A stretch of 64,000 nucleotides of DNA from Planctomycetota bacterium (GCA_044225365.1 JBGAIQ010000021.1:33833-97832), one strand, 5' to 3'. Positions 1 to 64,000 are shown, counted from the stretch's first letter. Made by a program: numbers and translations. Notes: generated by a model from the letters alone, not told the origin.

Positions 1-2
1 GC

Positions 3-845
3 GGGCTTTCGAGGAGGCCGGACGTTGCCATCCTCACCAACGTGTTCCCCGTCCACATCGATCGCCACGGGACGTTTCAGGACTATCGCGAGGCGAAGCG
101 CGAGGTGCTCGAAGGTGCGAAATGCGCCGTTCTGAACGCGGACGACCTCGAATCGAGGAGCCTCGGCGAAGCGTTCCAGGGCCGCAAGGTGTACTTCTCG
201 ACGAGCAGCGGCGGAGAGGTTCCGCGAGAAACGTATCGATTCCTCGGCGACACGCTCGTCGCGGCGGACGGCGCGACGCTCCTGCGTCGAATGGACCTCC
301 GGGTGCCGGGACTCCACAACGTCGCGAACGTGCTCGCGGCCTTCGCCGCCGCCGATCTTCTTGGCATCCCGCGCGAGGCCTCGCGGGACGCGGCCGCCGA
401 TTTCCGTGGGGTGGAGCATCGCCTCGAACTCGTCGTCGAGCGGGATGGAATCCGCTACGTGAACGACTCGATCGCGACGACTCCGCAATCGGCGATCGCG
501 GCCCTCGAAGCCCTCGCGGTCGATGGAACCGGCGTCGTGCTGATCGTCGGCGGCAAGGACTCACCGTTCGATTTGTCGAAGCTCGCCGAGGTCGTCGTGG
601 CGAAGGCGAAAGCCGTGTTCGGAATCGGTGAGACCGGCGAGAGAGTGGTGGCGGCGATCCGGGAGCGGGAGGCGGGTTTTCCCGCGTGCTTCGTGTCCGA
701 TCTGGAGTCGGCCATGAAGGCCGCGCGCGGTGCGGCCCGCGCGGGAGACGTGGTCGTCTTGTCGCCCGCTTTTCCGTCCTTCGATCAGTTCAAGAACTTC
801 AAGGATCGCGGCGAGAGCTTCAAACGGCTGGCACGCGGCGCGTAG
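3..845 (+). CDS. murD: UDP-N-acetylmuramoyl-L-alanine:D-glutamate ligase, 5'-truncated by the window edge
   Basis: Frame is open from the window start. Motifs H-I-D-R-H, GVEHRLE, YVNDSIATT, GGKD and VVLSPAFPSFDQFKNFKDRG are typical of MurD. Confidence 0.93.
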   Translation, partial: GLSRRPDVAILTNVFPVHIDRHGTFQDYREAKREVLEGAKCAVLNADDLESRSLGEAFQGRKVYFSTSSGGEVPRETYRFLGDTLVAADGATLLRRMDLRVPGLHNVANVLAAFAAADLLGIPREASRDAAADFRGVEHRLELVVERDGIRYVNDSIATTPQSAIAALEALAVDGTGVVLIVGGKDSPFDLSKLAEVVVAKAKAVFGIGETGERVVAAIREREAGFPACFVSDLESAMKAARGAARAGDVVVLSPAFPSFDQFKNFKDRGESFKRLARGA

Positions 846-1008
846 AACGGGTATTTCCAGCGAAGATCCCGGCGTTGCGTGGGCGTCCTGTTCGCGTAGC
901 ATTGAGATCAAGATCGCCGAGGACGTGGCTCGATATCTCGGTGATCGAGTGGCATCTTCCGACTCGAACGCGCAGGCGCTCGTTTTCATCACGAACGAGA
1001 CGCGACGT

Positions 1009-1575
1009 ATGAGCAACATCTGTCAACACTGCAAGCAGCACCGCGCGACGGTTCATCTCACGGAGATCGACCCGGACAGCAACGAGCCGCACGAGATGCA
1101 CTTGTGCGAGGGGTGCGCGCGTGAGACGGGCGCCATCGTTCCGCTCCAGGGCCCTCTGCTCTCGACGGCCGCGACGGTCGCGACGCTCGCGTCGAGCCTG
1201 CTCTCGGGCGCTGCGGAGAAGGTCGAAGGCAAGCGTGGCGGAGCGCGGCGCGTCACCTGCGCCCAATGTGGAATGAGCTACCAGGAATTCCGTGTGAAGG
1301 GCCGCTTCGGCTGCGCGAAGTGCTACGACGCCTTCGAAGACGGCCTCGTCACGCTGCTCGAGAAGGTCCACGGCTCGAGTCAATACGTCGGCGAGTATCC
1401 GCAAGGCGTCCTGAAGACAGAGCGCACCAACGCGGCGATCGAGCAGGAGCTCATGGACCTGCGACGACGCCTCACCCTCGTGATCAAGAACGAGGAGTAC
1501 GAGGAAGCCGCGCGCGTCCGCGACCGCATCCAGGAGCTCGAGAAGCTCCAGACCGGGCGGGCGAGCGATGCCTGA
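1009..1575 (+). CDS. mcsA: McsA, activator of protein-arginine kinase (CxxC motifs plus UVR domain)
   Basis: CQHC, HLCEGCA, CAQCG, GRFGCAKCY and C-terminal EEYEEAARVRDRI. Overlaps mcsB. Start moved to ATG 1009. Confidence 0.92.
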   Translation: MSNICQHCKQHRATVHLTEIDPDSNEPHEMHLCEGCARETGAIVPLQGPLLSTAATVATLASSLLSGAAEKVEGKRGGARRVTCAQCGMSYQEFRVKGRFGCAKCYDAFEDGLVTLLEKVHGSSQYVGEYPQGVLKTERTNAAIEQELMDLRRRLTLVIKNEEYEEAARVRDRIQELEKLQTGRASDA

Positions 1576-2620
1576 CGAGATCCCGAAGGTCCGGCTCGGA
1601 CGCTGGCTCGAAGGATCGGGTCCAGATTCCGACGTCGTCGTGTCGGCCCGGATTCGCGTCGCGCGGAACGTTCAGGGCTTTCCGCTGAAGGCGCGTCTCA
1701 CGGAAACCGACGAGCGCGCGCTGTGCGATCACCTCGAAGGGAAGCTGGCGGAATCCTCCCTCGCCAAGCGTCTCGAAGTCGTGCGGCTCGACCAGATCGA
1801 CCCGATTGCGCGACTCGTCCTCGTCGAGCGTCACGTCATCAGTCTCGAGCATGCGAACGCGACAGGTCGTCGTAGTGTGGCGAAGGATTCAGAAGAATCC
1901 GTCGCGGTGATGTTGAACGAAGAAGATCACCTCCGGATCCAGGTGATCGGCGCCGGACAGCGAGTCGACGGGTGCTTCGAGGAAGCTCTGAGGCTCCACG
2001 ACGAATTCGCGACCGTGCTTCCGTTCATGTTCCATTCGCGATTCGGGTACCTCACGTCGTGTCCCACCAACGTGGGAACCGGGATGCGAATCTCGGTGAT
2101 GCTGCATCTCCCGGCGCTCGTCTTCACGAAGCAGATCGACAAGTTCTTCAACGCCGTGGCGAAGATGAACCTCGCCGTACGCGGCTTTTACGGCGAAGGC
2201 ACGAAGGCGCTGTCGGATTTCTACCAGGTGTCGAACCAGGTCACGCTCGGCAAGAGTCCCGCGGCGCTCCTCGACTCCGTGAAACAGATCCTCCCGAAGA
2301 TCGTCGAGTTCGAGCGGGCCGTGCGCAAGCAGCTCCTCGAGTCGGATCGGGTGATGATGGAAGACCGACTCTGGCGCGCCTACGGCACGTTGAAGCACGC
2401 TCGCTCGATCTCGAGCGAGGAGGCATTCGAATTGCTGTCGTTTGCGAGGATGGGCGTGCATGCGCATGTCTATCCCGATCTCGACATCCAGAAGATCAAT
2501 CAACTGTTCATGCTGGTTCAGCCGGGCCACCTTCAGACGCTGCACGGCGGCTCTTCGCTGGAACCGAGCAAACGCGACATCCTGCGTGCGGCGTGTATCC
2601 GGCAGTCGCTCGGGTCCTGA
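1568..2620 (+). CDS. mcsB: Protein-arginine kinase McsB
   Basis: SARIRVARN, NEEDHLRIQ, GYLTSCPTNVGTGMR and YQVSNQVTLG (ATP:guanido phosphotransferase motifs). Lies between mcsA and clpC. Confidence 0.95.
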   Translation: MPDEIPKVRLGRWLEGSGPDSDVVVSARIRVARNVQGFPLKARLTETDERALCDHLEGKLAESSLAKRLEVVRLDQIDPIARLVLVERHVISLEHANATGRRSVAKDSEESVAVMLNEEDHLRIQVIGAGQRVDGCFEEALRLHDEFATVLPFMFHSRFGYLTSCPTNVGTGMRISVMLHLPALVFTKQIDKFFNAVAKMNLAVRGFYGEGTKALSDFYQVSNQVTLGKSPAALLDSVKQILPKIVEFERAVRKQLLESDRVMMEDRLWRAYGTLKHARSISSEEAFELLSFARMGVHAHVYPDLDIQKINQLFMLVQPGHLQTLHGGSSLEPSKRDILRAACIRQSLGS

Positions 2621-2761
2621 ATCGGAGGGTCTGGCTTTCGCGTCGGCGGTGTCCAGAATTCCTCACGAAAGCGAAGAGCAACGGCCGAAACGAGATCTAC
2701 CGTTCGATCCGCAGCCGCCTAGAGTGGCTCTGGCAGTTTTGCGCACCTGAGGTGAGAGTCC

Positions 2762-5278
2762 ATGTTTGATCGCTTTACCGACCGCGCTCGCAAGGTGATG
2801 AATCTCGCCAAGCAGGAAGCGCAGCGACTGAACCACGAGTACATCGGGACCGAGCACATCCTCCTGGGACTGATCCAGGAAGGCAGTGGTGTCGCGGCGT
2901 CCGTGCTGAAGAACCTCGGGGTCGATCTGAAGAAGATCCGCAACGAGATCGAGAAGATCGTGAAGGGTAGCCCCACGATGGTCTCGATGAGCACGCTGCC
3001 CTTCACCCCGCGAGCCAAGAAGGTGCTCGAGCTCGCGCTCGAGGAAGCCTCCCAGCTCGGTCACAACTACATCGGCACCGAACACCTCCTCCTCGGCCTC
3101 ATCAAGGAGAACGAGGGCATCGCGGCGCGCGTCCTCACCAACCTCGGCGTCAAGCTCGAAGAGGTTCGTGAAGAAGTGCTCGAGTTCCTCGGTGCGGACG
3201 TTCAGCAGGAGACCGAAGAGGAAGAGCCGACGAGCATCACGGGCGGCGCTCCGCAGGCCGGCCAGCAGGAGCAGGGACCCAAGTCGAAGACGCCCGCGCT
3301 CAATGCCTTCGGCCGCGACCTCACGCAGCTCGCGCGCGAGAACAAGCTCGACCCCGTGATCGGCCGCGCGAACGAGATCGAGCGCGTGATCCAGATCCTC
3401 TCGCGCCGCACGAAGAACAACCCCGTCCTCCTCGGCGAAGCGGGCGTCGGCAAGACGGCGATCGTCGAAGGCCTCGCGCAGAACATCGTGAAGGGCCAGG
3501 TGCCCGAGCTGCTGCGCGACAAGCGGATCGTCGTGCTCGACCTCGCGATGATGGTCGCCGGTACGAAGTACCGAGGTCAGTTCGAAGAGCGCATCAAGGC
3601 GGTCATGACCGAAGTTCGCCGCGCGCGCAACATCATCCTCTTCATCGACGAGCTCCACACGCTCGTCGGAGCCGGCGGCGCGGAGGGCGCGATCGACGCG
3701 TCCAACGTGCTGAAGCCCGCACTTGCTCGCGGCGAGGTGCAGTGCATCGGCGCGACGACCCTCGACGAGTTCCGCAAGTACATCGAGAAGGATGGCGCCC
3801 TCGAGCGCCGTTTCCAGACGATCATCGTCGAACCACCCGATCGCGATCAGGCGATCGAGATCCTGAAGGGTCTGCGCGACAAGTACGAAGCGCATCACCG
3901 CGTTCAGATCACCGACGGCGCGCTCGAACTCGCGGTCGAGCTCAGCAATCGCTACATCACGGGCCGCTTCCTGCCGGACAAGGCGATCGACGTCATCGAC
4001 GAAGCGGGCGCGCGCGTTCGCCTGAAGGCGCTGACGCAGCCGCCCGATCTCAAGGATCTCGAGGCCGACATCAGCAAGCTCGAGAAGGACAAGGAAGAGG
4101 CGGTCGCGTCGCAGGACTTCGAGAAGGCCGCGTCGATGCGCGATCAGGCCGAGAAGCTCCGCAACAAGCGCGACCAGATCCTCAAGGAATGGCGCAGCTC
4201 GAGCAAGGAAGTCGACGGCACGGTCGACGAGGACGTCATCAGCGAGACCGTTTCGAAGATCACGGGGATCCCGCTGCAGCGCCTCGGCAAGGACGAGGCC
4301 GAACGGCTCCTCCGCATGGAGAAGGTGCTCCACGAGAACGTCGTGTCGCAGGACTCGGCGATCGCGGTGATCGCGAAGGCCGTTCGTCGGTCGCGGTCGG
4401 GGCTGAAGGATCCGCGACGACCGATGGGTTCGTTCCTGTTCCTCGGTCCGACGGGCGTCGGCAAGACGCACCTCGCGAAGCAACTCGCGAAGTTCCTCTT
4501 CGGTTCGCAGGACGCCCTCATCCAGGTCGACATGTCCGAGTACATGGAGAAGCACAACGTCAGCCGCCTCGTCGGCGCGCCTCCGGGCTACGTGGGCTTC
4601 GAAGAGGGCGGCCAGCTCACCGAGAAGGTGCGTCGCCGTCCGTACGCGGTCGTGCTCCTCGACGAGATCGAGAAGGCTCACCCCGACGTCTACAACATGC
4701 TGCTTCAGATCATGGAAGAAGGCTGCCTGACCGACTCGTTCGGCCGGCGCGTCGACTTCAAGAACGTGATCCTGATCCTCACGTCGAACATCGGCGCGAG
4801 CATCATCAAGAACCAGACCTCGCTTGGGTTCGTGAAGGCCTCCGACCAGAAGAACTACGAACGCATGCGTTCGAACCTGATGGTCGAGGTCGAGAAGTAC
4901 TTCCGCCCCGAGTTCCTGAATCGCCTCGACGAAGTCATCGTCTTCGAGCCGCTCGCCGACATCCACATGAAGCAGATCCTCGGGATCCAGTTGAAGGATC
5001 TCCGCGATCGCCTGAAGTCGAAGGAGATGACGCTCGAGCTGAGCGCCGAAGCCGAGAAGTTCGTGATCGACCAAGGCACGAATCTCGACTACGGAGCGCG
5101 TCCACTCCGCCGCTCGGTCGAACGCCTGATCGAAGACCCGCTCTCGGAAGAGATCCTGAAGGGCAACTTCGAGGACGGTGCGCAGATCGTCGTCACCGTC
5201 GTCGAGGACAAGCTGCACTTCGAGTCGGGCAGCGACAGCAAGGGCAAGAAGTCGGAGCCCGTCGGCACGACGACCTGA
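2762..5278 (+). CDS. clpC: ATP-dependent Clp protease ATP-binding subunit ClpC
   Basis: [13 protein letters not shown]-terminal repeats, two Walker A motifs ([16 protein letters not shown]), UVR middle domain, LGF ClpP-docking loop and GARPLRR. Confidence 0.96.
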
Positions 5279-5349
5279 ATCGTTCGCGATTCCCCCGCCT
5301 GATCGAGAGGGCTGACGCCGAAACCACGGCGCCAGCCTTCTTCACTGCA

Positions 5350-5595
5350 TCAGCGAATGGATTTCACGATCCAGATCACGAGCACCGTGCCGCCCGTGGC
5401 GAGCAGGATGTGGCCGAGGAGGGACGTCGCGGGGAGGCCGATCTTCGGTCCCACCCAACCTCCGAGAATCGCGCCGAGGCAGCCGAGCAGGAGCGTGCCC
5501 ACGAGTCGCGGGCGCGGGACCTTGAGTAGCGCGGTCGCGAGCAACCCGGCGACGAGCCCGGTGACGAGGAAGATCAAAAGGCTTTCGACGTCCAC
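5350..5595 (-). CDS. GlsB/YeaQ/YmgE-family small membrane protein
   Basis: 81 aa with three hydrophobic segments and the pattern GLVAGLLA...LLLGCLGAILGGWV. GTG start at 5595 inferred. Confidence 0.75.
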   Translation of the reverse strand: MDVESLLIFLVTGLVAGLLATALLKVPRPRLVGTLLLGCLGAILGGWVGPKIGLPATSLLGHILLATGGTVLVIWIVKSIR

Positions 5596-5626
5596 GCGAC
5601 GACTCCGATGCGATGCGGTTGCGTTC

Positions 5627-7627
5627 CTACAAGGAAAGGTCCGGAAGTCGCGTCGCACCATTGCGATCGACCCGGAGCAGCTCGATCCTATCACCGCGTA
5701 ACGACGCCACCATCAGCGTCGGAGCCGAACCGTCTTTCGACGGAACGATCGCGAGCGATGGTCCCGGGCGGCGCGCTTCCACGTGCGGCGCACCGAGCGG
5801 GAAGAGGAAGCGCGGTGAGTCGCTCCCGTCGATGACGAATGCGGGTGGTCGACAGACGAAGAGCGTCGGCGCTGACCCGTCGACCTCGAGGAATGCGAGA
5901 AGGCTCGACGTGGCGGGGATGCCGAACTCGAGTTCGCGATCGAGCGCGAACTTCCCATTGCCCAACAATCGGAAAGCGGTGGGTCGGTTCGACGCCGCGC
6001 CCGTCACGAGAAGATGCTCGACGCCACTCGATTTCGACCGCGCGACGCCGATCGGCCGTCCCGGGTCGAGCGGCAGAGCGAGCCGAGCGAGCAAGGACGC
6101 GCGGTCGTCGAGGAGCAGGCAGTACGGAGCGGTGAGCGGCCCGAAGTCGACGAGGTACTCCGGCCGACCGTCGCCGCGAAGATCGACGGGGGTCACGCGG
6201 AACCACTCGAACGTCGCGGGCAGGTCGAGCTGCTGGCGTGGCAAGGTGCCCGCCGTGCCGTCGAGCTTCGCGGAGGCGACGACGAACTCGCCCTTCGTCG
6301 TCCGACCGCAGACCAGGATCTCGTCCTGGAAGATCGGGAGCGCGGAGACTTGGAGCGGTCGATCGGGCGGATCGAGCGTGCTCTCGATCGTCGACCAGTC
6401 GCCGCGACCAGGATCGAGGACTCCGAGCAGCACCTTTCCCTCCGCGACGCAGGCGACGATGAGATCGTCGCTCGTACTCCCGGCGCGCCTCAGCGGCGCG
6501 ATCGCGGGGAGCGAGATCGTCGAGGGCTGCGCTGCATTCGTGGGAAGGAGGACCGAGTCGGGCAGCGCTTTCGTGGCCATGAGGCCGTTGCGGAGTTCGA
6601 TGGCGAAGCGGTGGAGTCCGATGGGATTGAGGTGGATCGAATCGGGCCCGGGAAGTGGATTCGAATACAGCTCGACCGGATTGTCGTTCGCGAGTGCCGC
6701 TCTCAGATCGACGCACGCAATCGAATCCCTAGCGCAGCGATCGACGATCGCGCGGGCCTGTTGATCGAGCCTTCGCGCTTGCTCGAGGATGTAGCCGTCT
6801 CGCGATCGATCGACTTTGGCGAGCGAGCCCTCGCGGAATCCATTCGGCTGGGTGATCGCGACGAACTTGCTTCCACGGCGCTCGCAGAGCTCGGCAGCGC
6901 GAAAGACGATGTCGGCGTACGCATCGGCACTCACGCGTTCGGGTACCGCCGAGGCGGAGAAGCCGAGGAACGAACGCCGCTTTCCCACGATCCAGCGCTC
7001 GACGAACCGTCCGAGGCGGAATCGACACGCTTCGAAGTGCAGCTTGCCGAGGAGAGTGGATCGGGCGTTCGCGATCTGTTCGTCCGTTGGGCCGTTCCCG
7101 AGCGCATCCTTCGCGTTGTTGTAGCCGAAGCAGAACGTGACGAGGTCCGGCGAGTAGGCGATCAACTCACGTTCGAGGAAGGCGAGCCCTTGGACTGCGG
7201 AGAAACCCGGGACGCCCGCATTCATGATCTCGACGCGCTTGCCGTCGATTCGACTCGGGAGGACCGAACGCAGTTCGTCCGGGTACGACGTGAAGTTGCC
7301 AAAAGCCGTCGAGTCGCCGACGCAGATGATTCGATATACGTCCTTCGGCTTGTCGCGCGCGGGGAGATCGCCTCGCAGGCCGAGTTCGTTCGTGGTGAAC
7401 GAGAGTCCATTGAGATCGAAGTGCTGGTTCGGCGCGAGCCGCCAGAACAACTCGCGGTCTTCGATCGTCGCATTGCGCATCGGATCGGACTTGCCGAAGC
7501 TGAGCTGGAGTGGCCCCGACCCGTCGAAGTCGAGCCGATACAGGGCGAACTCCGCGCTGCAAAGCAGGAGCAGGGGCGTCGCCACGGCGATCGCGAGTTT
7601 CGATCCGAGGTTGTGCGGTAGTCTCAT
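5627..7627 (-). CDS. Membrane-anchored SGNH/GDSL hydrolase with a C-terminal beta-rich (FG-GAP-like) region
   Basis: GDSTAFG, NAGVPG, GYNN and DSIH SGNH blocks. N-terminal TM segment. DLRGDGRPEYLV in the C-terminal part. Confidence 0.8.
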   Translation of the reverse strand: MRLPHNLGSKLAIAVATPLLLLCSAEFALYRLDFDGSGPLQLSFGKSDPMRNATIEDRELFWRLAPNQHFDLNGLSFTTNELGLRGDLPARDKPKDVYRIICVGDSTAFGNFTSYPDELRSVLPSRIDGKRVEIMNAGVPGFSAVQGLAFLERELIAYSPDLVTFCFGYNNAKDALGNGPTDEQIANARSTLLGKLHFEACRFRLGRFVERWIVGKRRSFLGFSASAVPERVSADAYADIVFRAAELCERRGSKFVAITQPNGFREGSLAKVDRSRDGYILEQARRLDQQARAIVDRCARDSIACVDLRAALANDNPVELYSNPLPGPDSIHLNPIGLHRFAIELRNGLMATKALPDSVLLPTNAAQPSTISLPAIAPLRRAGSTSDDLIVACVAEGKVLLGVLDPGRGDWSTIESTLDPPDRPLQVSALPIFQDEILVCGRTTKGEFVVASAKLDGTAGTLPRQQLDLPATFEWFRVTPVDLRGDGRPEYLVDFGPLTAPYCLLLDDRASLLARLALPLDPGRPIGVARSKSSGVEHLLVTGAASNRPTAFRLLGNGKFALDRELEFGIPATSSLLAFLEVDGSAPTLFVCRPPAFVIDGSDSPRFLFPLGAPHVEARRPGPSLAIVPSKDGSAPTLMVASLRGDRIELLRVDRNGATRLPDLSL

Positions 7628-7710
7628 CCGACCTCGGAAGGAGGATACAAGAAGACGCGCCCGATCGTTAAAACCGCACCGACTCCGTCGATGGGGAGTC
7701 TCTTCCAACC

Positions 7711-8910
7711 GTGCGAAATCTCATCTCCCACGTCTCCTCGGCCTACAAAGGCCTGCCGAGCGCCGCTTGGCGCCTTGCGTTCGCTGCTGCGATCAATCGC
7801 AGCGGCACGATGGTGCTGCCGTTCCTTGCGATGTACTTGACCGAGAAGCGCGGATACACGCCGTTCGAGGCCGGACGGCTTCAGTCGATCTACGGAATCG
7901 CCGCGATCGCCGGCACGTGGCTCGGAGGAGCGCTCTCGGATCGGATCGGCGCGAAGCGAGTTCAGATCTCGTCGCTCGTTTCGACCTCCGTGTTCTTCCT
8001 CGTCTTCTCGCAGCTCACGTCGACCTGGGCGATCGCCCTCACGTTGTTCGTGCTCGGGGTGAGCAACGAGTCGCTACGCCCCGCCAACCTGACGGCCGTC
8101 TCCCTCATCGCGAATGAAGAAGTCCGCACCCGCTGCCTCGCGCTCCTTCGGCTCGCCGTCAACTTCGGTGTCACGTTCGGATGGCTCATCGGCGGCTCGC
8201 TCGCGGAATACGGCTTCAAGCCGCTGTTCTTCGTCGATGCCGCGACGTGTCTCATCGCGATGATGGTCATTCGGACGCTCGAGATCCCGCACGAGCCGCG
8301 CCCGAAGGGTCAGCGCCCGCGCTGGCTCTCATTGCATCCGTTCCGCGATCGATGGTTCGTCGCGGCGAGTTTGCTCTTCGTGGTGCTCGCCATCGTGCTG
8401 TTCCAGATGGACAGCTCGCTACCGATCTACATGCGAAGCGAATACGGCGTTTCGAAGCGAGGTTTCGCCACGTTGATCGCCATCAACACGATCCTCGTCT
8501 CGACGCTCGAGATGAGCCTCGTGAAGCGCCTCGAGAAGGAGCGACCGTTGCCCCTCGTCGGAATCGGCGGTCTCTTGCTGTGCGTCGGATTGGGAATCCT
8601 GCCGTTCGGTCGAAGCTACGGCTATGCGGCGTTCGCGATCGTGATCCTCACGTTCGGCGAGATGCTGTGGGCGCCGTTCATGACGAGCTTCGTCGCGCAC
8701 CGATCGCCTCCGCAACTGCGAGGGCAATACATGGGCGTATACTCACAGCTCATCGCTCTCGCGCAAGCCTTCGCGCCGGCGATCGGAACCGCGTTGTATA
8801 CGTTCCATCCCGAGCTGCCGTGGTGGACCTGCCTCGCGCTCGGGCCGGTCCTGCTCGTGGGATTCAAGGCGATCGGAACGCGGGTCGCGAGCGAGCCCGC
8901 GCCCATTTGA
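7711..8910 (+). CDS. MFS transporter
   Basis: About 12 hydrophobic segments, motif A GGALSDRIGAKR, and PPQLRGQYMG. Confidence 0.92.
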   Translation: MRNLISHVSSAYKGLPSAAWRLAFAAAINRSGTMVLPFLAMYLTEKRGYTPFEAGRLQSIYGIAAIAGTWLGGALSDRIGAKRVQISSLVSTSVFFLVFSQLTSTWAIALTLFVLGVSNESLRPANLTAVSLIANEEVRTRCLALLRLAVNFGVTFGWLIGGSLAEYGFKPLFFVDAATCLIAMMVIRTLEIPHEPRPKGQRPRWLSLHPFRDRWFVAASLLFVVLAIVLFQMDSSLPIYMRSEYGVSKRGFATLIAINTILVSTLEMSLVKRLEKERPLPLVGIGGLLLCVGLGILPFGRSYGYAAFAIVILTFGEMLWAPFMTSFVAHRSPPQLRGQYMGVYSQLIALAQAFAPAIGTALYTFHPELPWWTCLALGPVLLVGFKAIGTRVASEPAPI

Positions 8911-8922
8911 CGGCGGTCGATC

Positions 8923-11013
8923 TCAGGGAGCCTGACCGGCTCCCGGGACGACTCGCGCGCAGAAACCGAATTCGCCGTTGCCTTGGTTCACCTTGATGAG
9001 GAGCGTGTTCTTTCCGGCCTTCAGGGTGACGTCGATGCTGTCCTCATCGATGTGAACGCCGCGATCGACGTTCTTCGCGAACTTGAATTCGCCGTTCACC
9101 CACACCGCGCAGCCGTCGTCGCTGCCGACCTTCACCTGGGCGGGGCCTTGATCGGCGTCGAACTCGCAATACGCGTAGGCGCAGCAATCGTCGTGGGGGT
9201 TCATGAGCGGGCGCAGATCGATGATCCCGTCGAACGTTGCGAGGTTGATCGGATGCCAGGCGACGGGGCCGTTCTTGCCCTCGACGCGCGCGGAAAGATC
9301 GACCTTGTCGCCAAAGGGATGCGTTTCGAAATCCGCGTCGGTCGCGTGCTTCAACGGCCCGATGATCTGCCAGTCGGAGAGGAACCCGGCCTTCTTGAGC
9401 AGCGACGAAGGATCGCCGCCGAGCTTCTTCACACGGTCGAGCGCCGCCTTGCGAACCGAAGTGGACGAGCTGCCGAGATAGGCCTGACCGATCACGTCGA
9501 TCGCGATGGCCTTGTCCTGTTTGCTGAGCGTAGTGCCGAGGACGATCTTCGTCCGGCCTACATCATCGGCAAGTCCCACGTCGCTCGAGAGCGCATCGAT
9601 CCACTCGAGGGCGGTGGGATCCTCGATCCGCTGAACGAGATGCAGGAGGTCGCGACCGACGTGCTGCGAAGGATGCTGGGCGACCATGTCGCGCAGCAGA
9701 TCGAGCGCGGCCTTCTTGTCGTTCGAACCGATCTGGGTCTCGGCGGCAACGAGGCAAGCAGCGTGCGCGGCGTCGCGCTCTTCGCCGGCCTCGTCCTTGG
9801 CGATCGCCAGGAACTCGCGGGCCTGTCCCATCGAGGCCGTCGGCGCCAGGATTCGCATCGCTTCGGCGCGCACTTCGGGAATCGGGTCCTTCAACCCGGC
9901 CGTGAGGACGTCCTCGTGCTGCGGGTCGTTCTTGAAGAGGATTCGCAGAAGCGCGGGACGCAGCGACGGATCGCCTTGCCAGAACGACTCGCGAAGCAGC
10001 GCGATCGTGCCGGATCCCGACAGCGTCAACAGCGCGGTCTCGGCGGCGGCGCGCACGGCCGCATCCTGATCCTTCAGCGCGTTCGCGAGTGCGTCGACGT
10101 TCTCCTTCACCGGCACGGTGAGGCTCGCTTCGACCTTTGCGAGGCCGAGAGCCGCCGCGGATCGGTGGTGCGGCATCGGAGCCGAGAGGAGTTTGGCGTA
10201 GAGCGTCTCCGCCGTCTGCGCGTCGCCCTGCGCGGCTCGACGCTCGGCGAAGATGAGCAGATCATCGACCGTCGCGTTCTTCGTGGGATCGAGAGCCGCG
10301 AGGAGGATGTCCTTGCTCTGCGCGTCGCCGATGCGGGCGAGCGCTTCGCGCGCGGCGGCGGCGTCGACCGGATTCTTGCTCGCGGCGAGTTGCGCGAGCG
10401 GAGCCGCCGCCGAGAGCGCCTTGCGCCGTCCGAGCGAGCGAGCGATGTCGGCCTTGCGATTCGGAAGCGCCGTCGCGAGCGCCGCGATCAACGCGCGTTC
10501 GGCATCCGGGTGAGCGATCATCTCGAGCGCGCGTCGCGCGCCTTCGCGGCCGTCGTCGCGCTCGAGGTGCTTCGCGAGTCGAGCGATCGAAGCGGAGTCG
10601 TTCACGACGAGCCCGAGTTGGCGGAACAATTCGCTCCGCATCGAGCCAGGGAGTTCGGTATCGAGCACGTCGAGGAGCGCGTTGGAGACCGCTGCGCGCT
10701 TGCTCTCGTTGCCCGGCCTCAGCGCGTCGGTGACGAACGCCGCGTAGGCGAGCTGCACGCTGCGGATCTGATCGGGCAGCGCGGGAACGAACGCTTCCGC
10801 GCGAATGAGCGGGATCGCCTCCACGGGCAACTGCGCCGCATTCGCGGCCGCGGCCGAGCGGATCTCGAGGTCGTTCGACTGGAGGCCAGCGAGGAGCGCG
10901 CTCATCTCCTTCGAGAGCGCGTGCGTCTCTTGCTTCTTCTCGGGCGTGGTGCAGGAGGAGAGCGTGACGGCGACGATGAGCGCACTTCGAAGCGAGAGGG
11001 TCTTCATCTTCAT
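8923..11013 (-). CDS. HEAT-repeat lipoprotein with a C-terminal PA14-like beta-sandwich
   Basis: Lipobox-like TLSSC. Repeats such as ALKDQDAAVRAAA and GLKDPIPEVRAEA. C-terminal SDDGCAVWVNG...LKAGKNTLLIKV. Confidence 0.75.
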   Translation of the reverse strand: MKMKTLSLRSALIVAVTLSSCTTPEKKQETHALSKEMSALLAGLQSNDLEIRSAAAANAAQLPVEAIPLIRAEAFVPALPDQIRSVQLAYAAFVTDALRPGNESKRAAVSNALLDVLDTELPGSMRSELFRQLGLVVNDSASIARLAKHLERDDGREGARRALEMIAHPDAERALIAALATALPNRKADIARSLGRRKALSAAAPLAQLAASKNPVDAAAAREALARIGDAQSKDILLAALDPTKNATVDDLLIFAERRAAQGDAQTAETLYAKLLSAPMPHHRSAAALGLAKVEASLTVPVKENVDALANALKDQDAAVRAAAETALLTLSGSGTIALLRESFWQGDPSLRPALLRILFKNDPQHEDVLTAGLKDPIPEVRAEAMRILAPTASMGQAREFLAIAKDEAGEERDAAHAACLVAAETQIGSNDKKAALDLLRDMVAQHPSQHVGRDLLHLVQRIEDPTALEWIDALSSDVGLADDVGRTKIVLGTTLSKQDKAIAIDVIGQAYLGSSSTSVRKAALDRVKKLGGDPSSLLKKAGFLSDWQIIGPLKHATDADFETHPFGDKVDLSARVEGKNGPVAWHPINLATFDGIIDLRPLMNPHDDCCAYAYCEFDADQGPAQVKVGSDDGCAVWVNGEFKFAKNVDRGVHIDEDSIDVTLKAGKNTLLIKVNQGNGEFGFCARVVPGAGQAP

Positions 11014-11033
11014 GGGGTCTCTCCTCGTTCCGA

Positions 11034-12329
11034 TCACAGGGTGTACGGGGCGCGCATCGGACGCGACAACAGCCGGTTCGCGTCCTCGTCACCGACGAAA
11101 CGCTCGGTCTTGGGATCGAAGTTCAGCTTGCGCTTCAGTCGCAGGGCGATGTTGGCGAGGTGGCAAACGGTCGCGGAACGATGCCCGATCTCGACGTCGG
11201 AGATCGGCCGCTTGCGCGAACGAATGCAGTCGACCCAATTCCCGCGATGGTCGCGGCTCTCGTAGAGCTTGACGGCGCCCGTGCCGGGCTCGGTGTAGAG
11301 GATCTCGGCGGGATCGGCTCCGATGCGCTCGCGCGATACGAAGATCGTCCCCTCCGTTCCCTCGAACGTGACTCCGTTCTCGCCGCTGCTGCGGCACAAG
11401 AGCTCCACACCATTCGCGTAGGTGTAGTTCACGTCGAACGTGAGCGCGCTGTCGTAGAGGCCATGCGTCGGGAAGACGGCACTTCCGGTCACGGTCGACG
11501 GGCCCGAATCCTCGTCGGTACCGATGCCCCATTGCGCGATGTCGAGGTGATGCGCGCCCCAGTCGGTGAGCTTTCCGCCGGAGTAGGCGAGGATCCAGCG
11601 GAAGTTGTAGTGGCAGCGATTCGGCGAGTACGGAACGTACGGCGTCTGACCGAGCCAGCGATCCCAGTCGAGCCCCGCGGGCGGACTGAGGTTCGGCTCC
11701 CATCCCATCGCTGGGCCTTCGCCGATCGTGGCGATGACGCGCTTCAGTTTGCCGATCTTGCCGTTGCGCACGAGGTCGCAAGCCCAGTGGAAGCGGTAAT
11801 CGGAGCGCTGCTGCGTGCCGACCTGGAAGACGCGTCCATACCGGCGTGCGGCGTTCGACATCGCGCGGCCTTCGGCGATCGTGAGCGAGAGCGGCTTCTC
11901 GCAATACACGTCCTTGCCCGCCTCGCAGGCGTGAACGGCGGCGAGCGAGTGCCAGTGATCCGGAACGACGATCTGCACCGCATCGATGTCGTTGCGGTCG
12001 AGAAGCTCGCGATAGTCGTTGTATCCGTCCGCCTTGCCGCCCGCGCCCGCCACCATCGAGAGCGCTTGATCGAGGTGGTTCTTGTCGACGTCGCAGAGCG
12101 CGCGCACTTCGAAGTCCGGCATGCCGAGGATGCTCGGGAGATGCCAGCCGCGGCCGAGATCGCCGCAGCCGATGAGGCCGTATCGCAGCTTCGAGTTCTT
12201 GTCGACGCGCCGCGTCATGAACGAGCGCGCGGCAGCCGTCTGCATCCCTTCGAGGGCGATCGCGGTCGCCGCCGCTCCCTTGCCGAGAGTCTTCAGGAAT
12301 CCGCGTCGACCGAGTCGAGGATCACTCAT
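11034..12329 (-). CDS. Tat-exported Gfo/Idh/MocA-family oxidoreductase
   Basis: RRGFLK Tat motif, GLIGCG, PDHWH, YCEKP, QVGTQQRS and DWGAHHLD. Confidence 0.92.
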   Translation of the reverse strand: MSDPRLGRRGFLKTLGKGAAATAIALEGMQTAAARSFMTRRVDKNSKLRYGLIGCGDLGRGWHLPSILGMPDFEVRALCDVDKNHLDQALSMVAGAGGKADGYNDYRELLDRNDIDAVQIVVPDHWHSLAAVHACEAGKDVYCEKPLSLTIAEGRAMSNAARRYGRVFQVGTQQRSDYRFHWACDLVRNGKIGKLKRVIATIGEGPAMGWEPNLSPPAGLDWDRWLGQTPYVPYSPNRCHYNFRWILAYSGGKLTDWGAHHLDIAQWGIGTDEDSGPSTVTGSAVFPTHGLYDSALTFDVNYTYANGVELLCRSSGENGVTFEGTEGTIFVSRERIGADPAEILYTEPGTGAVKLYESRDHRGNWVDCIRSRKRPISDVEIGHRSATVCHLANIALRLKRKLNFDPKTERFVGDEDANRLLSRPMRAPYTL

Positions 12330-12511
12330 TGCGCGCTCCAGCGGGGGTTGCCGATTCGGGGCCGTCACCCTACGCCGGACACTCGCGTGGCGCAACGGCG
12401 GGGATGGCGATGAAAGCCGGAACGCAGCTGGGGGTTCCTGCGGGGAGGAGAAGGAAGACAAGACAGGAGAAGAGCCGCGCTGGAGCGCGGCGGTCCAAAC
12501 GGCCCCGCTCT

Positions 12512-12620
12512 TCCCGACGGCCTCGACCGTCCCGACGGCCTCGACCGTCCCGACGGCCCCGACCGTCCCGACATTTGCCCCGATCCCGCCCGTCCCGACA
12601 TACCCAACGGTCCCGTCGGT
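12512..12620. repeat. Degenerate 9/18-bp tandem repeat (cccgacggc/ctcgaccgt units)
   Basis: cccgacggcctcgaccgt occurs twice exactly, followed by decaying copies with a 9-bp period. Intergenic, abutting the MITE. Confidence 0.8.
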
Positions 12621-12623
12621 TCA

Positions 12624-12784
12624 CAGCCCGTTGAACAACTCGGCCGGCATTCGCCCGGCTGCGAAGCGCCAGGACATCGTCGGACATCGTCGCCATATCG
12701 CTCCACTGATATGCCTCCTCTGTCCTCCTCGTCCTGACGCTTCTCGCTCGGTCTCGGCGCTCGGCCGACTCGTTCGACGGGCTG
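12624..12784. mobile_element. 161-bp palindromic MITE/REPIN-like element, copy 1
   Basis: Near-identical to 34061-34221. Imperfect terminal inverted repeats cagcccgttgaac...gttcgacgggctg. Flanked by ttca and ttaa. Confidence 0.85.
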
Positions 12785-12799
12785 TTAAGGAGTGAGTTG

Positions 12800-14167
12800 T
12801 TAAGGGAATTCCCAGTCCGCGATGCTGGAAGGGGTGCGGTCGCCAAGATGCGCGGCGAGACGAGCGAGGACCTTTGGTTCCTTCACCGCGAGGTCCGTCG
12901 TCTCGTTCGGGTCCTTGCGAAGGTCGAACAGCTCGCGAGTGACCGCGCCATCCTTCTTCTTCTTCTCGCCGCGAACGACGAGCTTCCAATCGCCGTCGCG
13001 CACCGCGCGCCAGCCGCCGCCCGAGGAATGCTCGAAGTAGAGCGAGCGGGGCGCGAGCGACTTGCCTTCGAGCCACAGCGAGCCGAGATCCACGCCCTGC
13101 GATTTCACGGGCGGGGCGGCGCCGCAGAGCGGCGCCAGCGTGGCGAACAGATCGAACAGCGCGACGGGGGAATCGGCCGTGCTCCCCGCCTTCACGTGTC
13201 CCGGCCAGCGCACGATCAGCGGACAGCGGATCCCGCCGTCGTAGAGCTGGCCCTTCACGCCGCGCAAGTCGCCGTTGCTCTTGAAGAAACGCGTGTCCGA
13301 TCCGGCGGCATCGAACGTGCCGCCGTTGTCGGAGGCGAGGATCACGATCGTGTCCTGCGCGAGCCCGAGTTCGTCGAGTTTCGAGAGCAGCGTGCCGACG
13401 TCTCGATCGAAGCGACTGACCATCGCGGCATACGCGGCATGCGGCGTCTTCTGCGGTTGGTAACCCTGGCCCTTCTCGTACGGCGTCTCCGGGAACTTGC
13501 CGTTGTATTCGGCGAGCGAATCGTCGGGGACTTGCAATGCGAGGTGCGGCACCGTCGTCGCGTAGAACAGGAAGAACGGCTCCTTCGCGTGGGTCGTCAG
13601 GAACTCGATCCCCTGCTTCAAGAAGAGGTCGGCCGCGTACGTCTTGCCATCGAGTTCGATCGTCTTCTCATCGTCGAACAGCGACTTCGGATAGTGATCG
13701 TGCGCCGGCACTTGACCGATGAAGCCATAGAAGCGCGAGAATCCCTGCGTGAGCGGCGACCCCTCGCTGTCCATCGGCCCGAGACCCCACTTGCCGATGC
13801 AGGCGGTGGCGTAGCCGGCTCCTTTCAAGGACTCCGCGAGCGTGAATTCGCCGGCCCGCATTGGCCACTCGGCGTCGTTGCCCTTTCCACTGCCGCGATT
13901 GTCGCGGATCGCGGCGTGCCCCATGTCGCGACCGGTCAGTAGCGCGCATCGCGACGGTGCGCAGACCGGAGCGCCGCAGTACGCGATCGTGTGCCGCAAG
14001 CCTTGCGCGGCGAGATGATCGATCTGCGGAGTCGTGATCTTCTTCTGCCCGTAGCAACCGAGGTCTCCCGAGCCGAGGTCGTCGGCGAGGATGAGGAGGA
14101 CGTTCGGTTTGCGGGCCGGCGCGGGAGGAGCAAAGGCGACGAGGCTGAGGGCGATGGCAAGGAGCAT
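12800..14167 (-). CDS. Arylsulfatase (Cys-type, formylglycine-dependent), secreted
   Basis: PNVLLILADDLG, CAPSRCALLTGR, GKWGLG, SDNG and ELFDLRKDPNET. Signal peptide from ATG 14167. Confidence 0.93.
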   Translation of the reverse strand: MLLAIALSLVAFAPPAPARKPNVLLILADDLGSGDLGCYGQKKITTPQIDHLAAQGLRHTIAYCGAPVCAPSRCALLTGRDMGHAAIRDNRGSGKGNDAEWPMRAGEFTLAESLKGAGYATACIGKWGLGPMDSEGSPLTQGFSRFYGFIGQVPAHDHYPKSLFDDEKTIELDGKTYAADLFLKQGIEFLTTHAKEPFFLFYATTVPHLALQVPDDSLAEYNGKFPETPYEKGQGYQPQKTPHAAYAAMVSRFDRDVGTLLSKLDELGLAQDTIVILASDNGGTFDAAGSDTRFFKSNGDLRGVKGQLYDGGIRCPLIVRWPGHVKAGSTADSPVALFDLFATLAPLCGAAPPVKSQGVDLGSLWLEGKSLAPRSLYFEHSSGGGWRAVRDGDWKLVVRGEKKKKDGAVTRELFDLRKDPNETTDLAVKEPKVLARLAAHLGDRTPSSIADWEFP

Positions 14168-14273
14168 GGCGGAAGGGTACCCCGAAGCGAAGTGGGTTCG
14201 AGGCCTGCGTCGTGGGTCGAAGGCTTTGCGAACGTCTTCGCGCCTGAGCGAACTCGAGTCGTCATTTCGAATC

Positions 14274-14304
14274 GACAAAATCACCGTGACGTGGTGATTT
14301 TGTC
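14274..14304. promoter_or_regulatory. Perfect 12-bp inverted repeat, operator-like
   Basis: gacaaaatcacc-N7-ggtgattttgtc. AT-rich, located between the sulfatase start and a gene remnant. Confidence 0.55.
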
Positions 14305-14419
14305 ACCAACCTGCGAAGAAACACCCCAGAGCGCGTCGAACGAGCCCAAGTGGGCGCGGCAGAGTGGAAAGAGCACGATTACATAATCCTACGCCGCCGA
14401 GAAGTTCGGAGCGGACGCT

Positions 14420-14558
14420 CGCCGCGATCCCGCGGCCTCGGTTCGTGCGCGGGATCGTTCTGTACACCGGAACCGAAGTCGTGAGATTCGCGGAGAACCT
14501 GATCGCGGTTCCGATCGCCTCGTCATGGCGAGGCGGAGACAGCGAACCACGGCCCTGA
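14420..14558 (+). pseudogene. C-terminal remnant of an AAA_14/DUF4143 ATPase
   Basis: RFVRGIVLYTGTEVVRFAENLIAVPIASSW resembles the DUF4143 C-terminus. No ATPase domain upstream. Confidence 0.55.
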
Positions 14559-14616
14559 TGACGGGGACGACGACTCCTGCAACCGTCCCACGAAGGCAGG
14601 ACAGAACTCGGAGCGA

Positions 14617-16359
14617 TCACTTCATGCGCAGTTCGAGGTGATGGGTGCGCCCGTCGCGCAAGGGGATGGAGACGTAGTACTCGCCGCGGGGATCTTCCAA
14701 GCGCTTCCCGTCGAACCAGATCTCGCACGAATCGATGAACAGGAAGAAGGATCCCTCGAGGCATCCGTAGTCGCCTGGGGGCAAGGCCGGGGAGACGAAA
14801 TGGGATCGCTCGTCGAGTTGGAGGAGGACGAGACGGCCGGCGCCCAAGCACTCGATCTGGGATCCGCCGAGGGCCTCCTTGGGGTTGAGAAGGGGTTTCC
14901 CTTCCTTCGTGATCTCGCCCTCGAGGAATCCACCCACCCGCAGCTCGACTCGAAGCGGTTCGCTCTCCTTGCCCGTGACGTAGACCTGCGGCAGACTCGT
15001 AAACGGTTGACCCGTTGCGGTGACGCGGATCTCGACCATCGTGTCGGGAAGATGTTCGATGCGACACCGACCGAGCGCATCCGTCCTCGCGCGTGCGATG
15101 GGTTCTCCTTCGAGCTGCGGTGAGAATTCGACGAGGACTTCCGCGTCGGGAACCGGGCGACCTGCATCATCGACGACGATCACGTCGCGGTGCACACCTT
15201 CATCGAAGACGACCAAGGTCTCGTTCGCGTCCGGTGTCGGGATGTCGAAGCGGACTCGCTTCGGAGCAAGTCCCTCCGCCCGCAACCAGCATTCGCGACG
15301 GATTGCCGCGGAGGGAAACAGGGAGGCTTCTGCGCCGAATCGGACACGGAACTCGCCGTCGTCGGAAGCATCGAGGCGATGATCCGTGATCGGCTGCAGA
15401 ACGTAGTTCACATCCCGCACGCGAACCGGTCTTGGGTCGTCGCCCCATATCGCGCGGCCGCGAATGTCCGCCGCTGGCCGCATCTCGATGTGCAGAGGCA
15501 AGGGACCGGAATTCAATCCCGTCGTCTTCGGGACGAACCCGGCGGCGTAGGCGGTGATCCTCGAGAGATTCGCAGGACCGAGGGGCATGGGTCCGAGGAC
15601 GAACTCGCCGCGCGCGTTGGTCCGCGACGTGCACCTCGTCGAGTGATTCAGCGGGTCGCCCGGTGTGAGCACCTCGCCGATCAACGTGGCTCCTTCGATC
15701 GTCTCGCCATCCGCGTCGGTGACTTTGCCCCTCACTTCGATCGAAGGAACGAGATCCAATGCCACGGTCGTTGGAAAGGCTGTCGTCGAGTCGAGCTCGA
15801 TCGCCCGTGACACACGTTCCCCGTGGCGTGCTTGCAGGGTCAGGTTCGATTGCGGAGCAACTCCACCCAACTCGAATCCACCGCGATCGTCCGTCGCGAG
15901 CAAGCGACGTCCGAATCCGCCGCAAACGCACACCAAGGACTCGCCGATGGGCTCACCGCGCTCATCGCGCACGGTCCCAGAAAGCCAAGGGACGAAAGAC
16001 TGTGTCGACAGCATGCCGAGATCGATGACCCCGTCTTCGTCGGGCAACGCAACGGTCGATTCCAGTCGCGAGAGGCCATCCGGCCCCCCACCGTAGACGC
16101 TGTATGTCGTCGCCTCGGGAAACTCGATGCAGAAGCGGCCGTCCACGCCGGTCAGGGTCGACAGCGGCGGCGTCCAACTCGGAGTATTCGTGGAGTCGTA
16201 TTCGGCGAATAGAACACGGAAGCCGCCAAACGGCACTCCCTCCGGCGTCACCACGCATCCGCGGACGACGAACGGGGGGCCCGAGTCCCCGCTCCTCGCG
16301 ATCGCGCAGGGAGTCGTCAGCGCGATCGCGAGGAGCGATGCAATCCCGGAGTTCACCAT
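14617..16359 (-). CDS. Secreted protein with repeated carboxypeptidase-regulatory-like (CarboxypepD_reg) domains
   Basis: Signal peptide. Repeats GTVRDERGEPI, GKVTDADGETI, VVDDAGRPVPDAEV and TDxxGxF. Confidence 0.75.
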   Translation of the reverse strand: MVNSGIASLLAIALTTPCAIARSGDSGPPFVVRGCVVTPEGVPFGGFRVLFAEYDSTNTPSWTPPLSTLTGVDGRFCIEFPEATTYSVYGGGPDGLSRLESTVALPDEDGVIDLGMLSTQSFVPWLSGTVRDERGEPIGESLVCVCGGFGRRLLATDDRGGFELGGVAPQSNLTLQARHGERVSRAIELDSTTAFPTTVALDLVPSIEVRGKVTDADGETIEGATLIGEVLTPGDPLNHSTRCTSRTNARGEFVLGPMPLGPANLSRITAYAAGFVPKTTGLNSGPLPLHIEMRPAADIRGRAIWGDDPRPVRVRDVNYVLQPITDHRLDASDDGEFRVRFGAEASLFPSAAIRRECWLRAEGLAPKRVRFDIPTPDANETLVVFDEGVHRDVIVVDDAGRPVPDAEVLVEFSPQLEGEPIARARTDALGRCRIEHLPDTMVEIRVTATGQPFTSLPQVYVTGKESEPLRVELRVGGFLEGEITKEGKPLLNPKEALGGSQIECLGAGRLVLLQLDERSHFVSPALPPGDYGCLEGSFFLFIDSCEIWFDGKRLEDPRGEYYVSIPLRDGRTHHLELRMK

Positions 16360-16428
16360 GACGGCATCTTCGGCGGCGAACGCATCGACCGGTGTAATTC
16401 GGTAGTAACGAGCGCGTCGCGACCGGCG

Positions 16429-16716
16429 TCAGCCCTGCATGCGCACGAGTTCGATCTCGCCGGGGCGGCGGATCAACGTGTCGATCCAGCGCGCGCCGTC
16501 GCGGCAGTAGCGAAGCTGCGCCTGATCGAGCTGGTGGGACTCGAACGCCCTTGCGAGCGCTGCGATGCTCTCCTGCGGCGCGCCGCCGCGGGTGCGGATC
16601 GAGACATCGCTCGCGGTCGCGGCGAGCTCAGCGAGGTACGCCGTGAGCTGTTCGCCGGACAAGGGCGCGGTGAAGACGTCGGGCAGCGTGTCGATCTGCG
16701 AGTTCGAGGGATTCAT
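16429..16716 (-). CDS. Hypothetical 95-aa protein, last gene of the nap operon
   Basis: ATG overlaps the stop of the upstream ferredoxin (ATGA). Protein-like C-terminus QLRYCRDGARWIDTLIRR. Confidence 0.65.
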   Translation of the reverse strand: MNPSNSQIDTLPDVFTAPLSGEQLTAYLAELAATASDVSIRTRGGAPQESIAALARAFESHQLDQAQLRYCRDGARWIDTLIRRPGEIELVRMQG

Positions 16717-17060
16717 GTCCGGACTCCTCGTTCGCGAGGACGGGTGAAATGGGCTTGGGAGCGGATCACCGCGATCGCGCCGCCCTGCGGTGCGGGACAC
16801 GCGTCGGCGCAGAGGCCGCAGCCGGTGCATCGCGCGGGGTCGATCCGCGGCTTGCCGAGGGTGACGACGACCGCGCCTTGTTCGGGACAGCGCTCGACGC
16901 ACACCGAGCAGAAGCTTTTCTGATGCGCGAGGCAGTTGGACTCGAGGATGATCGCGGGGCGGGCGATCGATGACTTCGGGCTCGCTTCGACTTTGCGCCG
17001 AAACACCCCGGTCAAGAACTCGCGTCGGAGAACGCCGGCCTTCGTGGGTGAGGGGTTCAT
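16713..17060 (-). CDS. Short NapF/NapG-like 2x[4Fe-4S] ferredoxin
   Basis: RREFL N-terminus, CLAHQKSFCSVCVERCP and CTGCGLCADACP. ATGA overlap with napB. Confidence 0.8.
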   Translation of the reverse strand: MNPSPTKAGVLRREFLTGVFRRKVEASPKSSIARPAIILESNCLAHQKSFCSVCVERCPEQGAVVVTLGKPRIDPARCTGCGLCADACPAPQGGAIAVIRSQAHFTRPRERGVRT

Positions 17061-17893
17061 GGCTTGCCGGTCGCCGCGGTCTTTTCGGTCTCCCGCACGA
17101 TCGGTCCTTCCAGGAAGAGTGGCGCATCGAGCGGCGGCTCGAATTCGAGCGTGGCTGCCGGGGGATGGCACTGCAGGCAGTTCTGCCGCTCGGGATGCGA
17201 GGTCTTGAGACCGACGTCGCCGTTCGGCCCATGACACGCGAGGCAGTCGTGGCGCAGGAGCGTCGAATGCGGCGTCCATGGCGGAAGACCCGTACCGGCT
17301 CGATGCGCGAATTCGATCGGCGCGAAGCCCTCGAACGAATTGTCGGCGAGGACGAGGTCCGAAAAGCGCGAGTTCCTCTGCTCGACGTGGCACTGCAGAC
17401 ACTGTGAGTAGACGGGATGTGGGATCTTGCGGGCGACGACGTCGCCGACGACCGACCCATTCTCGTGGCACGTGAGGCACGACGCGGCGCTCTGCGAATC
17501 GACTGCGTGAGGAATGACGGGAGGCGCGCCGTCATAGGCTCGACGCGATTCGCGGCGCAGTAGCGCGAGGTGGCGCAAGGCAGGATCGGGCTTCTTCGGC
17601 GGTTCGCTCGCGGGCGGTTGCTTCAGCGTCGCGACCGAGCTGACGAAGTTGCGATTCGGACCGAGTCCGGAGAGTCCGATCTCCGCGTAGCTCGGCGCGG
17701 CGAGCACATCGGAAGCGAAATCGAGCGGCCGTTCGCCATGCACCGGTCGCAACGCATCGCGCCGCGGCTCGCTGCGAATGCCGATTGCAAAACCGACCGC
17801 CGCGATCCCGAGCACGGCGCACGAGACGACGAGCATCGTCTTCTTGCCGAGAGATCGTTCGAGGGGAGTGACGGATTCGCCCATTTCGCCCAT
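17057..17893 (-). CDS. napB: Nitrate reductase cytochrome c subunit, NapB-like, tandem-duplicated with 4 hemes
   Basis: Two units of PPx(I/T)PH...CxxCH...H...CLQCH (CLTCH, CLQCH, CLACH, CLQCH). N-terminal TM segment. Directly after napA. Confidence 0.82.
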   Translation of the reverse strand: MGEMGESVTPLERSLGKKTMLVVSCAVLGIAAVGFAIGIRSEPRRDALRPVHGERPLDFASDVLAAPSYAEIGLSGLGPNRNFVSSVATLKQPPASEPPKKPDPALRHLALLRRESRRAYDGAPPVIPHAVDSQSAASCLTCHENGSVVGDVVARKIPHPVYSQCLQCHVEQRNSRFSDLVLADNSFEGFAPIEFAHRAGTGLPPWTPHSTLLRHDCLACHGPNGDVGLKTSHPERQNCLQCHPPAATLEFEPPLDAPLFLEGPIVRETEKTAATGKP

Positions 17894-17901
17894 GACCTGC
17901 C

Positions 17902-20358
17902 TCACTGGCTCGCGACGCGCGCCATGCGCGAGACGCGCACGGCGCACTTCTTGTAGTCGGGCTGCTTGCTGAAGAAGTCGTTCGCCTCGAGCGTGCACTC
18001 GTTGATGAGCGACGTCTCGTCGAAGAACGGAACGAACACGGATCCCTTCGGCGGGCGTCCGCGACCGTCGATCCACGCTGGAAGATCGATGTGCCCGCGG
18101 CGCGACTCGACGCGCACGATCTCACCGTTCTGGATGGCGAGCGCCGTCGCGTCCTCGGGATTCAGCTCGACGTAGGCGCGCGGCATCGCGCGGCGCAGCT
18201 CGGGCACCCGTCGCGTCATCGTCCCGGTGTGCCAGTGTTCGAGGACGCGCCCGGTGCAGAGCCACATCGGGAAATCGGCATCCGGCACCTCGGGCGGCTT
18301 CACGTAGGGACGGAACCAGATCTGCGCGCGGTCGTCGTGCGACGTCGAGTGATAGAACTGGATGCCGGTTCCCGGCTTCACGTTCGGATCGTCGAACTCG
18401 GAGAAGCGGTAGCGGGTCTCACGCCAACTGCCGTCCTTCTGCTGCATGACCGGCCAGCGCAGTCCGCGCGCCTTCACGTACTCGTCGTAGGGCGCGAGGT
18501 TCTTGTGCTTCATCGTCGTGAAGCGGCGGTACTCCTCGAAGAGCGCCTTGTCGACGTTGGCTTCGTAATAGTGCTCCCATTGCCAGATCGGGATCGCAGC
18601 GCCCTTCGCGTCGGCGAGACCGAAATCGAAGAGGAACTTGCCGTCCTTGTCCTTCATCCCGGGATGTCCGAGATCGAACAGCTTCCTCGCGACGGCGATC
18701 GTCTGCCAGCAGTCGTCGCGCGCTTCGCCTGGCGGGTTCACCATGCGGAACCACTGCTGCGTGCGGCGCTCGCTGTTGCCGTACATGCCGTTCTTCTCGA
18801 CCCACAGCGCGGACGGCAGGATCAGATCGGCGAGCTGGGTGGTGGCGGTCGGGTAGACATCGCTGACGATCAGGAACTTGTCGTCCTGGCCCTTCTTCTT
18901 GTCGAAGAGCTTGCCGAGATTCGGGAGCGACTGACCTGGGTTCGTCACCTGGACCCAGAGGACATCGATCTCGCCGCCCTTGTCCCCGGGGCCCTTGGGA
19001 GTGCAGAAGCTCTCGAAGAGCTTTACGGTGTGAAGACCCGGCTTGGCGTTGATGCGGCCCGCCGGCAGGTTCCACAGCTCCTCGCACTGCTTGCGATGAT
19101 CGTCCTTCGCGACGAGCCGACCGCCGGGCAGCGCGTGCGAGAGCGTTCCGACCTCGCGCACCGTTCCGCAGGCGGACGGCTGGCCGGTGAGGCTCGTCGG
19201 CGCGTCGCCCGGTTTGCCGAAGTGTCCGGAGAGCAAGTGGACCGCGTGCACCAGCGAGTTGATCGCGGTGCCCTGCGTGTGCTGGTTCATGCCCATGCAC
19301 CACAGGCTCGTGATCTTCAGGTCGCGACGGCCGAAGAGATCCGCGAGCATCCGGATGTCGTCCGCCTTCAGGCCGGCGAGTTCCGCGGCGTGCTCCGGTG
19401 TGTAGGGCGCGAGCGCAGCCTTGAATTCCTCGAACGTGGTCGCGACGCCGTCGAGCACCGGCGGATCGGAGTCCTTGCGGAAGGCGCAGTGCTTATCGAC
19501 GAAGTCCTTGTCGTAGGAGCCCTTCTCGAGGAGCAGATGGAGGATGCCATTCGCGATCGCGAGATCGCCCTGCGGCGCCATCTCGAGGAAATGGTCGGCT
19601 TGATCGGTTGTGCGCGTCCGTCGCGTGCCGATGTCGATCAGCATCACCTTCTGGCCGCGCGACCGGCGGTCGATGAGCCGGGAGAAGAGAACGGGATGCA
19701 TCTCGGCCGGGTTATTGCCCCAGAGAATGCACACGTCGCACTCGTCGAGGTCCTGATAACAGCCGGCGGGCTCGTCGACGCCGTAGACCGAGAGGAAGCC
19801 CGTCACCGCCGACGCCATGCACAGCCGCGCGTTCGGATCGATGTGGTTGTTCGAGAGGCCGGCCTTCATCAGCTTTTGCGCGGCGTAGCCCTCGGGGATC
19901 GTCCACTGGCCCGACCCGTAGAACCCGAAGCGCTCTGGCGCCGCCATGATCTTCTTGCCGATGAGGTCGATCGCCTCGTCCCACGAGATCGGTTCGTACG
20001 CATCGCCGCGCCGCAGCAACGGTCGCGTCAACCGATCCTTGCCGTAGAGGATGCCGCCGACGTGGTAGCCCTTCACGCAGAGCAGGCCCTTGTTGACGTC
20101 GGCGAGCGGATCGCCCTGGATCGCGACGACCTTGCCCTCGCTCGCGTCGACGCCGACACGAACGTGGCAGCCCGTTCCGCAGAATCGGCACGGCGCCTTG
20201 TCCCACTTTAGGTTCTCGAGACCCGGGGACGAATCGGGACGATCGCTCGCACGAGCTTCGGGCGCCCCGAACGACCTCTTTGCGACCGCCGTCGCCGCGG
20301 CAAGCGCCGCCGTCTTCAGGAAGTCGCGGCGGTCACGAGTCTTGGTGGCATGCAACAT
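17902..20358 (-). CDS. napA: Periplasmic nitrate reductase catalytic subunit
   Basis: Tat motif RRDFLK, APCRFCGTGC...LCVKG [4Fe-4S] motif, GSGQWTIPEGY, NARLCMASA (Mo-ligand Cys), SLTGQPSACGTVREVG, TGRVLEHWHTGTMT and PDYKKCAV. Confidence 0.95.
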   Translation of the reverse strand: MLHATKTRDRRDFLKTAALAAATAVAKRSFGAPEARASDRPDSSPGLENLKWDKAPCRFCGTGCHVRVGVDASEGKVVAIQGDPLADVNKGLLCVKGYHVGGILYGKDRLTRPLLRRGDAYEPISWDEAIDLIGKKIMAAPERFGFYGSGQWTIPEGYAAQKLMKAGLSNNHIDPNARLCMASAVTGFLSVYGVDEPAGCYQDLDECDVCILWGNNPAEMHPVLFSRLIDRRSRGQKVMLIDIGTRRTRTTDQADHFLEMAPQGDLAIANGILHLLLEKGSYDKDFVDKHCAFRKDSDPPVLDGVATTFEEFKAALAPYTPEHAAELAGLKADDIRMLADLFGRRDLKITSLWCMGMNQHTQGTAINSLVHAVHLLSGHFGKPGDAPTSLTGQPSACGTVREVGTLSHALPGGRLVAKDDHRKQCEELWNLPAGRINAKPGLHTVKLFESFCTPKGPGDKGGEIDVLWVQVTNPGQSLPNLGKLFDKKKGQDDKFLIVSDVYPTATTQLADLILPSALWVEKNGMYGNSERRTQQWFRMVNPPGEARDDCWQTIAVARKLFDLGHPGMKDKDGKFLFDFGLADAKGAAIPIWQWEHYYEANVDKALFEEYRRFTTMKHKNLAPYDEYVKARGLRWPVMQQKDGSWRETRYRFSEFDDPNVKPGTGIQFYHSTSHDDRAQIWFRPYVKPPEVPDADFPMWLCTGRVLEHWHTGTMTRRVPELRRAMPRAYVELNPEDATALAIQNGEIVRVESRRGHIDLPAWIDGRGRPPKGSVFVPFFDETSLINECTLEANDFFSKQPDYKKCAVRVSRMARVASQ

Positions 20359-20599
20359 CTTCTCTGTCCTCCGTCACTTCGACGAACACCACGTCGACCT
20401 TCGACAGGCCCCTTGCGGCGAAGAGGGCTTCGAGCAGGGCGCACTCTTCGTCGCGACTCGCGCTCTCGATGACGACCGGGAGGTCGTTGCCGAAGCGCTC
20501 TCCGAAGGTGAATCGTGGGTCGCGGCGCAGCTCGGCCAGCAGCGGTTCGGCCACGCTGGGGTCGTCCGCGAGGGTCAGGACGAGACTCGAGATCGGCAC
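20333..20599 (-). CDS. napD: NapD-like signal-peptide chaperone
   Basis: 88 aa beginning (M)PISSLVLTL, with LPVVIES. Overlaps the napA start. Confidence 0.75.
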   Translation of the reverse strand: MPISSLVLTLADDPSVAEPLLAELRRDPRFTFGERFGNDLPVVIESASRDEECALLEALFAARGLSKVDVVFVEVTEDREDVACHQDS

Positions 20600-20757
20600 G
20601 GCAACGCCTCCGGGATTTGCTCTGGCAGTTGAAAGCAAACGGTCGGACGGTCGCCGGACACGAAAAAGAGGCATCCGAAGAACATGTTTTCCCCGATCAC
20701 GCGCAATCGTCCCCACACTCGCAGATGCGCACTGGGAAGAATCCAGAGGTTCGAGCG

Positions 20758-21384
20758 ATGAGCACGACTCTTCCAGTCCTTTCGATCGGTGCGATTCTCG
20801 TCGCGACGATCTTCGCTTGGCCGACGTCTTCGAAACCTGCGACCACGTCGAGTGCCGCCCCTGGGCGCGCGAGCACAACGCCGCCGAAGTTCGGAGTGAC
20901 GATCGTGAGCTCGAGCAAGCAACCAACGGTCTTCACCGGGGCCGTCGATCGAAACGGAGCGCCCGTCACGATCGCCTGTGCGACCTGCCACGCGACGAAG
21001 ACGCCGGACGCGACGACGCGGCAATCCTCCGACCTCGATCTCTTCCACCAGGGTCTCGAGTTCGAGCACGGCGGTCTCACCTGCCTCGCCTGCCACGACA
21101 CATCGGACTACGACCGGCTGAAGCTCGCGAGCGGCCGACCCGTTGCTTTCGAAGACCGTCAACAACTGTGCGAACAGTGCCACGGGCTGAAAGCGCGCGA
21201 CTACGCGAACGGAGCACACGGCGGCATGAACGGATACTGGGATCTCACTCGGGGCGCGCGCACGAAGAACGCCTGCACTCATTGCCACGATCCGCACGCG
21301 CCCAAGGTGTCGCCGATGCGCCGCACCTTCTGGACGATCGATCGCTTGCCCGCGAATGTGAAGGAGGAGCGCCATGGTCGATGA
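20758..21384 (+). CDS. Tetraheme c-type cytochrome, exported or membrane-anchored
   Basis: CATCH, CLACH, CEQCH and CTHCH. N-terminal hydrophobic segment. Confidence 0.88.
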   Translation: MSTTLPVLSIGAILVATIFAWPTSSKPATTSSAAPGRASTTPPKFGVTIVSSSKQPTVFTGAVDRNGAPVTIACATCHATKTPDATTRQSSDLDLFHQGLEFEHGGLTCLACHDTSDYDRLKLASGRPVAFEDRQQLCEQCHGLKARDYANGAHGGMNGYWDLTRGARTKNACTHCHDPHAPKVSPMRRTFWTIDRLPANVKEERHGR

Positions 21385-22330
21385 GATCGTGGAGGATCGC
21401 GTCGAGTCCGGAGGCCCCGAAGGCTCGAGCGGTTTCAACCGTCGCGACGCCATGAAGCTCGGTGGGTGCGCGCTCGGTGCGATCGCATTCGCGAAGGCCG
21501 CGCAACCGCTCGCCGAGTTCGGCGGGAAGCTCAGCGTCGACCAGGTGCTCCAGAAGCACTACAAGGAGCTGAACGACGAGGAGAAGAAAGCGGTGATCGC
21601 GCGACTCGAGGCGGAGGCGAAGAAAGCGCACGGCGTCGACGTTTCGATCCACGATCCGCAGCCTCTGCCGGGAGTGAAGTACGGCTACGCCATCAATCTG
21701 TCGGTGTGCAACGGCAGCGGCAAGTGCGTCGAGGCCTGCCACCGCGAGAACAACCACGATCGCGCGAGCCATCAGTCCTACATCCGCGTGTTCGAGATGG
21801 AGCAAGGTTCGTTCGATCTCGATCGCGGAAACGCAAACTACGAAGGCGACGCACTCCCGAAGAAGGACAAGTACTACCTCCCGGTGCAGTGTCAGCAGTG
21901 CGACAACCCGCCCTGCGTGAAGGTCTGCCCGGTCGAAGCGACGTGGAAGGAGCCCGACGGCATCGTCGTCGTCGACTACGACTGGTGCATCGGTTGCCGC
22001 TACTGCGAAGCTGGCTGCCCGTATCACGCGCGCCGCTTCAACTGGAAGGCGCCCGAGGTCCCCGCTGCCGAGATCAATCCGAATCAGGGTTACTTGAGCA
22101 ATCGCATCCGCCCGCAGGGCGTGATGGAGAAGTGCACTTTCTGCCTCCATCGAGTGCGCGAAGGGCGGTTGCCCGCATGTCTCGAAGCGTGCCCGACCGG
22201 AGCGCGCGTGTTCGGCAATCTGCTCGACGAGAAGAGCGAGATCCGTTGGATCCTCGCGAACAAACGCATCTACGTGCTGAAGGAAGAACTCGGTACGCAG
22301 CCGTCGTTCTTCTACTACTTCGAGCATTGA
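21374..22330 (+). CDS. NrfC/DsrO-like Fe-S subunit (4Fe-4S dicluster protein)
   Basis: RRDAMK Tat-like motif, CNGSGKCVEAC, CQQCDNPPCVKVCP, CIGCRYCEAGCPY and KCTFC...PACLEACP. Confidence 0.9.
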   Translation: MVDEIVEDRVESGGPEGSSGFNRRDAMKLGGCALGAIAFAKAAQPLAEFGGKLSVDQVLQKHYKELNDEEKKAVIARLEAEAKKAHGVDVSIHDPQPLPGVKYGYAINLSVCNGSGKCVEACHRENNHDRASHQSYIRVFEMEQGSFDLDRGNANYEGDALPKKDKYYLPVQCQQCDNPPCVKVCPVEATWKEPDGIVVVDYDWCIGCRYCEAGCPYHARRFNWKAPEVPAAEINPNQGYLSNRIRPQGVMEKCTFCLHRVREGRLPACLEACPTGARVFGNLLDEKSEIRWILANKRIYVLKEELGTQPSFFYYFEH

Positions 22331-22343
22331 AAGGGCTTCGCAG

Positions 22344-23606
22344 ATGGAATCGCACGCGACCCTCGATTCGAAGAGCCACTTGCGCAGCTATCCGCGCTTC
22401 CTACTCCATCTCGCGCGCATCGCGACGGACGGAAAGCTCGCGTTCTACGCCTGGATGACATTGCTCACCGCCGTGCTCCTCGTCGGTGTTCACGCCTGGG
22501 CGAATCAAGTGAACGACGGCATGCAGATCACGGGCATGTCCGACCACGTGAGCTGGGGGCTCTACATCGCGAACTTCACGTTCATGGTGGGCGTCGCCGC
22601 CGGCGCGGTGATGATGGTGATCCCCGCGTATCTCTATCACGACGAGGACATGCACGATGTCGTGCTCCTCGGCGAGTTGCTCGCCGTCGCCGCGATCGCG
22701 ATGTGCCTCGGCTTCGTGACGGTCGATCTCGGCCGGCCGGATCGAGTCTGGCACCTGATCCCGGGAATCGGACGCTTCAACTTCCCGATGTCGATGCTGA
22801 CCTGGGACGTGCTCGTGCTCTCGGGTTACCTACTGATCAATCTGCACATCTGCGGCTACCTCCTCTACCAACGATTTCGCGGGCAGAAGCCGAACCCGCG
22901 CTTCTACGTTCCCGTCGTCATGCTTTCGATCGTGTGGGCGGTTTCGATCCACACGGTGACGGCGTTCCTGTACTGCGGACTCGGCGGTCGACCTTTCTGG
23001 AATTCGGCGCTGCTCGCCCCGCGGTTCCTCACGTCGGCGTTCGTTTCGGGACCGGCGTTCATCATCCTGACGATGTTGCTGCTGCGGCGACTCCTCGGCG
23101 TGCCATTGAAGGACGGGCCGGTTTCGACCCTCGTGAAGATCGTTCGAGTCACGACCCTCGTGAATTTGTTGATGGTGGCGTCGGAAATGTTCACGGCGTT
23201 CTACACCGGCGGAACCCACGCCGCGGCGGCGCGCTACCTCTTCTTCGGCGACGAGGGAAAGACGGGTCTCGTGCCCTGGATCTGGACCGCGATCGGGTTC
23301 AACGTGATCGCAGCGGTGCTCTTCCTGATGCCCAATACGCTGCGTCCGAACGGCGAGAACGGCCATTCGTCGCCGCGAGGTCGCCTTGCGCTCGCCTGCA
23401 TCCTTGCCTTCGTCGGTTGCTGGATCGAGAAGGGGATGGGCCTCATCATTCCGGGCTTCGTTCCCTCCACCTTGCATGAGATCGTCGAGTACTCGCCGAC
23501 TCTGGTCGAGTGGAAAGTCAGCGCAGGAATTCTCGCGCTGGGATTGATGTGCTATACGGTCGCACTGAAGGCGGCGATCCCCACGTTCGTATCGAAGCGA
23601 CGGTGA
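22344..23606 (+). CDS. NrfD/PsrC/DsrP-family membrane quinol-interacting subunit
   Basis: WGLYIANFTF, VDLGRPDR, SMLTWD and SIHTVTAFL. About 10 TM segments. Confidence 0.9.
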   Translation: MESHATLDSKSHLRSYPRFLLHLARIATDGKLAFYAWMTLLTAVLLVGVHAWANQVNDGMQITGMSDHVSWGLYIANFTFMVGVAAGAVMMVIPAYLYHDEDMHDVVLLGELLAVAAIAMCLGFVTVDLGRPDRVWHLIPGIGRFNFPMSMLTWDVLVLSGYLLINLHICGYLLYQRFRGQKPNPRFYVPVVMLSIVWAVSIHTVTAFLYCGLGGRPFWNSALLAPRFLTSAFVSGPAFIILTMLLLRRLLGVPLKDGPVSTLVKIVRVTTLVNLLMVASEMFTAFYTGGTHAAAARYLFFGDEGKTGLVPWIWTAIGFNVIAAVLFLMPNTLRPNGENGHSSPRGRLALACILAFVGCWIEKGMGLIIPGFVPSTLHEIVEYSPTLVEWKVSAGILALGLMCYTVALKAAIPTFVSKRR

Positions 23607-23668
23607 GTTGGTCAGGCGGAACCGTCAGCGTGTAGGGACGCTGCCCCCGGGCATACCGCGGAGCACGC

Positions 23669-24154
23669 ATGTACGGCAAGGCAACGGAAACGGCCATCGC
23701 AGCGATGAGTCGGCTTTCGGAAGTATGGGATGGTGGCAAGACGAAACTCTCGGCCGACGACATCGCGAAGACGCGAAGTCTGCAGCGACCGTTCGTTGCG
23801 AAGGTCCTCACGACCCTTTCGCAGCACGGACTCGTGACCGGCGCCCGAGGTCCAGGCGGTGGGTTCACGCTCGCGCGGGAACCGAAGAAGATCCGGCTGT
23901 ACGACGTCTTTCGACTCTTCGAGCGTGAAGACGCGGACAACTCCTGCCCATTCGGCGGGGGCACGTGCGGCGTGGGCGACCCCTGTCCGCTCCATCACAA
24001 GCTCGTGCGAGTGAACGACGCGATCCAGGACGTCCTGCACAACTCGACGTTCGAGGAATTCCGGATCGCGGCGCAAGAGGGCAAGTCCTCGCCGGCGCGC
24101 CGCGGCAGCAAGCCCAAGAAGCGCGAGTCGTTCCGGGCGTCCGAGCCGCGCTGA
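23669..24154 (+). CDS. Rrf2-family transcriptional regulator (three Cys plus His)
   Basis: ARGPGGGFTLA wing motif and CPFGGGTCGVGDPCPLH. Confidence 0.9.
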   Translation: MYGKATETAIAAMSRLSEVWDGGKTKLSADDIAKTRSLQRPFVAKVLTTLSQHGLVTGARGPGGGFTLAREPKKIRLYDVFRLFEREDADNSCPFGGGTCGVGDPCPLHHKLVRVNDAIQDVLHNSTFEEFRIAAQEGKSSPARRGSKPKKRESFRASEPR

Positions 24155-24160
24155 CCCAAG

Positions 24161-25729
24161 TCAGGGTCCGGCGCGATCGATCTCGAGCTGCACGTCCATG
24201 TAGGTGCGATCGTTGATCTCACCGCGGTCGCGCATTTGCAACAGGGCAGCCCGCTCGGCTTCGAGCACCGCCTTCTTGACGTCGTTCGAAACGTCGAGGC
24301 GAAGTCGAGCGCTCTCCCTCGCGTCCTCGTCCCGGTCACGGAGTGCCGTGAGTTCGTCGGCCATCGACGTTCTCAAGTGATGGACCGAGATCGGGCAACT
24401 GACTTCGGAGCAGAATTCGTCGAGGCGAGCGATTCCGGCTTCGAGCGCCGTTTCGCGAGCCCTTCGCTGTTCTGCTTCGCTGCTGGCATCGGCGCGGATT
24501 CGGAGCAGCCGGATGAGCGGGCCCAGTGTGAGTCCTTGTCCGATCAAGGTGACGATGATGACTCCGAGCGTGCACGCGATCACTTCCTCGCGGCCTGGAA
24601 ACGCCGAGCCGTCGGATGTCGTCTCCGGCAGAGCCAGCGCGGCGGCGAGCGAAACCACGCCTCGCACGCCGCACCACGACACGAGGAGCACGTTGCGGAA
24701 CGCCGGATATCCGCCTTCGCGTTCGCGCAGTCCAGGGAAGAGCCAGAGTGGAAGATACGAATTCGGAATGCACCACACGATTCGCGTGACGACGACCGTG
24801 AGGCTCACGGCGAGGCCGGCATGAACGATCGCCCGCGAATCGATGGCTCCGCGCAGGTGCGAGATCAGATAGGGCGTCGCGAGGCCGATGAAGACGAAGC
24901 ACAATCCGTTGAGGACATGGGTGAACAGCTCCCACGCGGCATAGAGCTCCACGCGCGCCTCCGAGCGCACCTGGTGGATCCGCCACGCGACGACGAAACC
25001 CGCGACGACGACGGCGAGCACGCCCGAGACATCCCATTGCTCTGCGGCAAGGAACGCGAAGTACGGTGACAAGAGCGACAGGACGAAGAGCGTAGGCGTG
25101 TCGCACACGAGACGATTGACGGCGGCGAAGAGGAAACCAACGCCGGCACCGATCGCAATCCCGAGCCCCGCGACGCGTAGGAATTCGAGTCCGACGTGGT
25201 CGATCGAGAACGTACCGCTCAAAATCACGGCGACGCCGATCTGTACGCCCACGAGCCCCGTCGCATCGTTGACGAGACTCTCCCCACCGAGGATCGCGGT
25301 CATGCGACGTGGCACACGCAAGCGTTCGATCACGGCGGAGACAGCGACGGTGTCGGTCGGCGACACGATGGCGCCGAGGACGAAGCACACGGGCCAGGGC
25401 AGCGTGGGGAGCATCGCATGCGCAACCACCCCGACGGCGAGGATCGTGATCGCGACGAGGAGGACTGCGAGCATCAGGATCGGTCGCAGCCAGCGTTTGA
25501 AGTCGACCCACGACGTCTTGAACGCGTCCGCGTAGAGCAGCGGTGGCAGGAAGCCGACGAGCACGACGGCGGGGTCGATCCGGAAGTCGCGAGCAAAAGG
25601 GAGGAAGCTGACGACCATCCCGAGGATCGCGAGGAGCACGGGCGACGGAACGCGAATGCGCGGCGCCACGACTTGCACGAACGCGAGAATGAAGAGCGCC
25701 GTGATGGCGAGGGGCAGGAAGGAATGCAC
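24161..25729 (-). CDS. Na+/H+ antiporter, CPA1 family
   Basis: FLPPLLY, GAIVSPTDTVAV, GESLVNDATG and GVRGVVSLAAAL. GTG start at 25729 inferred. Confidence 0.92.
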   Translation of the reverse strand: MHSFLPLAITALFILAFVQVVAPRIRVPSPVLLAILGMVVSFLPFARDFRIDPAVVLVGFLPPLLYADAFKTSWVDFKRWLRPILMLAVLLVAITILAVGVVAHAMLPTLPWPVCFVLGAIVSPTDTVAVSAVIERLRVPRRMTAILGGESLVNDATGLVGVQIGVAVILSGTFSIDHVGLEFLRVAGLGIAIGAGVGFLFAAVNRLVCDTPTLFVLSLLSPYFAFLAAEQWDVSGVLAVVVAGFVVAWRIHQVRSEARVELYAAWELFTHVLNGLCFVFIGLATPYLISHLRGAIDSRAIVHAGLAVSLTVVVTRIVWCIPNSYLPLWLFPGLREREGGYPAFRNVLLVSWCGVRGVVSLAAALALPETTSDGSAFPGREEVIACTLGVIIVTLIGQGLTLGPLIRLLRIRADASSEAEQRRARETALEAGIARLDEFCSEVSCPISVHHLRTSMADELTALRDRDEDARESARLRLDVSNDVKKAVLEAERAALLQMRDRGEINDRTYMDVQLEIDRAGP

Positions 25730-25930
25730 CGAAAGGACCGCCGATTCGAAATGGGGGGCGTGGACGGATTCCGAAGCCGAGAGCGTAGAGTCGAATCCGC
25801 GTTCCGGGCAGCCTTGCGACTCGTTTCGACAATGTAGCCTCGCGCGCGAGATGTCGACGGATTTGGCGAAACGCTGAACCGCGCGTCCGGATCCAGTGAT
25901 TCGAAATCCCATATATCGGAGCAGAGACCC

Positions 25931-27568
25931 ATGGCACGATCCCCGTTCCTCGCGAAACTCCGCCGCATCGCACACGAGGTGCGCGCTGCGAAATCGCTCG
26001 GGATCGAGCACGGCGAATGGGTCGAACGACGCGCGAAGTTCGACGCGATCGCGAACGAGCGCGGACTCACGCGTCGCGACTTCCTGGCCGGGGCGTCGGC
26101 TTCGGCGCTCTTGCTCGGATTGCCCACGAAGGCCTTTGCCGCGAAGAATACTCCGCGCATCGCGATCGTCGGCGGCGGCATCGCGGGCCTGTCGGCCGCG
26201 CTGACCTTGCGCGATTCGGGCTTCGCCGCGACCATCTACGAGTCGCAGACTCGCATCGGCGGGCGCATGTTCAGCCGCATGGATTCCTACTTCGGCGGGC
26301 AGACGATCGAGTGGTGCGGTGAACTCATCGACACCGGTCACGCGACGATTCGCAAGCTCGCGAAGCGCTTTCATCTCGATCTCGTGCACCTGCCGCAGGC
26401 GGAGCCGAAGAAGAGCGAGGACACCAATTACTTCGACGGCGGCTACTACACGCAAGCGCAGGTGACGGCCGACTTCCTCGCGATCGCCGATCTCGTGTTC
26501 GCTGATGTCGACGCCGCGGGTTATCCGACGAAGTTCGACCACAACACCCCCGAAGGGATCGCGCTCGACCAGATGTCCGTCCGCGACTGGATCGACTCCC
26601 GAGTTCCGGGCGGTCACACGTCGCTGTTCGGGCAGTATCTCGATATCGCCTACAACGGCGAATACAGCGCACAAACGACCGATCAGAGCTCACTGAACCT
26701 TCTCTATCTCCTCGGCTTCCAGCCCAAGCCGAACGCGTTGTCGACCTTCGGGGAGTCCGACGAGCGAATGCACATCGACGGCGGCAACGAGCGATTGCCG
26801 AAGAAGATCGCGAAGCACCTCGGCGAGAAGTCGCTGAAGCTCGAACACTCGCTCACCGCGATCTCCCAGCCCGGCGATGGAACGGTCCACCTCACGTTCG
26901 ACACACCGGGTGGGAGCAAGGAGGTGATCGCCGACTTCGCGATCCTGACCTTGCCGTTCGCCGTCTTGCAGCAGCTCGACATGAGTGGCGCGAATTTCGA
27001 GGCGTTGAAGCTTCAGGCCATCAACAGCCTTGGCAAGGGCCGCGGTGGAAAGCTGCAGCTCCAATTCGACTCTCGCGTTTGGAACGCACCGGGTGCGTGG
27101 GGTCCGCACCCTTCGAACGGCGCGACCTACACCGACCTGGGTTACCAATCGACGTGGGACGTGACGCGCGGGCAAAAGGGCAAGAAGGGAATCCTCAACT
27201 TCTTCACCAGCGGAACGGTTGCCGACGCCATGGCGACGACGGTCGGATTCGCCGACGCGTCGACGCCGTCGGTGCTCACCGATGTGAACACGCATCTCCC
27301 GAATCTCGAGATCGTGCTGCCCGGGGTCGCAGCGCAGTTCAACGGGCTCGCCACGTCCTCGCTGCCACATCTCTTCCCGCACTTCAATCTGACGTATTCG
27401 TACTATCGAGTCGGTCAATACACGACGTTCGGAGGAATGGAGAAGAAGACGCAAGGGCGCGTGCTCTTCGCCGGCGAACATACGTCGACGAACTTCCAGG
27501 GATACATGGAAGGCGGCGCCACCGAGGGAGTGCGCGCGGCGAAGGAGCTGCTCTCGAAGCTCAGTTGA
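25931..27568 (+). CDS. Flavin monoamine oxidase-family protein
   Basis: IAIVGGGIAG, E...RIGGR and FAGEHTS...QGYMEGG. Confidence 0.9.
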   Translation: MARSPFLAKLRRIAHEVRAAKSLGIEHGEWVERRAKFDAIANERGLTRRDFLAGASASALLLGLPTKAFAAKNTPRIAIVGGGIAGLSAALTLRDSGFAATIYESQTRIGGRMFSRMDSYFGGQTIEWCGELIDTGHATIRKLAKRFHLDLVHLPQAEPKKSEDTNYFDGGYYTQAQVTADFLAIADLVFADVDAAGYPTKFDHNTPEGIALDQMSVRDWIDSRVPGGHTSLFGQYLDIAYNGEYSAQTTDQSSLNLLYLLGFQPKPNALSTFGESDERMHIDGGNERLPKKIAKHLGEKSLKLEHSLTAISQPGDGTVHLTFDTPGGSKEVIADFAILTLPFAVLQQLDMSGANFEALKLQAINSLGKGRGGKLQLQFDSRVWNAPGAWGPHPSNGATYTDLGYQSTWDVTRGQKGKKGILNFFTSGTVADAMATTVGFADASTPSVLTDVNTHLPNLEIVLPGVAAQFNGLATSSLPHLFPHFNLTYSYYRVGQYTTFGGMEKKTQGRVLFAGEHTSTNFQGYMEGGATEGVRAAKELLSKLS

Positions 27569-27635
27569 TTTGCGAGGATGATGCGCGTTGACTCATGGGC
27601 TGTGCGCGGGAAACTTCGCCGCACCGGAGAGACTC

Positions 27636-29369
27636 ATGAAGAATCGGTCGATCACATGCGTGCTCGTCTTCCTTTGTTCACTCCTCTCGACGGCGGCGCG
27701 TGCAGCCGACGAAAACGGATTCATCGGTGACTGGAAGGGAACGCTCGACGCCGGCGCGCGGAAGATCCCATTCATCTTCCACGTGGGACACGACGGCAAG
27801 GGCGCTCTCGCAGGCTGCCTCGACTCACCGAGCGAGAAGCTGACGAGTCTCGACGTGAGCTCGATCACCGTGAGCGGTGATTCGATCGAACTGAAGCTCG
27901 ACGTCGTGGGCGCCGTCTACGCTGCGAGACTCGCGCCGGACGGCAAATCGCTCGCTGGGAAATGGAGACAGCGCGGAGCGGAGATCGAGCTGAACTGCAC
28001 TGCAGCGCCGCAAGAGATGGCGAAGAGGGTGAAAGGCCAGGAACGGCTCGTCGGAACCTACGAAGGCAAGCTCGAGGTCCAGGGGACGAAGCTGACGGTC
28101 GCCTTCCACATTCGCGAAGACGTCATCGGTCGACTGAGCGCCACGTTCGACTCGATCGATCAGAACGCGAAGGGTGTGCCCGTGGGGGAGGTCGAGTTCG
28201 ACGAGGATGGCGATCTCGTGCTGCGCATGCCCAATCTCGGAGCGGCGTACGACGGGACCTTCGAAGCCGATCGCCGCCGAATCGACGGCAAGTGGAAACA
28301 GGGCTCGCAGTCATTCCCCCTCGAACTCCTTGCGGTGGAGAAGGCGTCGACGTTGAAGCGTCCGCAGACTCCGAAGCCGCCCTTCCCATATCGTGCGATC
28401 GACGTCTCCTACGAGAATCCCGCTGCGAAACTGACCCTTGCCGGCACGCTCACAACGCCCGACTCCAAAGGTCCTTTTCCGGCCGTCCTGCTCATTACGG
28501 GTTCGGGTTCGCAGGACCGTGACGAGACGATCTTCGAACATCGCCCGTTCTTCGTCATCGCCGACGCGCTGACGCGCCGCGGCGTCGCGGTCTTGCGGGT
28601 CGACGATCGCGGCGTGGGCAAGTCGACGGGATCGCCGTTGACGGCGACCTCGCTCGATCTCGCCGGGGACGTCGAGGCGGGAGTCGAGTTCTTGAAGAAG
28701 CGACCCGAGATCGACGCCGCGCGTATCGGACTGGTTGGCCACAGCGAGGGTGGAATCATCGCGCCCATGCTCGCATCCAAGCGCCAGGACATCGCATTCG
28801 TCGTCATGCTCGCGGGCCCGGGCCTCAACGGCGAGAAGATCCTCTACGCGCAATCGGCGCTCCTGATGAAGGCGCAGGGAGCGAGCGACGAGGACGTGGC
28901 GGCGAACCGGAAGATCCAGGAGCAGATGTTCGCAGTGCTGAAGGACTCGAGTCTCGATTCCGCTGCCGTGATCGCGAAGCTGCGATCGATCCTGAGTCCG
29001 ACCGGCACTGCCGATCCTTCCGTCGATGCGCAGATCGCGTCCGTGAACTCTCCCTGGATGCGGTACTTCATCGCCTACGAGCCGCTCCCCGCGCTCGAGC
29101 AGATGCGTTGCCCCGTGCTCGCCTTGTTCGGCGAGAAGGACTTGCAAGTTCCCGCGGTCGAGAATGCAAAGGCGATGGACGAGGTCGTGAAGAAGCGCGG
29201 GGACGGCAGCTTCGTGACGAAGATCGTGCCCGGAGTGAACCACCTGTTTCAGAAGTGCTCGACCGGCGGAATCGACGAATACGCGAAGATCGAGCAGACG
29301 ATGGACGAAGGCGCGCTCGCGATGCTCGTCGACTACGTGGTCTCGCAGGCGAAGCCCGCGGCGAAGTGA
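27636..29369 (+). CDS. Secreted alpha/beta serine hydrolase with two N-terminal beta-repeat domains
   Basis: Signal peptide, two repeats ending GKW(R/K)Q, GSGSQDRDE, GHSEGG nucleophile, GEKDLQV and GVNHLFQ. Confidence 0.9.
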   Translation: MKNRSITCVLVFLCSLLSTAARAADENGFIGDWKGTLDAGARKIPFIFHVGHDGKGALAGCLDSPSEKLTSLDVSSITVSGDSIELKLDVVGAVYAARLAPDGKSLAGKWRQRGAEIELNCTAAPQEMAKRVKGQERLVGTYEGKLEVQGTKLTVAFHIREDVIGRLSATFDSIDQNAKGVPVGEVEFDEDGDLVLRMPNLGAAYDGTFEADRRRIDGKWKQGSQSFPLELLAVEKASTLKRPQTPKPPFPYRAIDVSYENPAAKLTLAGTLTTPDSKGPFPAVLLITGSGSQDRDETIFEHRPFFVIADALTRRGVAVLRVDDRGVGKSTGSPLTATSLDLAGDVEAGVEFLKKRPEIDAARIGLVGHSEGGIIAPMLASKRQDIAFVVMLAGPGLNGEKILYAQSALLMKAQGASDEDVAANRKIQEQMFAVLKDSSLDSAAVIAKLRSILSPTGTADPSVDAQIASVNSPWMRYFIAYEPLPALEQMRCPVLALFGEKDLQVPAVENAKAMDEVVKKRGDGSFVTKIVPGVNHLFQKCSTGGIDEYAKIEQTMDEGALAMLVDYVVSQAKPAAK

Positions 29370-29383
29370 CTCCGATCGAGTGA

Positions 29384-29422
29384 ATCGTTCGTTTTGACGA
29401 ACGATCGTTCGGGTCGCACCAT
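29384..29422 (+). promoter_or_regulatory. Sigma70-like promoter overlapped by a palindromic operator (probably MarR autoregulation)
   Basis: TTGACG-17 bp-CACCAT, with the ATG 8 nt downstream. Inverted repeat atcgttcgt-N4-acgaacgat at 29384-29405. Confidence 0.6.
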
Positions 29423-29430
29423 GTGCGGCC

Positions 29431-29895
29431 ATGAACGACCTCGATGCCGCCGTTTCCTCGATCCAGCGCAGTTACCCCCGCGTCTACCACGCTTGCCACG
29501 TCGATCACGTGCGAAGGCGATCGACGCGCCACCGCCTCTCGGCGCATGATTCCGCGTTGCTCTCGCATCTCGACCCCGACGTCGCCCTGACGCCCTCCGA
29601 TCTCGCGCGGCACTTCGGCGTCGCCAAGTCGACGCTCACCGCCGCGATCCAACGGCTCGAGAAGCTCGGGTACCTCACGCGCATGGTGAATGCGAAAGAT
29701 CGAAGGCGAATCGAACTACGCCTCGCGCCGCTCGGCGAAGAGGCGATGGAGGAGACGTCCGTGCTCGACGTGAAGCGCCTTCAGAAGGTGCTGCTCACCA
29801 TGGGTACGAAGGAACGCAACGCTGCCGTGAGCGGGCTCGCACTCCTTGCGCGGGCCTGTCGCGACTTTCGGGATTCGAAGAGGAGAAACCCATGA
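29431..29895 (+). CDS. MarR-family regulator
   Basis: wHTH LTPSDLARHFGVAKSTLTAAIQRLEKLGYL and DRR wing motif. Confidence 0.9.
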   Translation: MNDLDAAVSSIQRSYPRVYHACHVDHVRRRSTRHRLSAHDSALLSHLDPDVALTPSDLARHFGVAKSTLTAAIQRLEKLGYLTRMVNAKDRRRIELRLAPLGEEAMEETSVLDVKRLQKVLLTMGTKERNAAVSGLALLARACRDFRDSKRRNP

Positions 29896-30413
29896 AGTGG
29901 TTGTTGATCGTCGCGGCGGTCGTCGTTGCGCTCGGCATCGTGTTGCTCGCCGTCGGCGCCATGCTGCCCCGCGAGCACAAGGCGACGCGGAGCACGTCGT
30001 TCAAACGGCCCGCCTCCGAGGTCTTCGCCGCGATCACCGATTTTCCGAACCTCCCCGCGTGGCGCGCGGGTGTGACGGCGATCGAACTCCTGCCCGCGGT
30101 CGACGAGAAAGCGCGCTATCGCGAGACGTCGAGATTCGGCCAGCTCACGTACGAAGTGGAGGAATGGGTCGCGGGGCGCCGCCTCGTCACCCGCATCGTC
30201 GACGAGGGCCAAGGATTCGGCGGGCGCTGGATCTTCGAGGTGCGAGATGACCCCGCCGTGGGCGGATCGCGTCTCACGATCACGGAGGACGGTTACGTCT
30301 CGAACCTCTTGTTCCGCGTCCTGACCCGCTTCGTGTTCGGCCACACGAAGACGATGGACGACTACCTGACGTCCCTTGGCAACAAGTTCGGGGAAGCCGT
30401 CACGCCTGCGTGA
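29892..30413 (+). CDS. SRPBCC/polyketide-cyclase-fold protein with an N-terminal TM segment
   Basis: VFAAITDF..LPAWR, FGGRWIFEV and TITEDG. ATGA-coupled to marR. Confidence 0.8.
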   Translation: MKWLLIVAAVVVALGIVLLAVGAMLPREHKATRSTSFKRPASEVFAAITDFPNLPAWRAGVTAIELLPAVDEKARYRETSRFGQLTYEVEEWVAGRRLVTRIVDEGQGFGGRWIFEVRDDPAVGGSRLTITEDGYVSNLLFRVLTRFVFGHTKTMDDYLTSLGNKFGEAVTPA

Positions 30414-30515
30414 TCCGTCGTTCATGAGAAAAAGCCCCGCGGCTTTGGTGCGTCGGGTTCGCCCGCGTAGACTTTGCCTCCTGTACGGAGTCGAATTTTC
30501 GCGGCGGCGTTGCGG

Positions 30516-31730
30516 ATGATCTTCGGCAAGAACAAGGACGTCGAACGGCTCGAAGCCCAGGTGAAGGGGCTCGAGGAGGAGAACTCGCGCCTGCAGCGCA
30601 AGCTCCGCCTCGTCTCACCCGATACCGGAGAGCAGAGTTTGACGCTCCGCTCGTCGGGGGGCGGCGGCTCCGCGGACGGTTCGAGCCAGTCGATCCACGG
30701 TCTCGATACGGGTTATCTCGTCGTCGACGGGGACCTGAAGCTGAAAGCGATCAACTCGAAGATGTGCGCGCTGTTCGGCATCGAGCGCTCCGTCGCGAGC
30801 CAGAAGCCGCATGTACACGAGATCGATCGCCTCGAGTGGGCGAAGGACGTGTTGACCACGCTCCTGCTCGAGTCGAAGGCCGCGAGCGGGGTCCCCGTCG
30901 AGTTCGAGGCGAAGTGCCCGCCGATGGGTCAGAACGGCGCGAAGTTCTATCACTTCAAGGCCGTTTGGACGCAGTCGGCCGGCACGATCACGGTCGAGGA
31001 CGTGACCAAGTTGCATCGCACGCGCTCGACGTTCGAGCGGCTCGTCTCGCCGCGCATCGTGGCGGAACTGCTCGATTCGGGCGCCGACGTCTTCACCGCG
31101 AGCAGCCGAGTGATGACGGTCCTCTTCGCCGATCTTCGCGGCTTCACGTTCTTCTGCGATCGGAGTTCGCCGGAATCGGTGAGCCGCGTCGTGAACGACT
31201 TCATGAGCGATTCGGTCAATCTGATCGAAGCGCACGGGGCGACGCTCGACAAGTTCGTCGGCGACCAGGTGATGGTGCTGTTCGGAGCGCCGGTGTTTCG
31301 CGACGATCACGCGTACCAGGCGGTGCGCTTCGCGCTCGATCTGCAGAACAACCATCTGGAAGCCCGCAATCGCTGGATCCAGTCCGGCCTTCTCCGCAAG
31401 GAACTGCTCGAACTCGATCCCAATCTCCTGGAGCTCGGTGTCGGGATCAACACGGGCGAGATGGTCGTCGGCTTCTTCGGCAACGAGCGCGGCAGTCAGT
31501 ACACGGTGATGGGTCACGAGGTCAACGTGTCGGCGCGACTGTGCGGGAAAGCGGAGCCTGGAGAAGTGCTCTGCGGGATGCGGACGGTCAACGAGATCGC
31601 GAGCCTCTACAAAGCCGACCCGAAGGCGATGGACCTCGTGTTGAAGTTCAAACGCAAGGGCGAGATCGAGGCGAAAGGCGTGACCGAAGCGATTCCCGTC
31701 GCGAGCCTGATCTACGGGAAACGGCTCTGA
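30516..31730 (+). CDS. Class III adenylate cyclase (coiled coil, PAS-like domain, cyclase domain)
   Basis: FADLRGFT, DKFVGD, GINTG and YTVMGHEVNVSARL. Confidence 0.9.
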   Translation: MIFGKNKDVERLEAQVKGLEEENSRLQRKLRLVSPDTGEQSLTLRSSGGGGSADGSSQSIHGLDTGYLVVDGDLKLKAINSKMCALFGIERSVASQKPHVHEIDRLEWAKDVLTTLLLESKAASGVPVEFEAKCPPMGQNGAKFYHFKAVWTQSAGTITVEDVTKLHRTRSTFERLVSPRIVAELLDSGADVFTASSRVMTVLFADLRGFTFFCDRSSPESVSRVVNDFMSDSVNLIEAHGATLDKFVGDQVMVLFGAPVFRDDHAYQAVRFALDLQNNHLEARNRWIQSGLLRKELLELDPNLLELGVGINTGEMVVGFFGNERGSQYTVMGHEVNVSARLCGKAEPGEVLCGMRTVNEIASLYKADPKAMDLVLKFKRKGEIEAKGVTEAIPVASLIYGKRL

Positions 31731-31773
31731 TCTGCCGGTGCGCAGGATGCCGCGGAATGAAGAAGGGAACGCC

Positions 31774-31797
31774 GGGCGCACAGCCGTGTGCTCCTAC
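31774..31797 (-). repeat. GTAG-type REP, copy 1
   Basis: Reverse complement is gtaggagcacacggctgtgcgccc, matching 54472-54495 at 22 of 24 positions. Confidence 0.75.
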
Positions 31798-32984
31798 GGC
31801 GCGAGCAGTTTCTCGAGTTCTCGCGCGATGCGTTCATTCGCCGCGAGGTTGATGTGCAGGTCCGCCTTCCAATAAAGGCGTTCGTGCGTCGACGCGAAGA
31901 TCGGGCGCAGATCGAGGCAAGGCACCTCGTGGTTGCGGAGGTAGGAGATCCAGCCGTCGGCGAGGCGATTCGGGATCGCCGTCACGTCGTCCCGCTTCCA
32001 ATCGGTCGCCTTCAACACGGTATCGAGTTCGTCCTTCACGAACTCGGGTTGCCCGACCGACGCCGGCGGGATGTAGACGGCGACGAGCTTCACGTGGTTC
32101 TCGGCGGCAACGCGAATCATCTCGCGCGTGATCGAGTTCGCAGTGTCGATCGCGATGTCGATGTCTTCGGGGTTCGAAAGCATGTGACCGACCTGCGTCA
32201 GCTCCTGGGCGACGAGACCGGTGCCCGTCACGCGGAAGAGCGACTCGGGGAGACGTGACTTCGAGCCGGCCTTGCGATGATGGAAATACCGTTCGAGGCC
32301 GAGGACCTCATAGAAGTCGTTTCCGCCGTAGCAGGCGACGACGAAGACGTTCGGCTTCAGCTTGGGCGCGTAGGTTCGAAGCACGCCGAGGTAGTTCCAG
32401 AACGTGTAGCCGCCGATCCCCATGTTGAGGACTTCGAGCGACTTGCCCGGCGTCTTCTCGGCCAGCATCGCTTCGAGTCGATTCGGGAAGGACTCGTCGT
32501 TTCCACACACGCCGTCGGTGTGTGAGTCCCCAGTGACGATCACACGCAGGTCGGGGGCGGAAGTCGAAGGATCGGTGTCCTCCCGAATTCCGAGGTCGTT
32601 CGTCCGCATGACGTACCCGCCCTTTGGATGCTCCTCCCACTTCGTGAACCAACCCTTGTTGGGTGGGCGTGCGTAGTAGAACTGGTCGTTATAGGGCCGA
32701 TCCAAGCCCGAGAGCGGAAAGAAGACTCGGGCGACGTCGACGGGGATCGACTCCCACACGAAGGGCGACGGCTCACCATCGACCGAGGACTTGAGCACGA
32801 AGGGAGTGGCACCCGTCGCGCGGCGATCGAGCAGCTTCTCCGCCTCGTCGCGATGATCGACGACCACGACGCTGTCGACTTGGGGACGGTGGAAGTAATG
32901 AGAGTAGCAGTACGCGGCGAAGGCCGCGGCCATCACGAGGGCGCTGAAGCCAAGACTGAGCTTTCGGGGGAGAAGAGGGTCCAA
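31794..32984 (-). CDS. SGNH/GDSL hydrolase-family protein
   Basis: GDSHTDG, NMGIGG, GGND and DLHIN. N-terminal TM segment. Confidence 0.85.
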   Translation of the reverse strand: MDPLLPRKLSLGFSALVMAAAFAAYCYSHYFHRPQVDSVVVVDHRDEAEKLLDRRATGATPFVLKSSVDGEPSPFVWESIPVDVARVFFPLSGLDRPYNDQFYYARPPNKGWFTKWEEHPKGGYVMRTNDLGIREDTDPSTSAPDLRVIVTGDSHTDGVCGNDESFPNRLEAMLAEKTPGKSLEVLNMGIGGYTFWNYLGVLRTYAPKLKPNVFVVACYGGNDFYEVLGLERYFHHRKAGSKSRLPESLFRVTGTGLVAQELTQVGHMLSNPEDIDIAIDTANSITREMIRVAAENHVKLVAVYIPPASVGQPEFVKDELDTVLKATDWKRDDVTAIPNRLADGWISYLRNHEVPCLDLRPIFASTHERLYWKADLHINLAANERIARELEKLLAP

Positions 32985-33213
32985 GGAGTTTGGGTTCGGT
33001 TCGTCCCCAGGGGGCAGTCGTCAAGAACGTGAAAGGCCAGTGTAGAGGACTGCGCACGATTCCTCCACGCCCCCAATCCTCAGCGAGATTCTCGAAAAGC
33101 GTTTTCGGTCGTGCGGGTGACGTCGCCTTCGACGGACGGGCGACGAAGAGTCGCTCGACCGCCCGCAGAGTTGTGGGAGATCGTGACACGCAGTTCCTCG
33201 AAGGAGTCATCCC

Positions 33214-34047
33214 ATGTCCACCGAGTCCAAGATGCCCGCGACGGATACGCCGGAATCGACCCTCGACCGTTCGGCTCGCGACGACAGCCGGTTCGGTGCG
33301 TGGCTGATCACATTGGCCATCGCCTTTTCGCCGCCCGCGGCGGCAGCGGCCGAGGCCGCGAAGATCGTCGTCCACAAGCCGCTGCAGTCGCTCGACGTTG
33401 CCCTGTCGTCGGCGAGGCAGTGGAACGGCCCGATCCTGATCGCTCTGTCGCCGACGGCGGAATCGATGGCGGCCGAGATCGAAGGCATCGTTCCCAAGGT
33501 GGCCGTGACCTCCACGACGTTTGCGGAAGTCGTCTTCCGATTCCCGGCGGTCGCACCCTTCGATCCGCAGAAGCCGGGCACGAGCTTGCCGCCCGAGTAC
33601 CTCGTCCTCGCGCCGAACGGCGACCTCATCCAAGGTGTGGCGAAAGGGACGACACCGGCAAGGTTGATCGAAATCCTCCGCGAGGCTGGCCTCTTCACGG
33701 CGAATCCCGCACTCGCGATGGAGAAGCAGAAGAAGCGCATCGCGGCGAAGCTCCTGATCGTCGGGACGGACGCTCCCGCCGCAGATGAGGCCGCGCGTGA
33801 GCTCGTACGACTCGAAGCCACGGTCTATCGCGGCCTGCTGATCGAAGCGGTTTCGAAGGCGCCCGCGGAGAAGAAGCTCGCGATCCTCGCAGAACAGGAA
33901 CTCGTCGGCGGATTCGCAGAGCCCCTGCTCGCCGTATTGCTGCGCGACGACGACCCGTTCGTGCGTCAGGCCGCGATCGAAGTCGTTCGAAACCTCCCGA
34001 TCGTCTGTTACGCCTCCCGAACCCTGCTCGCGAACGAACACGGCTGA
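33214..34047 (+). CDS. Hypothetical exported protein with C-terminal HEAT-like repeat; paralog of 34435-35355
   Basis: Shares the blocks LVxAPxGxLI, ANP..A.E.QKKRIA and LL.D.D..VR.AA..V...P..C with the next gene. Confidence 0.7.
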   Translation: MSTESKMPATDTPESTLDRSARDDSRFGAWLITLAIAFSPPAAAAAEAAKIVVHKPLQSLDVALSSARQWNGPILIALSPTAESMAAEIEGIVPKVAVTSTTFAEVVFRFPAVAPFDPQKPGTSLPPEYLVLAPNGDLIQGVAKGTTPARLIEILREAGLFTANPALAMEKQKKRIAAKLLIVGTDAPAADEAARELVRLEATVYRGLLIEAVSKAPAEKKLAILAEQELVGGFAEPLLAVLLRDDDPFVRQAAIEVVRNLPIVCYASRTLLANEHG

Positions 34048-34060
34048 CCCGGGAATTTAG

Positions 34061-34221
34061 CAGCCCGTTGAACAACTCGGCCGGCGTTCGCCCGGCTGCG
34101 AAGCGCCAGGACATCGTCGGACATCGTCGCCATATCGTTCCACTGATATGCCTCCTCTGTCCTCCTCGTCCTGGCGCTTCTCGCTCGGTCTCGACGCTCG
34201 GCCGAATTGTTCAACGGGCTG
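34061..34221. mobile_element. 161-bp palindromic MITE/REPIN-like element, copy 2
   Basis: Terminal inverted repeats cagcccgttgaacaa...ttgttcaacgggctg, flanked on both sides by TTAG. Confidence 0.88.
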
Positions 34222-34248
34222 TTAGGGGGAAGAGGGGGGAAAACGGGT

Positions 34249-34284
34249 ACGGGCCGCGGCATCTGCCGCGGCCCGTTCTTCTTC
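34249..34284 (+). terminator. Probable intrinsic terminator
   Basis: GC-rich hairpin acgggccgcggc-atct-gccgcggcccgt followed by tcttcttct. Confidence 0.6.
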
Positions 34285-34434
34285 TCGAAGGGGAAGAATG
34301 ACAGCGCAGAGATTTCTTCGAGAAACCGTTTTCGGTTCCATCCCGCGTGGCGCCTTTCGGGGCAACGAGGAACGCGCAACTGCCGGATGCCTCATGCCGG
34401 ATGCCAAGTCCTCGGTCGTTCCAAGTGAAAGGCC

Positions 34435-35355
34435 ATGCCCATGTTCCTCTCGACCCTCACGACCGTGATCTGCGCCATCGCTCGTCATCTTCGACTCGCG
34501 CGGGCCGTTCCTTTGGGGATCGCCCTGATCGGTTCGAGCCTGTTGGTGAGCAATGCGGCCGCCGCCACCCCACGACCGAAGCTGGCGACCGAGCGATTCA
34601 CCTCCGCAGGGAATCTCGAGACCGCTCTCGCGCTCGCGAAGACCCGCAATGTCCCGCTCTTCATCGTCTTCTACACCGAAGTCGAACCGGGATGTCAGGA
34701 GATGGAGCCGGTCTACCACGACGACGACTTCGTCAAGGCGACGGAGAAGATGGTCGTCGCGATCGCATCCCCCGACGATCACGGCGGATCGACCGAGTGC
34801 ATGCATTTCCCGGGTGCGGCGTGCAAGGACCACATCGCGAACTTCGGCGACGTCCTGCACAAGTACTTCATCGGCGAGTCGTCGGTCCGAATCCCGCAGC
34901 ACCTCGTGATCGCGCCCGACGGATCGCTCATCGCGCGCCGGGAGGACGTCGCGACGAAGGCGCAACTCCTCGAACTGCTCAAGGGCGGAACGGACTACGT
35001 CGCAAATCCGAAGAGCGCGATCGAGGGACAGAAGAAGCGAATCGCCGAGCGACTGACCAAGCTCGGCTCGCATACGTGCGACGCGAAGGCCGCGGCGGTC
35101 GAGGTGCTCCGTTCGCTCGAGACGGTCTACGCAGGGGGGACGATGGAGTGCGTCTCGAAGGCGTCGCCGAAATCGAAGCTCGCCTTGATCCCCCAGCTCT
35201 CCGAGTCGAAGCAACAAGCCGATCGGGTCTTCAGCCTTCTGCTACAGGACAAGGACAAGTCCGTGCGCGACGCCGCTGCGAAAGCGGTCGTCGACTTCCC
35301 CGTGATCTGCTCCGAGGCTCGCAAGCAGTTGCGCGCGGTCGCGAGCAAGGGATGA
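34435..35355 (+). CDS. Exported thioredoxin-like plus HEAT-like protein
   Basis: Signal peptide, ALALAKTRNVPLFIVFYTEVEPGC, IPQHLVIAPDG and a C-terminal HEAT-like repeat. Confidence 0.7.
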   Translation: MPMFLSTLTTVICAIARHLRLARAVPLGIALIGSSLLVSNAAAATPRPKLATERFTSAGNLETALALAKTRNVPLFIVFYTEVEPGCQEMEPVYHDDDFVKATEKMVVAIASPDDHGGSTECMHFPGAACKDHIANFGDVLHKYFIGESSVRIPQHLVIAPDGSLIARREDVATKAQLLELLKGGTDYVANPKSAIEGQKKRIAERLTKLGSHTCDAKAAAVEVLRSLETVYAGGTMECVSKASPKSKLALIPQLSESKQQADRVFSLLLQDKDKSVRDAAAKAVVDFPVICSEARKQLRAVASKG

Positions 35356-35377
35356 GCCTCTCGGCGTGTCGCCGAGC

Positions 35378-37018
35378 TCATCCCATCGGAGGTAGGGGTA
35401 GCGTCGGATGGCGCAGGTTCGCTCGATTCGCCCGCTGGAGCTCGAGTTCGCCGACGAGCATCGCGGGCGCGACGGTGCCCACCGGAACGCTTCCGCTCTC
35501 GGCGAAACAGTAACTATTGTCGACTTCGTCGTCGCCACCGAACGCGACGATGTGCTGCATCGCGGCGAGCGGAGTACCGATGAAACTCACGTCGCGCACG
35601 CGAGTCTCGACTCCGGTCGCAGCATCGACGGTGTAGACCTCGGTCGGGTTTCCCTTGAACGCCTGGAACTCGTAGTGGTCGGAAGATGTCGACGTCTCCC
35701 CGCTCGCGGCGTGCCTCACGTAGATGCCGTACGGCAGGCCGCGCGAACGCGCTTCCTCGATCAGCATGCGCTTCAGCTCGGCGAGCGTCTTCCTCCCGCG
35801 AACGGAGACGATCAGGTTGCCCATGCGCGCCATCGGATTCTGAAAGCGTTCGTGGCGGCCATGGCCGTTGCTGCGGCTGAACCCCGGAACGCAGTTGCGC
35901 GAGAGGAGGAACGTCTTGAGGACGCCATCCTCGACGAGACCGACGCGCTGCGAAGGGACGCCCTCGTCATCGATCGCGTATTGGCCGTACAACGCTTTTC
36001 CGTGCATTCGTGCGAGGCTCGGATCGTCGACGAGGTCGACGCCCGCGGGCAGGATTCGCTTGCCGATCTTGCCCATGAAGGTGTGGCCTTCGGTGCGCGA
36101 GAGATATCGTTCGCCTTCGAGCCGATGACCGATCGCTTCGTGGAAGAGCAGGCCGGTCGCGATGCCCGAGAGCAGCGCGGGCCCGGCGTACGGTTCCATG
36201 GGTTTCGCGTTCGCCTGGTCCTTCAAATCGCTCGCGATCCAATCGATGGCGTCGCGGACCTGTTTCTCCGTCGGTAGCTCTTTCGGTCGCCGCCCGTGGA
36301 ACGCGCGATACGAGTGGATGCGCGAGCCGTCCTCGGTAAGACGCCACGCGATCACCATGACTTCGTTGTAGACGTCTTGGACGACGAACTTGGAGCCTTC
36401 GGAGTTCACGAAGATGCGCGTCTTGAGCACGCTCCGCACCTGAACGTACGGATCGTCGAGTTCGCGATGGCGTTTGAACTCGCGCGAGGTGCGTCGCACG
36501 AATTCCTCGTAATCCCGTTGCGGGAGTTCGAGATCGCGTACGCGTTCGACGCGAACGATCTTCCTCTCCCGACTGAAGCTGGGATGGTCCTTCTTCAGGT
36601 CGTGTTCGACGAGGATCTTCTGCTTGTCGTAGTGATCTTGCAGCACTTCGGCGTAGCGAAGCTGGGAGAGTCGCCAGAAGGCGTAGCGCAAGGCTTGCGG
36701 GTCGAGATCCTTGGGACCGAGGAGCCATTGGAACGACTCGCGATCCTCCGCGCCGCGGCCGCGCAGACCGCCGTCGACGACCTGATCGACGCGTCGCGAG
36801 CCAACCCTGAGATCGACGAAGAGCGAACTCTCGTCGTGAAGGGCCGATTGGAAGATCGCGCCGTAACGGCCCCAGACGTCGACGCCCTCCGTGTGATGCA
36901 GAAGGTACGACGCGAAGAAGGGCTTCTTGTGACCCTTCTGCTGCACACCGCGCATCGTCCTCGAGAGTTCCTGCTGCATCGCCGCAAGTGCGGCCTTCAC
37001 TTTCCGAGCGCTGACCAT
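35378..37018 (-). CDS. TldD/PmbA-family metalloprotease (catalytic TldD type)
   Basis: FHEAIGHRLEG, DDEGVP, SNGHGR, ARMGNL and YCFAESG. Confidence 0.88.
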   Translation of the reverse strand: MVSARKVKAALAAMQQELSRTMRGVQQKGHKKPFFASYLLHHTEGVDVWGRYGAIFQSALHDESSLFVDLRVGSRRVDQVVDGGLRGRGAEDRESFQWLLGPKDLDPQALRYAFWRLSQLRYAEVLQDHYDKQKILVEHDLKKDHPSFSRERKIVRVERVRDLELPQRDYEEFVRRTSREFKRHRELDDPYVQVRSVLKTRIFVNSEGSKFVVQDVYNEVMVIAWRLTEDGSRIHSYRAFHGRRPKELPTEKQVRDAIDWIASDLKDQANAKPMEPYAGPALLSGIATGLLFHEAIGHRLEGERYLSRTEGHTFMGKIGKRILPAGVDLVDDPSLARMHGKALYGQYAIDDEGVPSQRVGLVEDGVLKTFLLSRNCVPGFSRSNGHGRHERFQNPMARMGNLIVSVRGRKTLAELKRMLIEEARSRGLPYGIYVRHAASGETSTSSDHYEFQAFKGNPTEVYTVDAATGVETRVRDVSFIGTPLAAMQHIVAFGGDDEVDNSYCFAESGSVPVGTVAPAMLVGELELQRANRANLRHPTLPLPPMG

Positions 37019-37157
37019 GAGTCCTCGTCTTCACGGGCCGCTTTCGGCCGGGGTTCGAGCCCCATAGCGTATCCGTCACCGAGGCGACGAACAACGCGAG
37101 CCTTGTTGGCCATTCAGTCGACACCGCGGACGATCCGATGTTGAAAGGGGTGTTTCC

Positions 37158-37988
37158 ATGCTGATCGCGTGCAAGAACTGTCATCGCCCTCTCGAGGTCT
37201 CGACGCTCGCTCCGGGCACGGTGGCCCGTTGCTTCTGCGGAACGTTGAATCGCGTGCCGCTGAAAGCGCAGGCCCAGGCGTGCATGATCAAGTGCGGTGC
37301 GTGCGGTGCCGCGATCGCCGAGGGCAAACAGGAGTGCGAGTACTGCGGGGCCGCCGTCCGGTTCGAGGATCGCGGAAGCCGCGAGGTGTGCCCGCATTGC
37401 TTCGGCGCGGTCGCTGCGTCGGCACGTTTCTGTCCGTCGTGCGGGTGCGAACTGAAATCGCAAGCGATCCTGAAGGCGATGAGATCGCTCGAATGTCCAT
37501 CGTGTCGCGCCGACCTCGTGGAGTGCCGCGACGCCGAACTCGCGTTCGTGCAATGCATCACTTGCGCCGGAATCTGGCTCGAAGAGGAACTGTTTCGCCG
37601 GCTGATCGGAGAGCGCGGCAAGGACGCTTCGCGCGTCCTCGACGCCGCGAAACGGAAGGGCCCGCCGCAGGATCACATCCATCCCTCCGACGAAGTCGTC
37701 TATCGGCCCTGCCCGGTGTGCCGCGATCGAATGCCGCGAATCAACTTTGGCAGCTCCGGCGTGATCCTCGACTGGTGCGGCCGCCATGGGTACTGGTTCG
37801 ACGCCGACGAGTTGAACCATCTCCTCGAACGCGCCGCCCGCGGCGAACTCTCGTGGCCCGCGCGCGACGCCGAGAAGGAGAGCGAGAAGCGCCCGCGACC
37901 GCTCATCGTCGAGACACCGTTCCAGCCCTACCGCAACCGCAGCTCATTCCTCGACGTGTTCCTGAACCTGTTCGATCCGTGGACGTGA
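37158..37988 (+). CDS. Multi-zinc-ribbon protein (double zinc ribbon plus two zf-TFIIB-like units)
   Basis: About ten CxxC/CxC/CxxH pairs, including CAGIWLE and CGRHGYWFDADEL. Confidence 0.8.
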   Translation: MLIACKNCHRPLEVSTLAPGTVARCFCGTLNRVPLKAQAQACMIKCGACGAAIAEGKQECEYCGAAVRFEDRGSREVCPHCFGAVAASARFCPSCGCELKSQAILKAMRSLECPSCRADLVECRDAELAFVQCITCAGIWLEEELFRRLIGERGKDASRVLDAAKRKGPPQDHIHPSDEVVYRPCPVCRDRMPRINFGSSGVILDWCGRHGYWFDADELNHLLERAARGELSWPARDAEKESEKRPRPLIVETPFQPYRNRSSFLDVFLNLFDPWT

Positions 37989-38059
37989 GTCCGCGGAGCG
38001 GGCTTTCGCCATCGCCGACCTTGCGTCCTTCGATCGAAATGACGTAGCATCGATCGCGC

Positions 38060-38503
38060 ATGCGAAACCGGCACGCGACGACGACGATCCTTCACTGGCT
38101 CCTCATTGCGATGAGCCTCGTGTGCGGTTCGTTCCCAGGGCTCGGTTTGTCCGTTTGTGTCGCCGCCGACGGAGATCTCGCGATCGAAGCGAGACCGTCG
38201 GGAGAGACGTGCTCCGGCTGCCTGCCGTCGCATTCGGATCCGGGCGCGAACGACCGCCCCTCTCGCGGACTCTCGGATTCCCACGGCTGCGACTGCACCG
38301 ACATCGCATTGCCGGCGACCCAGGTCCCGCTTCAGTCCAAACAGGCGGCCGGGATCTCGTGGCTCGTTCGAGCGCCCTTCTCGCTTCCGCCGACTTCGCC
38401 ATCGCTCGCTTGGATTCCCACGGACAGGACGTTCCGTCCTGAGCGCTTCCCTCTGCGGCAAGCCAGCCCGTCGCGACTCCGCACCGTCGTCCTCCTCGTC
38501 TAA
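38060..38503 (+). CDS. Small Cys/His-containing protein preceding the metal-efflux operon
   Basis: VCVAADG, CSGC, HGCDCTD and C-terminal LRTVVLLV. Position is typical of the small genes that precede czcCBA. Confidence 0.6.
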   Translation: MRNRHATTTILHWLLIAMSLVCGSFPGLGLSVCVAADGDLAIEARPSGETCSGCLPSHSDPGANDRPSRGLSDSHGCDCTDIALPATQVPLQSKQAAGISWLVRAPFSLPPTSPSLAWIPTDRTFRPERFPLRQASPSRLRTVVLLV

Positions 38504-38674
38504 GCACTCCACGACTCATCTCGGTGTCGTCGCCGGAACCGTCGTCCGCGGTCCGGCGTGAGCCCGTTTCCGTGCGCACCTCGCGTCGGGAACGAGCAGC
38601 AATTCGATCCGCCGAATGCGTTCTGGAGCGCGAGCGTGGAAAGAGCAGCGAAGACGATTCGTCATCCCAAGAGA

Positions 38675-40057
38675 ATGTGGAGGATCTGGAGCACCCTGGT
38701 GTCGGCGATCGCCGCATCGCTCGGAGCGTGCGGTTCACCGCCACCGGTCGTGGCGCCCGAGACCGACATCTCGAACGCTACGGGCTTCGAGAACGCGGTG
38801 GTCGTTCGCCTCGAAGAGGGGCCGATCGACGAGCGCTCGCTCGACCCGTCGACATTGCATCAGGTCGATGCGGTCGCGGCTGCATTGCGCTCGAGTCCGC
38901 AACTTCAATCCGCACTCGCCCGCGTGCGAGTGGCGCTCTTCGACGCCGAGCAGGAGCGAGTCGTCGCGAACCCCGTGCTGGACGTGGTGGTGCGCAGCGC
39001 GTCGTGGGGTGCTCCGCTCGACATCGAAGCCGGCATCACCGAACGATTGGGTTCGCTCCTCACGCAACGCGGTCGATCGGACGCGGCCGACGCGAGGCTG
39101 AGGAGCGCCGCCGCCTCGGCGGTCACGACCGCGCTCGACGTGATCCTGCAGGTGCGCGAGCGATACGTCGATATCCAGGCGCTCGAGCGTCTGAAGCCGC
39201 TGATGGAACAGCGTCGCACGGTTCTCGCCCGAGTGATCGATGTCGCGCGGGAACGGCTGAGTGCGGGCGAAGGCACGCCGAACGACGTCTTGACGCTCGA
39301 ATCCCTCGCGGCCGAGCTCGAAGTCGAACTCGCGGACGATGAACTGGAGCTTCGCGACGCCCGCCTCGCGCTCGCGCGTCTCATCGGAGAGCCGAACGCA
39401 GATGCGCGCTGGACGGTGGACCCGTTCACCGAGCGCATTGAATCGAGAGCCTCGGAGGAAGAGACCGTCGCCAAGGCGCTGAGACGGCGGCCCGAGACCT
39501 GGGAGAGGAAGTGGGAAATCGCCGCTCTCGAATCCGAACTCGGGATCGCGGGCCTCATGAGTTGGGAGGAGTCGAACGCCGGTCTCTCCGCTCGCAACGG
39601 AGTCGAAGCGGGCGCGGGCCCGTCGCTCGGCGTTCCCCTTCCGTTCTTCGATTTCGGTCGCGTTCGAAGGGAACGAGTTCGGGCCCGGCTGTCGCAAGCG
39701 CACCACGAACTCTCGGACACGAATCGCCGCGTCGTCGAGGAAGTGCGCCGATCGCTCGAGGCCCTTCATGCGGCGCGCTCGAGTCTCGAGCGCGTCGCGA
39801 CGCGCTTGCTGCCGCTGACGGAGGAGCGTCGAAGGAAGACGGAGGAGATCTTCGTCGCGGGCCAGGTGGATGTCACCGCGTTGTGGCTCGCGGAGCAGGA
39901 CCTCCAGTCGGCGAACTCGAAGCGTGTCGAGCTCGAGAAGCGGCTCGCGCTCGCTCACGTGAGACTGGAGCGAGCCGTGGGGGGGAACGGAGAGATACCC
40001 CCGCCGATCCTGCCGAATCCCATCTCCGAAGAATCCAACGAGGCCCAGTCGCCATGA
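38675..40057 (+). CDS. TolC/CzcC-family outer-membrane efflux lipoprotein
   Basis: Lipobox LGAC, helical OEP repeats, VPLPFFD and LERAVGG. Confidence 0.85.
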   Translation: MWRIWSTLVSAIAASLGACGSPPPVVAPETDISNATGFENAVVVRLEEGPIDERSLDPSTLHQVDAVAAALRSSPQLQSALARVRVALFDAEQERVVANPVLDVVVRSASWGAPLDIEAGITERLGSLLTQRGRSDAADARLRSAAASAVTTALDVILQVRERYVDIQALERLKPLMEQRRTVLARVIDVARERLSAGEGTPNDVLTLESLAAELEVELADDELELRDARLALARLIGEPNADARWTVDPFTERIESRASEEETVAKALRRRPETWERKWEIAALESELGIAGLMSWEESNAGLSARNGVEAGAGPSLGVPLPFFDFGRVRRERVRARLSQAHHELSDTNRRVVEEVRRSLEALHAARSSLERVATRLLPLTEERRRKTEEIFVAGQVDVTALWLAEQDLQSANSKRVELEKRLALAHVRLERAVGGNGEIPPPILPNPISEESNEAQSP

Positions 40058-41340
40058 TGCCGTCCGACGCGAAACGAACGATTCGAATCCCGCGCCCCGT
40101 GCACGTCGTTCTCGTCGTGCTCTTGGGCCTCGCTCTCGCCTGCGGCAAGAACGACGAACCTAACCCCGAGGCGAAAGCCAACGGAGCGGCCGAGACGCCG
40201 AACTCGACCGCCGAGGCCTCCGGCGATGTCACGCTCTCGGATGATGCGGTGCAGCGCTATGGCATCGAGACCCAGAGCGTGAGCCAGCGGGTCTTGATTC
40301 CCACGATCACGGCGCCGGCACGGATCGCCTTCGATTCCGAGACGATCGCTCACGTCGGTTCTCCGTTGAACGGCCGGGTGACGGAACTCCGCGCGCGAGT
40401 CGGCGACTCCGTAGAGCTCGGCGCCGTTTTGCTCGTGATCGAGAGTCCGGAACTCGGCGAAGCGCAGAGCGACTTCTTGTCGAAGCGCGCGGCCGCCGCA
40501 GCGGCGATTCCCGCGATCGAGCTGGCGAAGAGCTCGTTCGAACGGGCCAAGGCGCTCTACGACAAGAGCCAGGGCATCACGCTCACCGAGGTCCAGAAGC
40601 GCGAAGGCGACTATCGAACGGCCGAAGCCGCGCGACTTTCGGCGCAGGTCGCAGTGACGGGCGCCGAGAACCGCCTGCATCTCCTCGGCATGAGCCAGGC
40701 GGCGATCGAGTCGCTCGCGAAATCGGGCGAACTGGATGCTCATTATGCGATCAAGGCGCCGCTCGCGGGCGAGATCATCGAACGAAACGTCTTCCTCGGC
40801 GAACTGGTTCGCCCCGAGACCGACGCGATCCTCGTGATCGCCGACACGAGCTCGTTGTGGGTGCTTGCGAACGTCCCCGAGTCGCGGCTCCAGGACGTCG
40901 TATTGAGTTCCCCCGCGAGGATCACGATGGGAACGAAGACGAGTGCGGAGTCCGCGGGCACGGTCGCCTTCGTCTCTGCCGCTGTCGATCCCTCGAGTCG
41001 ATCCGCCCAGGTGCGGATCGAGACGAAGAACGCGCAGCACGCGATGCGTCCCGGCATGTTCGCGCAGGTCGAGATCGAGGTGAGCACGTCCGCGAGCACT
41101 CCTCGATCCGTCCTCGCGGTGCCGGACGAAGCGATTCAGACGATCGACGGCGAGCCGTGCGTGTTCGTGCCGAGAAAGACCGCGAAGAACACGTTCTCCA
41201 AGCGAGCGGTGACGATCGGCGCAGTGGTGGGCGGATGGGTACCCGTCCTCTCCGGAGTGGAGGAGGGCGAAACCGTCGTCAGCGCCGGCAGCTTCCTCCT
41301 GAAGGCCGAGCTCGGCAAGGGCACGGCGGGAGAGGACTGA
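40054..41340 (+). CDS. CzcB-like RND periplasmic adaptor
   Basis: RVGDSV...SPELGEAQ, IKAPLAG, RPGMFA and GSFLLKAEL. Confidence 0.9.
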   Translation: MMPSDAKRTIRIPRPVHVVLVVLLGLALACGKNDEPNPEAKANGAAETPNSTAEASGDVTLSDDAVQRYGIETQSVSQRVLIPTITAPARIAFDSETIAHVGSPLNGRVTELRARVGDSVELGAVLLVIESPELGEAQSDFLSKRAAAAAAIPAIELAKSSFERAKALYDKSQGITLTEVQKREGDYRTAEAARLSAQVAVTGAENRLHLLGMSQAAIESLAKSGELDAHYAIKAPLAGEIIERNVFLGELVRPETDAILVIADTSSLWVLANVPESRLQDVVLSSPARITMGTKTSAESAGTVAFVSAAVDPSSRSAQVRIETKNAQHAMRPGMFAQVEIEVSTSASTPRSVLAVPDEAIQTIDGEPCVFVPRKTAKNTFSKRAVTIGAVVGGWVPVLSGVEEGETVVSAGSFLLKAELGKGTAGED

Positions 41341-41368
41341 TTCGCGATGCTTCACCGGAGGTCATGCC

Positions 41369-44300
41369 ATGATTGAGCGGATCCTGCGATTCTCGATCGA
41401 GAACCGATGGTGGGTCGTTGCACTCACGCTCGGCGCCGGCGCCTTTGGCGTCCTTTCGCTGCGTCAATTGCCGATCGATGCGGTTCCAGACATCACGAAC
41501 AATCAGGTGCAGATCAACACGCTGCTTCCATCGCTCTCGCCGGTCGAGATGGAGAAACAGGTCACCTTTCCGATCGAGAACGCGCTGGCCGGCATCCAAG
41601 GACTCGAGTCGACGCGCTCTCTGTCGCGGAACGGCTTCTCACAGGTGTCCGCGGTCTTCGACGACGACGTGAACGTCTACTTCGCGAGGCAGCAGGTCAG
41701 CGAACGACTCGGCGAAGCGAGGGACAGTCTTCCTCCCGGGGCGGAGCCGAAGATGGGCGCGATCTCGACCGGACTCGGCGAGATCTACATGTGGACCGTC
41801 GAATTCTTCCATCCCGAAGGCGAAGGACCGATCGCGCGCGATGGAGTCCCGGGATGGCAATCGAACGGCGACTACCTCACGCCCGAGGGCGAGAGACTGT
41901 CGAACGACCTCGAGCGGGCGGTCTACCTGCGAACCATCCAGGATTGGGTGATTCGGCCGCAATTGAAAGGCGTGCCGGGCGTGGCCGGCGTCGACGTCAT
42001 CGGCGGATACGTGAAGGAGTATCACGTTCAACCCGATGCGATGAAGCTGATCTCCTATGGTCTCACCTTCCAGGACGTCATCGAATCGCTCGAGAAGAAC
42101 AACGTCAGCACGGGCGCGGGGTACATCGAGCACAAGGGTGAATCCTATCTCGTGCGAGCGGCCGGTCGGATCCACACCGGCGAGCAGATCGAGGACATCG
42201 TCATCGGATCGCGCCGAGGAACTCCGATCTACGTTCGCGACGTGGCAGCCGTGGAGATCGGAAGAGAGCTCCGCACCGGGAGTGCGAGCGAGAACGGCGA
42301 GGAAGTCGTCGTCGGTACGGCGCTCATGCTGATCGGTGCGAATAGCCGGACCGTGGCGGCGGCGGTCGACGCGAAGCTGATCGAAGTCAACAGGTCCTTG
42401 CCCGCGGGAATTCGCGCGAAACCGGTTCTCAATCGAACGAAACTCGTCGACGCGACGATCGCGACCGTGAAGAAGAACCTGGTGGAAGGAGCGGTCCTCG
42501 TCATCGTGATCCTGTTCCTCTTGCTGGGGAACATCCGCGCCGCGGTCATCACCGCGCTGATCATTCCCTTCGCGATGCTGATGGCGTTCACCGGCATGGT
42601 GAAGACGAGAGTGAGCGGCAATCTGATGAGCCTCGGCGCCATCGACTTCGGAATCCTCGTCGATGGCGGCGTCATCATGGTCGAGAACTGCCTGCGAAGG
42701 CTCGCCGGAAGGCAACACGCGGAGGCGAGGAAACTGCGGCGGGACGAGCGGCTCCACGAGATCCTCGAGGCCTGCCGTGAGATGGCGCGACCCGCCGTGT
42801 TCGGGCCTGCGATCATCATCGTCGTCTTCGCACAGATCCTGTTCCTCACGGGCATCGAGGGGAAGATGTTCCGACCGATGGCGCTCACGGTGATCTACGC
42901 GCTCGTCGCTTCGCTCGTTCTCTCCCTCACGTTCATCCCGGCGCTCGTCTCGATCGTCGTGTCGGGCAAGGTGAAGGAGAAGGAGGTCTTTCTGATCCGC
43001 GGTGCGAAGGCGGTCTACTCGCCGATCGTCCGGGCCGCGATCCGATGGCGCTTCGCCGTCGTTCCGGCAGCGATCATCGGGTTCCTGCTCACACTCTCGA
43101 CTTTCTCGCGACTCGGACAGGAATTCGTTCCGACCCTCGACGAGAAGGACATCGCACTCCAAGCCGTGCGGATCCCGAGCACCGCCCTCTCGCAGGCGCA
43201 GACGATGCAGTTCGACCTGGAACGTACGGTCTCCGCGTTTCCCGAAGTGGCCTACGTGTACTCCAAGACCGGCACCGCGGAAATGGCGTCCGATCCGATG
43301 CCGCCGAACGCGACGGACACGTTCATCATCTTGAAGCCCCGCGAACAATGGCCGGATCCCGCCGAGACGAAGGCTTCGTTGATCGAGCGCATCGAGGACG
43401 CGGTGAGCAAGCTCCCAGGCAACGCATTGGAATTCACGCAACCCATCCAGATGCGCTTCAACGAGCTGATCGCGGGAGTTCGTGGCGATCTCGCCGTGAA
43501 AGTCTACGGCGATGATCCAGAGGCGATGCAGGACACCGCGACCCAGATCGCGCACATCATCGAGAGCGTCCCTGGCGCCGCGGATGTCCGAGTCGAGCAG
43601 ACCGAAGGGCTTCCGGTGATGGAGATCGAGATCGACCGTTCGGCGATCGCTCGCTACGGCCTCAGCATGGCGGAGGTGCAAGATGTCGTCGCCGTCGCGA
43701 TCGGCGGGCGCGAGGCGGGGCTCGTGTTCGAAGGTGATCGAAGGTTCGACATCGTGGTTCGCTTGCCCGACGATCTACGCCGCAGCCTCCGTGCGATCGA
43801 GGAATTGCCGATCCCATTGCCTCGAGCGTCGGACGCCGAATTCGAATCCGGAGACATCCTTGGACTCGTCACGGGCGACGAACTCGGCACGGGCGAACGC
43901 ACTCACGCGAGCAGCGGATTCCTGCCTCTCGGTTCGATCGCGACGGTGAAGGTCTCGGAGGGCCCGAACCAGGTGAGTCGTGAGAACGGGAAACGGCGCG
44001 TGGTCGTGCAAGCCAACGTACGCGGGCGGGATCTCGGATCCTTCGTCGCGGAGGTGCAGGAGAAATCCTCGAACGTGAAGCCGCCCGTGGGCGGCTGGCT
44101 CGCGTGGGGCGGTCAATTCGAGAATCTGCTCGCGGCCCGCGCGCGTCTCACCGTCGTCGTTCCCGCGTGCCTGCTCCTGATCGTCCTGCTCCTGCTCGGG
44201 CTGTTCAAGTCGCTGCGCTACGCGTTGCTCGTGTTCAGCGGTGTTCCGCTCGCCCTCACTGGCGGAATCCTAGCGCTCGAGCTTCGTGAGATGCCGTTCT

Positions 44301-44677
44301 CGATCTCCGCGGCGGTTGGGTTCATCGCATTGTCCGGCGTCGCCGTCTTGAACGGAGTCGTCATGGTCAGCTTCATGAATCAACTGCGCGACGAGGGTCG
44401 CGGATTCGAGGAGGCGATCACGCTCGGTTCGCTCACTCGACTTCGTCCGGTATTGATGACGGCGCTCGTCGCCTCGTTCGGCTTCCTGCCGATGGCCCTT
44501 GCGACGGGCACCGGAGCGGAGGTGCAAAAGCCGCTCGCCACCGTCGTCATCGGCGGCCTCGTCTCGAGCACGCTCCTCACGCTCGTCGTCCTGCCCGGCC
44601 TCTATCGCATCTTCGGCGCGCGCGATGCCGGCACTCTTCCGATCGAAGGAGATCGCAACGACGCTGAGAGCGCGTAG
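41369..44677 (+). CDS. czcA: CusA/CzcA-family heavy-metal efflux RND transporter
   Basis: LPIDAVPDIT, GNLMSLGAIDFGILVDG..IMVEN, RLRPVLMTA and GAEVQKPLATVVIGG. Confidence 0.92.
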   Translation: MIERILRFSIENRWWVVALTLGAGAFGVLSLRQLPIDAVPDITNNQVQINTLLPSLSPVEMEKQVTFPIENALAGIQGLESTRSLSRNGFSQVSAVFDDDVNVYFARQQVSERLGEARDSLPPGAEPKMGAISTGLGEIYMWTVEFFHPEGEGPIARDGVPGWQSNGDYLTPEGERLSNDLERAVYLRTIQDWVIRPQLKGVPGVAGVDVIGGYVKEYHVQPDAMKLISYGLTFQDVIESLEKNNVSTGAGYIEHKGESYLVRAAGRIHTGEQIEDIVIGSRRGTPIYVRDVAAVEIGRELRTGSASENGEEVVVGTALMLIGANSRTVAAAVDAKLIEVNRSLPAGIRAKPVLNRTKLVDATIATVKKNLVEGAVLVIVILFLLLGNIRAAVITALIIPFAMLMAFTGMVKTRVSGNLMSLGAIDFGILVDGGVIMVENCLRRLAGRQHAEARKLRRDERLHEILEACREMARPAVFGPAIIIVVFAQILFLTGIEGKMFRPMALTVIYALVASLVLSLTFIPALVSIVVSGKVKEKEVFLIRGAKAVYSPIVRAAIRWRFAVVPAAIIGFLLTLSTFSRLGQEFVPTLDEKDIALQAVRIPSTALSQAQTMQFDLERTVSAFPEVAYVYSKTGTAEMASDPMPPNATDTFIILKPREQWPDPAETKASLIERIEDAVSKLPGNALEFTQPIQMRFNELIAGVRGDLAVKVYGDDPEAMQDTATQIAHIIESVPGAADVRVEQTEGLPVMEIEIDRSAIARYGLSMAEVQDVVAVAIGGREAGLVFEGDRRFDIVVRLPDDLRRSLRAIEELPIPLPRASDAEFESGDILGLVTGDELGTGERTHASSGFLPLGSIATVKVSEGPNQVSRENGKRRVVVQANVRGRDLGSFVAEVQEKSSNVKPPVGGWLAWGGQFENLLAARARLTVVVPACLLLIVLLLLGLFKSLRYALLVFSGVPLALTGGILALELREMPFSISAAVGFIALSGVAVLNGVVMVSFMNQLRDEGRGFEEAITLGSLTRLRPVLMTALVASFGFLPMALATGTGAEVQKPLATVVIGGLVSSTLLTLVVLPGLYRIFGARDAGTLPIEGDRNDAESA

Positions 44678-44766
44678 TCGCACGATCGCCAACTGCACTC
44701 GAAGGTCCGAAATCGGCCCGCGGCGGATACGATGGTGGTCCTCGCGAGTCGAGCCGGAGGAGCCAC

Positions 44767-47700
44767 GTGCCGCTGCCGATCGCCACTTCGCCTCTGCGGA
44801 TCCTTGCGGCGAGCGTTGCCGCGATCGCCTTCGCTCCGTCGTTGCCGGCGCGACAGACCAACCCCGAGGGTTCGGATTCGTTCGTCACGACCGTTCGGCC
44901 CTGGCTCGACGAATACTGTTCCTCCTGTCATTCCGCGGATCGCCACAAGGGCGACGTCGACCTCGAGCGGTTCGAGACGCGATCGAGCGTGATCAAGGAG
45001 CCCAAGCTCTGGCAGCTCGTTTCCGAGAAACTGCGCAATGGCGAGATGCCGCCGAGCGACAAGACCCAGCCGACGCCGCATGAGCGCAGCGCGATCGTCG
45101 CCTGGATCGAAGGCACGCTCGACGAGATCTCCAAGCAGACCGCGGGCGACCCAGGACCGGTCGTCTTGAGAAGGCTCTCGAACGCCGAATACACCTTCAC
45201 GGTGCGCGACCTCACAGGGATTTCATCGCTCGATCCCGCGCGAGAGTTTCCGGTCGACGGCGCCGCGGGCGAGGGCTTCACGAACGTCGGCAACGCCCTC
45301 GTGATGTCGCCTCCGTTGCTCACGAAGTACCTCGACGCGGCGAAGGGGATTGCAAACCATGCGATGCTGCTCGAGGACGGAATCCGCTTCTCGGTCGGCG
45401 CCACGCGGCGCGATCAGACCGAGGACCTCCTCGCAGCGATCCGGGGTTTCTACCGGCAATACACCGATCCGGGCGGCGGCGAGGTCGTGAACCTGCAGGG
45501 CATCGTCTTCCTGACCAACGAAGGCGGTCGTCTCCCGCTCGAGAAGTACCTCGGAGCGGCGATCGATCTGCGCGACCGAGCGAACTCCAAGGAGGCTAGC
45601 GATGTCGAGAGCGTCGCACGGTCCAAGGGCCTCAGTCCGAAGTACCTAAACAAGCTCTACGCGGCCCTCACTGGCAAGGAGCCGTTCCTCCTGCTCGACC
45701 CGATTCGTTCGGCCTTCAAGTCGTGCTCGAAGGCCGACATCCCCGTCCTCACCGGCGAAATCGCCGCCTGGCAGAAGTCGCTGTGGAAGTTCAGCACGAT
45801 CGGTCACATCGGCAAGGCGGGCGGGCCCAGGGCTTGGATGGAGCCGCTCGACCCGCTCTCAACGACGCAGGAGTTGAAGGTCGCATTGCCGCCCGACGCG
45901 AGTCGCGAAACTCGAACGATCTACCTCGTCGCGGGCGACGCCGGCGATGGAAACGAACACGATGCGGTCGTCTGGCAGTCCCCTCGCTTCGTGAAGAAGG
46001 GTCGACCGGATCTCTTCCTCCGCGATGTTCGTGCCGTGACGCAGGAGCGGCAGGCCAAGCGATCACGCCTCTTCCGTTGCGCCGAAGCCGCTCTCCTCGC
46101 CGCGGCCGAGTCCGACGACGCAATCGATCTCGATGCGGTTGCGCAGCGCCACGGTGTCGAATCCAGCGATCTTTTGACATGGCTGAGCTACCTCGGACTG
46201 GGCCCCACCGACCCTGCACCGATCGAATCGTGCTTCGCGACGAAACTCGCACGTCCGAGCAATTACGACTTCATCTCCGGATGGGGCAGCGCCGATACGC
46301 CTCTTGCGATCGCGAACGCGTCGGATCAGGCCGTTCGCATTCCCGGGAACATGAAGCCGCACGGCATCGCGGTGCATCCCTCGCCCTCGCTGCGAGCGGT
46401 CGTTGCGTTTCGCAGTCCGATCGCGGCGAGGATGCGCGTCGACGCGAAGATCCAGCATGCGCATCCCGAATGCGGGAATGGGGTCGAATGGGCGCTCGAA
46501 CTGCGTCGCGGGACGCAGCGCCGTCTTCTTGCCAAAGGCTTCGCGCAGGGCGGCGCGGTGGAGCAGCCGTCGATCGGCGAGCCCGTTCGCTTGCGTGCGG
46601 GCGATGTCGTCGCCGTGTCGATCGGCGCTCGTGACGGCAATCACTCGTGCGACCTGACGGCCGTCGATCTCACGCTCGTCTCGGTCGACGACGCGAAGCA
46701 GACCTTCGACCTCTCCGCCGATTGCTCGAAGGACTTCACGGTCGCCAATCCCCACGCTGACGGCCTCGGCCACGATGGAGTCTGGAGCTTTTCGACCGAA
46801 CCCGATGGCGAGCCGCGCCTCGCCGCGGAGATCCCGGAAGGATCGATCCTCGCGCGATGGCTCACGTCGCCGAGTGCGGAGGAGAAAGCGCGACTCGCGG
46901 CCGAATTCGGCGCCTGGCTCGCAAAGGGCGGCGAGGCCAAGTCCGGCAGTCCCGATGCGCTGCTGTATCGCGATCTCGCGTCGCTCGGCGGGCCGCTCCT
47001 CGCAGCGGAGCCCGCGAAGCCCCTGCCGCATCCTTCGAGCGATACGGGCGAGTTCGGCATCGATCCGGCTCGCTTCGGCGTCGACCTCGAGAAGAACGCG
47101 ATCGATCCGCGGAACTTCGTCACGCACGCGCCTGCCGTCGAGGCAATCGAAGTCCCGAGCGAACTCGTCGAGGGCTGCGAGTTCGTGACGACCGGCGCAC
47201 TCGAACCGGGCGTCGGCGAGAACGGGAGCGTCCAACTCGAAGTGCGCCTCGACGCGCCTCCTGCTGCATTGGGCCCAAAAGGGTTGGTTCCTGCCGAGAC
47301 GCGCGTCTCCAACGCCAACGGAGTTTGGACCTCCAACAACCAGCGCATTCAATTCGCCGTGCCCGTCGTGGTGAATGCAGGCAGTCCCGCGGAGAAGCGC
47401 ATCCTCGCGGCATTCGACGAGTTCCGGGAGCTGTTCCCCGCGGCGCTCTGCTACGCGAAGATCGTCCCGGTCGACGAAGCCGTCACGCTCACGCAGTTCT
47501 ATCGCGAGGACGCGGCTCTCTCGCGACTCATGCTCGACGAGAACGAGGCGCGACAGCTCGATCGCCTGTGGAGCGATTTCCATTTCGTCGCCCAGGACGC
47601 GCTCAGCCAGGTCGACGCCTTCGATCAGATCTACCAGTTCGCGACCCAGGACGCCGATCCCAAGGTGTTCGAGCCGTTGCGCGAGCCGATCAGGCGAGCC

Positions 47701-49005
47701 GCCGCTCTGTTCAAGGAGAAGCAGGCCGCGGCCGAGGGGCGGCACATCGACGCCGTGCTCGAATTCGCGGATCGTGCCTGGCGACGGCCGCTCGAGCCGA
47801 GTGAGAAGGACGGCCTTCGTGCACTCTATCCGCGACTGCGGGAAGACGGCCTATCGCACGACGAGGCGATCCGCCTCCTCCTCGCCCGCGTCCTGACGGC
47901 GCCGGCCTATCTGTATCACCGCGAGCTTCCCGCGGCCGGTCGCGAAGCGGCCCCCGTGAGCGACTTCGAGCTCGCGAGCCGACTGTCCTACTTCCTGTGG
48001 TCCTCCATGCCGGACGACGAATTGCGCGCCGTCGCGGCGGCAGGACGACTTCATCGGGACGAGGAGATCGTTCGCGAGACGCGTCGTATGCTGCTCGACC
48101 CGAAGGTGCGACGGCTCGCGACCGAGTTCGGCTGCGCATGGCTGCACATCTCGAGCTTCGATCAGAACACCGAGAAGAGCGAACGGCACTTCCCGACGTT
48201 TCGCGCGCTCGCCGCGGACATGTACGAGGAGCCGATCCGCTTCTTCACGGCGCTGTTCCAGACGAACGCGAGAGTGAGCGACTTGCTCGACGCCGATTAC
48301 ACCTACCTCGACGCGGCGCTCGCCGCGCATTACGGGATCCCGGGTGTCGAGGGCGCCGAGTGGCGACGCGTCGACGGAGTGAAGGCCTATTCGCGAGGCG
48401 GCATCCTCGGCTTCGCCGCGACGCTGTCGGCGCAGTCGGGCGCATCGCGAACGAGCCCGATCCTGCGCGGCAACTTCGTATGTGAGGCGATCCTCGACGA
48501 CAAGCTGCCGCGCCCTCCGAAGGACGTCCCGAAGCTGCCCGAGGACGAGGGAACCGAATCGCGCACGATTCGCGACCTGGTCGAACGCCACAGCAAGGAC
48601 CCGAGCTGTGCGAAGTGCCATCAGCGAATGGACGCGTTCGGCTTCGCTCTCGAGTCGTTCGACGCGATCGGCCGTCTTCGCGAGCAGGATCTCGGCGGCC
48701 GCCCGATCGACACACATGCGAAAACGATGGATGGCTCCGAATTCGACGGCATCGCGGGATTGCGGAACTATCTGCTCGAGAAGCGAGGCGATGCGTTCCA
48801 CGCTCAGCTCTGCAAGAAACTGCTCGGGTACGCGCTTGGTCGCGCGGTGCAGCTCTCGGATCGGCCCCTGCTCTCGAGCATGACCGCGAGGCTCGCGTCC
48901 AACGAGGCCCGCATGAACGACATCGTCGAGGCGATCGTCCTCAGCCCACAATTCCGTTCGATCCGCGGCCGCGATGCGACGTGCGACGAAGTCGAGAAGC
49001 GATGA
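44767..49005 (+). CDS. DUF1592-family planctomycete cytochrome c protein (DUF1587/1595/1592/1588/1585) with a large insertion
   Basis: CSSCH...EMPP, LRRLSNAEY, RAWRRP, LASRLSYFLWSSMPD, RTSPILRG, CAKCH and YALGR. Confidence 0.9.
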   Translation: MPLPIATSPLRILAASVAAIAFAPSLPARQTNPEGSDSFVTTVRPWLDEYCSSCHSADRHKGDVDLERFETRSSVIKEPKLWQLVSEKLRNGEMPPSDKTQPTPHERSAIVAWIEGTLDEISKQTAGDPGPVVLRRLSNAEYTFTVRDLTGISSLDPAREFPVDGAAGEGFTNVGNALVMSPPLLTKYLDAAKGIANHAMLLEDGIRFSVGATRRDQTEDLLAAIRGFYRQYTDPGGGEVVNLQGIVFLTNEGGRLPLEKYLGAAIDLRDRANSKEASDVESVARSKGLSPKYLNKLYAALTGKEPFLLLDPIRSAFKSCSKADIPVLTGEIAAWQKSLWKFSTIGHIGKAGGPRAWMEPLDPLSTTQELKVALPPDASRETRTIYLVAGDAGDGNEHDAVVWQSPRFVKKGRPDLFLRDVRAVTQERQAKRSRLFRCAEAALLAAAESDDAIDLDAVAQRHGVESSDLLTWLSYLGLGPTDPAPIESCFATKLARPSNYDFISGWGSADTPLAIANASDQAVRIPGNMKPHGIAVHPSPSLRAVVAFRSPIAARMRVDAKIQHAHPECGNGVEWALELRRGTQRRLLAKGFAQGGAVEQPSIGEPVRLRAGDVVAVSIGARDGNHSCDLTAVDLTLVSVDDAKQTFDLSADCSKDFTVANPHADGLGHDGVWSFSTEPDGEPRLAAEIPEGSILARWLTSPSAEEKARLAAEFGAWLAKGGEAKSGSPDALLYRDLASLGGPLLAAEPAKPLPHPSSDTGEFGIDPARFGVDLEKNAIDPRNFVTHAPAVEAIEVPSELVEGCEFVTTGALEPGVGENGSVQLEVRLDAPPAALGPKGLVPAETRVSNANGVWTSNNQRIQFAVPVVVNAGSPAEKRILAAFDEFRELFPAALCYAKIVPVDEAVTLTQFYREDAALSRLMLDENEARQLDRLWSDFHFVAQDALSQVDAFDQIYQFATQDADPKVFEPLREPIRRAAALFKEKQAAAEGRHIDAVLEFADRAWRRPLEPSEKDGLRALYPRLREDGLSHDEAIRLLLARVLTAPAYLYHRELPAAGREAAPVSDFELASRLSYFLWSSMPDDELRAVAAAGRLHRDEEIVRETRRMLLDPKVRRLATEFGCAWLHISSFDQNTEKSERHFPTFRALAADMYEEPIRFFTALFQTNARVSDLLDADYTYLDAALAAHYGIPGVEGAEWRRVDGVKAYSRGGILGFAATLSAQSGASRTSPILRGNFVCEAILDDKLPRPPKDVPKLPEDEGTESRTIRDLVERHSKDPSCAKCHQRMDAFGFALESFDAIGRLREQDLGGRPIDTHAKTMDGSEFDGIAGLRNYLLEKRGDAFHAQLCKKLLGYALGRAVQLSDRPLLSSMTARLASNEARMNDIVEAIVLSPQFRSIRGRDATCDEVEKR

Positions 49006-49021
49006 TGCGAGGGAGTTCGAG

Positions 49022-50329
49022 ATGAACACGCCGAGATTCGACCGCCGCACGTTCCTTAGGGGTCTGAAGGGCGTGGGCGTGACGATGGCTTTGCCCTGGC
49101 TCGAGAGCCTCGCGTTCGCGCGCGGCGAGGACGCGGCGCAACCGAGTGGGCCGCCCGTGCGTCTCGCCGTCCTGTTCTCGGGCAACGGCTTCCACGGGAG
49201 TGAGTGGTGGGCCAAGGGCGAAGGCAAAGCGATGGAGCTCGGCAAGGTGCTCGCGCCGCTGTCCGACTTCCGCGAGAAGCTCCTGTTCGTGCGCGGCCTG
49301 TTCAACGCCGAAGCGCAGAAGGGGAACATCCACAGCTCGCAGACGGGCAACCTCCTCTCCGGCGCGCCCCTCGCGTCGGGCGGCGAGATCCGTTCGGGAA
49401 CGAGCCTCGATCAACTCCTCGCGCAACGCTTGGGCGGAGCCACCAAGGTCCCGAGCATCGTGCTGGGCTGCGAGAAATCGAACCCGTCGGTGCACAAGAA
49501 CTATTCGATGCTCTACAGCTCGCACATCTCGTGGTCGTCGCCCACGACACCGACGCCGCTCGAGGTGTACCCTGCGCTGGCCTTCGATCGCCTGTTCAAG
49601 GACGAGGTCGGAAAGGGCGACAAGAGCGTGCTCGACTCGGTCCTCTCCGATGCGGTCGATTTGCGAGCGCGCATCGGTCAGAGCGACCGGCAGAAGCTCG
49701 ACGAGTACCTGGAATCCGTTCGCGACGTCGAGAAGCGCATCGAGAACGTCGGCAAGCCGAACGCAGCCGGAGCATGGCGACCCAAGTTGGACGCGCCCGA
49801 TATGCCGCGTCCCGCCGATGGGATCCCGGAGAACATCGCCGACCACATGCACCTCATGTGCGACATCCTCGTTCTCGGCTTCCAGACCGACACCACGCGC
49901 ATCGCGACGCTCAAGCTGAACAACGACCACTCGTCCTTGCGATTCCCACACCTCGGCGTCGACTACATGATCCACCACCTGCTCTCGCACACCGACACGC
50001 CGGACTGGTTGAAGGTGAACCAGTTCTTCGTCGAGCAAGTGGCCTACATCGCGCGCAAGCTCGACGCGATCGACGAGGGCGGGCGAACCGCGCTCGACAA
50101 CACGATGCTCCTTTACCTGTCGAGCATGATGACGGGCGGCCACAACAACGACGAACTCCCCGTCGTGCTGCTCGGTGGCGGTGGCGGCCGCATTCGCGGC
50201 GGTCGAATCCTCGACTATCGCGGTGAGAGCCAGCGCCAGATGTGCCGGCTCTATCTCTCGATGATGGCGAAGATGGGCGTCGAGGCCACGACGTTCGGCG
50301 ATGCCACGACGCCGCTTCCCGAGGTTTGA
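49022..50329 (+). CDS. DUF1552-family protein
   Basis: RRTFLRG..MALPWLES, SLDQ, ISWSSPTTP, LDEYLESVRDVEKRI and FQTDTTR. Follows the DUF1592 gene. Confidence 0.92.
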   Translation: MNTPRFDRRTFLRGLKGVGVTMALPWLESLAFARGEDAAQPSGPPVRLAVLFSGNGFHGSEWWAKGEGKAMELGKVLAPLSDFREKLLFVRGLFNAEAQKGNIHSSQTGNLLSGAPLASGGEIRSGTSLDQLLAQRLGGATKVPSIVLGCEKSNPSVHKNYSMLYSSHISWSSPTTPTPLEVYPALAFDRLFKDEVGKGDKSVLDSVLSDAVDLRARIGQSDRQKLDEYLESVRDVEKRIENVGKPNAAGAWRPKLDAPDMPRPADGIPENIADHMHLMCDILVLGFQTDTTRIATLKLNNDHSSLRFPHLGVDYMIHHLLSHTDTPDWLKVNQFFVEQVAYIARKLDAIDEGGRTALDNTMLLYLSSMMTGGHNNDELPVVLLGGGGGRIRGGRILDYRGESQRQMCRLYLSMMAKMGVEATTFGDATTPLPEV

Positions 50330-50376
50330 ACTCGATCTCGCGTGCCCCGATCGAGATCGTATGATCGTCCTTCTCG

Positions 50377-51138
50377 ATGACTCCGGCCCCGCAAACTCGT
50401 GCTCGCCTCGCCCCGCGCCCCGTCGAATTCCACGGCTACGTCGTGGAAGCCGTGCTGCGCCAGGGTGACCGCTACAAGGCGCGCGTGATGCTAGGGAATC
50501 GCGGCGATCAGCGAGTCGTGATCAAGGACCTCTCGCCGATGCGCCCGTTCGCGCGCTCGTTGTTCGGGCGGCGGATGCTACGGCGCGAGGCGCGGGCGCT
50601 CGCCTACCTCGACGGCTTCGCGCTCGTGCCGAAGCTCATCGAGAAGGTTTCCGAGGACGCGATCGCGATCGAATTCGTGAATTCGATCTACCTGCGCAAA
50701 AAGCTCGCGAGGCACCGCAAGCCGGCCGTCTTCGCTTCGCTGAAGGAAGCCGTACGCGGACTCCACGAGCGCGGCGTCGTTCACTTCGATCTGCGCCAGC
50801 GCAAGAACATCCTCGTGCGGCGTGACGATCGAGTGATGTTGATCGATTTCGAGAGTGCGCTGGTCCTCGGCCGCTCGAGCTTCGGCAAGTGGGCCACGCG
50901 CATCTTTTCTCCAATCGATCGCTACGCAGTGCTCAAGTGGCAGGCCAAGTTCTTGCCGATGATGCTCTCGAAAGCGGAGCGACGCAGTCACGAGCGATTC
51001 CAACGAGTGCGTCAGCTCTGGTTCTTCAAGTCGGCCGTACGGCGATTGGCGGCGCTGTTCGGACGAAATTCCAGGCGGTCGAAAGTGAATTCGGGGCGAG
51101 CCAGCGGCGGCGCTCGATCCCAACCCGAAACCGCGTGA
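50377..51138 (+). CDS. Small RIO1/Kdo-like kinase
   Basis: VVIKD, RREARAL, VVHFDLRQRKNIL and LIDF. Confidence 0.75.
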   Translation: MTPAPQTRARLAPRPVEFHGYVVEAVLRQGDRYKARVMLGNRGDQRVVIKDLSPMRPFARSLFGRRMLRREARALAYLDGFALVPKLIEKVSEDAIAIEFVNSIYLRKKLARHRKPAVFASLKEAVRGLHERGVVHFDLRQRKNILVRRDDRVMLIDFESALVLGRSSFGKWATRIFSPIDRYAVLKWQAKFLPMMLSKAERRSHERFQRVRQLWFFKSAVRRLAALFGRNSRRSKVNSGRASGGARSQPETA

Positions 51139-51383
51139 ATTTTACCGGCTGACTCTGGGAGGCGTCGATTGCATCCACCGCTCGTATCCGGGATGCATCG
51201 CGTGCCCAATATTTTGTGTTTCTTCGAGTTGGGTGCTTGACCCCAAGCGCTGAAATCAAGAAACTCCGGCACTGCGACGCATAGCGCACTTCCCTCGCGC
51301 CTTCATGCATCGTAACTGGCGTTTCGTTAAGCGGTTGGGACGAGCGCCGGTTCAGTTTTCCACGTCCCCCTGGAGAGTTTGTC

Positions 51384-52232
51384 GTGGGGAATCCGGGCAG
51401 CATCGAAAAAGTGATGGTTTTTGGAATCCTCGCGATCATCCTGGGGATTCTTGGCATCGCCGTGTTCGGACGGGACGACGCTCCCACGGGAGGCACGCCT
51501 TCCGCCTTGACGAACAAGGACAATCTCGGGTCCATTCCCGCGAAGCCGACGAAGAGCGGCGGCGACGACATCGAGACCGATACGAAGCGAGCCAGCGCCA
51601 AAGGCACCGATGAGAGCGGCCGGCCCTTTGGCGTCGGCGGCGCCATCGACATCGACGACAAGACGTCGCCGATCGAGAACGGTCGGTTCCCGGAGTCGAC
51701 TGCGCACGAGAAAAAGATCGATCCCGATGCGGACGTACCGGTCGTCGATCCGCAGAAGGACGTGAAGAAGCCCGTCGATCCGACTCCCGCTGACGACACC
51801 CCCAAGACCTACAAGGTGAAGAAGGGTGACACGCTCAGCAAGATCGCGGTCGACGTCTACCACGACAAGAAGTACGTCGACGACATCCAGAAGGCGAACC
51901 CGGGTCTCAACCCCTCGAAGATGTTCGAGAACCAGGTGATCCAGTTGCCGCCGAAGAAGGAAGCTCCGAAGTCGAGCGCGCCTTCGAAGTCGGGCGTGAA
52001 GGGCGATTCCGGACTCGAATCGTCCGGCGAGAAGCCGAAGCTGAGCGAAGGCGGCAAGACGCACGTCGTCGCCGCCGGTGGCCAGAAGCTGCACATGATC
52101 GTGAAGCACTATTACGGCGACGACCTGAAGAAGCTGAACGCCGTCAAGAAGCTGAACGCCGGGCTCGAGAGCTCGGGTGTCATCAAGGACTGGAACAACA
52201 TCCCGGCGGGCACGGTCCTGAAGCTGCCCTGA
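51384..52232 (+). CDS. Membrane-anchored LysM peptidoglycan-binding protein (two LysM-like domains)
   Basis: N-terminal TM segment, YKVKKGDTLSKIA...ANPGL, and a second degenerate unit ending GTVLKLP. Confidence 0.85.
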   Translation: MGNPGSIEKVMVFGILAIILGILGIAVFGRDDAPTGGTPSALTNKDNLGSIPAKPTKSGGDDIETDTKRASAKGTDESGRPFGVGGAIDIDDKTSPIENGRFPESTAHEKKIDPDADVPVVDPQKDVKKPVDPTPADDTPKTYKVKKGDTLSKIAVDVYHDKKYVDDIQKANPGLNPSKMFENQVIQLPPKKEAPKSSAPSKSGVKGDSGLESSGEKPKLSEGGKTHVVAAGGQKLHMIVKHYYGDDLKKLNAVKKLNAGLESSGVIKDWNNIPAGTVLKLP

Positions 52233-52287
52233 TGACGGAGCGCACGGCGACACTCTCGACACGACGGGTGAGCCGGGAAAGCACGTC

Positions 52288-53475
52288 ATGAAGCCGAGCC
52301 CGTCGGCGGGCGATCGATCGTTGCGTTGGTCGAAGTTGCGCGACAAGCCCGAGCACCTCGTGATCGGGCTCATGTCGGGCACTTCGGCGGATGGGATCGA
52401 CGCCGCGCTCGTCGCGCTCTCCGACACGGAACTCGGCATCCGCGGCGAGGTCGTGGCCCAAGTCACGCTTCCGCATCCGCGCGCGATCGCGGACCAGATC
52501 CTCACCGCCGCGAATGCCCACGCGCGGGAACTCGTCGAACTCGACGTCCTCCTCGGTCGCTCGTTCGCGGAAGCGGCTCTCGAGGTCGCTGTCAAGGCGC
52601 AGCGCCCGATCGGCGACATCGACCTGATCGGCAGCCACGGTCAGACCATCGTGCACGTTCCGCCCCAAGGCGGCCGCGTCGGTGGAACGATGCAAATCGG
52701 TTGTCCCGCGACGATCGCGGAGCGGACGGGGCTCCCCGTCGTCTCCGACTTCCGCGCCCGCGACATGGCTCTCCACGGCCACGGCGCGCCGCTCGTGCCG
52801 CTCGTCGATCATCTGCTCTTCTCCCGTCGCGGCGAGAATCGACTCCTGCTCAACATCGGCGGCATCGCGAACTTCACGGCGACGAACGGCATCCGCGACG
52901 ACGTGCTCGCGTTCGACACGGGGCCGGGGAACTCGCTCCTCGATTCGCTCGTGCGACTGCTCACGAACGGCGAACAGCGCTTCGACAAGAACGGCGAGAT
53001 CGCAATGCGCGGAACGCCGAACGAATCGATCCTGCGTGATCTCCTGGCCCATCCCTTCATCGCCCTGCCGTTCCCCAAGTCGGCGGATCGCGACACATTC
53101 GGTGAACCGCTCGCGCGACGGTTGATGGCGGAGAACGCTTCGCTCCCGCAGGAGGATCTGCTCGCGACCGCCGCGGCTTTCACGGCCGACTCGATCCTGA
53201 TCGGCATCGCTGCATTACCATCTCCGTATCGCAGGATCGATCGGATCATCGTGAGCGGTGGGGGTGTCTACAACGAAGCCGTGATGGCTCGCCTGCGCGC
53301 GGGTTCGCCTGCGCCGATCCTCGAATCGAGCGCCGTCCACGGCATCCATCCCGATGCGAAGGAAGCGGTCGCTTTCGCCGTCCTCGCGCGGGAGACGCTG
53401 CTCGGCCGCCCGTCGAACCTCCCCCGCGTCACCGGCGCCTCGAAACCGGCGATCCTGGGGTCGATCACGCTGTGA
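52288..53475 (+). CDS. anmK: Anhydro-N-acetylmuramic acid kinase
   Basis: GLMSGTSADGID, GSHGQT, DFR..D...GAPLVP, NIGGIAN, FDTGPGN, SGGG and KEAVAFA. Confidence 0.95.
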   Translation: MKPSPSAGDRSLRWSKLRDKPEHLVIGLMSGTSADGIDAALVALSDTELGIRGEVVAQVTLPHPRAIADQILTAANAHARELVELDVLLGRSFAEAALEVAVKAQRPIGDIDLIGSHGQTIVHVPPQGGRVGGTMQIGCPATIAERTGLPVVSDFRARDMALHGHGAPLVPLVDHLLFSRRGENRLLLNIGGIANFTATNGIRDDVLAFDTGPGNSLLDSLVRLLTNGEQRFDKNGEIAMRGTPNESILRDLLAHPFIALPFPKSADRDTFGEPLARRLMAENASLPQEDLLATAAAFTADSILIGIAALPSPYRRIDRIIVSGGGVYNEAVMARLRAGSPAPILESSAVHGIHPDAKEAVAFAVLARETLLGRPSNLPRVTGASKPAILGSITL

Positions 53476-53535
53476 TCGGCGCTACGATTCGTCGCCCCTT
53501 GGACTCGTGAAAGAAAGCTCGGAGCGACACCCGCG

Positions 53536-54459
53536 ATGGCAACTCTCGGCGCGAAGATCGGTGTGATCGGCGGCAGCGGCCTCTACGCCCTCGATGGTTT
53601 GAAGGTGCACGGCGAGGTGAAGATGAAGACGCCGTTCGGCGCGCCTTCCGATGCGATCGTCGTCGGCGAGCTGAATGGGCACAACATCGCCTTCCTCCCG
53701 CGCCACGGAAAGGGACATCGGCTGCTCCCGAGCGAGGTGCCCTCGCAGGCGAACATCGCCGCGATGAAGAAGCTCGGCGTCGAGAAGATCGTGTCGTTCT
53801 CCGCCGTCGGCAGCCTGAAGGAAGAGCTTGCGCCCCTCGATTTCGTGATCCCGAAGCAGATCATCGATCGCACGCGGCTGAGGAAGAGCACGTTCTTCGG
53901 CAACGGCGTGGTTGGACACGTGGCGTTCGCGGATCCGTTCAGCAATCCGCTCGCAGATCTCCTCTACGCCAAGGCGCGGGCGATCGATCTCAAGGTCCAT
54001 CGCGGCGAGACCCTCGTTTGTATGGAAGGGCCGCTGTTCTCCACTCGGGCCGAGAGCCACCTCTACCGCGGATTCGGCGCCGGCATCATCAACATGTCCG
54101 CCCTCCCGGAGGCGAAACTCGCGCGCGAAGCGGAGATCAGCTACGCGCTCGTCTGCATGGTCACCGACTACGACTGCTGGCGCGAAGTCGGCGGCGGTCA
54201 CGAGGACGTCGACATCCAGATGGTGATCGCGAATCTGAACAAGAACGCGGCCAACGCCAAGCGACTGCTCGCGGCCGTGGTCGACGATGTCGCGAAGCTC
54301 GACGACTCGAGCGGGGCGCGGACGGCGGCGCAGTTTGCGATCATCACCGATCGCAAACTCATCCCGAAAGCGACGTTGGCGAAGATGCAGTGGCTCTACC
54401 CCCACTACTTCGCTCCGCCGAAGAAACCAAAGGGATCGAAAAAGCGCTCGAAGAAATGA
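53536..54459 (+). CDS. mtnP: S-methyl-5'-thioadenosine phosphorylase
   Basis: IGVIGGSGLY, TPFG, RHG, SAVGSL, MEGPLFSTRAES and VTDYDCW. Confidence 0.93.
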   Translation: MATLGAKIGVIGGSGLYALDGLKVHGEVKMKTPFGAPSDAIVVGELNGHNIAFLPRHGKGHRLLPSEVPSQANIAAMKKLGVEKIVSFSAVGSLKEELAPLDFVIPKQIIDRTRLRKSTFFGNGVVGHVAFADPFSNPLADLLYAKARAIDLKVHRGETLVCMEGPLFSTRAESHLYRGFGAGIINMSALPEAKLAREAEISYALVCMVTDYDCWREVGGGHEDVDIQMVIANLNKNAANAKRLLAAVVDDVAKLDDSSGARTAAQFAIITDRKLIPKATLAKMQWLYPHYFAPPKKPKGSKKRSKK

Positions 54460-54471
54460 CCATCGACTCCC

Positions 54472-54495
54472 GTAGGGGCGCACGGCTGTGCGCCC
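54472..54495 (+). repeat. GTAG-type REP, copy 2
   Basis: gtag followed by the hairpin gggcgcac-ggct-gtgcgccc, just after the mtnP stop. Confidence 0.75.
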
Positions 54496-54741
54496 GCGAG
54501 TTTCGTCGTAAGTGTTCGGGCCGCGGGAACGAATCCTCTCCCCCGGCGTTTCCGATCGAGTTGGCTTGGAACTTTGGTCTCGCTCGGAAGCTTTCTGAAT
54601 CGTATTCGGGCGGGGGCATCCGCGATTTTCCGGCGGGCCTTTGAATCGTACGTAGAGTTCAGCTTCGATGGACTCTCACGAGCGGGATCGCGTCGCTCCG
54701 CGTCCCGCTCGATTGCACGAAGACATCTCGGAGGAGTCCGC

Positions 54742-56896
54742 ATGTTGGTTCATCATCGTCCCTGGTCCTTCCGGATCGTCGCGCTGTCGGCGATCGTCGC
54801 GAGCGCGAATTCCGCCCTCGCCGGCGATCGCACCCTCGCCGAGATCGTGTCGAAGGACTCGACGCTCTGCGCGACGATCGACGTCGAACGCGCGGCGAAG
54901 CAGTGGGAGACGCTCGCACTCATTCGGCTGTGGCGCGATCCCGAGGTGCAGGCCTTCGTCGAGCCGCTGCTGAAGCAGAGCGATGCTTCGCCCGATCTCA
55001 AGAAGATCGAGGGGTTGAAGTTCTTCGCGGAGCAGTACGGTCTCCCGCAGATCATCGACGGCAAGGTCGAGATCGCGATCGTCGGCTACGCGATGCACAA
55101 GGACGGCGGCGGGATCTCGTGGTGCGACGCGGCGACGGCCTTCAGCGCGCCTCCGGCGGCGACGCCGGGTCCTGCGTTCATTCCGGAACTCGCGCTGCTC
55201 ATCGATACCGCGGGGCAGGAGTCGTTCGGCGCGAGCCTCGAGCGCATGCTCGAGATCGATCCGTCGATCGAAGTGACCGAGGGTGAAGCGGACGGCGTGC
55301 CCTATCACGTCGCGAAGATCCCGACCGAGACGACGAATCTCGCCGATCCGCTCGAGTTCTACTTCACGTTCGTGAACGACAAGTTCCTCGTCGCGATGCG
55401 TGAATCGCGCCTCGTCGAGCTCGTGAAGGGTCTGCGCGCGGAGGCGGCGCCCGCGGAATCGCTCGGGACCGACAAGTCGTATCAGCGCTGGGCGAAGGCG
55501 TGCTTGCGCGGCGGCGAGTTGATCTCGGCCTACGTCGGTCTCAAGACTCTGATGCCGACCATCGTCGCTCAGGACAAGAGCAAGAGCGGCCTCGACAAGG
55601 CGCAGAAGTCCAACCTCGAAGCGCTCGGTTTCGATCGTGCCGAGGGTGCGGGCATGCGGATCGGACTCGAGAACGGTCGTATCTCCGACAGTTACTCGAT
55701 CATCGTTCCCGAACAGCGAACGGGACTGCTTCGCATCCTCGATGCGCTGCAGCCCGGGTCGGCGATCGTCGACAACGTGAAGGGCAACTCGGCGGCGCAC
55801 TTCGAAGTGCGAGTCGATCCGGCCATGGTCGTGAACGTAGCGCTCGACGCGCTGAAGGACATGGACCCGTCCGCGCACGAAGACGCGGAGAAGGGCTTCG
55901 CCGAGATGTCCGAACAGCTCGGCTTCGATCTGCGCGGCGAACTGATCGCGAGTCTCGGCGCGGATCTCATGATCTCGGCGTCGCTGCCGAAGTCCGGCTT
56001 CATCCCAGACGTCGTGGGTTCGATGGAGTTGCGCGATGTCGCGAAGTTCCAGACGATCCTTCCGAAGCTCAAGGAAGCGGCGACGAAGAGTTCGGGCGGA
56101 ACTGCGACCTTCCAGGACATCGTCCTCAAGGAAGGCGATCCAGGTTTCTACCTGAAGAGTAACGACATGCTCTCCGTCGCGCCGTCGTTTGCGGTGCGCA
56201 ACGGCAAGCTGTTGTTCTCGCTGTCGACCTCCGGCCTCAAGAAGCTCGTCGCCGCGATGAGCAAGGAGCCCGCGCCCGACGCTTCCCCCAACGCGGATCT
56301 CAAGGCCTGCCTTGCGACGACCGTCGGCAGGGATCGAGTTCGGCCTGGGCACGGCCCAGATGTTCCTGCCCGCGGTGTTCGCGCAGTCGCCCGTTCCGCT
56401 CGACGCCAACAAGTTCCCCTCGCCCGAGACGATCGGCTCGTACTTCTCCGGTTTCTTGCTGACCCTTCGGTTCTCCGACGGCGTGGTGTCGTTCGACGGC
56501 TCGTCGCCGATCGGTGGCGCCACTCTTCCGGTCTTCGGCATCGCCGGCGGGATCATGGCGAATCAGAGGAAGCTGATTCAGCGCGGCGAACTGAAAGCGG
56601 AACAGCAGGCGGTGGTCGATCCCGATCAGCCCTACGTCGGTGTGCAGAGCGACACGTCGAGCGGTGGCGTCAAGATCACGGGAATCATCGCGAACTCGCC
56701 GGCTCAAGAAGCCGGTCTGATGGTCGGCGACAAGATCATCTCGATCGATGGTGAAACCGTCACGACGCCTTCGGACATGCAGCGCATCGTCAAGTCGAAG
56801 AAGCCGGGCAAAGAGGTGCGCTACAAGGTCGAGCGCGAAGACGCGTTCGAGACCGTGGTGGTGACGATCGGTCGGCGCGGCGACTACATCCGCTGA
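54742..56896 (+). pseudogene. Exported protein (DUF3352-like) with a C-terminal PDZ domain, frameshifted near 56320-56335
   Basis: RBS ggaggag and signal peptide. Frame 1 is protein-like up to ...CLATTVG. Frame 2 continues GIEFGLG... into PDZ (PYVGV, NSPAQEAGL..GDKIISIDG). Confidence 0.7.
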
Positions 56897-56981
56897 GGCG
56901 ACGGCGAGGAATGGTCCCGACGCGCTCGAGGTTCGCTCTGAAGCAACCTCTGGCGCGTCGAGTCATGTTGGCGAAGACCGA

Positions 56982-58856
<1,875 letters not shown>

Positions 58857-58857
58857 C

Positions 58858-60774
58858 ATGGGCGTTGCGGAGATCCTCTGCACCTGCGGCCATCGGTTCC
58901 CCGTCGCCGACGATGGGAACGGGACGCCTCATCCGTGTCCGAAGTGCAAGGTGCAGAACGTCCTTCCTCGGCAACGCCGCGCCGGCGATCGCTCGATCAC
59001 CTTGCAATCGCCGGGCGAAACGGGAGTGCGAACGACGGCGGTCCTGTCGCCGATCGCCGCCGCGCACCAGAGCGTGATCCAGGGTCTGCCCGCAGGCACG
59101 ATGGTCGGGCCCTATCGAACCGTACGGCGAGTGGGTCGCGGCGGAATGGGCTCGGTCTACGAAGCGATCGACGAGCGCTCGCAACAGCGCGTCGCGCTCA
59201 AGGTGCTCTCGGCGGAGTTGTCCGCCCAACCCGATTTCGTCGCGCGCTTCCATCGAGAATCGCGTGCGTTGTCGTCGTTCACCGACGAGCGGATCGCGAG
59301 CGTGTTCTTCAGCGGCGCCGCAGAAGGCATCCCGTTCTTCGCGATGGAGTTCGTCGATGGGAAGAACCTCGAAGAGATCCTGAACGAGCGCGGACCTTTG
59401 CGTCCCGATCAGGCGATCGCATGGATGCGGGAGATCGCGCTCGGACTCGAGGTCGCCGCCGAGCACGGGCTCATCCACCGCGACGTGAAGCCCACGAACA
59501 TTCTCATCGACCTCTCCGGTCGCGTGCGCATCGTGGACTTTGGCCTCGCGAAGGCGCTCGATTCGGACACCCGACTCACCGTGACGGGCGCTGTGGTGGG
59601 TACACCGTTCTACCTCTCACCCGAGCAGGGCCTCAGCAAGCCGGTCGATCAGCGTTCCGACATCTACTCTCTCGGCGCGACCTTCTACCACCTGCTCACG
59701 GGCAGCCCGCCGTTCGAGGCCGAGAACTCGGTCTCCATCATCCTGAAGCACGTGCACGATTCGCCGACGCCGATCAAGGATCGCAATTCGGCCGTTCCCG
59801 AACCGCTCGCCCGCATCGTCATGCGCTGTCTCAGCAAGGAACCGCGCCATCGTTATCAGGACTACGACGAGCTGATCCGCGATCTCGATGCCGCCAAGGC
59901 GGGCGAGCCCGTCGCCGCGCCGCGCGAGAGCGCGACGATTCGGCGCGCGCCGTCGTATGTCGTGATGGACGACCTCGCCGATGGGTCGTACGTCCTCCGC
60001 TACGCCACGCGGATCCGCCGCGCGCTCGCGCTCGCGTTCGATCTCGTCCTCGTCGTCGGTGTCGCGAAGTGGATGCCGCAGACCGAACTGCTCGGAGCGT
60101 TCGCGCTCCTCTTCGCCATCGGGTACTTCGCGCTCGGCGATGGCATGGGCGGTCGCACGCTGGGGAAGCAGTTCTTCCGCCTGCGCGTCGGAAGACCAGA
60201 CGGCGGACAGCCAGGGTTCGGGCGCACGTTCCTGCGCGGCATCCTCCTCGTCCCTCTCGTCCTCGCGCCGATCCTCTACACGAAGAACTTCGTCGTGTTC
60301 GCCGAGACGAGCCGCCTCATCGAGCACTACGGGCTGCTGCCGCCCGCGGTCCTGCATCGCATCACGGAGTCGGGACTCCTCGAAGTCGCGACCAAAGCGA
60401 TCTACGCGTTCGTCGCGATCGATCTCGGCGCCTGCATCTTCACGGCGAAGCACGCGACGATGCACGACCTGCTCTCCGGAACGTTCGTCTTCTCCGAGCA
60501 GGTCGTGAAGCGCAGCAAGAAGAAGAAGCGCGAGAAGCAGAAGCTCACGCGCCCGCTCTCTCCGAAGGTGCCGCTCGTGCTCGCGATCGTGCCGGGGCTC
60601 GGTCAACTCGCGAACGGAGAGATGGGAAAGGCGCTCGTGTTCTTCATCGCGATGTGCGTCGCGAGCGGCAATCCGCCCGGGATCATCGCGGTCTGGATCC
60701 TCAGCGCCGTCGAGGCCTATCGCACCGCAAAGGTGCGCCGCTCGCAGTGGGAGCAGTCGCAGATCCGCGCCTGA
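58858..60774 (+). CDS. Membrane Hanks-type Ser/Thr kinase (Zn ribbon, kinase, RDD, TM2-like tail)
   Basis: CTCG..CPKC, GRGGMG, VALK, HRDVKPTN, DFG and GTPFYLSPEQ. RDD motifs RRALALAFD, GRTLGK and HDLLSGT. Tail VPGLGQLANG. Confidence 0.92.
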   Translation: MGVAEILCTCGHRFPVADDGNGTPHPCPKCKVQNVLPRQRRAGDRSITLQSPGETGVRTTAVLSPIAAAHQSVIQGLPAGTMVGPYRTVRRVGRGGMGSVYEAIDERSQQRVALKVLSAELSAQPDFVARFHRESRALSSFTDERIASVFFSGAAEGIPFFAMEFVDGKNLEEILNERGPLRPDQAIAWMREIALGLEVAAEHGLIHRDVKPTNILIDLSGRVRIVDFGLAKALDSDTRLTVTGAVVGTPFYLSPEQGLSKPVDQRSDIYSLGATFYHLLTGSPPFEAENSVSIILKHVHDSPTPIKDRNSAVPEPLARIVMRCLSKEPRHRYQDYDELIRDLDAAKAGEPVAAPRESATIRRAPSYVVMDDLADGSYVLRYATRIRRALALAFDLVLVVGVAKWMPQTELLGAFALLFAIGYFALGDGMGGRTLGKQFFRLRVGRPDGGQPGFGRTFLRGILLVPLVLAPILYTKNFVVFAETSRLIEHYGLLPPAVLHRITESGLLEVATKAIYAFVAIDLGACIFTAKHATMHDLLSGTFVFSEQVVKRSKKKKREKQKLTRPLSPKVPLVLAIVPGLGQLANGEMGKALVFFIAMCVASGNPPGIIAVWILSAVEAYRTAKVRRSQWEQSQIRA

Positions 60775-60781
60775 CCGCGGG

Positions 60782-60819
60782 CGTTCGTGTTCCGAACACG
60801 TGATTCCGGATTGCGAACA
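60782..60819 (+). promoter_or_regulatory. Putative tandem upstream activator sequence for a sigma54 bEBP
   Basis: cgttcg-N5-cgaaca and attccg-N5-cgaaca, 21 bp apart, about 95-130 bp upstream of the -24 box. Confidence 0.5.
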
Positions 60820-60910
60820 GCCCACCCGTGACGCCGGTTCGCCCGGCTGCGTCGACCCAAGCGACGATCGAATCCTGCATTACGGCGACACGAAGGGGGA
60901 GTGAGCGAAT

Positions 60911-60926
60911 CGGTACGGCGCATGCA
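60911..60926 (+). promoter_or_regulatory. Sigma54 (-24/-12) promoter
   Basis: cGGtacggcgcatGCa: GG-N10-GC, close to the TGGCACG-N4-TTGCA consensus. About 30 bp before the ATG at 60958. Confidence 0.7.
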
Positions 60927-60957
60927 TTGAGGAGCCCGTCACCAAACGGAGCCCTCG

Positions 60958-61587
60958 ATGGACCTCGCCTGTACCCAGCACGTAGATCAACCCGCACGCG
61001 CGCGCTGCGTCGAGTGCGGCAACCTGCTGTGCGAGACGTGTCGCGCGAAGATCGGCGGTCGCAACTTCTGCCGGCCGTGTCTTCCGGCGAAGCTGAAGCG
61101 TCGCCTCCCGGGTCGCCGCTCACCTGTCTTCGCGACGATGCTCTCCGTCGTGCCGGGCCTCGGTCAGATGTTCGTCGGTGAGAAGTTGCGCGGCCTCGTG
61201 TTCGGTGCGTCGGCGATCGCGCTCTCGAACGTCCACCCCGCGCCCTCCGCGACGATCGCCCTCTTCCTCTACGTCTACAACCTCTTCGACGCGTGGTCGC
61301 TCGCAACCGAGCGCAACGCACGAGTTGCGGGGGAAACGCTCTCCGCATCGGATCGCCGCCAGCGCTTCATGTTCTCGGCCTTTGCGATGGTGACCGCGAT
61401 CTTCGCGATCGCTCGCGAGTCCATCGCTCCGGATCTCCGAGTCGACGTGCTCTGGCCCACGGCCCTCGGCCTCGTCGTTCTTCACCACCTCATGGACCGC
61501 AAAGAGGACCGCAAAGATCGCTACTCGAATGCGAAGGCGCCTGCGAATGATCGTGCGAAGGAGGACGCCCGTGTCGAACCAGCCTGA
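60958..61587 (+). CDS. B-box zinc-finger membrane protein with a TM2-like motif
   Basis: CTQH..ARCVECGNLLCETC...FCRPC and LSVVPGLGQMFVG. Several TM segments. Confidence 0.8.
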   Translation: MDLACTQHVDQPARARCVECGNLLCETCRAKIGGRNFCRPCLPAKLKRRLPGRRSPVFATMLSVVPGLGQMFVGEKLRGLVFGASAIALSNVHPAPSATIALFLYVYNLFDAWSLATERNARVAGETLSASDRRQRFMFSAFAMVTAIFAIARESIAPDLRVDVLWPTALGLVVLHHLMDRKEDRKDRYSNAKAPANDRAKEDARVEPA

Positions 61588-61945
61588 AGCGAGCTTCTGC
61601 GGACATTGCGGTGATCGATTGCCGCCGTTCGGATCGGACCTCGGCTACTGCTCGACCTGTGCGTCTCGCTACCGCCATGTCCTTCGCACGGAATTTCGGA
61701 CGATGTCGTCGCGTATCCGGGGCTGCGAGATCCAGCGCTGGCGCGATCCAGCGATCGCAACGCTGCTCTCTTGCGTCCTGCCGGGCGCGGGTCAGCTCTA
61801 CAACGGACACTTCATCAAAGCGGTGCTGGTCTTCGTGACTTCGCCGTTCGTCATCCCCTGGCTGATCGGTATCGCCGACGCATTCTTCTCGGCGCGCCGC
61901 AACAACGAACGCATCGAATCGCCATCGGCGTTCGCGTCGGCCTGA
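61571..61945 (+). CDS. Zinc-ribbon membrane protein with a TM2-like motif
   Basis: FCGHCG...YCSTC and PAIATLLSCVLPGAGQLYNG. GTG start at 61571 after gagga. Confidence 0.78.
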   Translation: MSNQPEASFCGHCGDRLPPFGSDLGYCSTCASRYRHVLRTEFRTMSSRIRGCEIQRWRDPAIATLLSCVLPGAGQLYNGHFIKAVLVFVTSPFVIPWLIGIADAFFSARRNNERIESPSAFASA

Positions 61946-61984
61946 ACCCCTTCATCTCGTGGTCTGCAAATAGGAGTCATCAAG

Positions 61985-62875
61985 ATGTTCTCGGCTCTCA
62001 CTCGCATCGGTCTGCTCGGAACCCTCGGCGTGGGCTCGGCGGTCGCCTTCCTTGGAGGCGATCGCGTGAAGCTCTACTACGAGTCCGGTAAGGAAGCGAT
62101 CGTCTCGGCGATCGACGAAGCGCAAGGCATGGATGCCAAGCTGCGCCTCATCAAGACTCAGATCAACTCGCTGGACGACGAAGAGCGCCGTCTGAAGCGC
62201 GACGCGATCGAGAACACGGTCGAGCTCGAAGGTCTGCGTCGCGACATCGCGGCGCGCGAGGATTCGATCGAGAAGCAAGCCGCGCTCCTCGACAGGGTTT
62301 CCAAGCTGCTCGCCGACGGATCGTCGCAGTACGCGATCGCGGGTCGTACGTACGACCGCGCGGTCGTCGAGCGCGACGCGACGGAGAAGCTCGCGGTCTA
62401 CACGGTCCAGAAGGACACCCTTCAGAACCTGAAGGACACGCTCGCGACCAAGGAGAAGGCGCAGGAGATGGCTTCTGCGAACGTCTCGCGCGCCGCGGCT
62501 CTGCGGTCCGAACTGAAGGGCCAGGTCGCTCTGCTCGAGGCGCAGCTCGAGAAGCTGCGCGCGAAGCAGAACTTCGTTGCCACGGTCGACCAGGTCGTCG
62601 ACACCGACCAGATCGACTCGTCGCTCGCTCGCGCGAAGGAGATGATCCACGACTTCTCGAAGAAGCTCGAGGTCAAGGATCGTCTGCTCGACGAGCAGTT
62701 GAAGGGTGCGAACTCGCAGCCTTCTCTCGGCATCAGCTACGACGCCACGACGGCGAGCGCGAATGACGTCGCGGCGCAGATCCGCGTCAAGCTCTCCGAG
62801 CGCAGCTCCAAGGGCGATGTCGCCAAGGCCGATCCTGCGCACGGCGTCTCCAGCGTCGACATCACGGTTCACTGA
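61985..62875 (+). CDS. PspA/IM30-like long coiled-coil protein with an N-terminal hydrophobic anchor
   Basis: RBS aggag. All-helical heptad pattern with a short central hairpin insert (QYAIAGRTY). C-terminal DVAAQIR helix. The PspA relationship is an inference. Confidence 0.6.
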   Translation: MFSALTRIGLLGTLGVGSAVAFLGGDRVKLYYESGKEAIVSAIDEAQGMDAKLRLIKTQINSLDDEERRLKRDAIENTVELEGLRRDIAAREDSIEKQAALLDRVSKLLADGSSQYAIAGRTYDRAVVERDATEKLAVYTVQKDTLQNLKDTLATKEKAQEMASANVSRAAALRSELKGQVALLEAQLEKLRAKQNFVATVDQVVDTDQIDSSLARAKEMIHDFSKKLEVKDRLLDEQLKGANSQPSLGISYDATTASANDVAAQIRVKLSERSSKGDVAKADPAHGVSSVDITVH

Positions 62876-62895
62876 TCTTCAGCGTTCAAACCGTC

Positions 62896-62925
62896 ACGGC
62901 CCCGACACACTCGTGTCGGGGCCGT
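62896..62925 (+). terminator. 13-bp-stem hairpin (attenuator or mRNA stabiliser) between the coiled-coil genes
   Basis: acggccccgacac-actc-gtgtcggggccgt. No long U tract. Confidence 0.55.
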
Positions 62926-62950
62926 TGATCCGGACTCCGAGGAATACAAC

Positions 62951-63523
62951 ATGCGTACGTCGACCGTAGCCTTTCTCGTGCTCTTCCTCTGCCTCGCGTC
63001 GTCGCGCGAGCATCGAGGCGTGATCCGCGAAGTCGCGGGTTTCGTGAAGAACGGAGTCTCCTCGATCGCTCACGAAGTCCACGATGCGATCCACGATCGC
63101 GGCCATCGCGATGCGACCGCATCGCGCGAGCAGGAACTGCGCGATCGACTCGCCGAAATCGACGACGAGTACGGCGCCGCCGGGCGCACTCTGCGTGCCG
63201 TCGATCGCAGCATCCGGCAGTTGAAGGATCGACTGAACGAGGTCGCGAGCGAGTCGAATCGTTCCTACTCCAACCGCGCCGCGGGCGATAGCGTCGAGCG
63301 CCTCGCGCAGAAGGTGCAGGATCTCGAAACCGAACGCGATCGTCTCGTCGAGCTTCAGGTCTCGCTCAAGAACGAACGCGTCGAGGTCCAGTCCTCGCTC
63401 GATCTCGAAGGTGTGCGCTGCGAACGCTCGCGCCTCGAGTCGGTGATCGGGCGACCCGCCCGCGCGCAGGAGCCGTCGCCGATCGATCGCATGGCGGCGC
63501 AACCGATGTGGATGAACCACTGA
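62951..63523 (+). CDS. Coiled-coil protein with an N-terminal hydrophobic segment
   Basis: RBS gagga, VAFLVLFLCLA and a heptad-rich helical hairpin. Confidence 0.7.
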   Translation: MRTSTVAFLVLFLCLASSREHRGVIREVAGFVKNGVSSIAHEVHDAIHDRGHRDATASREQELRDRLAEIDDEYGAAGRTLRAVDRSIRQLKDRLNEVASESNRSYSNRAAGDSVERLAQKVQDLETERDRLVELQVSLKNERVEVQSSLDLEGVRCERSRLESVIGRPARAQEPSPIDRMAAQPMWMNH

Positions 63524-63552
63524 CCGTCTTCACGCTCGAGGATCGATAATGT

Positions 63553-63584
63553 TCGGGGCGACCCATCGACGAGGGCCGCCCCGA
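63553..63584. terminator. GC-rich hairpin after the coiled-coil operon
   Basis: tcggggcgaccc-N8-gggccgccccga with one mismatch. Confidence 0.4.
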
Positions 63585-63625
63585 CTCGTTGCAACGGCTT
63601 CGCGCGGGTACGATGCGAACCCGAC

Positions 63626-64000
63626 ATGCGACAAGTGATCGAGACCGCGTTCGGATGCATCGTGGCGGCGTTCTACGCCGCGACCTTCTTCTTTGGCCGA
63701 TTCACCGCGCGCACCCAGCGAATCCTGATCGCACTCCTCACGATCCTCGGCGTCGCATCGTGCCTCGTGGCGCTGCGCGCGGAGGGAGATCGCACGGCCG
63801 AGATCCGGTCGCTGTTGTATCGGCATCACTACGTCGTCGCGCACTCGACGGCGCCGGCGAATCTCCTGCCGCTGCTCGTCGGTGCGGCGCTCTTCGTCGC
63901 GGCTGCGGCCGGGCTCTTCTCGCGAAGTACGACCCAAGGAGCGCGTCCGCTCGGCTTCGTCTTCGGGCTCGCCGCTCTCATGACGGTACTGCGGTTCGGA
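63626..64000 (+). CDS. Membrane protein, 3'-truncated by the window edge
   Basis: Open frame MRQVIETAFGCIVAAFYAATFFFG... with several hydrophobic segments. Not in the ORF track because there is no stop codon in the window. Confidence 0.6.
   Translation, partial: MRQVIETAFGCIVAAFYAATFFFGRFTARTQRILIALLTILGVASCLVALRAEGDRTAEIRSLLYRHHYVVAHSTAPANLLPLLVGAALFVAAAAGLFSRSTTQGARPLGFVFGLAALMTVLRFG

Follow-up and report, generated by a model that had tools for sequence, protein, structure and literature searches.

Gene organisation and conservation of the cluster

The features on which this analysis rests are listed below by their positions in the window, which is the whole 64-kb stretch of Planctomycetota DNA that was analysed.

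56982..58856, + strand: sigma-54 enhancer-binding activator with FHA, GAF and AAA+ domains (GAFTGA loop) and a Fis-type HTH
58858-60774, + strand: Hanks-type Ser/Thr kinase with a zinc ribbon (CxC...CxxC), kinase domain, RDD, basic linker and C-terminal hairpin
59035..59046, + strand: T60-A-V-L63, a conserved T-x-V-L of the linker that joins zinc ribbon and kinase domain
about 60553-60732, + strand: kinase tail hairpin (residues about 566-625), LSPKVPLVLAIVPGLGQLANGEMGKALVF...WILSAVEAY
60783..60797, + strand: inverted repeat GTTCG-N5-CGAAC, candidate enhancer or activator site, 129 nt upstream of the -24 element
60912..60926, + strand: putative sigma-54-type promoter GGTACG-N5-TGCA (-24 GG / -12 GC), 32 nt before the B-box start codon
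60958-61587, + strand: B-box zinc-finger membrane protein, 209 aa, B-box at residues 5-41, with a second hydrophobic helix pair
61111-61317, + strand: hairpin module of the B-box protein (residues 52-120)
61571-61945, + strand: Zn-ribbon membrane protein, 124 aa, zinc ribbon at residues 10-30; most likely start GTG 61571 behind AAGGAGG
61739-61906, + strand: hairpin module of the Zn-ribbon protein (residues 57-112)
61985..62875, + strand: 296-aa protein with an N-terminal hydrophobic helix, a long antiparallel coiled-coil hairpin and a beta-hairpin tip, Y-x-I-G...Y-x-R
62951..63523, + strand: 190-aa protein with a conserved N-terminal hydrophobic helix (MRTSTxxFLVLFLCL) followed by a coiled coil

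The cluster is a conserved unit of two transcription units, present in one group of Planctomycetota. The first consists of the FHA-GAF sigma-54 activator and the Zn-ribbon Ser/Thr kinase with its RDD and hairpin, the kinase gene beginning 1 nt past the activator stop. The second, behind the sigma-54 promoter and the palindromes, encodes the B-box-hairpin protein, the Zn-ribbon-hairpin protein, whose gene start overlaps the end of the B-box gene by 17 nt, and two membrane-anchored coiled-coil proteins, of 296 and 190 aa, that are unrelated to each other. In a search of 401 genomes of the phylum, the C-terminal half of the kinase was found in 7/7 genomes of the same family and 4/4 of a sister family. 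The kinase, B-box and Zn-ribbon genes are adjacent and in this order at 9 of the 11 loci, the other two being interrupted by contig ends: for one of these (genome G247) another contig carries the tail end, the B-box gene and the Zn-ribbon gene in order, and for the other (G215) the Zn-ribbon gene lies on a separate short contig. Activator orthologues occupy the same position at all nine related loci that reach that far, the gene for the 296-aa protein lies 3′ of the Zn-ribbon gene at all nine that extend far enough on that side, and orthologues of the 190-aa protein were detected by tblastn at each of the six complete loci of the same family. The B-box, Zn-ribbon and 296-aa proteins also occur together without the kinase in two genomes of another family. 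Thus, the kinase tail is not needed by the B-box and Zn-ribbon proteins, and these two together with the 296-aa protein form the most widely conserved core of the cluster.

The activator and the kinase

The activator translation contains an AAA+ domain with the GAFTGA loop and a C-terminal HTH_8, and the genome carries rpoN (DNA-binding domain match E 5e-59, contig C51), as expected for a sigma-54 enhancer-binding protein. Its Pfam matches are Sigma54_activat (242.7 bits), FHA (68.4 bits at residues 26-88, cut-off 20.7), GAF_2 (41.0 bits) and HTH_8 (57.2 bits), and the FHA domain was also found in 3/3 orthologues scanned.

The kinase matches Pkinase at 160.3 bits and, over residues 411-540, RDD (PF06271) at 31.5 bits, above the gathering cut-off of 24.1. 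All 26 homologues share, without exception, the residues that define a Hanks-type kinase (K115, H207-R208-D209 and D227-F228-G229) and the activation-loop threonines T241 and T243, and at least 90% of them have the zinc-ribbon cysteines C8, C10, C27 and C30. The AF2 model has a mean pLDDT of 82.8, rising to ~94 over residues 570-637, that is, over the tail. The hairpin tail is retained in 26/26 kinase homologues, with identity down to 36%, and P569, G582, Q583 and A620 are invariant in them. The first-pass annotation had made its idea of a shared interface depend on orthologous kinases carrying the motif. This was upheld in so far as the sister family retains the tail, but not to the letter, as L or V replaces the Q of PGxGQ at 4/4 of its loci.

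FHA domains prefer the sequence pT-x-x-I/L/V. A T-x-x-[LIV] is present in the stretch linking zinc ribbon and kinase domain in 23 of the 26 kinase homologues, compared with 13% of 17-residue segments drawn at random from these proteins. T60-A-V-L63 is a candidate site at which the activator could dock, through its FHA domain, on a phospho-threonine.

A putative sigma-54 promoter precedes the B-box gene

With a relaxed sigma-54 pattern, the site at 60912..60926 was the sole match in the 64 kb window; the strict pattern TGGYAYR-N5-TGCW gave no match in the window. The form GG[CT]A[CT]G-N5-TG[CAT] is found at 11/11 related loci, 58-88 nt ahead of the first B-box Cys codon, against an expectation of 0.012 per 200 nt, a comparison in which the pattern was derived from the same 11 loci and then counted in them. 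A repeat of the same type as GTTCG-N5-CGAAC was found by regular expression 106-129 nt upstream of the -24 element at five of the seven same-family loci, with a variant recognised by eye at the other two, and across the related loci the palindromes lie 106-149 nt upstream of the sigma-54 element. At locus L028 the kinase and B-box genes are separated by two inserted genes, and the palindrome and promoter lie ahead of the B-box gene rather than just past the kinase. A scan for sigma-70 promoters returned 0 sites. A terminator-like hairpin at the kinase stop (60764-60781) carries no weight, because it is one of 4 found where 4.2 were expected. The B-box and Zn-ribbon proteins had been described as induced in the first-pass annotation, and judging from the conserved sigma-54 element, the palindromes upstream of it and the FHA-GAF sigma-54 activator adjoining the kinase, they very probably are.

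Three copies of one membrane hairpin behind zinc fingers

The starting point of the first-pass annotation was that three consecutive proteins share one membrane motif and that each begins with a zinc module. The three peptides that it quoted were found where it had placed them, in plus-strand ORFs that correspond to the kinase tail, the B-box protein and the Zn-ribbon protein, and the Cys-rich N-terminal modules were borne out by conserved Cys and His residues in alignments of 26, 21 and 20 sequences, respectively. For the B-box protein, C5, H8, C17, C20, C25, C28, C38 and C41 are invariant (21 sequences); zf-B_box (PF00643) scores 22.2 bits for this protein, with a cut-off of 24.1, and 27.0 bits for the orthologue in L024. 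Among 20 sequences of the Zn-ribbon protein, C10 and C13 never vary and at least 90% have C27 and C30; its orthologues are 119-138 aa long and retain the N-terminal CxxC...CxxC. Every copy of the hairpin lies C-terminal to a zinc finger predicted to be cytoplasmic.

Pairwise local alignments of the three modules gave scores of 62-69, compared with 22-23 +/- 4 for composition-preserving shuffles (z 9.5-10.5), and a chance likeness of the segments was ruled out, as 0/1000 shuffles reached the observed score for any pair. A regular expression for the motif had five matches among the 65,876 stop-to-stop ORFs of the 6.53 Mb genome, three of them being the cluster proteins and the remaining two lying in non-hydrophobic contexts. 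A profile of the module matched the same genome exactly three times, in the kinase, the B-box protein and the Zn-ribbon protein, and Pfam DUF5683 matches in the genome are confined to the hairpin gene cluster. What the three segments have in common is one membrane hairpin domain of ~60 residues, of which they are paralogous copies. In its layout, two putative kinked hydrophobic spans enclose a turn region, PGxG(Q)xxxG, and the second terminates in (D/E)AxxxA, giving the pattern PGxGQxxxG...DAxxxA in the cluster. G16 and G18 are invariant across 27 modules, and P15, G23, A48 and A52 occur in no fewer than 90% of them; P66, G67, L68, G69, Q70, D111 and A112 are invariant in the module of the B-box protein (21 sequences). 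The conserved small helix-packing residues of the 27 modules could serve each hairpin's own fold alone. In a tree, the B-box modules cluster together (support 91/84), as do the modules of the Zn-ribbon proteins (88/92), so the hairpins are old paralogues and not recent copies. Branch lengths indicate that the kinase tail module is evolving faster than the other two.

Relationship to DUF5683, DUF6677 and TM2

The resemblance to TM2/DUF5683-type segments that had been noted at the outset holds: with Pfam profiles at E <= 0.1, DUF5683 matched 22, DUF6677 20 and TM2 9 of 27 modules, and by these matches the hairpin belongs to the DUF5683/DUF6677/TM2 group. In common with these families, the cluster hairpins have a hydrophobic helix, the sequence PG-x-G-(Q/H)-x-Y-x-G, a basic residue and a second hydrophobic span ending W...D-A. 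The Zn-ribbon protein scores 27.3 bits with DUF5683 (PF18935) as a whole and 29.4 bits as the module alone, above the gathering cut-off of 26.7, the matched part being positions 3-35 only of the 151 in the model. The kinase tail scores 13.8 bits (E 0.06), under this cut-off, and the whole B-box protein has no DUF5683 match at E <= 1 in Pfam, so that formal membership of DUF5683 is limited to the Zn-ribbon protein. This protein also matches TM2 (PF05154) at 16.1-18.3 bits over positions 5-50 of 51, and DUF6677 (PF20382) at 19.1-21.3 bits, below the respective gathering cut-offs of 27.9 and 24.3; the best TM2 score among its relatives is 24.0 bits, for the Zn-ribbon protein of L031 (cut-off 27.9). 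The likeness to TM2 is real, though under the cut-off. The B-box module (scored as the full-length protein) and the kinase tail fall under every curated cut-off, and what sets the cluster apart more generally is the presence of three copies behind zinc fingers within one regulated operon unit. No function for bacterial members of the group was found in the literature searched. ESM Atlas matches for the Zn-ribbon protein were all below 0.9 and serve as leads only.

The hairpin is widespread

Word-based protein searches returned close relatives only (27 matches for the Zn-ribbon protein and 24 for the B-box protein), and the breadth of the module emerged from an exhaustive profile search, in which it was matched by 8,520 representative proteins at E <= 0.001. 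At least one copy was found by profile in 196/401 Planctomycetota genomes, mostly with 1-2 matches per genome; the hairpin is thus very common, occurring in about half of the sampled genomes of the phylum. Two to three motifs were present in one chain in 33 of the best 150 among the 8,520 matches, examples being a Zn-ribbon protein (P0173) and a kinase (P0233) with two modules each, and such chains may be taken as a fusion-type hint that modules associate. Among 34 multi-module or long matches scanned, the module precedes a signal peptidase S26 in 10, and it also occurs together with TPR, DnaJ and DUF7544. The hairpin is a promiscuous, general-purpose membrane element that also anchors unrelated proteins.

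A proposed mechanism and its alternatives

We propose, as a tentative scheme whose chances we put somewhat short of even, that kinase-FHA-sigma-54 signalling induces hairpin proteins which then pack on the hairpin of the kinase. The RDD/hairpin part of the kinase would sense a membrane or envelope signal, and the kinase would autophosphorylate, perhaps in the activation loop or at the conserved T-x-V-L of the N-terminal linker. The phospho-threonine of the kinase would be read by the activator through its FHA domain, and the activator would turn on the sigma-54 operon. The new B-box and Zn-ribbon proteins would insert beside the kinase, where their hairpins would pack laterally on that of the kinase, like with like. 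This packing would place the zinc fingers next to the kinase and thereby tune its activity, as a feedback, or recruit the coiled-coil proteins. The association of hairpin with hairpin, already suggested in the first-pass annotation, is the step in which we have least confidence, and it is rather doubtful that the three TM2-like hairpins form one hetero-oligomeric membrane device in which the kinase hairpin is the dock for the induced proteins and a feedback loop results. If they did, the large DUF5683/DUF6677/TM2 group would gain its first mechanistic role, with hairpins recognising each other in the membrane.

The hairpins may instead be independent anchors, inherited from one ancestor with a zinc finger and a hairpin, which only insert or hold the proteins in the membrane, so that all three would act in one pathway with no contact through their hairpins. 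We regard this as a real possibility, though not as the probable outcome. It would account for the fusion of the module to unrelated proteins (S26 in 10/34 of those scanned, TPR, DnaJ and DUF7544, and also at locus L037), for single copies being the rule among the 196 genomes that have the module, and for the B-box and Zn-ribbon proteins that persist without the kinase in another family; the conserved small residues, too, fit packing inside each hairpin. Mere anchoring sits less easily with the absence of the module elsewhere in the 6.53 Mb genome and the retention of the triad over two families, and the frequency of tandem modules (33 among the best 150) hints at copies that act next to one another. 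Alternatively, each hairpin could dock separately on the same membrane component, as a shared address tag without mutual binding, the candidates for such a partner being the RDD bundle of the kinase, the helix at the N-terminus of each coiled-coil protein, or some specific lipid or precursor of the envelope. The constancy with which the 296-aa protein follows the B-box and Zn-ribbon genes, including at the two kinase-less loci, and the presence in the kinase of a second membrane domain, RDD, adjoining the hairpin are both in keeping with a common third partner, which we nonetheless consider unlikely.

The labels "PspA-like" and "PspBC-like" used in the first-pass annotation imply a Psp-type system, in which a PspA/IM30-like effector, the 296-aa protein, would be accompanied by the B-box and Zn-ribbon proteins as PspB/PspC-like sensors that free a PspF-like activator. 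The gene order (sigma-54 activator, small membrane proteins, coiled-coil protein) is indeed psp-like. In structural comparisons for an ESCRT-III-type fold with the AF2 model of the 296-aa protein (pLDDT 69.9, helices 25-110 and 125-204), E. coli PspA 1-144 gave a VIA-align Z of 10.0 at rank 39 and Vipp1 appeared at Foldseek rank 9 (E 0.022). However, Smc (Z 13.2) and EnvC (Z 12.7) rank above PspA, values of Z below about 13 are common for long helices, and Foldseek had 0 matches at E <= 0.001 for this model. The 296-aa protein has no PspA_IM30 match at E <= 1 in Pfam, and a profile of its family found no PspA or Vipp1 among PDB sequences at E <= 10. Nothing in the genome matched PspA_IM30 (PF04012) at E <= 10, in a search that was positive in 13/14 control genomes, and neither the B-box nor the Zn-ribbon protein matched PspB or PspC at E <= 1 in Pfam or had any match in NCBIfam. 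The 296-aa protein also differs in having an N-terminal hydrophobic helix, and the activator in having FHA and GAF domains and a paired kinase, none of which PspF is known to have. From the Pfam, PDB-profile, Foldseek and wide VIA-align searches, only a generic coiled-coil likeness of the 296-aa protein to PspA emerged, and the PspA reading was set aside; neither label was supported, and a Psp-type system at this locus is very improbable.

Comparison with known systems

The proposed scheme resembles pairs of a Ser/Thr kinase and an FHA activator, in that the Hanks-type kinase gene adjoins that of an activator whose N-terminal FHA domain is expected to read phospho-threonine. In mycobacteria, PknH-EmbR is such a pairing of a Ser/Thr kinase with an FHA-domain transcription activator. 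FHA-type sigma-54 enhancer-binding proteins are reportedly found in Myxococcus xanthus, and the cluster activator likewise is a sigma-54 enhancer-binding protein. The cluster differs from these pairs in that its kinase has a zinc ribbon, RDD and a TM2-like hairpin, that the putative target operon encodes two proteins with the hairpin of the kinase, and that the activator also has GAF. The main text of a paper on Planctomycetota kinases (PMC11032199) makes no mention of RDD, TM2 or zinc.

With the phage shock protein system (PspF, PspA, PspB, PspC) the cluster shares a sigma-54-dependent operon, small membrane and coiled-coil proteins and an adjoining activator, and it is plausible as an envelope-stress unit. 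It departs from Psp in that the family match is limited to the AAA+ core of the activator, that input would come via the kinase and FHA, and that its coiled-coil proteins carry N-terminal hydrophobic helices. A survey of PSP systems (PMC11237479) does not discuss Planctomycetes, FHA, sigma-54 or TM2.

Three paralogues with a TM2-type two-helix domain are also found in TM2D1, TM2D2 and TM2D3 (Almondex, Amaretto, Biscotti), a likeness that is an analogy only. The metazoan TM2D proteins are eukaryotic secretory-pathway proteins with extracellular N-termini. Unlike the cluster proteins they have neither kinase nor zinc fingers, and the relationship of the domains is distant, the TM2 scores of the cluster lying below the cut-off. 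According to one study, the three act together, single and triple knock-outs being alike (PMC8714088). Should the hairpins of the cluster form one device, it would be a bacterial counterpart of these three cooperating proteins.

The cluster gives a widespread hairpin domain a testable signalling role in a compact, conserved and regulated setting, the read-outs being the kinase, the FHA-type sigma-54 activator, a defined promoter and two small hairpin proteins. It also adds a circuit, apparently sigma-54-dependent and driven by a Ser/Thr kinase, to a phylum in which there has been little study of such signalling.

Six genes at the end of the window

Six tightly spaced genes on the + strand occupy the end of the window:

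56982-58856, +, activator (Pfam: FHA, GAF, Sigma54_activat and HTH_8)
58858-60774, +, kinase (Pfam: Pkinase and RDD), starting 1 nt past the activator stop
183-nt intergenic gap between the kinase and B-box genes
60958-61587, +, B-box protein (Pfam: borderline B-box)
GTG 61571 to 61945, +, Zn-ribbon protein (Pfam: DUF5683 just above the cut-off)
61985-62875, +, 296-aa protein (without Pfam or NCBIfam family)
62951-63523, +, 190-aa protein (without Pfam or NCBIfam family)

The full set of catalytic residues is present in the kinase, as is GAFTGA in the activator. The Zn-ribbon protein has additional, weaker Pfam matches to DUF6677, TM2 and zinc ribbon. Its gene most likely starts at GTG 61571, which follows AAGGAGG and gives a 17-nt overlap with the end of the B-box gene; the 124-aa form is favoured because of this AAGGAGG-GTG start and because the orthologues are 119-138 aa long. 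In the protein collection the window's own copy appears solely as P0122 (100% identity, 65% of the query), an 80-aa version that begins downstream of the zinc ribbon. The activator is closely preceded by an ORF of 194 aa (56312-56896) that encodes a PDZ domain (PDZ_2, E 2.9e-15) and overlaps the end of a 726-aa ORF (54574-56754); the corresponding ORFs of three other loci, of 185-195 aa, had no Pfam match. On the far side of the cluster, an ORF that runs off the window end (63626-64000) encodes a polytopic membrane protein, which had no counterpart after the cluster in any other locus examined.

Three paralogous membrane hairpins

Three old paralogous hairpin domains, each behind zinc fingers, are exclusive to this cluster in the genome. 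The first-pass annotation had described a membrane motif common to the kinase tail, the B-box protein and the Zn-ribbon protein, all with N-terminal zinc modules. The three peptides that it quoted were all found in these proteins, and pairwise comparison of the modules gave scores of 62-69 against 22-23 +/- 4 for shuffled sequences (z 9.5-10.5), none of 1000 shuffles attaining the observed score for any pair; the zinc ligands are kept among relatives of each protein. In the genome of the window (6.53 Mb, 94% complete), the module profile gave exactly three matches and Pfam DUF5683 matched in this cluster alone, and a regular expression for the motif, run on 65,876 ORFs, found these three proteins plus two matches in non-hydrophobic contexts.

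Alignment of 27 modules (the kinase, B-box and Zn-ribbon copies from nine loci) showed a short hydrophobic helix, P-G-x-G-(Q), three residues and G, then a basic residue with G/A, a second hydrophobic span interrupted by proline, W...(D/E)-A-x-x-x-A and finally basic residues. G16 and G18 are invariant, and P15, G23, A48 and A52 occur in at least 90% of the copies. At E <= 0.1, DUF5683 matched 22, DUF6677 20 and TM2 9 of the 27 modules, so that the proposed TM2/DUF5683 type is correct at the level of this group of families; the curated Pfam cut-off was formally passed by the Zn-ribbon protein only, with a match to the first 35 of 151 DUF5683 positions. In a tree of the 27 modules the B-box copies clustered (91/84), as did the Zn-ribbon copies (88/92), and the kinase copies lay on long branches without resolved grouping; the three are therefore old paralogues, with the weakest constraint on the kinase copy.

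AF2 modelled the tail of the full-length kinase with confidence (pLDDT ~94 over residues 570-637), placing helices at 570-575, 581-585, 589-602 and 606-637. Basic residues flank the module (nine K/R in the preceding linker, four just after), and the RDD part ahead of it contributes four long hydrophobic helices; together these features point, tentatively, to a hairpin whose two ends both lie in the cytoplasm.

A fourth, weaker module match (E ~1e-6), in an ORF of 94-115 aa, was seen elsewhere in several genomes of the same family as the window's, with none in the window's genome (genome, contig, positions):

G182:C1:1053908-1054081
G350:C381:17582-17761
G247:C164:248-391

Occurrence of the module outside the cluster

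The module profile matched at least one ORF in 196 of the 401 genomes sampled from the phylum Planctomycetota, mostly one or two each. Against 1.84 billion representative proteins it gave 8,520 matches at E <= 0.001, of which 639 reached E <= 1e-10, and 33 of the best 150 carry two or three motifs per chain. When 34 of these 150, picked for several matched stretches or for length, were scanned for domains, signal peptidase S26 with N-terminal modules was found in 10, TPR and zinc ribbon in two each, and a J domain, DUF7544 and a kinase domain in one each. Two tandem modules occur in the Zn-ribbon protein P0173, and P0233, which is kinase-like, combines two modules with a zinc ribbon at its C-terminus. 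Our literature search yielded no report on what the bacterial DUF5683, DUF6677 or TM2 families do. In the signal peptidase I (S26) proteins, one to three N-terminal copies replace the usual membrane anchor:

L037:5314-6378, -, S26 protein with modules at a fetched locus
P0182, P0189, P0190, P0197, P0200, S26 proteins with modules
P0218, P0242, P0245, P0268, P0274, further S26 proteins with modules

Conservation of the cluster

The hairpin triad lies in a conserved kinase/FHA-activator/sigma-54 unit. A search of the 401 genomes with the C-terminal half of the kinase (E <= 1e-5) matched 17 (G000 included); it was found in 7/7 genomes of the same family and 4/4 of a sister family, and five matches elsewhere were weak, partial and to RDD. 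The order kinase, B-box, Zn-ribbon is seen in nine of the 11 fetched loci and is interrupted by contig ends in the other two; in genome G247 a separate contig carries the end of the kinase tail and the two small genes in order, and in G215 the Zn-ribbon gene is on a separate short contig. The window's six proteins were used in tblastn to locate neighbouring orthologues. The kinase is preceded by the activator in 9/9 loci that extend far enough upstream, and the Zn-ribbon protein is followed by the 296-aa protein in 9/9 that extend far enough downstream. Further on, the 190-aa protein occurs in each of the six complete same-family loci; its likely sister-family orthologues were seen in alignment only.

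Loss of the motif from the kinase of orthologous loci had been named as evidence against the proposed interface. The hairpin itself is kept: the tail is present in all full-length kinase homologues down to 36% identity, with P569, G582, Q583 and A620 invariant (26 sequences). The motif is not kept entire, the Q being L or V in 4/4 loci of the sister family.

Two genomes of another family carry a B-box protein (PGxGH), a Zn-ribbon protein and a 296-aa orthologue (hhalign probability 99.9%) together, in a cluster without a kinase or activator of the window's type. These three proteins therefore form the most widely conserved core, to which two families have added the kinase and activator.

At locus L028 the kinase and B-box genes are separated by two inserted genes (5796-9018, - strand), one for an FG-GAP repeat protein and one for a di-haem peroxidase-like protein. 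FG-GAP repeat proteins of ~500-560 aa occur near the cluster in L024, L027 and L028.

Promoter element and a candidate docking motif

The gap before the B-box gene contains GGTACG-N5-TGCA (60912-60926), the window's only relaxed sigma-54 -24/-12 match; rpoN is present in the genome. GG[CT]A[CT]G-N5-TG[CAT], a pattern derived from these same loci that agrees with the textbook consensus TGGCACG-N4-TTGC, stands 58-88 nt ahead of the codon for the first B-box Cys in 11/11 loci; overall it was matched 21 times over 358,946 nt, an expectation of 0.012 per 200 nt. In five of the seven same-family loci, a regular expression located an inverted repeat, GTTCG-N5-CGAAC, at 106-129 nt upstream of the -24 element, and inspection by eye showed a variant in the remaining two. 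The sister family has CGTCAG-N5-CTGACG at 138-149 nt upstream in 3/4 loci, where it overlaps the last codons of the kinase. At L028, with its two extra genes after the kinase, palindrome and promoter stand before the B-box gene.

At the candidate enhancer palindrome of the sister family (L031, L032, L033, L016), the kinase gene encodes a conserved C-terminal peptide, IRRQE[STN]. In L036, from a genome of another family, a run of GAACGA repeats (NENENE in one frame; ~7120-7200, oriented - strand) lies directly upstream of the B-box gene, and no sigma-54 element was seen in this region.

The kinase linker between zinc ribbon and catalytic domain contains T-x-V-L, which fits the usual FHA preference and is, by its sequence, a candidate FHA docking site; T-x-x-[LIV] occurs in this linker in 23/26 homologues, compared with 13% of random windows.

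Possible roles of the hairpin triad

The cluster is a variant of kinase-to-FHA-activator signalling with a triad of TM2-like hairpins, whose role is testable. The kinase would signal to the activator through a phospho-threonine, and the activator would induce the B-box, Zn-ribbon and coiled-coil proteins. In the least certain step, the B-box and Zn-ribbon proteins would dock on the kinase, the hairpins packing like-with-like. Such docking had been proposed by the first-pass annotation, whose observation is confirmed and whose interpretation is supported in part. Side-by-side action of some kind is favoured by the exclusivity of the module to the cluster, by the conservation of the triad and by how often tandem arrays occur. 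By analogy only, the three fly TM2D proteins are reported to act together (PMC8714088). That the hairpins are independent anchors is nearly as likely as docking, since the module anchors unrelated proteins elsewhere, the B-box and Zn-ribbon proteins also occur where the kinase is absent, and the fold of each single hairpin can account for the conserved small residues.

The coiled-coil proteins

The 296-aa protein had been labelled PspA-like, a label that we do not retain: the PspA_IM30 profile, positive in 13/14 control genomes, had no match in the genome at E <= 10, and the fold matches are to generic coiled coil. The family has no Pfam or NCBIfam assignment, and its profile found no PspA or Vipp1 among PDB sequences. 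AF2 (pLDDT 69.9) predicted a helix at the N-terminus and a long antiparallel coiled coil, tipped by a small beta-hairpin that the conserved Y-x-I-G...Y-x-R forms. Fold searches returned generic coiled-coil hairpins (Smc, Z 13.2; EnvC, 12.7; PspA 1-144, 10.0, rank 39), and Foldseek gave Vipp1 at E 0.022; all are in the range that long helices attain without kinship. The 190-aa protein, not related to the 296-aa one, has a strongly conserved hydrophobic N-terminus.
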